DNA from: Saccostrea cucullata
Lineage: Eukaryota
Direction of reading: 5' to 3'
DNA: 63,822 bases
Assembly (NCBI RefSeq): GCF_032062105.1
Contig: NW_026920897.1
Span: forward strand, 179 to 64,000
Shown here: one piece after another, positions 1-63,822 of the stretch
Position numbering within the stretch: the first letter of the stretch is position 1
How the letters are laid out: each line of letters starts with the position of its first letter
The notes under the pieces: generated by a model
Database searches by the model: none
Seen by the model: only the letters and a program-made list of their open reading frames with translations
Told to the model about the DNA's origin: nothing
Translations under genes and position numbers: made by a program

Positions 1-487
1 ATGGCATAAATTCGTCAGGTGTTTTAACCAGATTTGTGGGATCGATGAAGGCTCATATTCATTTTTTTTGGATTCAAAAGTCAAAAGCAGTGGTGAGTTT
101 TAGGGCGCCGAAGTTGAATTTATATGGAAAAATACGCACAGAATCAAGTCAGGGACAAGATTTAGTACATTTTATTCGTAAACGGTGAGACTCTTTTCAC
201 TCAAAATACATTTGATGAAAACTGCATTAATATACTTCAGTTTAATACAGAACATGTTTTATTTCAAACAATGGAGAACTAAATAAAAGACCGAAAATTG
301 AGCCGTATCATGTAAAAAAAAAAACTTAAATGAATGTCTATGATAGCATAACCGGACATAAACTGTGCTCGTAAACAAACCAAACAATGAATAATGAAAT
401 TGCTGATAAACAGTGTCATAGTCCTACTCTACCTCTTTGCAAATTAAAATTTTCTTTGAAATATTTTTTTTTAAATAAGCCTTTGAC

Positions 488-1770
488 CAGTGGTTTCAAT
501 AAGATTTTCAATAGAAGGAAAAATAGATGGAATAGCAGGAAACCAGTTTCGGCGAGGGGTCTGGGGGCCGCCTTAGGCCCCCAGCGGGTCCAGGGCAGAG
601 CCCTGGTAGGGGGCCCAGGGGGGCGAAGCCCCCCGGCCGAAAACGAAAATCAGCATTTTGGACTCATTTTTCTTACCTATAAGGCCATGAAAAAAGTACC
701 ATTTTTTCACATTCCTGTCACTATCAATTATCAAATTTTACCTAAAAAAGCCAACTAGAGAACAAATTTTTACCTTTTCACAGATTTGTTTGACAGATTT
801 ATGAAAGACTAAATTTTTTTCTTCTGAAACTAAGTGTCTATAAAAACATATAGACAACATGTATGAAATTCTAGGTAAAACATTATACTGGAAATTCTAC
901 ATATTTAGTCCTTTTCACATAAATTGGTCAGGACTTTTATTCAAAATTCAAAAAAAAAGATTATTAAGTTAAAAATTTAAGATTTTTAAAACACTTTGGT
1001 GATGAACAGTACCCCCCAAAATGGAAAAAATTCTGCAATATTGAGACTTTTCATAAAATAATCTTGACGATTTTGTACAGATTGTCAGAACAAAAATATT
1101 AAGAAAATGGAATTTGATACAAAATACTAGTACATTAAAACCTTTCCAAATGTGAAAATAATATACTTTTCCTGTATTTCAAGAGATCTTGCACGAATAA
1201 ATGAGAATGAAATTTCACGTTTTCAGTTTGAGGAAATTTTGTAAGAATTTCTGCGTCTGAGTCAAGATTAAAATATTAAGACTTTTATTCGTAATGATTA
1301 CGTCTTGGCTTAACATATGAGATTTTGTGGAAATCCTGTAAGAATTCATACATTTTTTCGTAAGGTCTTAATCACCGGGGAACCCCTCACTTAATATTGA
1401 GGCTGCCGCACAATCAATTTTCAATAGAAAATTATAAAACACAAACAAATCTTTTCGGAAGGGACCATTTTTTATGCCTCTTAACGCATGTGATCTCAAA
1501 CGCATGTGTTACAGCAGCAGCACGTTTCTCCACGACTTCGCTCAAATATTCGTTGTCCGCGACGCCATTACATGACACTATCGATCTAATCAAACTTCCT
1601 TGAAAAAAGAGCGCACTCAAGGGAAGCTACTCTAGATCATGGAAATAGTTGCGGTAATGATTTCACGTATCAGCACCGGCAAAATTCTTATGACGGAAAT
1701 TTCATAGCCGGCAAAATTTCTCGTACAGGCGGTTAATTTTGCCGGTTGCCGGCTCTTATTGAAAACACTG
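488..1770. mobile_element. Non-autonomous TIR DNA transposon with 5-bp TSD
   Basis: Ends CAGTGGTTTCAATAAGA and TCTTATTGAAAACACTG are inverted repeats with 1 mismatch. TTGAC is duplicated at 483-487 and 1771-1775. GC-rich hairpin block at ~550-640. No transposase ORF. Confidence 0.75.
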
Positions 1771-2044
1771 TTGACAGAACTTTTACGATCAACTCATGTG
1801 GATAAAAACGCGACTTTACAGTATGCTTAACATTCCGTATTCAGTTGTCATTTTCGGAGTTACATGTATTACGTCATAAAAATTATAAAGTGACGTCACA
1901 TTATGTGTATTTTTTCTGATCTTTCTAATGATGTCAAACTTAATAATTTCCGTAAAACGGTTAATCTTTTTTTAAACAGTTGCCAGAACTTTTGAAATGT
2001 CCCTCAATACCATCAACTCGTAAAAATGTATTGACGAGCACTAT

Positions 2045-2046
<2 letters not shown>

Positions 2047-2130
<84 letters not shown>
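2047..2130. repeat. (CT)n microsatellite
   Basis: Directly visible. Confidence 0.98.
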
Positions 2131-2133
<3 letters not shown>

Positions 2134-3489
2134 ATTTAATTATAAACGCTAAGGGGTAAAATAGAAATTGATACATTATAATAAATATTTTTATTTTCAA
2201 TCCTAGACTTTTTAACAACAGACATACAAAGCAACTTAGTCCTATACATATCACAGTTACTTGTTTGTGTACTATAGTTTTAATCTCAAATAATAATAAT
2301 ACAAAGGAGCAAAGTCTAAATTAAATGAAGTTTTGCTGTCACTTACGATTTCAGAGAAAAACACATTTAAATCTCATTTTTAAGCCAATCTCTTCTAAGA
2401 TAATGTATCTATCCATTGTCACAAATAGTCGAGTGGATTTACCTTTTTACAAATTTAAAATATAACTCAAACTATTGTTTCTTTCTTACTACTTACATAT
2501 CTAATAATTCATGATAAACATGTACAAAGTCATTGTGATTGCTGCTGTTGTACTTGTGTCCAGTTGCGCCTCTTGCTTTCCACCTCACAGGCTGGAGAAT
2601 GGACTATAGGTTCCAAGGGTGGCGGCCTATATACTACACTCCAAGGGTACACTGGGCAATATCACTGTCGTACACCCACTTTGACGTATGGCTGGAACCT
2701 GCTCCAACATATACACACAAGTTTTACTTACAAGCTCTAGTGGCTTTACACAAAAATACTTTACTTATGATCATAATGAACACGTCTTAGATATGACTCA
2801 ATTACATACACTCACGAGAAGTTAAAATTATACGTACAACTTCTACACAGATGCAAAATTACGAATTGCTACTTTAAGGACAAACTATTATGACAGGAAT
2901 TGTATACCGTACTTTTAAATAGTCAAATTAAACGAAACATACATGCTAAAAATGATGAGAAGTACGGTTACTTAATGTTTTAGGACAAATGAATGATACT
3001 TTACACTGTAAATAACTAAAATGAAAATTAAACGACCTTACCTCAGAAAAGCTGGACCATAGTGTTCTTTTTAATAAGAATGGAAAGCCAGAGCAAGCCC
3101 TGCAAGTTTTACTCAGTGCATACAAAATATAAATGCTGGATATTCAAATCAAGGTTATACGTGAGAGGGGTAAAGACGTCCTCCTCTCTGGACTGCCGTG
3201 TCCAAACTATCTTGCACGGACTGGCGGGTTTAAAGGTATATACAGTGAAAACATGTCTAAATATAAAGGGGTTCCACAAGGGATATTTACATAAAATTAA
3301 AATACTGTAACAAAATTATAATATGGGGATTTTAATGTGACATCCATAAATGGCATGTCTGTCTTTATATTTTGTTTTATTCAAAACTGAATAAAATCAG
3401 ATCCTTTGACTATAAAGCCTCGTGTAGCGATCTTGGTGAGCGGGTCAAAGGATCCTATTTTAATCAGATTGCTTTTATTTCCGTTAACA

Positions 3490-3930
3490 CTGATTAGGAA
3501 AATATGGGATTATAAAAATGCATATATAGAAAAACTCAATAATCTATTTAAAAATGTTAACTGGGAAAATCTTATTTGTAATACTCATTCATTTACAAAG
3601 CTACCGAAAATTCTTCAACCAAATATCTAGATCTCGTTAGGGAATGTGTACCGGAAAAATCAAAGAAAATCACAAAATTTTAGTAAACCTGTATGTAAAT
3701 GGCAAACTTACAAATTACCATTTCTACGATCTTTTATAAATGAGTGGAATTCTTCGTCGCTAAATACCAGACTTTGGAGCTATTTGTCTGCTTTTAAAAG
3801 TAAAACTAAACAAAAAATAGCAGATGGCCGGCCTTATTTTGATTTTGGGAAAAGATGCAACAATATACTGCATACTAAGCTTCGGCACAACTTCGTGCTA
3901 GACCTTGATATTCATAGATATATAGAGCTT
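3490..3930 (+). mobile_element. CR1-clade LINE ORF2 fragment, internally deleted
   Basis: IRKIWDYKNA..KLNNLFKNVNWENL (post-endonuclease linker) is joined almost directly to a C-terminal SFINEWNS...YFDFGKRCNNILHTKLRHN segment, which parallels the LINE at 7353-8270. Confidence 0.7.
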
Positions 3931-5027
3931 TGCAAATATATACACCATCTCAACTCGTTGGATAGAGCCAATATCAAATCACACAATTATCATGTTCTAT
4001 TTATCTCATACGACTTTCGTTTCAACAAAACTTTGAGACTTCCCCTGCAAAATTATATGAATGATTGCTGATTCAAAGTGATGACGTATAACTGGATGAC
4101 GTAGCACCGTTTATGTTGACATCCCTCGAAAGAAAGTAGATCGTGTTCAAAATTTAGAATTTTTTCCGATCTGCGTCTTTGAAAACATTATGTGACAATT
4201 ACTGGAGCTTACATCAAACGAACTTCTGACTGAAAATAAACTCTTTGGACGATGGCAGTACAAAACGTGTTAGGCTAGGCTAGGGGTCTACTTACAGATT
4301 CATTGTTGATCCGTAGTAAGTTATACCTACATTACTAGGTAGGCATACGTAGTACAATAACATAAGAAAGCATAATTAAACATGTTAAAGGAATCTTATA
4401 ACAACAACTTAACTGCTAGGCTTTACTTTCTCCGAAAACGATTTAAAAGGGGGTGTACGTTAACATAGATCTGTCTTCAAGTAGCTATTACAGGTTCCTT
4501 GATAAAAAAGACACTTCCTTGACATATACGAGTATTTATCTTGCTTTTAACGATATTATCGCTCTTTATCATTCATTTTATTAGGGTTATAATAGGTATC
4601 ACAAATAAAAGTTTCAAATTAAATTTTGAAGCGAGGGATCGTGTCACACCCGGAAGTGCTATTGATAAAGCATCTACCCGTTGATAAAGCATAAGTTTTT
4701 CCAACGGCCTGTATCACCAACACGTATAAGATAAAACAATATCTAGCCCATTATTCATCCTGTGGTAAGGTAGAAGATACACATTATTTTTTCTCTTGTC
4801 CTTACTACAACGAGTCCAGGATAAATACTTTATGTTGAAAGAATAAAACGAGTCGCAGTAATTGATGAAGTTAATAATCTCGCATAAAGCTGATTAACTG
4901 TGGCGGCCTAAAGTGAAGTAAGATCCTCAACAATCACAAACAAAAGTAGAATCTAAACAGATGACTGAAAAAAGTTACTCGGAGAATTAATTTCTATACT
5001 GCATCGCTGACAGAGTTGTTTTAACGC

Positions 5028-5178
5028 CAGTAGCGGATTTAGAGCGGAGGGGACCATCCCCTTTTTTTCTGAATAATGATTGATAAATCAAGTTTTTTTT
5101 TTTTGGTGTTGATGTGGGCCCCTACCCTGACCTCAAACTGGTCCCATCCCCTTTTCAAAATTTCTGGATCCGCCTCTG
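5028..5178. mobile_element. Short MITE with 5-bp TSD
   Basis: Imperfect TIRs CAGTAGCGGATT and GGATCCGCCTCTG. AACGC is duplicated at 5023-5027 and 5179-5183. Confidence 0.7.
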
Positions 5179-6532
5179 AACGCATAACACTGGACCAAGA
5201 TTTCATTGCATAAAAATCTTGTCTAATTTCCAATGGTGATCGCTTGATTTTTCGCTTTTTTGAATTTTTAACACTAAACGTTCCTTTAATAACATTTGTA
5301 GCACGTCTTAAAGATTGTGATATCATTCTAAACTAAGCAGTTATTATATTTATGAATTACGTGTATTCATCATCATGATGTTGTCACGAAAAATTGGGGA
5401 ATTCCCTATAATTGTAAGTTTTGTGTCGTTGTTTCTAGCTCAAAAGTTTGCAAGAGTTTCGATCACCTGAAAACAATTACTACAAAATTTCTTGGAAAAA
5501 ACAGTGATTTATAAAGGACTTTTTTATACGTGGGTTTATTTACAGGTATAAGTTTTAAATATAAAAATATGAGTATGTTCTATTCGTTTTACAGAAAATA
5601 TACTTATATATATTAAATATTTTGTCACATGTGTAACGCTATTGTAACGTAATTACGTTTACGTCACGAAGGTCCCTTTTTACTTGACGCAAACTCATTT
5701 GTTTCAATTCAGTTGCATCAAGCGAAAAGGGACCCTCGTGACCAAATTTACGAAAATCGGTTTTTCACCGTTTCTGAAAGAGCTAGAAAGAGCTTTCTGA
5801 ACATTTGATACCAAATATTTTATTACATACCTTATAAATTCTAATTAAAACTCCAAATGAAAACAATGCAATGCTAACAGGATAACACTGTAAAATGTTG
5901 AATAACGTCACATAACGTCATTGATAATTGGAACGTGCAACGTGATGACTAAATCAACCTTTTGTATTTTAGGAAAAAATTCTATATATACACGTATTTT
6001 AAAGTTTTTTAATATATATTTCTCCAAATATTAGCATTTTTATGATCGTATACATTGTAAAATAGTAAAAATTTTAAGGTTGTTGAAAAAATTATCATCT
6101 AAATGTACATGTATATTGAAATAATTAAATAAGAACTAAATTTTCAAGGAGTATATTCAACGACATCATTTCACCTTTTTTTTCTACATCATCAACATTA
6201 TCATGCTTTAATCACTGGAAATTGGTATTTGAATGGATCCTTGACCAGGGACAGACCGATCACCATAAAAACCAAAAAGGTTCCTACTCTGAAATCCCCT
6301 CGCAAAGCATTCGTAACAACACGGCCATCTTCTAAGAGAAATTATTGTTCACCGAATTGACCGAGTATTTACAATTGCTCGCAAGGGGTTAAAAAAGAAT
6401 GTCCGATATCACTGGTCATGAGGTAAGATTTAAAAGGCCAAAGGATTGTTAATAATTTTCTTTTTCGGTATAATCAGTAAACTCAGCAAAAGCAAACCTT
6501 TATTAGGCAGTTCCTACATGTATTTTTTAGAG

Positions 6533-6750
6533 GATTGATTGAATATATATTGCTTCACCGCCGAGTCGGCAATCTTTCAACTACGTTTCGGCGGAACATC
6601 AGTTTTACATAATCGGTTTTTGAAAGATTTTTGTTTCACTGGCGGCCCCCAGTGAGCATACTCTTTTTTAAACTCCAGAGAAACAATCTTTTACGTGCCA
6701 AAGGGGTTGTCATCCTTGACACGGGGCACAATTTTTCGTCCCGCCTGATG
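6533..6750 (-). mobile_element. 5'-truncated SINE (family shared with 44584 and 53117)
   Basis: Aligns by eye to the other two copies. Short (ATCA)n tail on the minus strand. Confidence 0.8.
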
Positions 6751-7352
6751 GACTTCTTATACAGGAAGTGAACTGTGAAGTATAGGGAGGTGCTGTAAAA
6801 TGCTGTGTTTCTGTACAATGTTGTACTATAATGCACAGAGCTTAGTACAGTTATGTGCATAAAAAGTACAAGGTTTGTCTGAAATTTTCAAAAAAAAAAT
6901 TTCAAAGGATAATAATTCCAGTAGTTAGATATTATGTCACCAACGACAACATGTACAGTACGACAAAATAAACTGTCACACTATTTATCATTCAACGCCT
7001 AAAAACATGTTTAGAAAGTAGTTTATTCTAGTAAGTTTTATTCAATGAGTACCTTATTTTTTGTTTCTTTATCTTAGAAAGTTAAAAGTTCTTAACAAAT
7101 TTATGGTCTTTTAGCGGTTTTTTGTTGATCAACTTAATACAAAAGTTTAATTTCCTATAAATCCGACGAGCATATGTAATACTCTCGATCTTCTTACCAA
7201 TAACAGAGAGTGTTGTTAAAGAATATATGTGCTAAGCACTCATGAAAAATAAAAAAAAAAGAAAAAAAAAAGATTCCTGTCCCAACCCTGAAAAAATATA
7301 ATATTCAACTACAAAATATTGAACATCCTTTATTTATTTCAATCTTCCCCTG

Positions 7353-8270
7353 TTGATTTGATTTGAACATATTTTATTGCTTATACTTTACAATTGGGAT
7401 TGGGCAAAAGTTCTAAAAACTTATTACGCCCTTTCCCTACATATACATTATACCAAACATATTTACATACATGGGTTTCAGCTTAAAATGAAATAACAAT
7501 AATAATAATATAATATTGATATATAATAATTTGAGTAAAACACATTCAATAGAATTCATTTCATATGTAATAGACATGCTGTATAAGATTTACACTTAGT
7601 AATAATTATTGTATCAACCAAATCGTCTTGACTTTTTAATAAAAGTTTGTACAATAGAAAATAGGTATTCATTCAAAATCATTTAACGATTTGTCTCCCC
7701 AGAGTAAAGTGTGAGTATCGACAGTGTGTAATTTACCCATTCGCAAAAATTTGTCAAAAAATTCATTCCTGGCCTCTGTATATTTTTGCATGAGAAGAAA
7801 TAATGATGAGTATCCTCCACTCTTCCACAAGAACATAGTGGACTCAAGATTACATTACATCGAAAAAGATCGCTATTAAGCACATATTTATGTCTAAGCC
7901 TCGTGTGTATTATACTTAAGCGTTGAGTTCCATAACTGAAGTAAGAGGGTAGCATTAGTTTACTGTAAGAAATAGACTTTCTAAAAATAGATAACGAGGG
8001 AGAATTCCTTACATTAAGAGGTAATGAGTTCCATTCTTCAATAACAAGGGGAACGAAAGTTGATTTGTAAGCTTGCAATCTGCATTTGGGTATGTTATAG
8101 TTCTCCGAGTTTCTCGTACTGTAACTTGATGAATTACATCGTAAGTTTGGGATTATATCAGTGAGACATTCAGGAACTTGGTTTTTTCAATTCTATACAT
8201 TGTAGTTAGTCTAGTCTTTTTCCTTCTTTCAAGTAATGGTTCCCATCCAGTTTCAATGTAAAGTGCATTT
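7353..8270 (-). mobile_element. CR1-clade LINE, 5'-truncated 3' end
   Basis: Translates to LYIETGWEPLLERRK...YKSTFVPLVIEEWNSLP...IIHTRLRH...CSCGRVEDTHHYFFSC. The 3' UTR ends in AATAAA and a (TCAAA)n tail. Confidence 0.9.
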
Positions 8271-8423
8271 CATGTTAACAGATGTTTAGATAATGATTGT
8301 ATGTTTGTATGATGATTTATTGATACTATTTGAATACATGAATCATACAAGCGACCAATGTGAAAAAAATATCGCTGCTTCGATTGCTGGAAAATTACAA
8401 GCTGAATTTTTCTGCAAGAAATT

Positions 8424-11386
8424 TTAACATTTTAAGCTACTGTGGTGAATGTAACGAAATTTCATCCAAAAACCAACTATGTTTGTAAGCAAATCTGGAA
8501 AATGATGGAGGATATGCTGGCACAATTCGAAATTAGAATTCATACAAGCAATGTGAAGAATATTACAACCATCCTTGTTTTTATGTGTCATGTCGACGCC
8601 TTTTTCTGCCAGAAGTTCTAAGATTTCAACATTTCCTCCTTGTGCAGCGCATAATGCGACATTCCATCCATTGTAATCTACCTGATTAAGCATGTCTGGG
8701 TAATAATGGATGATATGTTTACACATTTCTATATGAGAATGCTTACAGGCAATGTGAAGAATATTTTCACCTAGCCTGCTTTTATGTGTCATACTGACGC
8801 CCTTTTTTGCCAGAAGTTGAAGGATTTTAACATTTCCCCCAAATGCAGCGAATATTGCAGCATTCCATCCTTGAGCATTTATCTGCTTAAGCATATCTGG
8901 ATAATGTTGGATGATATGTTGACACATTTCTGATTTAGAATTGCTACAAGCAATGTGAAGAATGTTACTGCGATACTTGTTTTTATGTGTCGTGTCGACG
9001 ACATTTTCTGCTAGAAAGTCAAGAATTTCGACATTCCCTCCCTGTGCGGCGCATAATGTAGCATTCCATCCTTCATCATTTATCTGCTTAAGCATTTCTG
9101 GATAATGCTGGATGATATATTGGCACATTTCTAATTTAGAATAGAGACAGGCAACGTGAAGAATATTACTACCCACTTTGTTCTTATGTGTCGTGTCGAC
9201 GCCTTTTTCTGCGAGAATTCTTAAAATTTCAACATTTCCTCCTATTGCAGCGCATATTATAGCATTCGATCCCTCCGTATGTACCTCCTTCAGCAAATCT
9301 GGATAATGTTGAATGATATGTTGGCACATTTTTATTTTAGAATAGCTACAAGCAACCTGAAGAATATTAACGCCAAATTTGGTTTTATGTGTCATGTCGA
9401 CGCCATTTTCTGCCAGAAGTTCTAGAATTTCTACATTTCCTCCTTGTGCAGCAAATAATGCAGCATTCCATCCTCTATTATTTACTTGCTGAAGCATATC
9501 TGGATAATGTTTGATGATATGTTGGCACATTTCTGATTTAGCACCAGCACAGGCAATGTGAAGAATATTACTGCCAAGCTTGTTGTTATGTGTTATGTCT
9601 ACGCCTTTTTCTTCCAGAAGTTCTAGGATTTCAATATTCCCTCCTCGTGCAGCTGAAAATGCAGCATTCCATCCCGCAGTATTCATCTGCTGAAGCATGT
9701 CTGGATAATATTGGGTAATATGTTTGCACATTTCTAAGTTAGAATTCATGCAAGCAACGTGAAAAAGATTACCATCTACTTTGTTTTTATGTTTTATGGT
9801 GACTCCTTTTTCTGCCAGAAGTTCTAGAATTTCAACATTTCCACCAAAAGCGGTGCACATTGCAGAATTCCATCCCGCACAATCTACCTGATAAAGCATA
9901 TCTGGATGATATTTAATGATATATCTGCACACCTCCAATGTAGAATTCACACAAGCAATGTAAAGAATATTATTGTCAAACTTGTTTTTATGTGTCATGT
10001 CGACACCCTTTTCTTCCAAAAGTTCTAGAATTTCAACTCTTTCTCCTTGTGCAGCGCATAATGCAGCATTCCATCCTTCATAATCTACTTGCTTAAGCAT
10101 ATTTGGATAATGTTTTATGATATGTTGGCACATTTCTAATCGAGAATTAACACAAGCAATATGAAGAATATTTCTGCCACGTTTGTTTTTTTGTTTTATG
10201 TTAACACCTTTTTCTGCGAGAATTTCTAGAATAATAACGTTTCCACTTACGGTAGCGTACGATGCAGCATTCCATCCTTCATAATCCTCTTGTTTAAGTA
10301 TATCTGGGTAATGCTGAATGATATGTTGGCACATTTCTAATTTAGAATTGCTACAAGCAAGGTGAAGAATATTAACGTTATTTTTGTTTTTACATGTTAT
10401 GTCGACGCCTTTTTCTGTAAGAAGTTTTAGAATTTCAACATTTCCGCCTTGTGCAGCGTACAATGCAGCATTCCATCCATTATAATCAACCTGATGAAGC
10501 ATATCTGGATAATGTTGGATGGTATGTTGGCATATTTCTAATTTACAATTGCTACAAGCAATGTGGAGAATGTTACTGCCATACTTGTTTTTATGCGTCA
10601 TGTCGACGCCTTTTCCTCCAAGAAGTTGTAGAATTTCAATGTTCCCTCCCTGTGCGGCATACAATGCGGCATTCCATCCTTCATCATCTTCCTGCTTGAG
10701 CATATTTGGATAATATTGAATTATATGTTGGCACATTTTTAATTTAGAATTGCTACAAGCAACGTTAAGGATATTACTGCCATTCTTGTTTTTATGTGTC
10801 ATGTCGACGCCTTTTTCTGCCAGAAGTTGTAAAATTTGAATATTTCCTGCGTGTGCGGCGCAAAATGCAGCATTCCATCCTTTGGCATTCAACTGTTTCA
10901 GCATTTCTGGATAATGTTGGATGATATGTTGGCACATTTCCAATCGAGAATTCATACAAGCAATGTGAAAAATATCACTGTCAATTCTGTTCTTATATTT
11001 CAAGTCGACGCCATTTTCTGCCAGAAGTTCTAAGATTTCAACATTTCCTCCTTGTGCTGCACATAATGCTGCATTCCATCCATCATTATCTACCTGAAAA
11101 AGCATGGCTGGATAGCGATTAATGAGATATTTGCACATGTGTTTCTCCCCCGATTTACAGGCAATGTGAAGGCCTCCAGTTTTCACTTTACTTTCATAAA
11201 AACTGTTCATTTTTCTGGCCCTTGACTGTTCTGAAATGTCTCTTGGTTCTTCCTCTATATAATGTAACGATACATTCGGTTTACCATCCTTTTCTTTTGA
11301 CTTTTCTAAAAGTTTAATAATTTCATTATCTGAACTATTTTTTCTTGTTGGATCTCGGTTGCTGAGCGGATGTTTCTTATTACCAT
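8424..11386 (-). CDS. Terminal exon: juxtamembrane linker plus 27 ankyrin repeats of a predicted single-pass receptor
   Basis: 928-aa ORF with a 67-aa double-ankyrin unit (GWNAAL.AAQGGN.EIL / NILHIAC.NS.LEMC). The frame stays open 58 codons upstream of the ATG, to the acceptor TTGTTTCAG| at 11386 (phase 1). Confidence 0.93.
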
Positions 11387-12228
11387 CTGAAACAATGAAT
11401 TCAAAAAAACATGTAAAACAGGTAAAGCCACGAACTACCCATATCTGCCTTTATTTTGAGACAAAATTTAAGTTTGAAATCACAAAGCCTATCAAATGTT
11501 ATTTTGTAGAGTACAATGTCATGTTACACTACATATAATTTTTTGGCACAAAAGTCACCGTCTTTAGCACATGCGCAGCAACAAATGTACCAATGAAGTT
11601 AAAAATTGCATAAAACTGCATAAAAACGCCGATTTTACGGCAGTTATTTCGTAATTTGAATGTGGCCACACTCAAGTATTCCTTCCAAACTTTGCATGCA
11701 TAAAAATATTGCATATATACACATACACCTTTATGCAAAAGATCTTAGAGGTACTTGCGTGTGGCCAATATGAGTTTTACATTTTATGAATGTTAAGCTT
11801 TCAGAAATTGAAGCACGGTCCTCCATTTTAATAGAAATAATAAGTTCATCATATGCGTAAATATCTTAAATAAGTTATTAGTATATTAGATTTATTCTTG
11901 ATAATTATATAATCCCTTGTTTGTCAATAATTTTGTAATAGAATACCTTAAATTGATATTTAAAATGTGTTATTTCATATAAAATTTAAAATTACGCTCT
12001 CTGCATTCATGCTTACGTACATCAATGATGACGTCATAATTAGACATTCATGACGTCTTATAGATTTGATTATGAGCAAAAATAATTTTGAGAATATTGT
12101 CAAAATAATTTTATAATTAGAAAAAAATTTATTGCTTGCACTAGATCTTGAACGTTATACCTTTTTTCAAATATTTTTATTAACATTAACAAATGCCTAA
12201 TCCGAATTTAAAATACTAAGCTTTAAAA

Positions 12229-12230
<2 letters not shown>

Positions 12231-12265
<35 letters not shown>
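12231..12265. repeat. (CT)n microsatellite
   Basis: Directly visible. Confidence 0.97.
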
Positions 12266-12269
<4 letters not shown>

Positions 12270-15200
12270 TAGCTTTTCCCTTCTTTATTAGCCTTTAACA
12301 ATGTCTTAGAACTTTTTCTTTGGAATTCTTATTTTACAAGATAAGCTAAGTAGTACATATATGTATATGACGATGTCCTTTTATGAAGTGTAAGAGCCAT
12401 TTATGAATACTTAAGTATTATACATTTTAGGCAGTTTTGTTTTAAGTTTGTGCAGAAGGGAGGAAATAGAAGCGATAGCAATACAGAGCATAAGAATTAA
12501 AGAAATAAATAAATACATTGTATAATTCTGCTTTAAGGACAAGATATTACCTGAAAGAAAAAAATCTAAAGCAAAATACGTGTGATATATACCAGTAGAC
12601 GAGGGTGTCCAAATTAATTTTTTATTGTCTAACATTAAGAGGCAGTCCACTGAAAATCAGGCAGGGTTGTATTAATAGGCGGCACATCGAATGTGACGAA
12701 TATTTGAAATTCTATTGAAAACAATATCAATGTAGTCCAAATGGAATAATGTAATCGAAGATTTGTCTTAAAATTGCTTATTTAGTAAAATATCCTTTTG
12801 TTTCGTGTTCTTGAATTCCCCTATATAAACCATTGAATTTAGGTCAGAAACAACGAACTGTAATTTCCAATACTTATTTAACAGGACTATAATTCATGCT
12901 GAACTAAATCTAGAAATATTTCGTCTTTCATTTTCAAAAATAAAATTGGTGGGCAAAACACTTTTGACAGTAGTTTTCTGTCAAAATATATAGACGTTTT
13001 ATGAAATTTTGCGATGTAAGAGTTATCTTCCGTGGCATCGGTAAATCTGCTAAACACCTTACTATCGAAATCCTAGTGAAATATTTAGAATATATACAGA
13101 AAATAAAATTATTTAACAAAAACTTACTACTTTATTTTCAAAACAGAATTCATTTTCGCCTCCAAACGTTATATTTAGATTAAGATTGGCAGTATTATTC
13201 AGGTTGAATCCACGTTTCCATTGATGTATCAGTGACGTCATATACCTGACTAATATTGCGTCACAATTAAATAGTTACAAGTTTTCCAAAGAAGTTTGTA
13301 AATTCTTTGCATAAAAGCGCAAATAAAACGATTAAAAATAAATAATTTCTCTTTTTCTGTTCAATTACTTTTCAGAGTGCATATCCTACATGTTAAATAA
13401 TCATATATTTTTATATAAAATGTATTTTTTTCACGGGCGACGTCTCAGCTAGAAGTCCCTTTTAACAGGTAATTTTGTACATGTATGTCCGAGAACTAAT
13501 TTTTTAAACTGATTTACTAGGCTATGCGTACAAATAATTCATTGTTTATATTGAATATTTCTTAAAAAATTGGGATGTAAAGAGATTTTATTTTCTTCTG
13601 ATTATCAAGGAAAGATGAATATTTTAGATTTACGCAACATTTATAATTCAAGTCAACGGAGTTGAGATGTTTATTTCATAATATTTGTACACACACACAT
13701 CACAAAAAAAACCACTTGATTATATTTATATACGCAGTCAAACCAAAGTAAACGATCCGCGGTACGAGTAAAAATATTTTATTAAAAAAGTGAAAAATAA
13801 GATTTAAAAAATATTTATTGAGGAAAATTACTGTTGAACTCCCCACTTCAATTTGCCACTAAAACGGAAGATTTCGTGAGCGTATTTTTTGTTTTGTATC
13901 GTTTTTGTTTGTTTGTTTGTTTGAACGGCACTAGACCTACCAGTGTATTTGTTTCAGCTATGCAAAAAAATGCATCACCAGGTCCAGAAGAGTTCGTAAT
14001 ATTATACAGTGTGGCTGCGGCAATATTTGAAGATGAAAAAATAATTATCCGAAAAAAGATTTCCGCACAGGATGAAGTTTTTTTTGTTAAAGTAGAATTT
14101 AGAGACCATGACAGCAGTCATGAGGGAGGGGTACTGCTGCTTTCTCTTTTAAGCAGCAGTTTCGTGTACCCCTCCTCCTTGCGTGAAATACATTTTTTTT
14201 TATTAATTTAAAAAGAAATCAGATCTGAAGCAATCTTAGAAGTTCTCTTTTAAAACATATCTGAATTCGCCTCTAAAATCTAAGAAGTGTTCCTATAAAT
14301 ACAGCATCGGAAACAATGACTTAAATAAAGGATCCTCGCACATTAATTTTGAACATATATTATGCGGATCTCGAGTGACAGGAGCCGTTTCGTTCAAAAA
14401 TGCAAGCATTAAAACAATTCCTTAAGAGAGAGAGAGAAAGATAATTATGTTCTGAGTACCATGCATGGCCAAATTTAGACTCCAAAACACAGTTGGTCTT
14501 TGGCATAAATGTTACGATGTACATTTACGTGGTGTGTAATTGAAAGCCCATAAGTATAGTCCAGTGCATTAATACAGCTGTCGTAAATCTGTTGAAAGAG
14601 CCGGGTTGCACAAATACCCTTGAATGGTGTGAATCTCACTGCATGTCTACTTTCTGCTGGATGAGCGAGACAAAATACTGGAATAAACTTTTTTTGCTGT
14701 GGTTGCAAAGTAGCAGGAATATAACCCGAAAGTACTGCTAACTTCAAGAAGTTTCTAATGTATAGTTGTGTAATTAAAGTACGTTTGACTGGTCCATTAA
14801 ATGACGCATTAAAAAAAAAGAGTTATAAGCCACATACAGACTGTATATTACATCAGTTTCAAGTTTTTTTATTAATCAATTTTATTTCTATGACCTATGA
14901 CCTAAGTAAAAGTAGCTTATACCCACCTTAAACCATGTTTATTTTTTCAATAAAAGCTAGTGTATAAATTTTTTTCATGATGATTTCTCATCTTTTTTCC
15001 AAAACATGTAGGTTATGTTTGTCTTTGATTGACTGATCGGAGGATTCATAATGCTGCAATATTATAATGATTTCTTTCAGAGTATGAACATATTAAATAT
15101 TTTTAAAAAATATGAATTTGTTTTAAACTCTTTTTTTTAATTAATTATTTTATAGAATGAATAATGCAATAGTTTCTACTTTTCCCTCTAAATATCGATA

Positions 15201-16199
15201 AACATGCAAGTAAAATACACACCGATACAAAAAATCATAAAATCATTGGAGGAAGTGGTGAATACTAAGGCCTCCTGTTGACAGGCAACAAAAAATAATT
15301 ACAATGCAGGTTACTTCCCTTCAATAGCGGTACACTAACATGCTAACATCCGTGTAGATTATTTCATTTCAGGCACACTTTTTTTTTGGGGGGGGGGGGA
15401 GCAATAAAAGGCAAAACAAAAAGGACATTTCATTTGTTATAGTATAAACTGCCTACATTGTACCGAGGATAAAAGGATAATAAATGTAGCTTTTGTTTTC
15501 AAAATTAAATTACTAGTATACACTGATAAATTATATTCATTTGAACCCCTTCCCATTTCTTTCAAACTTGCTTTTATTGTTTGTTTTTTTTTTAGGGGGG
15601 ATGGGTACGCAAATAGAAATCAACACCTCTGTATAAAATCTAACACATTGGCTTTACACTTTAATCAGATTATCTATGCTTTTTATCATAGATATGGAAA
15701 GTCTTAATAAATACATGTAGTAACAAGAATTCATGCTGAATATGAATAGATTTATGTTCTTTTTGTTACTGCCCCGGCAAGATACACATGTAATATGCGA
15801 TCTTCCCATATTTGTGTTTTGGCAGCAAATAAGAATGAAAATAGGGGGAGGATAATAAATTGGCTACTTCGAAAGATTTTCACCTTCTGTTTGATAATCG
15901 TTAATTTTTTAAATACTAAATAACAGTAGGCTTTTATTAGTACACTGAAGACTACTCATACTACTCATATGTTGCCTAGTCAATGTATTTGATTAATAAA
16001 GAAATTTATTAATGACGTGTTTTCACACTGCATTTATTTGCAAAATACGGCAAACATTTATGACGTCAACTTTAGCGCTAGTTTTCTCAATAACGTCACA
16101 ATGCACTTAAGCCTGGTTTTCGCTTGACGGTCATCATATACGAACGATTTGGCAATGTTTTGGGATTTTTTTTCTTCTGTATTCATTTTAAGTTTTATA

Positions 16200-16666
16200 C
16201 GGCGTTATTACTCCATCTAAATCATAGCAAACTGATTTCTGGTGCGCGGTAACGTCACCAAACGTCACCATTTTTCATGAGTTGTGTTTGCCACTTTCCC
16301 ATTTCAAATGCTCAGGGAATTGTCAAAAATTGACCAAATGCATTGAAAATTTTAAAAAGACAACAAAATAAATTGTGGAATTGAATAAGGAAAACTTTTA
16401 CCCTAATCTTATCTATTTAAATCTTTTGTTTCAAATCAAAACTCCTCTATTCTCTTATAAAACCTTCGTTTTTTGACCGTAAGCCGTAGGGCCTTACCCT
16501 ATGCTCATAAAAGCATTACAAAATCTATATTGTTGTGTATATTTTATCCAAAACATTATGATTAACTTAGATATGATAAATAAACATTCACTGAAAATTT
16601 CAGCTTATTACGTCCATTATTTTTCGAGAAAAAAGCTTTGTCCACGATTTTACGGGACAACCATCG
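16200..16666. mobile_element. Partial copy of the mariner-like MITE at 28627-29638
   Basis: Matches ~29200-29638, including the right TIR CCACGATTTTACGGGACAACCATCG followed by TA. Confidence 0.75.
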
Positions 16667-16835
16667 TATACATGAACTTGTCTTAAATTCACTTTAAAAT
16701 TTCACGAATTATGCGAGACATATATTGCACAAATAAATCGGGGTTCGTCACATACACAAAACATACTCACTCTGATAATTCTATCTGTATATCTTTATAA
16801 TAGACCCAGATTCTTGCTATAAAAAAGATTTTAAC

Positions 16836-17390
16836 AACTAGAAAGTCTGCTATTGCAAGCAAAAGCGTATGTCGCCCCGAACTGGACAAGACTGTCATCT
16901 TTTGTATCATTAAAACAAGACACATTAGCTAATCTTGGACAACCATCAATTCGTATCAGTCCTTTGAGTACTTTAACCATCAATTCGTATCTGTCCTCTC
17001 AGTACTTTCAGTACTTTGATTTAAAAAGCAAAGTGAAAACTTTTACTTTCCCTTGGTTTCCATGGCAATAATCGATTATTTGAAATTTTTAGATGCGAAT
17101 CGCACAACTACAGATACTAATCATTAAAATAAAAAAAAGTTTCATGACGAACATTTAAGGGACCAGAGAGAACACTAGCGGACAAAATTCGTCGTTTTTT
17201 ACAGGTTTCCATGGCAACGGTTGTCATATTGGAGCTGAACAACCTCACTGCACAACTACAACCAGTGATCGTCCTTTGAGAAAAGTTTCAGGAAGATTGT
17301 CCCAGCCATCTCCGAGAAACAGCCTGGATAAAAAAAAACATGCGTATAATCGCAATATGTCGTCCCCGACTTCGTTCGGGGCGACATAAT
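16836..17390 (-). mobile_element. Helentron-associated non-autonomous element (HINE-like)
   Basis: Subterminal inverted repeat TATGTCGCCCCGAAC / GTTCGGGGCGACATA, terminal hairpin, A/T-run boundaries. Confidence 0.6.
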
Positions 17391-18606
17391 TACTGCGTCG
17401 GGATTATTAGATAATAATGTCATATAAAGCAGCGACATACTAGAGTATTAAATACTTTTGAACATACATATACAGAAAAAGAACTATTGTAACGCTCAGG
17501 TGTACAAAGGTAAGCAGTTACTATAGAATGTTTCTTGCAAAGAAATTGTTTCGACGTTACGATGTTATGACATTACGTTACAAATAATGACGTTCCTCTT
17601 GTCAATTTTATTTGCATGTAAAACAATGCCATACTGTCAAATCTCTTATTGGAAAAGTATTAAAGATATCTAAAACAGAAAACAGTTATGAAAAGCTACA
17701 AGTCTGCACTATCTTTATTGAAATTCTTTTTATTTTTTTTAGTTAAGGCTGATTTCGATGGTTCGTGGCTTTAGCTCTTTAGCAATAGCTCCTTCTGAGG
17801 AGATTTATGCATGCATTCAGCTTAAGAATTTTTTATATTTACTAGTGAAACGGCAAATATGTAGTTTATAATAAATAGAGGCATTTGTTATGTAATATTC
17901 GATTTGAAGATTTTACAGAAATATATATTTAGGTCTCAATAAATAGTGGGTACCATATCCAGGATTTTGATTGATTGAAATGCTTATTTTAATTCATATT
18001 TAGAATAAGACCCTTTAAAGAATTGGAATAATACTATATGAAATGTCATTTTTGCTGAATTATATGTAAACCCGGATACATTTGATTTACATAAGATTGT
18101 AAAAATATTTAAGTATACAAAATTTTGGATCAGATTTATTGACTAACAAGATGCAAGAATGTTTCAGACTGGAATTGTATATTATAAATCACAGGGTTCC
18201 CAGATTATATGATACCTTTCCATGATTATGTAAATCATAGTGTTACGAATATAAAATTGCAACTAATGCATTATAAACAATTCATATACACTGCAATTTT
18301 ATTCACACCATTTTATGGGCTTTGAAAGGAACATGACAAAATAAGTTCACTTTAAAATGTGTTGTGGTTTTAAATGATGTCTCCTATATGACTTCCTATC
18401 TGGATAATGACCATTTTAGAAAAAGCACATTTCTTAACGTAACGCAATCCTCTTGATTTTCATCAAAAATTTACTTTTGTTCTTAAATGCAAAATTTTAG
18501 ATTTGGTTTGGTAACAATGAATTAAGATTTCACTTGTGTAGTGTTATACAATTTATACCTCACAAGAGTTATTTTATTTTTTAAATTGTGATCATTATCT
18601 CGGGTA

Positions 18607-20965
18607 TGTAACCCTTCACGGTTTTGTTTTTAGAATGCTTTATGTTGTTCCTTCATGAAAATAGGAGGCCATCTTCCTTGTTTTGCTTGCTCCAAGCCTT
18701 TATTATAATATATTGTTCACTCTTGCGGGTACATGCAATCCCTGCACCATAAGTAAGTATTTTATGTATTGTGTTGAGTTCTGCTATGAATGCAAATTCT
18801 GTACTGATCCTAGGTTTATGTGATATTTAACCTACATGTAACTCATAGTGCATTAATTTTGCTTATGTTAGGCCAGTCTATGATTGAATTTAAATTGATA
18901 AAATGTTCACTTAATATGGGTATTATACATGTTGTCTTGTTTGTCTTTAATTTGTTTCACTTACAATGTAAAATAAGGAAAATTTTGTAAATTTTGTCTC
19001 TATATTAATAAAAGCAAAATTCAAACAGAAAGTCAAGCCCTAGCAAACTTCCTTGAAAGATCACACACAGAATAAGCTCTACAAAAACTGGAGTAGCATT
19101 GGTCTCAGTATATCACATATTCTGATATAGTGTTCACATTTCGAGATGCTCTGCATAATAGACTATTGGAGGCAGCCGAGTTTCAGAGAAGTTTGAATTT
19201 AAATCCAGGACTTCACCACAAGCCTCAAAGACAATATCAGAGATTTTAAAAAAACGAGTGAATGCGGAGACCCAGCAAACTAGACTTAAATACTTGGAAG
19301 AGCAGGCGGCTCTGGAAAACAAAAAGGCAGCCACTGATATTGATATATGGCTTTCTAAGAAAAAAGAAGCAGCAGCTATGGCAGACGCAGAAGTGAATGC
19401 CATGGAAAATTACGAGGAAGTTTTCAATTTCTCATTGAAGAACAAAGTGTGGAACAGAGGGCCAGGGAAAGAACTGAAACTTATGTAAACTCGCAGGCCA
19501 GCAACCACTCAGAGATCATACCTAACTATGTTCAACATGATAGTGCCTCACATAGCTCGAGACCTACAAGCATCACTCAACCAGGATTTCATTTTCCACC
19601 AGGCAGTCATGTCCAATCTCTTGAACAGTCACCTCTAGTTGACCTCAGTAACTACCTTTTGAAAAAGAATACTAATACATCGTTTCTCAGCCTTTGATGA
19701 CTCGACCAAAGATTAAACAGTGTGGAAGGTTGGTTTCCTGAATATTCTGAAGGAATTGAAGGTATCGCTTATCGAAGAAATTTATTTATTGACACAATAG
19801 TTTGGCCCCGTATCAAAAAGATATGCAAGATCCATACTCTCAGCAAATACTCACCAACCTGAGAGGGGTTTATCCCTGATATGGGCACGATTACGAGATC
19901 TCTATGGGAACCAGAAATCGTGCAGGCAGCATTGAAGTCACAGCTAAAGAACTTACTAAAAATTACAGAGACAGATCCAAAGTGTTATTGTGATCTACTT
20001 CACTTGCTGTATGAGATTGAGTCCAACAAGCAAGATCCAAAATATTCCTAATAGACTACCTGGATACTACGACACTTCCTCAGGCATATTACCTATTGTA
20101 AGTAAACTCACCAATCAAGTACAAGATAAATGGGCAACCCGTGCATCTCAGTATAAACGTTTGAATCATGTTCCATTCCCACCATTCAGCATTTTTGTCA
20201 CTTTCATACAGGACAAGTGTGAATTGAAAAACGACCCAGGTCTTATTTCTAGTACCATGTATCCATCAGACAAGGTCCTACTACCAAGGTCTTTGTTCGG
20301 AAGTTAGACGTTGGTAACAAAACACCAACATCCTCTATGCGGTACCCTATACACAAGGCTGATCATACCTTGTTACAATGCTGTGCCTTTCTGGCAATGA
20401 CATTCCCAAATAAACGCGACTTTCTGAAACTGTTTCCGTTGCTGCAAGTGAAAGCATAGGGCCAACATGTGCAAACTAAAAGTGAGTTGTGATGTATGTA
20501 AGAGCGACCGCTATGTTACATGTATGCACTTTCACAGAGACACTGGGCAAGAGAATGGCGGGGAGAGTTCATCTAAGGAATTACCGTCTGGAAAGGGAAA
20601 TGAAAACATTATCACGTCCTCTTGTACCCGATTGGATTGTGTGAAAGGATTGAGTTGGCTGATCTTGTGGGAAGATTGTCCTTGTCAACGTAGACCCATG
20701 TAAAAGACCTGATCTTACTCAGAAGATGGCGAACCTACCTACTTACAGTGAAGTGGACTGTTTTTGGCCATGGAGTGTGACAGCTAGGCGTATGCGTGGA
20801 AGGAGTGCCTACTCTAAGAGATGAGCAGCTTTGTTTACCTGTATGTGCTGTAAGGCGGTGCACATTGAAGTATTAGAAAAGATGAATACACCTTCCTTTG
20901 TGAATGTTGTACGTCGATTCTATGCTATAAGAGGAAATGCTAAGGAGTTTAACTCAGATAGACGT
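18607..20965 (+). mobile_element. BEL/Pao LTR retrotransposon relic: putative 5' LTR, degenerate gag, integrase fragment
   Basis: TGT...ACA LTR-like segment at ~18607-19117 (boundaries approximate). Gag coiled coil (RLKYLEEQAALE), YYDTSSGILPIVSKL..DKW and FPPFSIFVTF motifs, Cys/His knuckles. Integrase LFTCMCCKAVHIEVLEKMNTPSFVNVVRRFYAIRG...SD. Many stops and frameshifts. Confidence 0.88.
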
Positions 20966-23025
20966 TCAGGAAATAAACCAGTGGAGTTATTAATAATAAA
21001 ATACTATGTAGTTCCTAATTTACACCTCATTATCTTCAGACAGGGTATCCCAGCCAATTAGTCAAGATAAACAAAGTGACTCGTAATACCCCACTCGTTT
21101 AAAATACACACACTAATTGACAGAACAAGTAAATTTTGAATGAAAACACGGAAATAATTTTGCAAATTTAAGACACAAAAAATATGATAAGCACTTTCCT
21201 ATTATTTTCCATTAGGTCTTAGCTAACACAATGTTAAAATGATGTTTTAAATAATTTGTATTTATTTAAAAGCATTCTCACCCTTTTTTTTGCTATATAT
21301 TATATTCTGTTACATGTCTTTCATGTATAAAGTATATGTTTATGTATAAATTAATTGAAAGTAATCTAAAAAGAATTAGTATTGCATTGGAAATTTTAGC
21401 TGTAATCGATTAAAGACCCAATTTTTTACCGTACGGTTACCTGGGGAGGGGGAGTGGTCGAAGTAACAGTGATGTTATTTACCTGGAGACCCCCAATACC
21501 CAAGTTGTCAAAAACCTATACAGACGTAGCAGTACACAGGAAGTCTGTGTTTGGTAATCAGGGTCAACATTACGTGTTTTGTGTCCATTTTTGAGTGAAA
21601 CTACGAAAAATAATTATTTTGATATGAACTTTATTTGAAAACTAACAGCATTAATCGTAATGTTTTGAAGGAAAAAAAATATAAAGATATATCATTTCAT
21701 AAAATGTTTACGCTAAATGAAATAAAAAATCACGAGTAAAAACCACAAAGACATTTTTTTTAATCTGCAATAAACGAAATCACTATAATAAATAAAGTCT
21801 AAATATTGAAAAAAAAAATCCATTTTTCCGTCTTGCATGTGAACATTTACCAAGATCGGAATTTTATTTATTTATTTATTTTAAATTTTCTGGCCAACAA
21901 TTTCCAAAATATTCAATATTTTCGATTGTTCTTGTGTTAAAAAAATTTATCGTAAGAAATATATCTCCTCAGAATCGATCACTATTAATTATCTTCACCT
22001 TTTCATTACGAATATAGACAGACGCTAAAGGAAAATCGAGTATTAATTCTGAAATAAACTTTGTACAAAATAAAACATCCTTTGTAAACTATATGCCGTT
22101 AATGCTGACTATTTTTCTTATATTCCATTTCTTAAAAAATAATTTTAATCGTCGGACGTCCATATTACGGGAAATTGAGCCGGTTTCTGTGGACAGTCTT
22201 TTTTCTACAGGTTACTTGTAGTAATAGGTTCTTACAAGTAATAAACAGCTGTGAAGATAGAAAAAAATATTTTATGATGTCAATGTTCTAATAATATACG
22301 TACTTTCAATTATTTTTTTGAAATAAAATTCAAACATATGGAGTTTTCTAACCCGCGTGTATACAAGGTGGGTACATGAAAGAGTTTGGCGTGCGAGAAG
22401 GCAGTTGTCTTCAAAACATGCAAACTCAGATTATCAGGTAGCACAGGTAGCTGATATGTCAATCAAATCAGAAGCTATTGTTTTTTTAATGATTGACAAG
22501 CGGTAAATTATTGATCTTGAATCAGGTAGATGTTGGGGGCTTTAACATAAAATTGGGTGTTTAAATTACGATACATGTAGCAATTAATAAAAAAAATATC
22601 TTCCATTATAGATTACTGTCGATTACTTATATCATCATATATTAATCATATAAATGGAGACACTCTTTTGGTTTATATTATTCTCTTATCTGAAACATAC
22701 AAAAAACTATAAATTTTTTATACCTTGGATTGTAAAACATCACTAAAAATCATTAGCCAAAGTTTATCATTAATATCTGGGAAAGGGGTGAAATCTATGA
22801 TGTATTATAAAGTTTCTTAAATTTTTAATCAAGAAAAAGTAAAATTAAGTTGTAAGACAGTGAACTTTGTAAATTGAATATAAACCAGAAATGTTACTGT
22901 ATACATGTCCCTTAAAAGTGTCACATTAAAATAAATCAGCAAGTCCCGACACACACTCAGACACACTCTCCCTCCCCTCGCTCACACACTCACAAACACA
23001 CCCTCACTCACACACATAAACTTAC

Positions 23026-23177
23026 GATTTTTTCTTCTCATATACAGGAAATACACAAGCAGTGAAGAAATAAGCAGAAAGAATGCCATTCCAAATACAA
23101 CAGCCATGGCTAAGGTAACAACATTCCCTGTTGCTGCAGAGGTAGTGGCTGGAATCACTGCTGTATTCGGTATTTTG
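23026..23177 (-). CDS. Internal exon: Thr/Ala stalk plus transmembrane helix of the ankyrin receptor gene
   Basis: GGCAG| acceptor and |GTAAGT donor. Encodes KIPNTAVIPATTSAATGNVVTLAMAVVFGMAFFLLISSLLVYFLYMRRKN (TM helix plus basic stop-transfer). Starts in phase 2 and ends in phase 1, matching the neighbouring exons. Confidence 0.8.
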
Positions 23178-23424
23178 CTGCCAATTCAATTAATAATATC
23201 AATTACTAGTACCGGTATATAGGGATAAACTGTGACAATATTCAAGTTTGCATTACAAACACAGAATGTAGAGGACATATGGGACACATGAACCCCTGAA
23301 AATATTAGATGTACCTAGTACCATGACGTAGAAAACATATATTATTCACCGTTATTCACAATATGCACCGATAGCGCCTTTAATACTGATTTCACTGTTA
23401 ACCTGGTCAATACACAGAGGGATT

Positions 23425-23530
23425 GAGTGGTCGACAGGGATGTTTACTCCTCCTAGGCACCTGGTCCCACTTCTGGTTTTTAAAAATTTCCATGTTTTGC
23501 ACTCTTCTTATTTTGTATTCTTAATAGAAT
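23425..23530 (+). mobile_element. Penelope-like element 3' end fragment (degenerate)
   Basis: CAGGGATGTTTACTCCTCCTAGGCACCTGGTCCCAC matches the 3' UTR at ~34255-34295. Confidence 0.65.
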
Positions 23531-24221
23531 AGGCTGATATGGCTACTGTCAGCTTAGTTAATATGTGCAATGCAAAAAGGAAAAACATTGTTCCATATTA
23601 TAATTGTATAATAAATACCATACGAGTAAAGCTTTAGACGCTATAACTTTTTTTTTTCATTTATTAATAGTTTAAATGGTTTATTCAGTAAACTTAATCT
23701 TTTTTTTTCGCGAAAAAATAATTTTTGCGCACTGATAGGAGACAATTTGCTTTAGAAAATTATCTTGTGGATTAGTCTTCCTAAATATTAAATCCGAGAT
23801 TAATTATCACAATTCGTGAAAACTCTGTCCCCCTTAGTTTGTTTGTCTAAATATATATTAATTATACTCTAAAGATAGCAAACAATCAGAAATGTGGGAA
23901 TGCTGCTCGCTATACAATTTTATTACATTTATATACACTGCATAAACACTACTCTTATGTTCATAATATCAATTTTCAAACCTTTTAAGTTCTCTTTACA
24001 TATTTAATTTACTAGCCCTTGAATACATTGCTTTCTAGCAAGTTGTTGCCATTCAAAAACGTTCAGCAATACGCGGACAATAAGCACGTTTTTTTCTAAT
24101 CAAAAAAGATATAAATAAAAAAATCTGCTTTCTTTACAAAAATTTTTGTAGAAAAAACGATTATATATTTAATCATGTACTTTCTTTTTCGTTATAATTT
24201 AGAGTTTTATACTTAAACTTA

Positions 24222-24352
24222 GACCGGTCAGCAGGGGATGTTCATTCCACCATGGCACATGATCCCACCTCTGATGATTCGGAGGTCCGTGTTTGCTTGT
24301 TCCTATTTTGAATTGTTTATATTGAATACGGTTTGTTATCTCCATATCCTTA
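24222..24352 (+). mobile_element. Penelope-like element 3' end fragment
   Basis: GACCGGTCAGCAGGGGATG...GGCACATGATCCCACCTCTGATG matches 34243-34390. Confidence 0.75.
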
Positions 24353-24927
24353 TTACTGTTATATCTAAAATTCGATGTCAGTTAAAGGAATGTCAATGTC
24401 TCTGATATAGCCTTAATCTTTAATGCTAGAATGTTGGAAGAAAATGGATTATCTATGTATCACAATTACCCTACATATGTGAAATATTTCACTACATCTC
24501 AGAGTTAAACTCATTGTCTTGTTCTCGGTAATTTTGTTCTGTTTGACAAGGAAGACATTTCTGTTAAAGGTGATATATCTATTGAAGGCAGCATACCATG
24601 TCTATAGGAACGCAGATAATTACTCTAGAATAAAGTTCACTATAGAAAATAAATATTTACAGTTTTGTTCATTCTAAAATTGCACCAATAAAAACTAAAC
24701 AATAGAAATGTCAGTGTATGTACGATCCTTCCCCCTTAAGAAACATTATATGACCTTTTTTTTTTTTTGCTGGTAACAAATTTTCGTTATTTTTACCATC
24801 AGCCTGAGTGATGTAACTTTTTTTTCAAGCTGAAAAGCAATCTGATTTTTTTTATTTTTCAAATCAATTCACCTTTTTAATATTGCTATGGTTGCATACA
24901 GTCAATTTATATCAAACAGGCTAATTA

Positions 24928-26040
24928 AGAGAATTTGTGTCCCCCGCTTAGAGAAGTAAATCAAACGCAATTCCGGAGGGGGGATCCCCCTGCCAGAATT
25001 TGTAGAATTATTAAATCTATACATGTAAACTGAAGCAAATGAAATATGCCAATATGGAAAAGAAGATTTGAATACTTAATCTTATTACGTGTTTAGAAGA
25101 TTCTTTTAATATAGCATATTTATCAGACTGTGATGATGTTTATATGAGTTTGTACAAGTCAGACGTCTCAACTTTTTTTCATTTTACATGCCGAATACTA
25201 TCAGTTAGTAAAAAATGTATTAAAAAAAAAGAAAGTGGATCGTCCGGGATTCGAACCTGGGGCCTTTCAAGTGTTAGGGGAGAGACATACATGTTCCACT
25301 ACACAACGAAAAGGCTTTTCTTTAAAAAAATTATATGCAAACATGAGGTCATTTACATACTGTATAATTGTCAAAATTTTTACACAATGTTTAATTTTTC
25401 CTTGATTAAACAGTTCTAGTAAATCTATTGAGGATATAATGTCCGCCGAGAACCTGTATTATACGTAATAGGTCTCCACATGCCCCTGTACTAAATATAG
25501 CGACATTTAATACAACAAATACCAATAAAACAAACTGGGCAGGCCACTTTTAGAGGGGTGAGAGAAGCCCTAGGGAGTTTGGTATAAAATTACATTGCAA
25601 AGTCTCAAAATCTTCTTGAAATATCGCCCGGAAACAATAGTGTTACACGCATACAGAAAGTATCAATTAACGACCTTGAACTTTGACCTTCTGATCTCAA
25701 AATCAATAACGGTCTTCCTTAGGCCACAGGGAGTTGTTATGTAAAATGTCGTTGCGAAAGCTCAAAGGATTCTCGAGATATCGCGCGGAAACGAAAGCGT
25801 TATAAGAGACAAAATTTGCAATGTTATGACCTTTGACTTTTAACTTGAAATCAATAGTGTTCTTTGTTAGTCAATAGTGAGTTGCTATGCGAAATTTCAT
25901 CACGAAATCGAAAAGAGTTTTTGAGATATCGTGTGGAAACGAAAGCGTTACAGACAGACAGAAAGACGGACGGACGAACAGCTAGATAGACGGACAGACA
26001 GATTCAAATTTATAAGCCCCACTTTTCCAGCGGGGGAAAT
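24928..26040 (-). mobile_element. HINE-like element carrying a tRNA-like segment (inverted copy of 34975-36082)
   Basis: Full-length reverse-complement similarity to 34975-36082. CCCCCGCT subterminal IR, (GACA/GACG)n microsatellite, internal TGACCTT repeats. Confidence 0.8.
25235..25313 (-). pseudogene. tRNA-Val(AAC)-like sequence inside HINE
   Basis: The minus strand has an A box (TGTAGTGG), anticodon loop CTAACAC, B box GGTTCGAATCC and a following T-run. Stems are degenerate. Confidence 0.55.
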
Positions 26041-37809: not shown

Positions 37810-40800
37810 GTGAGAAATGTTTTTCCGTATAATTTGATTTATTAACAAATTGTTCATGTTTATCGTGATGATGCGGAATTATTATAAAATCCCGAATTCT
37901 GATATTTAACAATTCTGTTGTTTTGGGTATGAACATAAAGAAGATTTAAATACATTCAACTCCAATGGATCAAAAGTACTGGCGAAAGTACAAAAAAGCT
38001 TTTTTACGCATATAGGTCAATGTCAAGGTCACATGGTCATGACCTTGGTTTCATTTGAAAAAAAAATTATTAGTATAACAGGGATCTCCCATTTGAAAAT
38101 TCAACCATGGAGGAGCTGACAGAAAGACTTCCTAATCTTCATTCATCAATGATTGGTTTTACAATTTTCAACCTTGACTACAGCAACACAAAACAATGAA
38201 ATAACTAACACTTTTTAAAATACTGAAAAAAAATAATAATTAAAATTGAAAAGGATATATCCTGTATCTTACTTCATAAATATATTAAAATTTGCACAAA
38301 ACTGTAGTGACCTTCTGAAAGAATTTGAAGAAAAATTGTTACTACAGTAACCATGGCAATATATTATCCAGAAAGGATGAGGTGACTTGCAGCCCCTAGT
38401 AAATTGACAAAAATTTACTGTCTAAATTCTACTCAAATTGTTGTATGTAACTAATTACTGATATGTGTACCTTTATAGAATACTATATTTAACTAAAATA
38501 GAAACTTGATTTAAAAGATATACTATTAGATCTTTTATTGGCGTAGGGGTATCATGTTTTCATCCAATTCCTATTGCATTTTAACCCCGCCCAACTCTTT
38601 GAAGCCCTTAAAATATACGAGCGCAGGTAGGTACAATTTTCTCCTTTGGTTGGTCACTGTATTTTATTTAAATCTACCTTTATGTGAAAGGAGAAAATTG
38701 TACCTAACTGTGCTGACACGCTATATTTTAAAAAAAAATGTAAAATCTAGCTGGCTTTTACCATTATGAACAGATCGACGGAACAAGATTTTCTGACGTA
38801 AGAATGAATTCATATGATAATCGATGCACTGGCGATACTTTCAAACTGACCAATCAGCTAAATGAAATTCGTTACGAGTGAGTACCACAAAAATACTATG
38901 GAACCATGCTTGGAATTTTACTGCTTCCGATATTTTTCTATGCATTTAAGTCACAGATTAGACACGGATCTACATATGTACACTTCCGAGATCACATAAA
39001 AATTTATATTCCCTTACAAACAATTGATAAAAATACATTGGTAACGTTTTGTAGCGTGTTTAATTTGGAAATGAATATTAGTCTGGTCCTGATTTTTAAA
39101 AAGAAGGCTAGAAATAACTTCTAACGGCAAATAATTATTATTTGGTCCAGCATAGTTTTTAACCTATTTCGAGTATGCTGAATCCGAAAAATATGCTAGC
39201 CTTCATGAAAATGGCGTTAAAGATTTCAAAATGGCGATTCAAAATGGCGGACATCATTTTTTTTTTTCATTTTCTCTTAATGTCGTTCAAAATGGAGAAA
39301 CAATGAGTGAATATCTAACTGAGAGTAATAAAACTATAAAAAGGATAAAAGAATGCTAACATTATTAGTTTAACTCCGAAAATTTAGTCGTTTTCGAATT
39401 TTCTGTGATTTATTTGTCTATTGTTTCTTTATTCTTTTTTGTTCAGGATTTTACATTTGCATATATCCATACACTGCAGATTTGTATTTTTTCCTCTACA
39501 TCTCCCTATTCTACAATAGAATGATGGTGCAGCTGTAAGTGAGAAATGTTTTTCTGTATAATTTGATTTATTAACAAATTGTTCATGTTTATCGTGATGA
39601 TGCGGAATTATTATAAAATCCCGAATTCTGATATTTAACAATTCTGTTGTTTTGGGTATGAACACAAAGAAGATTTAAATACATTCAACTCCAATGGTTC
39701 AAAAGTAATGGCGAAAGTACAAAAAAGCTTTTTTAAATCAGTAAAGGTCAATGTCAAGGTCACATGGTCATTGACCTTGCTTTCATTTGAAAAAAAATTA
39801 TTAGTATAACAGGGATCTCCCATTTGAAAATTCAACCATGGAGGAGCTGACAGAAAGACTTCCTAATCTTCATTCATCAATGATTGGTTTTACAATTTTC
39901 AACCTTGACTACAGCAACACAAAACAATGAAATAACTAACACTTTTTAAAATACTGAAAAAAAAATAAAAAAAATAATTAAAATTGAAAAGGATATATCC
40001 TGTATCTTACTTCATAAATATATTAAAATTTGCACAAAACTGTAGTGACCTTCTGAAAGAATTTAAAGAAAAAATGTTGCTACAGTAACCATGGCAATAT
40101 ATTATTCAGGAAGGATGAGGTGACTTGCAGCCCCTAATAAATTGACAAAAATTTACTGTCTAAATTCTACTCAAATTGTTGTATGTAACTAATCACTGAT
40201 ATGTGTACCTTTATAGAATACTATATTTAACTAAATTAGAAACTTGATTTAAAAGATATACTATTAGATCTTTTATTGGCGTAGGGGTATCATGTTTTCA
40301 TCCAATTCCTATTGCATTTTAACCCCGCCCAACTCTTTGAAGCCCTTAAAATATACGAGCGCAGGTAGGTACAATTTTCTCCTTTGGTTGGTCACTGTAT
40401 TTTATTTAAATCTACCTTTATGTGAAAGGAGAAAATTGTACCTAACTGTGCTGACACGCTATATTTTAAAAAAAAATGTAAAATCTAGCTGGCTTTTACC
40501 ATTATGAACAGATCGACGGAACAAGATTTTCTGACGTAAGAATGAATTCATATGATAATCGATGCACTGGCGATACTTTCAAACTGACCAATCAGCTAAA
40601 TGAAATTCGTTACGAGTGAGTACCACAAAAATACTATGGAACCATGCTTGGAATTTTACTGCTTCCGATATTTTTCTATGCATTTAAGTCACAGATTAGA
40701 CACGGATCTACATATGTACACTTCCGAGATCACATAAAAATTTATATTCCCTTACAAACAATTGATAAAAATACATTGGTAACGTTTTGTAGCGTGTTTA

Positions 40801-43044
40801 ATTTGGAAATGAATATTAGTCTGGTCCTGATTTTTAAAAAGAAGGCTAGAAATAACTTCTAACGGCAAATAATTATTATTTGGTCCAGCATAGTTTTTAA
40901 CCTATTTCGAGTATGCTGAATCCGAAAAATATGCTAGCCTTCATGAAAATGGCGTTAAAGATTTCAAAATGGCGATTCAAAATGGCGGACATCATTTTTT
41001 TTTTCATTTTCTCTTAATGTCGTTCAAAATGGAGAAACAATGAGTGAATATCTAACTAAGTATATTAAAACTATAAAAAAAAAATACAGAAGAATGCTAA
41101 CATTATTAGTTTAACTCCGAAAATTTAGTCGTTTTCGAATTTTCTGTGATTTATTTGTCTATTGTTTCTTTATTCTTTTTTGTTCAGGATTTTACATTTG
41201 CATATATCCATACACTGCAGATTTGTATTTTTTCCTCTACATCTCCCTATTCTACAATAGAATGATGGTGCAGCTGTAAGTGAGAAATGTTTTTCTGTAT
41301 AATTTGATTTATTAACAAATTGTTCATGTTTATCGTGATGATGCGGAATTATTATAAAATCCCGAATTCTGATATTTAACAATTCTGTTGTTTTGGGTAT
41401 GAACACAAAGAAGATTTAAATACATTCAACTCCAATGGTTCAAAAGTAATGGCGAAAGTACAAAAAAGCTTTTTTAAATCAGTAAAGGTCAATGTCAAGG
41501 TCACATGGTCATTGACCTTGCTTTCATTTGAAAAAAAATTATTAGTATAACAGGGATCTCCCATTTGAAAATTCAACCATGGAGGAGCTGACAGAAAGAC
41601 TTCCTAATCTTCATTCATCAATGATTGGTTTTACAATTTTCAACCTTGACTACAGCAACACAAAACAATGAAATAACTAACACTTTTTAAAATACTGAAA
41701 AAAAAATAAAAAAAATAATTAAAATTGAAAAGGATATATCCTGTATCTTACTTCATAAATATATTAAAATTTGCACAAAACTGTAGTGACCTTCTGAAAG
41801 AATTTAAAGAAAAAATGTTGCTACAGTAACCATGGCAATATATTATTCAGGAAGGATGAGGTGACTTGCAGCCCCTAATAAATTGACAAAAATTTACTGT
41901 CTAAATTCTACTCAAATTGTTGTATGTAACTAATCACTGATATGTGTACCTTTATAGAATACTATATTTAACTAAATTAGAAACTTGATTTAAAAGATAT
42001 ACTATTAGATCTTTTATTGGCGTAGGGGTATCATGTTTTCATCCAATTCCTATAATTATTGCATTTTAACCCCGCCCAACTCTTTGAAGCCCTTAAAATA
42101 TACGAGCGCAGGTAGGTACAATTTTCTCCTTTGGTTGGTCACTGTATTTTATTTAAATCTACCTTTATGTGAAAGGAGAAAATTGTACCTAACTGTGCTG
42201 ACACGCTATATTTTAAAAAAAAAATGTAAAATCTAGCTGGCCTTTACCATTCTGAACAGATCGACGGAACAAGATTTTCTGACGTAAGAATGAATTCATA
42301 TGCTAATCGATGCACTGGCGATACTTTCAAACTGACCAATCAGCTAAATGAAATTCGTTACGAGTGAGTACCACAAAAATACTATGGAACCATGCTTGGA
42401 ATTTTACTGCTTCCGATATTTTTCTATGCATTTAAGTCACAGATTAGACACGGATCTACATATGTACACTTCCGAGATCACATAAAAATTTATATTCCCT
42501 TACAAACAATTGATAAAAATACATTGGTAAAGTTTTGTAGCGTGTTTAATTTGGAAATCAATATTAATCTGGTCCTGATTTTTAAAAAGAAGGCTAGAAA
42601 TAACTTCTAACGGCAAATAATTATTATTTGGTCCAGCATAGTTTTTAACCTATTTCGAGTATGCTGAATCCGAAAAATATGCTAGCCTTCATGAAAATGG
42701 CGTTAAAGATGTCAAAATGGCGATTCAAAATGGCGGACATCAATTTTTTTTTTCAATTTCTCTTAATGTCGTTCAAAATGGAGTAACAATGAGTGAATAT
42801 CTAACTTAGTATATTAAAACTATAAAAAAAAAAAAATACAGAAGAATGCTAACATTATTAGTTTAACTCCGAAAATTTAGTCGTTTCCACACTTAATTCG
42901 AATTTTCTGTGATTTATTTGTCTATTGTTTCTTTATTCTTTTTTGTTCAGGATTTTACATTTGCAAATATTCATACACTGCAGATTTGTATTTTTTCCTC
43001 TACATCTCCCTATTCTACAATAGAATGATGGTGCAGCTGTAAGT
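37810..43044. repeat. Tandem triplication of a ~1.74 kb unit
   Basis: Near-identical units start at 37810, 39539 and 41280. The same short ORFs recur in the ORF track. Confidence 0.97.
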
Positions 43045-43186
43045 CAAAAGTCAAAATGGCGGATATTCCCTTTTTTTCAAATTATTTCTTAAAGTCGTTT
43101 ATATAGGAGAAAGGATTTGTGAATATCTTATTGAGCGAATTACAACTCTGTTAAATTCGAAAAGAACAGTAATATGATCGCTTTAA

Positions 43187-43554
43187 AGGACTCCGACCCT
43201 CAGCCAGGATGGACAACTCTTTAATGTATAATTTAATTCAACAAGTCTTTAAATGAAGCTTGAAAATTAAATATTTTTATGCAACAATTTTCATTACATG
43301 CCTCTTAATGTGCTTCACTTCTAATTTTTATATCATGTTAATAAACATTGGTATCATAAAATGCTTTTTCGGGATAAAAATTTCTACTTTAAATCAGACC
43401 TTTCTGAGAAGTTCAAAGAACTTTGAAGCACAGTGAGAGGCATATAATAAAAATTGTTGCATGAAAAGATTTAATTTTCAAGCTTCGTTTAAAGACTTTT
43501 TGAATTAAATTATAAATTAAAGAGTTGTCCTTCCTAGCTGAGGATCGGAGTCCC
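43187..43554. mobile_element. Fold-back MITE, Kolobok-like
   Basis: ~130-bp TIRs starting AGGACTCCGA.CCTCAGC. Inserted at TTAA (right copy TGAA). The empty site TTTAAATCGG is present in the partner TIR near 51060. Confidence 0.8.
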
Positions 43555-44213
43555 TGAAATCGGAGAATTTAGTCGTTTAAATTTATAATGTGTTATTTAG
43601 CTCAAAATGGCTATTCAAATGACGATCTATACACTCAATTTTGTAAAATACTCAGACTGCTTAATTATGATTCGTTTTGCAGAAACCAAATTACAAGTTT
43701 TTCTTTATTCATGAAATAATGTTAAAAAATTCAACTGCATTCTCAAATATTCTATGTTGTGAACGATCCTCCTCCATCAATTTTGTATTGAACAGTGTAT
43801 ATGAATATAAAAAATTTGAAATTTGCAAAATCTGAAAGAAGAATTGTTTCGATTCTTTATACAACCTTACACTATCCTAACAAAGAAGTGTGGATCAAGT
43901 TGCCTTGTAAATTACGTTCTTGGAGTGTTCAAGAAAATTTTGTTGTCAAAAGAAGTGTTGACTAGATCGAAGTCAAGAATGGCTTAGGCCTATTGGTACG
44001 AAAGCTTGTAAGTGATAGGAATCAAGAGGAATCTGCAGGCGCACTTAAATTGCATAATTATACAACTTTTTTCACCAAAATATGCACACAATGTGATTCC
44101 AGATGATTAAGTTTGAGAATTTTCTTGCTAATAGAATGACTTTTCTACCCTAAAAGACAACAAATCTATACGCGGTCACTAAATTAAGAGCTACATGTCT
44201 TGAATATCAGAGA

Positions 44214-44521
44214 TTTTTTTATACCCCCCCACCCCGCTTGAAAAGCGGGAGGGTATAAGAAAAATCGGTATGTCCGTCCGTCTTTTACGCTTTGGGGTAA
44301 CCATCTCTTATCCGCAACTCCTCTCTTACCACGGAATGAAATTTGATAAACTTTAACAGAATCTTTATTACTTATTGCCATTGTGCACCTCCTATTTTAC
44401 TTTTTGATCCAACACATATTTGTGGTTTTATATAGCAAAACATGGACACCGTCATTATTTGATTCATATGGGAGACAGGGGGTATCATATAGTTAGTTAA
44501 TTGCTCGCAGTACCTCTGCTT
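44214..44521 (+). mobile_element. HINE/DINE-1-like element
   Basis: TTTTATACCCC...GGGTATA 5' hairpin, GTCCGTCCGTC tract, subterminal GGGGGTAT IR. Confidence 0.65.
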
Positions 44522-44583
44522 CATTTTGCAGAAGGTTAGACTTTTAACATTTGAACATAAATTTGTTGTTCCTTGAGTGTTGA

Positions 44584-44773
44584 TTGATTGATTGTATATT
44601 GTTTAACGCCGAGTCGACAATTTTTCAGCCACGTTTCGGCAGACTATCAGTTTAAATAACCGGTTTTTGAAGGATTTTAGTTTCTCTGGCGGCCCCCAGT
44701 GAGCCTACTCTTTTTCGAACTCCAGAGAAACGTGCCAAGTGGGTTGTCATCCTTGACACAAAGCACCATTTTA
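44584..44773 (-). mobile_element. 5'-truncated SINE
   Basis: TSD CTTGAGTGTTGA at 44572-83 and 44774-85. (ATCA)n tail. Same family as 6533 and 53117. Confidence 0.85.
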
Positions 44774-45086
44774 CTTGAGTGTTGAGAATACCAAAATTCC
44801 GAAGACAGACTGAAACATACAGCAAATAAAGCTGGAATAGAAGATGTTAGGAGATAATACCAAGTTCATATAAGTGCTGAAAAGCTTGAGCAAAGTATTC
44901 GATGACATCGGACCAGAATTTCTTCAGTTATATTTGATGGTGTGCTGAGGGATGTTGAAGTATAAGTGCAAGTTGATAATGACAGGATTCAGGAGTGGTT
45001 TTAAGTTGACGAGGGCTCGAAGGCTTTGGAACACGGTCAAATACGAGGGGGGAAATGTGGAAACTCTTGAGTCGAGTTTGTTTTTA

Positions 45087-46830
45087 TAGCCATTCTCTGT
45101 AACCACTTAAACTTTGTTGCCACGCATGGTCACCGATTTTGATGAAACTTCACCCATGCTTACTACTTGACACCAGAAACAAATATCAAACAAAATTTTG
45201 TTGCTATGCGTTTCGGTTGCTATGGCAACAGCCGGAAAAGTTTGAAAAATTGAGATTATCAGCTTCTTTAAATTTTTACTGAGCCTTAATAAAAACAAAC
45301 AAGCAAACAAACCATTCTCACAAGAACATGATACCTTGTTGTCACTTATACTGTAAAGGAACTGTTTGGAATATATCTCAAAGTAAGTGGTAACCAAGGG
45401 TACATTTGGAATACATTTAAAATGATGAAATATGCTGAAAAACACTCCGTATTCACTGATGGAATGATGTTACATGCTCAAACTCAATCAACGACTTAAG
45501 AAAAACAATGAAAATGTTTGACCTTAAGTATATAAGTATAAGCAATATTAATCTATAAATAACCTTTATGGTCGCCATGGTAACACAGTGTAGCAATGCA
45601 AAACCAGTAACTAAGATTGGGTTAATGCTACTGTCTTGAGGAAAAACATGAAAATTCAAGACTGGCAAATGTGCATCCTTAGGACCTTGCAACACCAAAA
45701 CCATAAGAAAAATTGGGTAAAATTGCTACTTTGCAGTGTTACTATAGAAACAAAGTACCAGTGCTTGAAAGTGAATTATTTTTCGCTGCATTAAGAATTA
45801 AATTGCCATATAATCAAGAAACAAATTAAAGGACTCAGCTTGAATGGTACTTATCTGTTAGAACTGAAGTTGAATATCATATATTGATACAATTTTATGA
45901 AGAAAACAACACTGTGGCTATGGTTACCGAGAAGGGAAAATGTTCGATTTTGTGAACTTTATATCAATATTAAACCCTGTCTGCCAACTTCTTGCATCCA
46001 CTTAGAGATTGGATGATAGTCAAAATTAAAAGTCAGGTTAGTTTTTAATAAATATCAATCATGAAAGTTTTGGGAATCTACACTTAAGGGTACGTATCCA
46101 AGGAAAGAATTTATTTTTTTAGGTTTTTAAGCATATATTTTCTGCTTATTCCCATAGCAACGCTCTTTTTAAAGAATCTAATCTGAATTTTTTTTCAAAT
46201 GGGAAAACTACGAGCACACCAACATCTTAAAAAATTAATCATTTGTTATGAGGAAATGTGCTTTTTTAAAAGATAGGATCAAATTTAAACATACAGATTG
46301 TTACTTTGAAGGCTTTCTGTGGTATTAAAACCTTGGCAACCATTGCCAACCAAAATGAAATAATATCATATTTTGTTCTTGGTATATGTTTCAAGCCTCC
46401 CTTTTTATCATTTGGTCACATTTCATCCTATAATTGCTTGTTATTTTTACGTGTATGACTTTATAAAATTCAATGAATATTTTTTTTTACTTTTGAATAA
46501 TTTGTTACCATAGTAACGTAATTAATAGTTGATTTACCAAACATGTTTATGATGCATTTGAGACATCTGACCTTCAACTTTTGGAAACATGCATTGCCAA
46601 TTGTTTGCTTTGCCGCAGTTGTTATCTATGGGGCTCTAAACATGTTAATAAATGCCGTTTTCGAACTTTAAGGCATGTTGACATGGTAACTTTAAAACAT
46701 AGCAACCAATTTTTGCCTGATTTCAGTTCAGGGTATCAATGCCTTTTATCATCGAGAGTTTGGAGAAATTCTGAGACTATGCGTGCCACAGCTCCTATAT
46801 AAGATTTCAAATCATTAAAGAGAATGGCTC
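45087..46830. mobile_element. Sola3-like non-autonomous DNA transposon
   Basis: Ends (T/G)AGCCATTCTCT and AGAGAATGGCTC followed by TTAA (left flank TTTA). Repeated GTTNCCATGGNAAC-like palindromes inside. Confidence 0.55.
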
Positions 46831-48689
46831 TTAACTATTTCCAGAAAAAAATGAATCTTTTCTTGTATTTTTTGTCTGTTCACATTTAATAGACTAATCA
46901 TTATACTATATATATATATAAAAAAAACAAACTGTAATTTATTTTCTGCAAAACGACTCAAAATAAAGCAGTTTGAGTATTTTACGAAATTCGAGTGAAT
47001 ATGACGTCATTTTGAATCGCCATTGAAAAACTGCAATGTAATTACACATTTTAAATTTAAACAACTAAAGAGCAAAGCCCACGAAGGGTCAAAATATGCC
47101 CTGTAAAATTATCAATATGAAACGGAAGTTCTGGCCAAAAATTTTTTGCTTAAAAGGTAGTCTAGGTATTGTAGTTTTTCAAAGTGGAAAAATTTTGGAG
47201 TTCCATAATTGTATACCTGAGATCTACAGCCCCAAAATCATAGAAAATCAGGAATTCGCTTGATTTATCACGTTTTTGGGATGAAATGGTCCAAAAGTAT
47301 ATAGAGCACAGGCTTGCCCCAAATTTATTAAGGGTTCAGTTTAAAACTAACATTGAGAGGTTTCAATTTTCGGAGAAAAAAAAATTGTGGGGCAGAAGTG
47401 AGCTCATACCTTTAAAAGAACACTTCCGAAAAATCCGAATTTCCTCAGTTTCAACTCTTTTGCCCATTGTAAGTTATATGGTTATAGAATTTGTTAGAAA
47501 ATTTCACATTTTGCATAAAAAAATATCATACTGCAATTTTTTTAGTTGTTCATTAACACTTAAGTAGATGTACAGGTCCACTATTTAAGTAATTATTTTT
47601 TTTTTTGGGGGGGGGGGGGGTAACTGTAATTATATTAGTTGATCCCACACTAGAGTAGAACGAACTACCATTAAGAAGATTGATCTTCAGCAGATGAGAA
47701 GTCAAAGTAAAGTTTTCACTAAATACATGTACCAGAATCGACATAAAACGTTTTATAAAATAAATAAAGACACGTTCATTTTCTTTTCTTTTTAAAAATT
47801 AATACTTGTTGTTTTGTAGTAAATTCTTCAAGGAACGGAAATCCTCTTTTCCCAGTCATTATTAAAGCTATGAAAGTCCATGGAAGAAATATTGGGGGGG
47901 GGGGGGGGTTAGGGTTGGGTTGCAGCCACGAACCCACAAAAAATTCCTAGACTAGCAGGAGTGAAAAAAACGTAAAGGTACAATATTGTTCAGGGGATAA
48001 AGCCCCAATTATTCATTATTTATCTTTTATATTTATCTTTTAGTGTATATTTCAATAAGTAAAGCATGAAAACCCTTATTTATCGAATAAACTGCTCTTC
48101 AAATCCGTGTTTTACTCTTAATTAAAATTAATATTAGTCATATTCAAAGCCCCCTTCCTCCTCTCTGACGGTACAACAGGGCGGACGTAAATGATTACAA
48201 AACCGTTGGGGGGGGGGTTGGTTGGGGGGGGGTTAAAGTGCTCCCTACCTCAGTACTGATTAATTGTTTACTCTAGAGTTAAAAAACTTACAAAAATAAT
48301 ATTGAAGTTTCTTTAAGATTTTTCACTCACTCTGATTCCCGTGAGATAATGGATTTAATTTTTTACTCTACAGTTTTGGTATTATAATGGGGGGGGGGGG
48401 GGTATTTGTTTATTAGAGAGAGGAATATATACGTATCTAGCTGTCATATGAGACATAAAATGCAGTTACTTGGTATATAGACCTAAAGCTTTTGCATTAG
48501 GTCTAATGCTTTGTACTGCACTACTTCTAGACTTTGATGAAATACATGTACATACCGGTATCTTGCTTTCTGTACACTTTTTACCAAATTCAAGGTTTAA
48601 TATAAAATGGGGGGGGGCACAATTAGTGAATGTTTTATGGCTTTATAATAGAGGTGTCCAAGGCTAGGACAATCTCCGCTTTGAGACAA

Positions 48690-48985
48690 TTTTAGCTCAC
48701 CTGAGCCTAAAGCTAAAGTGAGCTTTTCTGATCACATTTTGTCCGTCTAGCTTTCCGTCTGTGCGTCCGTCTGTAAACTTTTCACATTTTCGACTTCTTC
48801 TCAAGAACTAATGGACCAAATTTAACCAAACTTGATACAAAACATCCTTGGGTGAGGGGAAGGTAAAAATTGTAAAAATAAAGGGCCAATTTCCCTTCCG
48901 AGGGAAGATAATTAAGAAAATACAAAAATAGGGTGGAGTCATTAAAAACTCTTCATTAAAAAGTAAACTCGCCATTAAAAAAAGG
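48690..48985 (+). mobile_element. HINE (Helentron-derived) 5' fragment
   Basis: TTTTAGCTCACCTGAGC...GTGAGCT hairpin, then a GTCC-type microsatellite and the start of a satellite-like unit. Resembles a common oyster repeat (from memory). Confidence 0.8.
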
Positions 48986-49065
48986 TAAGGCATAATACGG
49001 AACACCTTAACCAGGGTTAACGAGGGTTTCTTGTCATCAATGTATGTCAGTATGCTTTAGATGAA

Positions 49066-49222
49066 GAAGGATATGGAGATAGCGAACAGCTTTTAATCTC
49101 AAAGTCCATTAAACAATATACAAAATCAGAGTAGAGCAAACACAGACCTCCGAAACATCAGAGGTGGGATCAGGTGCCATGGAGGAGTGAGCATCCCCTG
49201 CCGACCGGTCACACCCGCCGTG
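49066..49222 (-). mobile_element. Penelope-like element 3' end
   Basis: Near-identical reverse complement of 34230-34390. Confidence 0.85.
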
Positions 49223-52200
49223 ATAGATAAACGAATTTGTTGAAATAAATATCTTTTCATAAACGTTCGCTTTTTATATAAAACCGATTCGGACTCCATT
49301 TTTTGAAACGTAAATTAGGTTTTACATTTACTTTTCAATCTTTTAAACATAATTGTAGAATATAAATGGAGACTTGACTCATTCATATTTTAAAAAAAAC
49401 CCAATTCATACCCATTTTCTGGTAAATAGGCTTAACTGGGTGCCAACGTTTAAAAAAAATTAAAAATATCAATAAATCATACAATAAAATAAATTAATCA
49501 AATGTGTTAAAGATGACATAACTGATAATAGACAAATAAAACATTTCCGTGAATTATGGAAATTGAGAAATATAATGTATCGGAGCGGGAGATTGACCTC
49601 GCCTTTTACGCCCTCTTTCTTTTATCAGTCATTTGCCGGTAAATTTAAAGCTATAATTCTAGATTCAGTCATGGATTTTTTAATTTTATAGAAGTTTATG
49701 CCTTTATCTGCAAATAGGATGTATGAACATGCTTAACTTTGGTTTCATCATGTCACATATATATATTTGTATATTCGCTTCGAGGTTGCAACCATTGTCT
49801 TCATTCATAAAGGCCTCTTTACACACAAAGAGAGACATCTGGGAAATGTAAAACTGTCGGCTTATTACAAGTTAATGATTTTTTTCAAGCTGAAGAATAT
49901 ACTTATCATATTTAAAGGTGTGTTGTAATCTTAATGATGTCTTTTCATAATAGTCCACTATAATGAATTTGTGGTTTGTAGTAAAATTAATGTCCTAGAA
50001 TGTCTGGACACTTTTATCGAACTTTTCTATTTTTTAACATTTAATTTCTGAACGGTGTGACTAAGGACATCGCCCATGATGATGATTACCACGTCCCAGA
50101 TTTTTTACGCGAATATTCAGGAGGTTAATGTTGAAAATGATGGCTACATGATTATTGACCAAATTGTATCAAAATTCCATACGGATGAATAATTATTTTA
50201 ATGAAGGGGTTGCAAGCACACTCTCATAGACAACTTGTATTTTGAAATAAATCACGTGAAAATCTTATATTTGTCCCTAACAGAGTGGAGAGGTTCACAT
50301 TTTTTTTTACAATATTCTTTTGCTTAGTTTTGATATGAATTTTTTTAAGATGCTGCCTGTTGCCAAAAAAGTTAAACACTGGTAAATCCCTGCATTAAAG
50401 GAAAGTTAGAGGAAGCCACCAGAAACCCAAAGAAATAGGATTTTTGAGTAGGCGCAGTCACAGGGGCTGGTAAATACTAGTATACTGGTATTTCATTTTT
50501 ACCAACTACCGGATATATAATTATACATGCATATACACATGTACATAAGTAAGAAATATTCCTTTTGGTGTATTTAGTGAATAAGTGAAATCGAACATAA
50601 TATTACCGGCCCATGTGGGTGCAGTTTATCTGGGGATTGTTGCTGCATGTTAATTTTTTGTGGAGGTTGTCTCCCCCACCCCACCCCAACCTTGTGCCTT
50701 GTATTGTTAGGTTCGCACAAAATATTACTGGTCATGTACTTGGTATTCTATTATTAAACTGATAATGTCCTACCTGATAGTCAATTAACCATTATCAAGT
50801 CATTTTTGTTTTTACAATCACATAATTTTGGCCTTATATGACGTTACGTCACATTATACAAATTATGACGTTCCGTTTGCAATATTCTAGTGAAACAATG
50901 TCATACTGCAAACTCTCTTAAAGAAAGAGTAATATAGATATAAAAAAAAAAAGAAAAACAGTTCCACAAAGCTGGAAATCTACACTATCTGTTGTCAAGA
51001 TTTTATTAATATTTTGAATGAGGCATTTTTGACCCTTTGAGGGCCTAACTCTTTTCCGATTTAAAGTGATCGTATTAGTGTTCTATTGGAATTTTACATA
51101 GTTAACTGTACTCGCTCAGTAACATATTTATAAGTCCTTTTTCCCATGTAAACGACATTAAGAAATAATTTTCAAAAAAGGAATATACGCTTTTTGAATC
51201 GCCATTTTGACTTTTAACTTACAGCTGCACCATCACTCTATTGTAGAATAGTGAGATGTAGAGGAAAAAATACAAATCTGCAGTGCATGGATATTTGCAA
51301 ATATAAAATCCTGAACAAAGAAGAATATAGAACAATAGACAAATAAATCAGAGAAAGTTCGAATTAAGTGTAGAAACGACTAAATTTTCTGAGTTAAACT
51401 AATAATGTTAGCATTCTATTATTATTTTTATAGTTTTATCACACTCAGTAAGATATTCACACATAATTTCTTCTTTTTGAACAATATTGAGAGAAAATTA
51501 GAAAAAAAATTGATATCCGCCATTTTGAATCACCATTTTGACCTCTTTAACGCCATTTTCATGAAGGCCAGCATATTTTTTCGGATTCAACATACTCGAA
51601 ATAGGTTAAAGACTATGCTGGACCAAGTAAGAATTATTTACAGTTAGAAGTATTTTTTCTATAAATCGGACCAGACTATATCGCTAGGTCTACAGTCACG
51701 TATTCCCGAGTATCAGTGAATGCAAGTTTCATGTGCATTTCTTGTCCTAAGAACCGTAAATGCTAAAAATCCATGCGTATTATTAAGTATAAACAGCCTT
51801 GGCTGACCATTATAAAAGTTTGAAATGTTGAAAAGGGTTAATTGACCTGAACCACGTGTCTGTGATAAAATGTAAACGTAGTACTAGTAAACCAGTATGT
51901 TTTGTTGTTCTGTCTTCGGATTGGACAATGACTATGTTCGAAATAATAACAATAGCCATATAAGGTCTTTTCGGACACGCATATTCCTCTATTGTACTAA
52001 AACCCGCCCATTCTCTTGCCATAAAAGAACATAGTGTCACAAACCTGGACGAATTTAGCTGTGATAGGGTTTTAAAAAATCAAAGATAATGCAGTATTCC
52101 TTATAGTTAAAATGTGTCTGAACTATTGAAACTATTCAAAAGGCGTTGTATTTATTCACTCGTGTTTAAAAACTAACAACATCGTCGTAGAATTTACAAA

Positions 52201-53116
52201 GTTTCATTGCGTATCTTGTAGCACAGATTTACATGAATAGCAAAAATGATGGTATCGTAATAATGGGTGACTTTAATTCACGAATTGGTTCACTTTGTGA
52301 AACATTACCGGATATTGATGAGTTGCCGAAACGGCTTTCCATAGACAACAGTATCAATCAACATGGTCAGTGATTTATAGAGTTTAATGAAGTAAAGTTT
52401 TTTGTTTAGCGACAATGACAATTTTACGTCAATTTCCGGAAATGGGAAAGCTGTTGTGGATGATATATGTAAACCACAAGAAATATTTAATTATATTAAA
52501 GATTTAAAGGTATGAACCACACAGTCTATTGTAGACGCTCATATGCTACATGGATTAATTTGACCGAAATCCAATTTACCCGATCACTCAGTAATTAAAT
52601 GTGAGCTCAATGTTACGCATCACTCCCTTTCATTTAGTTCCGAAGATAAAGCGATCTGTCATAAGCATGCTAAGGGATATAGACTTGATCGGATACCGTT
52701 AGATTTCATGTCGAGTGAACTAAGAAGAGATGCATTGTTAGAAGTTATACATGAAATTTAACGGAGTAGAGAAACACAAGTAAATATAGACAAAATCTAC
52801 AGTAATTTGTGTTCGGTTATTCAATCAGAGATGGAGGAAAAGATTCCGAAATTAAAGTGGCGCATTATGACGCAAATAAGCAAATAAAAACCTGGAAACC
52901 TTCCTGGAATTCCACTTTAATGGACCTATGGAATAACATGCGATTAAAAGAAAAGGATTATATTCGATACAATGGTAGCAGACATGTAAAATCAGCATTT
53001 AGAAGAGATTATATTCAGGCAAGAGATGTTTTTGACAAAACAGTAAGACGTGAAGAACGAATATGTAGAAAATCTTCTGCGACTAAGATTGAAGTGCTCA
53101 CAACTACTGTTCCGAA

Positions 53117-53328
53117 AGACTGTCGGAAGGGACGTTAAACGGTGCCCCGTGTCAAGGATAACAACCCCCTTGGCACGCAAAAGATCGTTTCTCCGGTTTT
53201 CTGAAAAGAGTAGGCCGCCAGAGAAACCAAAAAACTCTCAAAACTGATCATTTAACATATTTTCCTGCCGAAATATGGCTGAAATATTGCCGACTCGGCG
53301 TTAAACACCAATCAATCAATCAATCAAT
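53117..53328 (+). mobile_element. 5'-truncated SINE nested in LINE
   Basis: (ATCA)n tail. TSD CTACTG(T/A)TCCGAA at 53104-16 and 53329-41. Confidence 0.88.
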
Positions 53329-53345
53329 CTACTGATCCGAAGAAA

Positions 53346-54264
53346 GAAGATGGGTGCATTTGGCGAGTGATCTGCAGGAATCATTTATACAAAACATTTA
53401 TGGTTTAAATGTCCATGATTTGGTTGGCTGAACATAGCTGGTCAGATTTTACAAACACGTACATAGGTTTTTTATTCAGTTTGAAAGACTTTGTAAAATT
53501 ACAACATTTTTGCCCGTTTTTCCTATGTGGTACTATAACATAGTTCTGTTTCACAAAAAAAAAACACCTAAAATATTTAATGCATAGATTCATGATACTT
53601 GCACATGTGCATTATTGAATAGAAGATTAGAATTGATTTCGCTCGAGAACCAAACTGAACCATTTATCTAATTCAAAATTTTAATACATCAGTATATAAA
53701 ACGCAACCGACAAAATGAATGGTTGCTTGCATGAAAAAAAAAAATTAACACCCCATGCCAGGCTCGAATCAAAAACTCGCTTTGAGTGCACTGAACAGGT
53801 AGCCCAACTTACTGAGTTATCACCGCTCCACGTATTCAAACACAAATACGTGTATTCAAAGACAAAGAAGCACCACATTCACACGTTTGGGTTTTTTGGG
53901 GGAAAGTTCATTTTTCATGGTCCCTGGGTCTTCTCTCCATTTTTTAAAAAAGTGTATTCGTTCCTTTGAATCAAGATACACACAAATAATGTTTCAAAAT
54001 TATGGAGAGACCCAGAGATAGAAAAATTAAAGAAAAACGTGTTAAAAAATGTACCATTTTGTACAGAATGTCTGATTTGGCTAATTTTTAAGTTACTTTT
54101 TTAGCAAATCAGAGCTCAATTTCGTGAAAATATTTTCCTTTTCTGTTGCACAGGAACCCGATAAATAAAAAAATGTTAAAATTTCATGTGACATGTCGAT
54201 AACATTTTCACTTTTCAATTACGCCTAGATTCCTGCCGAATGCCTATCAAAAACGCCCTCGTTC
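53346..54264. mobile_element. Non-autonomous DNA element nested in LINE
   Basis: Imperfect ~37-bp TIRs ending GCAGGAATC / GATTCCTGC. Removing the element restores the LINE frame DPKK|FWEIIKK. Confidence 0.7.
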
Positions 54265-56600
54265 TTTTGGGAAATAATAAAAAAAAAGCTAGGCCTCAGA
54301 AGTGATAACAGTATTCCGATGGAAAATATACTGGTAAATGAATCTGGAGAGATTGTAACAAGTGAGCACAAAGTTTTGGAAAAATGGCACGAAGACTTTA
54401 AGAAACTTTACAAGGGAAGCAGCAGTGACGAATTTGAAGAGGCACACTACACCCAATTTTAACTTATAAACGGAAATTGTAATGCGTGCAAAATCAAAAT
54501 CTGCAAGCGGGTATGTAGACAGAAACATAATGTTGTTCAAACTCTTGTAATATGGTGTGGATGGTAAAATTTACAATTCAATCCGAAGTATTTACCAGTT
54601 CTCTGAAGCCTATATCTGATTGAATGGAAAACTTACATTGTGGTTCTACTATAAAACAGGTGGAAAGCAGGGAGATAATCTATCACCATCACTTTTCTCC
54701 ATATTTATAAACGATCTCCTGAAGGAAGTCGATGCTCTTGACCTTGGGATAGACCTACCTTATAGGAAACTATCTGTACTACTTTATGCGGATGATATCG
54801 CCCTAATAGCCAAGAGTCCAGAAGATCTACAGTGCATCTTGGATAAGCTTCATCAGTGGTGCATGAGATGGAGAGTACTGATCAATACTGATAAATCAAA
54901 GTGTGTTCATTTCAGATAAGTGAGAACGAAACAGACAACGTTTAAATTTGTTATCGGCAAAAATAGATTGGAGAGAGTAGACCAAAACAAATATTTAGAT
55001 GTAACGTTCACCTTCAGTGGAAACTTCGCAGAGAATGCAGAGATTCTTTCAAAAGCTGGAGGAAAAGCGCTTGGGAAGATAATCTCCAAAATACATACCA
55101 ATAAAGACTTTGGAATTCAAGCTTATGAGAAGTTGTATTACTCCTGTGTAATTCCTCTTCTGGATTATGCATGGGGAGTATGGGGATACAGCAAATACCA
55201 GGCCGTTGAAAATATCTAAAACCGAGCAATCCGATATTTTTGGGGAGTGTATCGTTTTGCACCTAGACCTGCCATATACGGAGATATTGGTTGGATTCCT
55301 TGCTACTATCGACGGTGGATAAATATGGTTCGTTATTGGAACAGAATTTTGGCAATCGACAACGACCGTATCACCAGGCTTGCATTTGATATTGTGTAAT
55401 TATGTTACTATTAATCTCTATAGGAAGATACTGTCCAAAATATTCCTAAACTCCGTACGTAATTAACCTTTAAATCCACCTTTGAACAGGAGGAATATGT
55501 GACACTGAACCTTAGCAAAAGGGAACGCTCACACCTTGCCCAGTTAAGGTGTGGCATTTTAACTTTGCGAGTAGATACAGGACGCTACATAGGTGATCGA
55601 CCAGAAGAGAGAGTGTGTCGATTCTGCGATGCCGGAGTTGCTGCAACAGAAACCCATTTGTACTAGATTGTTCATTTTATACAGACATTCGAGGAAGCTC
55701 CTTCGGTGATCTGTTAGAATCGGATAAATTTCCATCTATGGATGACAGTGAAAAATAAAAACTTTGACAACTTATTACGCAACGAAGCTCGCCAAGTTTG
55801 TGGTTAAAGCCTATTCAAAAAGGAGAAATAACACTTATAAATGGATTTCTTGTTAAGATAACACTTAATGCTATGGACAATTATTTTAAAATTTCGTTTC
55901 TATGAGCATAAAGTAAATAAGTAAATGGATTATACAATGTACATACACTATCAATAAGTCCGTGAGGAAAATGTATGGCATTGACTTAAATGCAGGAGAC
56001 TTATAGGTCCAAAGGGCCGGTTGTAAAGTTTAAGTCTCTATATTTGAGATTTATTTTAATATTATGTTGTATAACACAAGCCACTATAATAAATAATTGT
56101 TATATTATTATTATAATTAGTCGTCGAAAAGGGGGCCCCAGATAGCAGTTATGTCATCTCATCCTTTATAATTATTAGAATTGTTATAGCCTGTTGTATG
56201 AAACGTTTATTTAAATATGACTAAAACTGATAAATGGGTAGTATTTTTTTAAGTTAATACACAAGGGGATATTTAGACTAGTGATCCGTTTTTAAGAACG
56301 TTTTATTTTTCTAGATTTTGCATTTTTCACCACGTTTTGTTTACTTCTCGACATGCCCAAGTGCTAAAGATTGTGCCACGCGAAGTCTCATAACAACGGG
56401 AAGTAACTCTAATACTAAGACAGCGATATGAGACATAGCCCTTATACACATTTTATCAGAAAGTTAATAAAGCTAAAGCTTAAAAAAGAGCATGGGAAAT
56501 TGATTAAACACAGATGAATAAATAATTTTAACAGAGTATTTTTTTCTGGCAAAGAAAATTGAATCGCATGCATCACGATTATCATGCTTGTAATTGTCTT

Positions 56601-56955
56601 TACCGGTCACGGTAGCCTAGTGGTAGAGCGTTCGCTTCGTGACCGGGAGGCCCGGGTTCGATTCTCGTTCGCGGCGCCGCGTCATACCTAAGACGTAAGT
56701 CGTGTAAAGGTAGTGACTGTTCCTTCGCCAGACGCTCGGCACTTGAAGTGAAAGTCACGGGTCTTTCGGATATGACCTTAAAAACGTAGGTCCCGTGTCA
56801 CGGTAGGCGCTGGCACGATAACGAACCCTCACTGCTCAATGGCCCTGAGTACCGAGTATAGGTCTAAATTTGAAGCCCTTCACCGGCATACGGTGACGTT
56901 TTCATATGAGTGAAAAATTCTCAAGAGGGACGTTAAAGAATATACAATCAATTAA
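56601..56955 (+). mobile_element. Full-length tRNA-derived SINE (Meta-like plus Deu-like domains)
   Basis: A box TAGCCTAGTGG, B box GGTTCGATTC. GTCATACC.AAGAC (Meta-like) and GTCTTTCGGAT...AGGTCCCGT (Deu-like) segments; domain names are from memory. 12-bp TSD TGTAATTGTCTT at 56589-600 and 56956-67. Confidence 0.9.
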
Positions 56956-57040
56956 TGTAATTGTCTTCCTTTATAAACCCGTTATCTAATCATGTAGTGC
57001 TCAAACATGTTGTAGCTGCCCCAAATTATTTACCTGTGTA

Positions 57041-58248
57041 CAGTGGCTACGACGTTATTGTTGACAACTTACACGAACGATCATGTTACACGAACGATTC
57101 CGCACGATTAACGCACGATTAAACCTGTTACAGGAACGATCCTTCACGCACACGATTCTACACGTTACACGATCTTACACAATTGCTAACGCAAACGCAC
57201 GATTATTCAATCAAAATAGTTCAAAATATTTAGGAATCGATATTTTCAAAACGAAATACGGTTTAATACTGATGATAGATTTCAAAGAATTATCACGATT
57301 ATTTCACCAACTTTGAAAAAAAAACTGCAATAGATATTTCTGGAACTAAATACAAGTAAGACTTATTTATCATTTTACATTATAAATAATTATTTTCTTA
57401 TTCTCCGACTTAAAAAAGCGATTTTTTTCCCGTTCTATCTGAAGATGTACATTTAGGTGGACCGTAAAATTTGATTGAATCGGATTTCATAATGTGTAAA
57501 ATATAGGGCGACATCATTCTAAAAAATGGCAGCATAGAATAACTTAAATTACAAGTTATATCCACGTTTCAATTGATTCAATGTTTGTGAATCTCTGAAA
57601 ATGAACTTACCAATTACTTAACTATTTTTTTTATTTGCAAAAATTTAAAAAAAAATTATAAAAAGTAAGGTCAAGAGATAAATACTGCTAGACAAAACCC
57701 CAAAAATCATGTCGTGTGCATGAACATTCGCCGACTTAATATCTATGTAAGCATTGAAAAATGTTTATTTATTTGTAAAAATATTAATTTTTGATGTATT
57801 AATTTTAAAAATGTATTGACCACAATTATCACTAAACAAGAATGAAAATCAGAAAAAAAAAACTGTTAAACATTCAATTACGGTTTATCGATCACAATAG
57901 TTCAAGTCCGCTATTTGACGAGAACATCATATTGTACGACTTACTATATTGATTGTTTACAAGAGATAATTAGTTCGTTCTGCATTCAACTATGTAAATT
58001 GCGCTTCATTCATTTTATTTGGATTTAAATAAAAAAAGACTCGGGAAATGCTTCTTAAACACATAACATTCCGATAAGAACTTACAAAACGGAATTTACA
58101 CGTTTCTAAACGCACGATCACGCACAATTAAAACCGCAAACGATTGAGTCTGATACACGCACGATCTCGCACGTTACACGAACGATCACGAACGATACAC
58201 GAACGATTCTACACGATTGGTTTGTCAACAATAATGTTGCAGCCACTG
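57041..58248. mobile_element. TA-flanked TIR element (Tc1/mariner-like MITE) with subterminal repeats
   Basis: TIRs CAGTGGCTACGACGTTATTGTTGACAA / TTGTCAACAATAATGTTGCAGCCACTG, TA flanks, and CACG(A/C)ACGAT repeats near both ends. Confidence 0.85.
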
Positions 58249-59028
58249 TACAGGGTAATAAATTCTCAAAATATTGATCATCTGCTGATCAGCTGATTGA
58301 CTCTCCATTGACTGTCACACTTCACAGCATAGGCGCTGATTAACTACTTGTTTGTTTAGCACAGTTCGCTTTCCTTCGAGGAATGCGAGATGCATGGCTG
58401 TCGTAGTATAAACACAATTAACTACTCAAGTGATTAAAAAAGTAGGTGTCAGGAAATGCAATAAAATTTAATCATAGCAAATGCCGATTTTAATCATGAC
58501 GCTGCTCATTTAACCACGGCACACATAAATTGTAACCATGGCGGACCGCCATGGTACATGTAAAACCCTTGTAGAGAACCCTGTGAGTAGTACTAGCAGC
58601 CTAGCCGGGTGGGTCAACTGAGTGCACTTTTTATGCAAATGAAGTCAAAAATACTGGATTCTTATTGGCTAAGCCGCTGGGTGGTTCAAGGGAGTGCAGG
58701 TTTGGGGCCTGGGGGGGGGGGTAGGTGGGTCAACTCAATACAGCCCCTGGGGTGGGGCTAGTTGGGTCAACTCAGTACAGCCCTGGGGTGTGGGGGTTAG
58801 GTGGGTACAGATCCCTGAGGGGGCTAGGGGGTTTACACTGTATATAGTTTTTTACTATACGCTGCTACTACGATTTGGCAGCGAGTCAAGAATGTGATTA
58901 TGACGTCACATCTTCATTCACAGTCAAAGCCAGCCGGTTTAAACTGGATTTTCTGAAAACAATAACACTAACACACAATACAGACAATAACAATGGAATC
59001 TTATTCAGAATCAAAATACATACATAAA

Positions 59029-59793
59029 TTACTTTTTCTTCTTCTGTGCCTTATCGGTCGTCAGGGACAGTTTCCTCTTGTGAGTAGTGCTGGTGCTGGG
59101 AATCTCTCTGTTGTTTTCCTGAGTCTTTTTCTCCTTTTTGTCTCCTTCTTTCACTAAGGGTTTGGTCTGGTGTGTCCCTGAGGTCCTGGGTTCTTGAAAC
59201 TTTTTCTCCAGTTTTTCTATTTCTTTTACGAATTGTTGATCCTCCTCATCCTCTGGACATTTATTAGCCCAATGGCCAAATTTCCCGCACTTGTAGCACA
59301 AATCCTCTATTTTTCTGGGGCAGTCTTGGGCCCAATGCCCCAACTCTTTACAGATGCAGCAGTCCGTCTGTCTTGTTTTCTTAGTACCTCCTGATCCCCC
59401 CTGTCCCTCTTTTTTTTTTTGGTAAGTGCTTCCTCCTCCTCTCTTTTTTTCTTGCATGTTAGTGACTTTCAATTCTGATTTGGACAATCTCCCTCGGATC
59501 AGAGCAAATTCACTGGTGTTGTAACTTTTCAGATCAGTCAGCTTGTTGTCAAGATCACTCACCTTCTTGTCAATATAATTCAGCTTGTTGTCAATACCAG
59601 TCAGCATGTTGACAATCCCATCCGGAGTTGTAGTCAAAATACCCATTTCTTCTTTATTCATGTATTCTGGAAGATTATACATGCCCAAGTCCAATCCCAC
59701 TTCATCCTGTGACTCTGGCTTGGGGGCTCCTACATACCCTTCAAGTGTCAAATAACTAGGTTTGTCTGGAGTATTCATCATTGCTTCTGCCAT
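59029..59793 (-). CDS. 254-aa coiled-coil protein with two CCHC zinc knuckles
   Basis: Intact ORF with good Kozak context (ATTATGG). Heptads IDNKLNYIDKKVSDLDNKLTDL. Knuckles CCICKELGHWAQDC and CYKCGKFGHWANKC. Basic C-terminus. Confidence 0.85.
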   Translation of the reverse strand: MAEAMMNTPDKPSYLTLEGYVGAPKPESQDEVGLDLGMYNLPEYMNKEEMGILTTTPDGIVNMLTGIDNKLNYIDKKVSDLDNKLTDLKSYNTSEFALIRGRLSKSELKVTNMQEKKRGGGSTYQKKKEGQGGSGGTKKTRQTDCCICKELGHWAQDCPRKIEDLCYKCGKFGHWANKCPEDEEDQQFVKEIEKLEKKFQEPRTSGTHQTKPLVKEGDKKEKKTQENNREIPSTSTTHKRKLSLTTDKAQKKKK

Positions 59794-60062
59794 AATATTT
59801 TCACGTCTGTCAAGTTCAAAATGTCAACGAAGACTGATCATCAAATCCCAGTTTTTCTTTATATACCTGTTGGATCTGTAAGGGTCGTGTGCATCAATAC
59901 GTTAGACTAACGTTTTGTCCCCCTCGCGCGCGCGTGCATCACCCTCGCTCGTTTCACCTACGTTTTTTTTTTCTGAGTCACTGAAACTGTGCGTTCTGTA
60001 TACGTCTCCAGAGGGGGTATAAATGAGAAAAAAGTCTGGTCCTTTCTCAACAATCGACAATC
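59794..60062. promoter_or_regulatory. Putative bidirectional promoter
   Basis: TATATAAA on the minus strand at 59858-65, TATAAAT on the plus strand at 60018-24, and a CpG tract CGCGCGCGCG between them. Confidence 0.55.
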
Positions 60063-60599
60063 ATGTCAACCCTTACACACACTCGCTCTCTGATTTTAGA
60101 TGGGTATGATTGTTTAGTGCGATGGGCACAGAACAACCAAGAAGTATTTTCACAAGCGAGCACTATTATGGAAACCACTCATGATTTGTAGTTACAATGC
60201 CTAGCCTTATCACATCATGCGACCATGGGGAGACTAGCTACAATACATTTCTTATGTCTATATATGAAAACAACTCTGCCCCAGAAATGGTTCGGACTGA
60301 GCCTGACCCATTCTTTCGGAAAGCCGTACAGTTTCCTGACCCATCCTCAAGCGGCAAAAGTGATTTTACTGTGGCAGGAAATAGATGCGATGGAGAAAGT
60401 ATGTATTCAATACGTAAAAAAAATGGCTGGAAATTTCACACAGGCTAGGAAATCAGTGACTTTTAATACCAGCCTCAATCAAATCTATGATTTGCCCCCC
60501 GAAGACCGGAGAAGTCCCTGGATGAAATTAGTAGCTGATCGAATACGATTCCGGAGGAGAATTCGTCAGTTAGAAGCTTTGGTAGTCTTTAAAAAATAA
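60063..60599 (+). CDS. PPP1R15/GADD34/ICP34.5/DP71L-like PP1-eIF2alpha adaptor; 178 codons with one in-frame TAG, or 124 aa from ATG 60225
   Basis: C-terminal RKSVTF (RVxF) and RRSPWMKLVADRIRFRRRI. ATG 60063 is in frame with 60225, with TAG at 60189-91. The stop codon overlaps AATAAA at 60595-600. Confidence 0.8.

Positions 60600-63822: not shown

Follow-up and report, generated by a model that had tools for sequence, protein, structure and literature searches.

A predicted PP1-binding core of the PPP1R15/DP71L type carried as cargo by a high-copy Maverick/Polinton family of the oyster Saccostrea cucullata

The window, the whole stretch of 63,822 nucleotides analysed here, is AT-rich animal DNA from the 1.17 Gb assembly of Saccostrea cucullata. 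Positions 58586-60895 hold a left-end fragment of a Maverick/Polinton element of about 2.3 kb, covered at 58582-60895 in blastn with sibling copies. Homology among the copies spans 58586 to about 60895, after which a dispersed repeat begins. The fragment opens with a terminal inverted repeat region (58586-58890, + strand) which starts with AGTAGT, contains GC-rich direct repeats of 37-44 nt (D4, D6 and D9) and matches both ends of other copies. A divergent element gene lies on the - strand at 59029-59793, encoding 254 aa with a coiled coil and two CCHC zinc knuckles (Pfam zf-CCHC, E 2e-9); its shared variants give a pN/pS of 0.39 (p 3e-7). The sequence between the divergent genes (59794-60062), with a TATAAA at 60018-60023, is a putative two-way promoter.

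Comparison with sibling copies identifies the remaining frames, all on the + strand. The start of an upstream overlapping frame (60063-60191), about 140 aa long in most copies, is ended here after 42 codons by a stop at 60189-60191. The long motif frame, which in the majority of copies measures about 167 aa, has its N-terminal part at 60122-60448; it too stops early, at 60182-60184, with a frameshift before the core; an 83-aa ORF (60197-60448) represents its middle part. The 124-aa ORF on which the original prediction was based (60225-60599) is shown by tblastn of both sibling frames against the window to be part upstream frame and part motif frame, joined at an A-run (60416-60423). The N-terminal region, described earlier as unrecognised, is the overlapping frame brought in by this frameshift and no true N-terminus. 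The 124-aa ORF is thus a two-frame hybrid and is ruled out as a genuine protein; 7 of the 92 copies examined are classed as hybrids. What is intact is a 58-aa PP1c_bdg core (60423-60599) with RKSVTF at 60447-60464, R at 60507, W at 60519, DRIRF, and RRRI to 60563, recognised by its profile score, its PPP1R15B register and purifying selection. Two AATAAA hexamers within 60595-60698 (60595-60600 and 60693-60698, + strand) are possible poly(A) signals. A copy on another contig (L002), 99% identical to that of the window, is broken likewise. The window copy is a degraded fragment, from which at most the 58-aa core could be made.

The rest of the element was not found in the window, nor in the next 10 kb of the contig, and no element-like ORF is listed in locus L043. 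Past the repeat that follows the fragment, no match to the other loci examined was found. This repeat of about 330 nt, SINE-like in size and spread, is present as two inverted copies of 96% identity (56602-56937 and 60901-61231), one of which abuts the broken end of the fragment. Other features of the region are a MITE-like element of 1.2 kb (57037-58252) bounded by terminal inverted repeats of 31 nt and with tandem repeats of 21 nt in subterminal position, a broken C1q-domain gene fragment (61748-61969, + strand; Pfam C1q, E 1.8e-6) and a long single-exon ankyrin-repeat ORF of 928 aa (8424-11210, - strand). A similar-looking ankyrin-repeat ORF of 674 aa lies just beyond the window (L043:6865-8889, - strand).

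In the translation of 60225-60599 (+), RKSVTF is followed by RRSPWMKLVADRIRFRRRI up to 60563, with the W 19 residues past the F, as had been read originally. The proposal of a PP1-binding core of the PPP1R15/ICP34.5/DP71L type is borne out by the profile search for which it called. Pfam PF10488 (PP1c_bdg) matches residues 69-118 of the 124-aa ORF with E 5.2e-6 and 26.7 bits, and the core alone, from the in-frame ATG at 60423, reaches 27.4 bits; both scores are marginal relative to the cut-off of 26.1. The intact sibling copy L029 scores 24.5 bits, under the cut-off. Among the matches listed for a sibling copy against PDB sequences (13 sequences, E up to 1) are PPP1R15B (4V0X, E 1.7e-5; also 4V0U) and DP71L (9NB9, E 8.1e-5). 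The anchors V, F, R (F+15), W (+4), F (+10) and I (+4) are in exact register with human PPP1R15B, and the sibling aligns with 4V0X without gaps from F to W and on to the last anchor. The F-to-W spacing is one residue shorter in DP71L and 21 in the oyster's own PPP1R15. As the spacing of 19 is identical in human PPP1R15B, it is no viral signature, and the suggestion that a short spacer resembles the viral forms does not hold.

The published eIF2alpha motif, as quoted in PMC5346070, is Rx[Gnl]x1-2Wxxx[Arlv]x[Dn][Rg]xRFxx[Rlvk][Ivc]; the window core fits it at every position except S for [Gnl]. The most invariant positions, both across 34 aligned relatives and among copies, are W, DR, F, R and I. 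The protein of this Polinton family stops 11 residues past the RI motif. Neither the second actin-binding helix known from GADD34/CReP nor the second of the two leucines in the DP71L LSAVL sequence is present in this family. At the first LSAVL-position leucine of most copies, the window copy has V.

Although described originally as an orphan, the ORF has many relatives in its own genome. Matches to the core occur at 150 or more places (the best 150 scored of 374 candidates), on 146 contigs and mostly with 78-93% identity. The 92 loci examined are the 20 with the best scores, another 12 that came from longer stretches or from the search for the family, and 60 sampled further down the list of matches. 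Among the 68 copies covering both starts, the long motif frame (typically 166-167 aa) is open in 50, the overlapping frame of about 140 aa, which starts 59 nt earlier, in 49, and both are open in 44. The anchor residues are in register without a stop in 75 of 92 copies. Of 89 distinct copies, no fewer than 87 retain any given one of the residues equivalent to V641, F643, R658, W662, F672 and I676 of CReP and to R595 of GADD34; for the V and F of the RVxF docking motif the number is 87 each.

The core is under purifying selection among variants common to several copies. The counts are based on 89 distinct copies, with two divergent ones left out, and a variant is called shared when present in three or more copies; pN/pS was calculated from counts of distinct variants and not from a tree-based codon model. 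Shared variants in the core number 16 synonymous and 15 non-synonymous with no stops (pN/pS 0.36, p 0.004), while private variants have a pN/pS of about 1.0 and include 10 stops. Shifted-frame controls for the core give 3.8 and 1.8. The value for the core is 0.29-0.36 across four reference copies, and the zinc-knuckle gene, used as a control, is similar at 0.39. Constraint confined to shared variants would be expected where the element requires the core while it replicates, with decay of the core setting in after insertion. In the overlap, the shared variants are distributed 21/20/20 over the codon positions, at a density like that of nearby non-coding DNA, and pN/pS is 0.8-1.0 in both frames. 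Shared stops in the two overlapping frames number 1 and 1 against expectations of 2.1 and 3.6 (third frame 7), a deficit that is not significant. Protein-level constraint is therefore shown for neither overlapping frame. The upstream frame of about 140 aa was also rejected as a conserved protein, with no Pfam, PHROG or convincing Atlas match.

It is almost certain that the ORF is cargo of a Maverick/Polinton. It lies 1.9 kb in from the left terminus of an element whose family numbers at least 150 copies. A sibling of about 23.6 kb on contig C15415 contains a RING ORF, a probable macrodomain protein, a protease, capsid candidates, an integrase, an A32 ATPase, an IAP and PolB. In sibling L031, the protein-primed PolB (DNA_pol_B_2, E 3.5e-58), the retroviral-like integrase (rve, E 1.3e-10) and the packaging ATPase (Pox_A32, E 1e-5) are recognised by Pfam. 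The cysteine protease is of the adenain type, as a profile of five proteases including that of this family matches ASFV S273R (E 1e-7) and adenain (E 1.3e-5). An AlphaFold model of a capsid homologue from another family in the genome (mean pLDDT 56) matches the PBCV-1, mavirus and Sputnik capsids (E 5e-11), and the capsid candidate of the motif-ORF family is 30% identical to this homologue (E 7e-62). Through this modelled relative, a double-jelly-roll major capsid protein is probable in the motif-ORF family. A 325-aa minor capsid (penton) candidate has no Pfam or PHROG match; related ORFs occur in metagenomic Polintons.

The termini of the family are likewise those of Polintons. Terminal inverted repeats starting with AG are found at both ends in C15415 and C15541. 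The C15541 copy spans 18.8 kb from terminus to terminus, with the motif gene at one end and a target-site duplication matching at 5 of 6 positions; in a 5-kb palindromic derivative in C22297, the 6-bp duplication matches at 6 of 6. Counting an exact 17-base pattern of the terminus gave 68 occurrences, and its reversed control none. A protease gene lies 2.5-12 kb downstream on the other strand at no fewer than 66 of the 150 listed motif places. The family is young, as 36 of the 150 listed proteases are identical in protein. Rearranged Polinton derivatives of palindromic structure comprise a 5.7-kb inverted duplication with a LINE piece (G000:C5614:137192-156328; L036, L037) and a 5.1-kb self-inverted element (L173) with a perfect 6-bp target-site duplication.

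Several other genes of the family deserve mention. A BIR and RING inhibitor-of-apoptosis protein (L031:5924-6457, - strand; BIR, E 2.8e-20) is a second likely counter-defence gene. In most copies the motif gene is followed directly by a fast-diverging, proline-rich RING ORF (L030:206-739, + strand), which is missing from the window fragment. A 167-aa element protein (L030:2773-3276, - strand; L012:27-530) matches PHROG 335 (E 6e-16) and has no Pfam or PDB sequence match; we take it to be the probable macrodomain protein, so named on the basis of a motif. Protein P0018 appears to fuse the mini-PPP1R15 core to the start of the probable macrodomain.

The cellular PPP1R15 of the oyster is found elsewhere (L058, L059); it is spliced, its first exon is long, and the RVxF motif has an exon of its own. 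This motif exon is 98% identical to a 606-aa NCBI protein of Saccostrea cucullata, compared with 37% to the Polinton core. The original view of a viral-like gene distinct from the cellular orthologue is therefore supported. Identity of the ORF with the host's PPP1R15, whether as the orthologue or as a recent retrocopy, has a negligible probability. Membership of the same Pfam family would agree with such an origin, as would the AU test, in which joining the motif-ORF family with cellular PPP1R15 is not rejected (p 0.15). However, the cellular locus is separate and only distantly similar, and the ORF is intronless, multicopy and placed inside terminal inverted repeats; the orthologue itself is ruled out on these grounds. 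The phylogeny proposed at the outset gave a divided answer. In the domain tree (47 rows and 69 columns, 5 rows without the motif having been dropped), most rows of Polinton context fall on a branch apart from the cellular and large-virus forms (35 rows, 95/86), but the joint clade with cellular PPP1R15 stands unrejected, and L161, of Polinton context, falls outside the branch. The origin that fits best would be an old capture, with the gene spreading afterwards from one Polinton to another.

The same type of gene is present in other Polintons. A PF10488 profile search of the oyster genome gave 29 matches. Six further top matches are ORFs of 67-82 aa, and all four of those tested score above the Pfam cut-off. 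L056, L061 and L063 adjoin integrase, capsid, protease, ATPase and PolB genes and represent three more Polinton families, with PolBs 28-47% identical to that of the motif-ORF family; L060 and L062 are near-copies of L061 and L063, and the flank of L057 is too short to place. Versions in these other families reach further past the RI motif, and together with those on metagenome Polinton contigs they measure 65-90 aa. In public assemblies, the profile search found 79 short relatives of 41-138 aa. Polinton hallmark genes lie beside the ORF by tblastn at 8 of 17 metagenome loci, several of which are near-duplicates and some 1-kb contigs; L155 has a near-full set, and at L157 tblastn found no hallmark genes. 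The PolB of metagenome locus L168 has an endonuclease VII domain, unlike the oyster PolBs.

Among free viral contigs in IMG/VR, the first profile found none and the second only two large-DNA-virus contigs. These two, of 174 and 232 kb, encode PPP1R15-type proteins of 116 and 150 aa with an F-to-W spacing of 25 (L152:9869-10219 and L153:9770-10222). Weak leads from the Atlas (0.88-0.89) point to small viral clusters of PP1c_bdg type. IMG/VR contigs, several of them labelled as giant-virus assemblies, carry PP1-like catalytic subunits without introns, at 50-60% identity to animal PP1 (L180:1336-2292, L181:1222-2265). CARD and double PC4 fusion proteins are encoded in other Polinton families (L138:1108-2118, - strand; L133:1185-2201, + strand), and their relatives adjoin the mini-PPP1R15 gene in metagenome loci (L154, L155). 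The IAP or CARD-PC4 genes in some of these elements fit a counter-defence role. The main point, which the original prediction missed, is that the ORF is a broken hybrid copy of a high-copy Maverick/Polinton cargo gene that recurs in other families.

Three oligo-dT runs of the same species label, of 1.6-1.9 billion bases each, placed 170, 83 and 109 reads on the 2.4-kb element end; these lie in both orientations and form modest peaks over the two genes. Because there are hundreds of genomic copies, DNA carry-over could explain these reads. Splicing that would join the two frames was rejected, as neither three poly(A) runs nor a contig set showed a GT-AG joint, at low depth. The low RNA signal is one point in favour of a passenger, for which a piece of host mRNA would have been taken up a single time and since multiplied passively, or of domesticated copies that now serve the oyster rather than the element. 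The youth of the family is another, since intact frames then prove little. This reading is nevertheless very unlikely. Selection is evident in shared and not in private variants, Polintons whose polymerases differ widely, the endonuclease-VII-bearing type among them, carry the gene as well, and its N-terminal region is not common to oyster PPP1R15.

The reading preferred here, with a probability of roughly 0.7, is that the core would serve as a PP1 adaptor which reverses eIF2alpha phosphorylation and so keeps the proteins of the element translated. The Polinton core likely docks on host PP1 via its RVxF motif. Once docked, it would steer PP1 to dephosphorylate eIF2alpha, and translation of element proteins would likely go on when the host eIF2alpha kinases fire. 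PP1 binding, substrate choice and actin recruitment would be expected by analogy with the solved PPP1R15 and DP71L complexes. In PPP1R15B, V641 and F643 are reported to dock on PP1 and R658 to bind a PP1 pocket, while W662, F672 and I676 contribute to actin recruitment and to the choice of substrate (PMC10743859). A 71-aa form of DP71L that consists of these motifs alone has been reported to suppress signalling from all four eIF2alpha kinases (bioRxiv 2025.02.28.640897), and oyster PERK to be induced by poly(I:C) (PMC9680061). The benefit to the element would presumably fall in a replicative or infectious phase.

With its short tail, without the second actin helix and without a full LSAVL, the core may be weakly active or act as a decoy. 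In the latter case it would be a PP1-binding or retargeting subunit that sequesters PP1 or aims it elsewhere than at eIF2alpha, for which the loss of half of LSAVL and of the C-terminal actin helix, together with S in place of the G of RxGxW, can be cited. The second leucine of the DP71L LSAVL is described as important for activity, and DP71L mutants without this region as binding PP1, losing activity and possibly sequestering it (PMC5346070). Such a role is unlikely, however, as the residues tied to eIF2alpha and actin (W, DR, F, R and I) are the most invariant ones and longer tails are kept in other Polinton families.

It is a long-standing question whether Polintons function as viruses or are no more than transposons. 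Herpesviruses and African swine fever virus use the same type of gene to defeat translational shut-off. A gene that is under selection in replicating lineages and common to distant Polinton families offers testable evidence that these elements fight antiviral or stress responses. A tentative extension, about which doubt prevails, is that an ISR antagonist may be a widespread and old gene of animal Polintons of both polymerase types, with a uORF-type switch in this family. The out-of-frame overlapping upstream ORF would, in the manner of ATF4 and GADD34, switch the antagonist on when eIF2alpha is phosphorylated. If widespread, such an antagonist would mean that Polintons go through a phase of expression resembling infection, against which eIF2alpha kinases act. 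The oyster germ line carries at least 150 copies of this potential suppressor of the stress response. Many natural candidate PP1 adaptors of 60-90 aa are also made available for dissecting the residues behind eIF2alpha specificity, and adaptors of the PPP1R15 type are now studied as stress-response modulators (bioRxiv 2025.02.28.640897).

Literature term searches, with most subscription papers outside their scope, found no report of a Polinton carrying a gene of the DP71L, PPP1R15, ICP34.5 or GADD34 type. The terms 'phosphatase' and 'PP1' were not found in the main text of the Polinton papers PMC8502044 and PMC11131425. The 391-protein table of bioRxiv 2025.02.28.640897, which lay outside the search, may already list some such ORFs as animal proteins. 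A counter-defence protein of the GADD34/DP71L type is of a known viral kind; the Polinton carrier is new as far as the literature was searched.

Compared with known systems, the gene is closest in form to DP71L of ASFV (9NB9) and ICP34.5 of HSV-1, being small, intronless and composed mainly of RVxF and W-DR-RF-RI. Long and short forms are also a feature of DP71L, for which 184 and 70-72 aa are given in PMC5346070. The Polinton version differs from both in being carried in the germ line by an integrating element of about 19-24 kb at 150 or more places, and in its shorter C-terminal tail, its S for G and an N-terminal extension overlapped by a second frame. With cellular PPP1R15A/GADD34, PPP1R15B/CReP and oyster PPP1R15 it shares the anchors, and its spacing is identical to that of human PPP1R15B. 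Those proteins have an acidic N-terminal region of 500 residues, an intron and a second actin helix, whereas the Polinton core is without them. Mavericks are reported in all mollusc genomes analysed in PMC10294476. The oyster family resembles other Maverick/Polinton elements (polintoviruses, adintoviruses) in its pPolB, RVE integrase, A32 ATPase, adenain-like protease, probable double-jelly-roll capsid fold, AG-start repeats and 6-bp duplication, and differs from them in having a putative PP1/eIF2alpha regulator as cargo.
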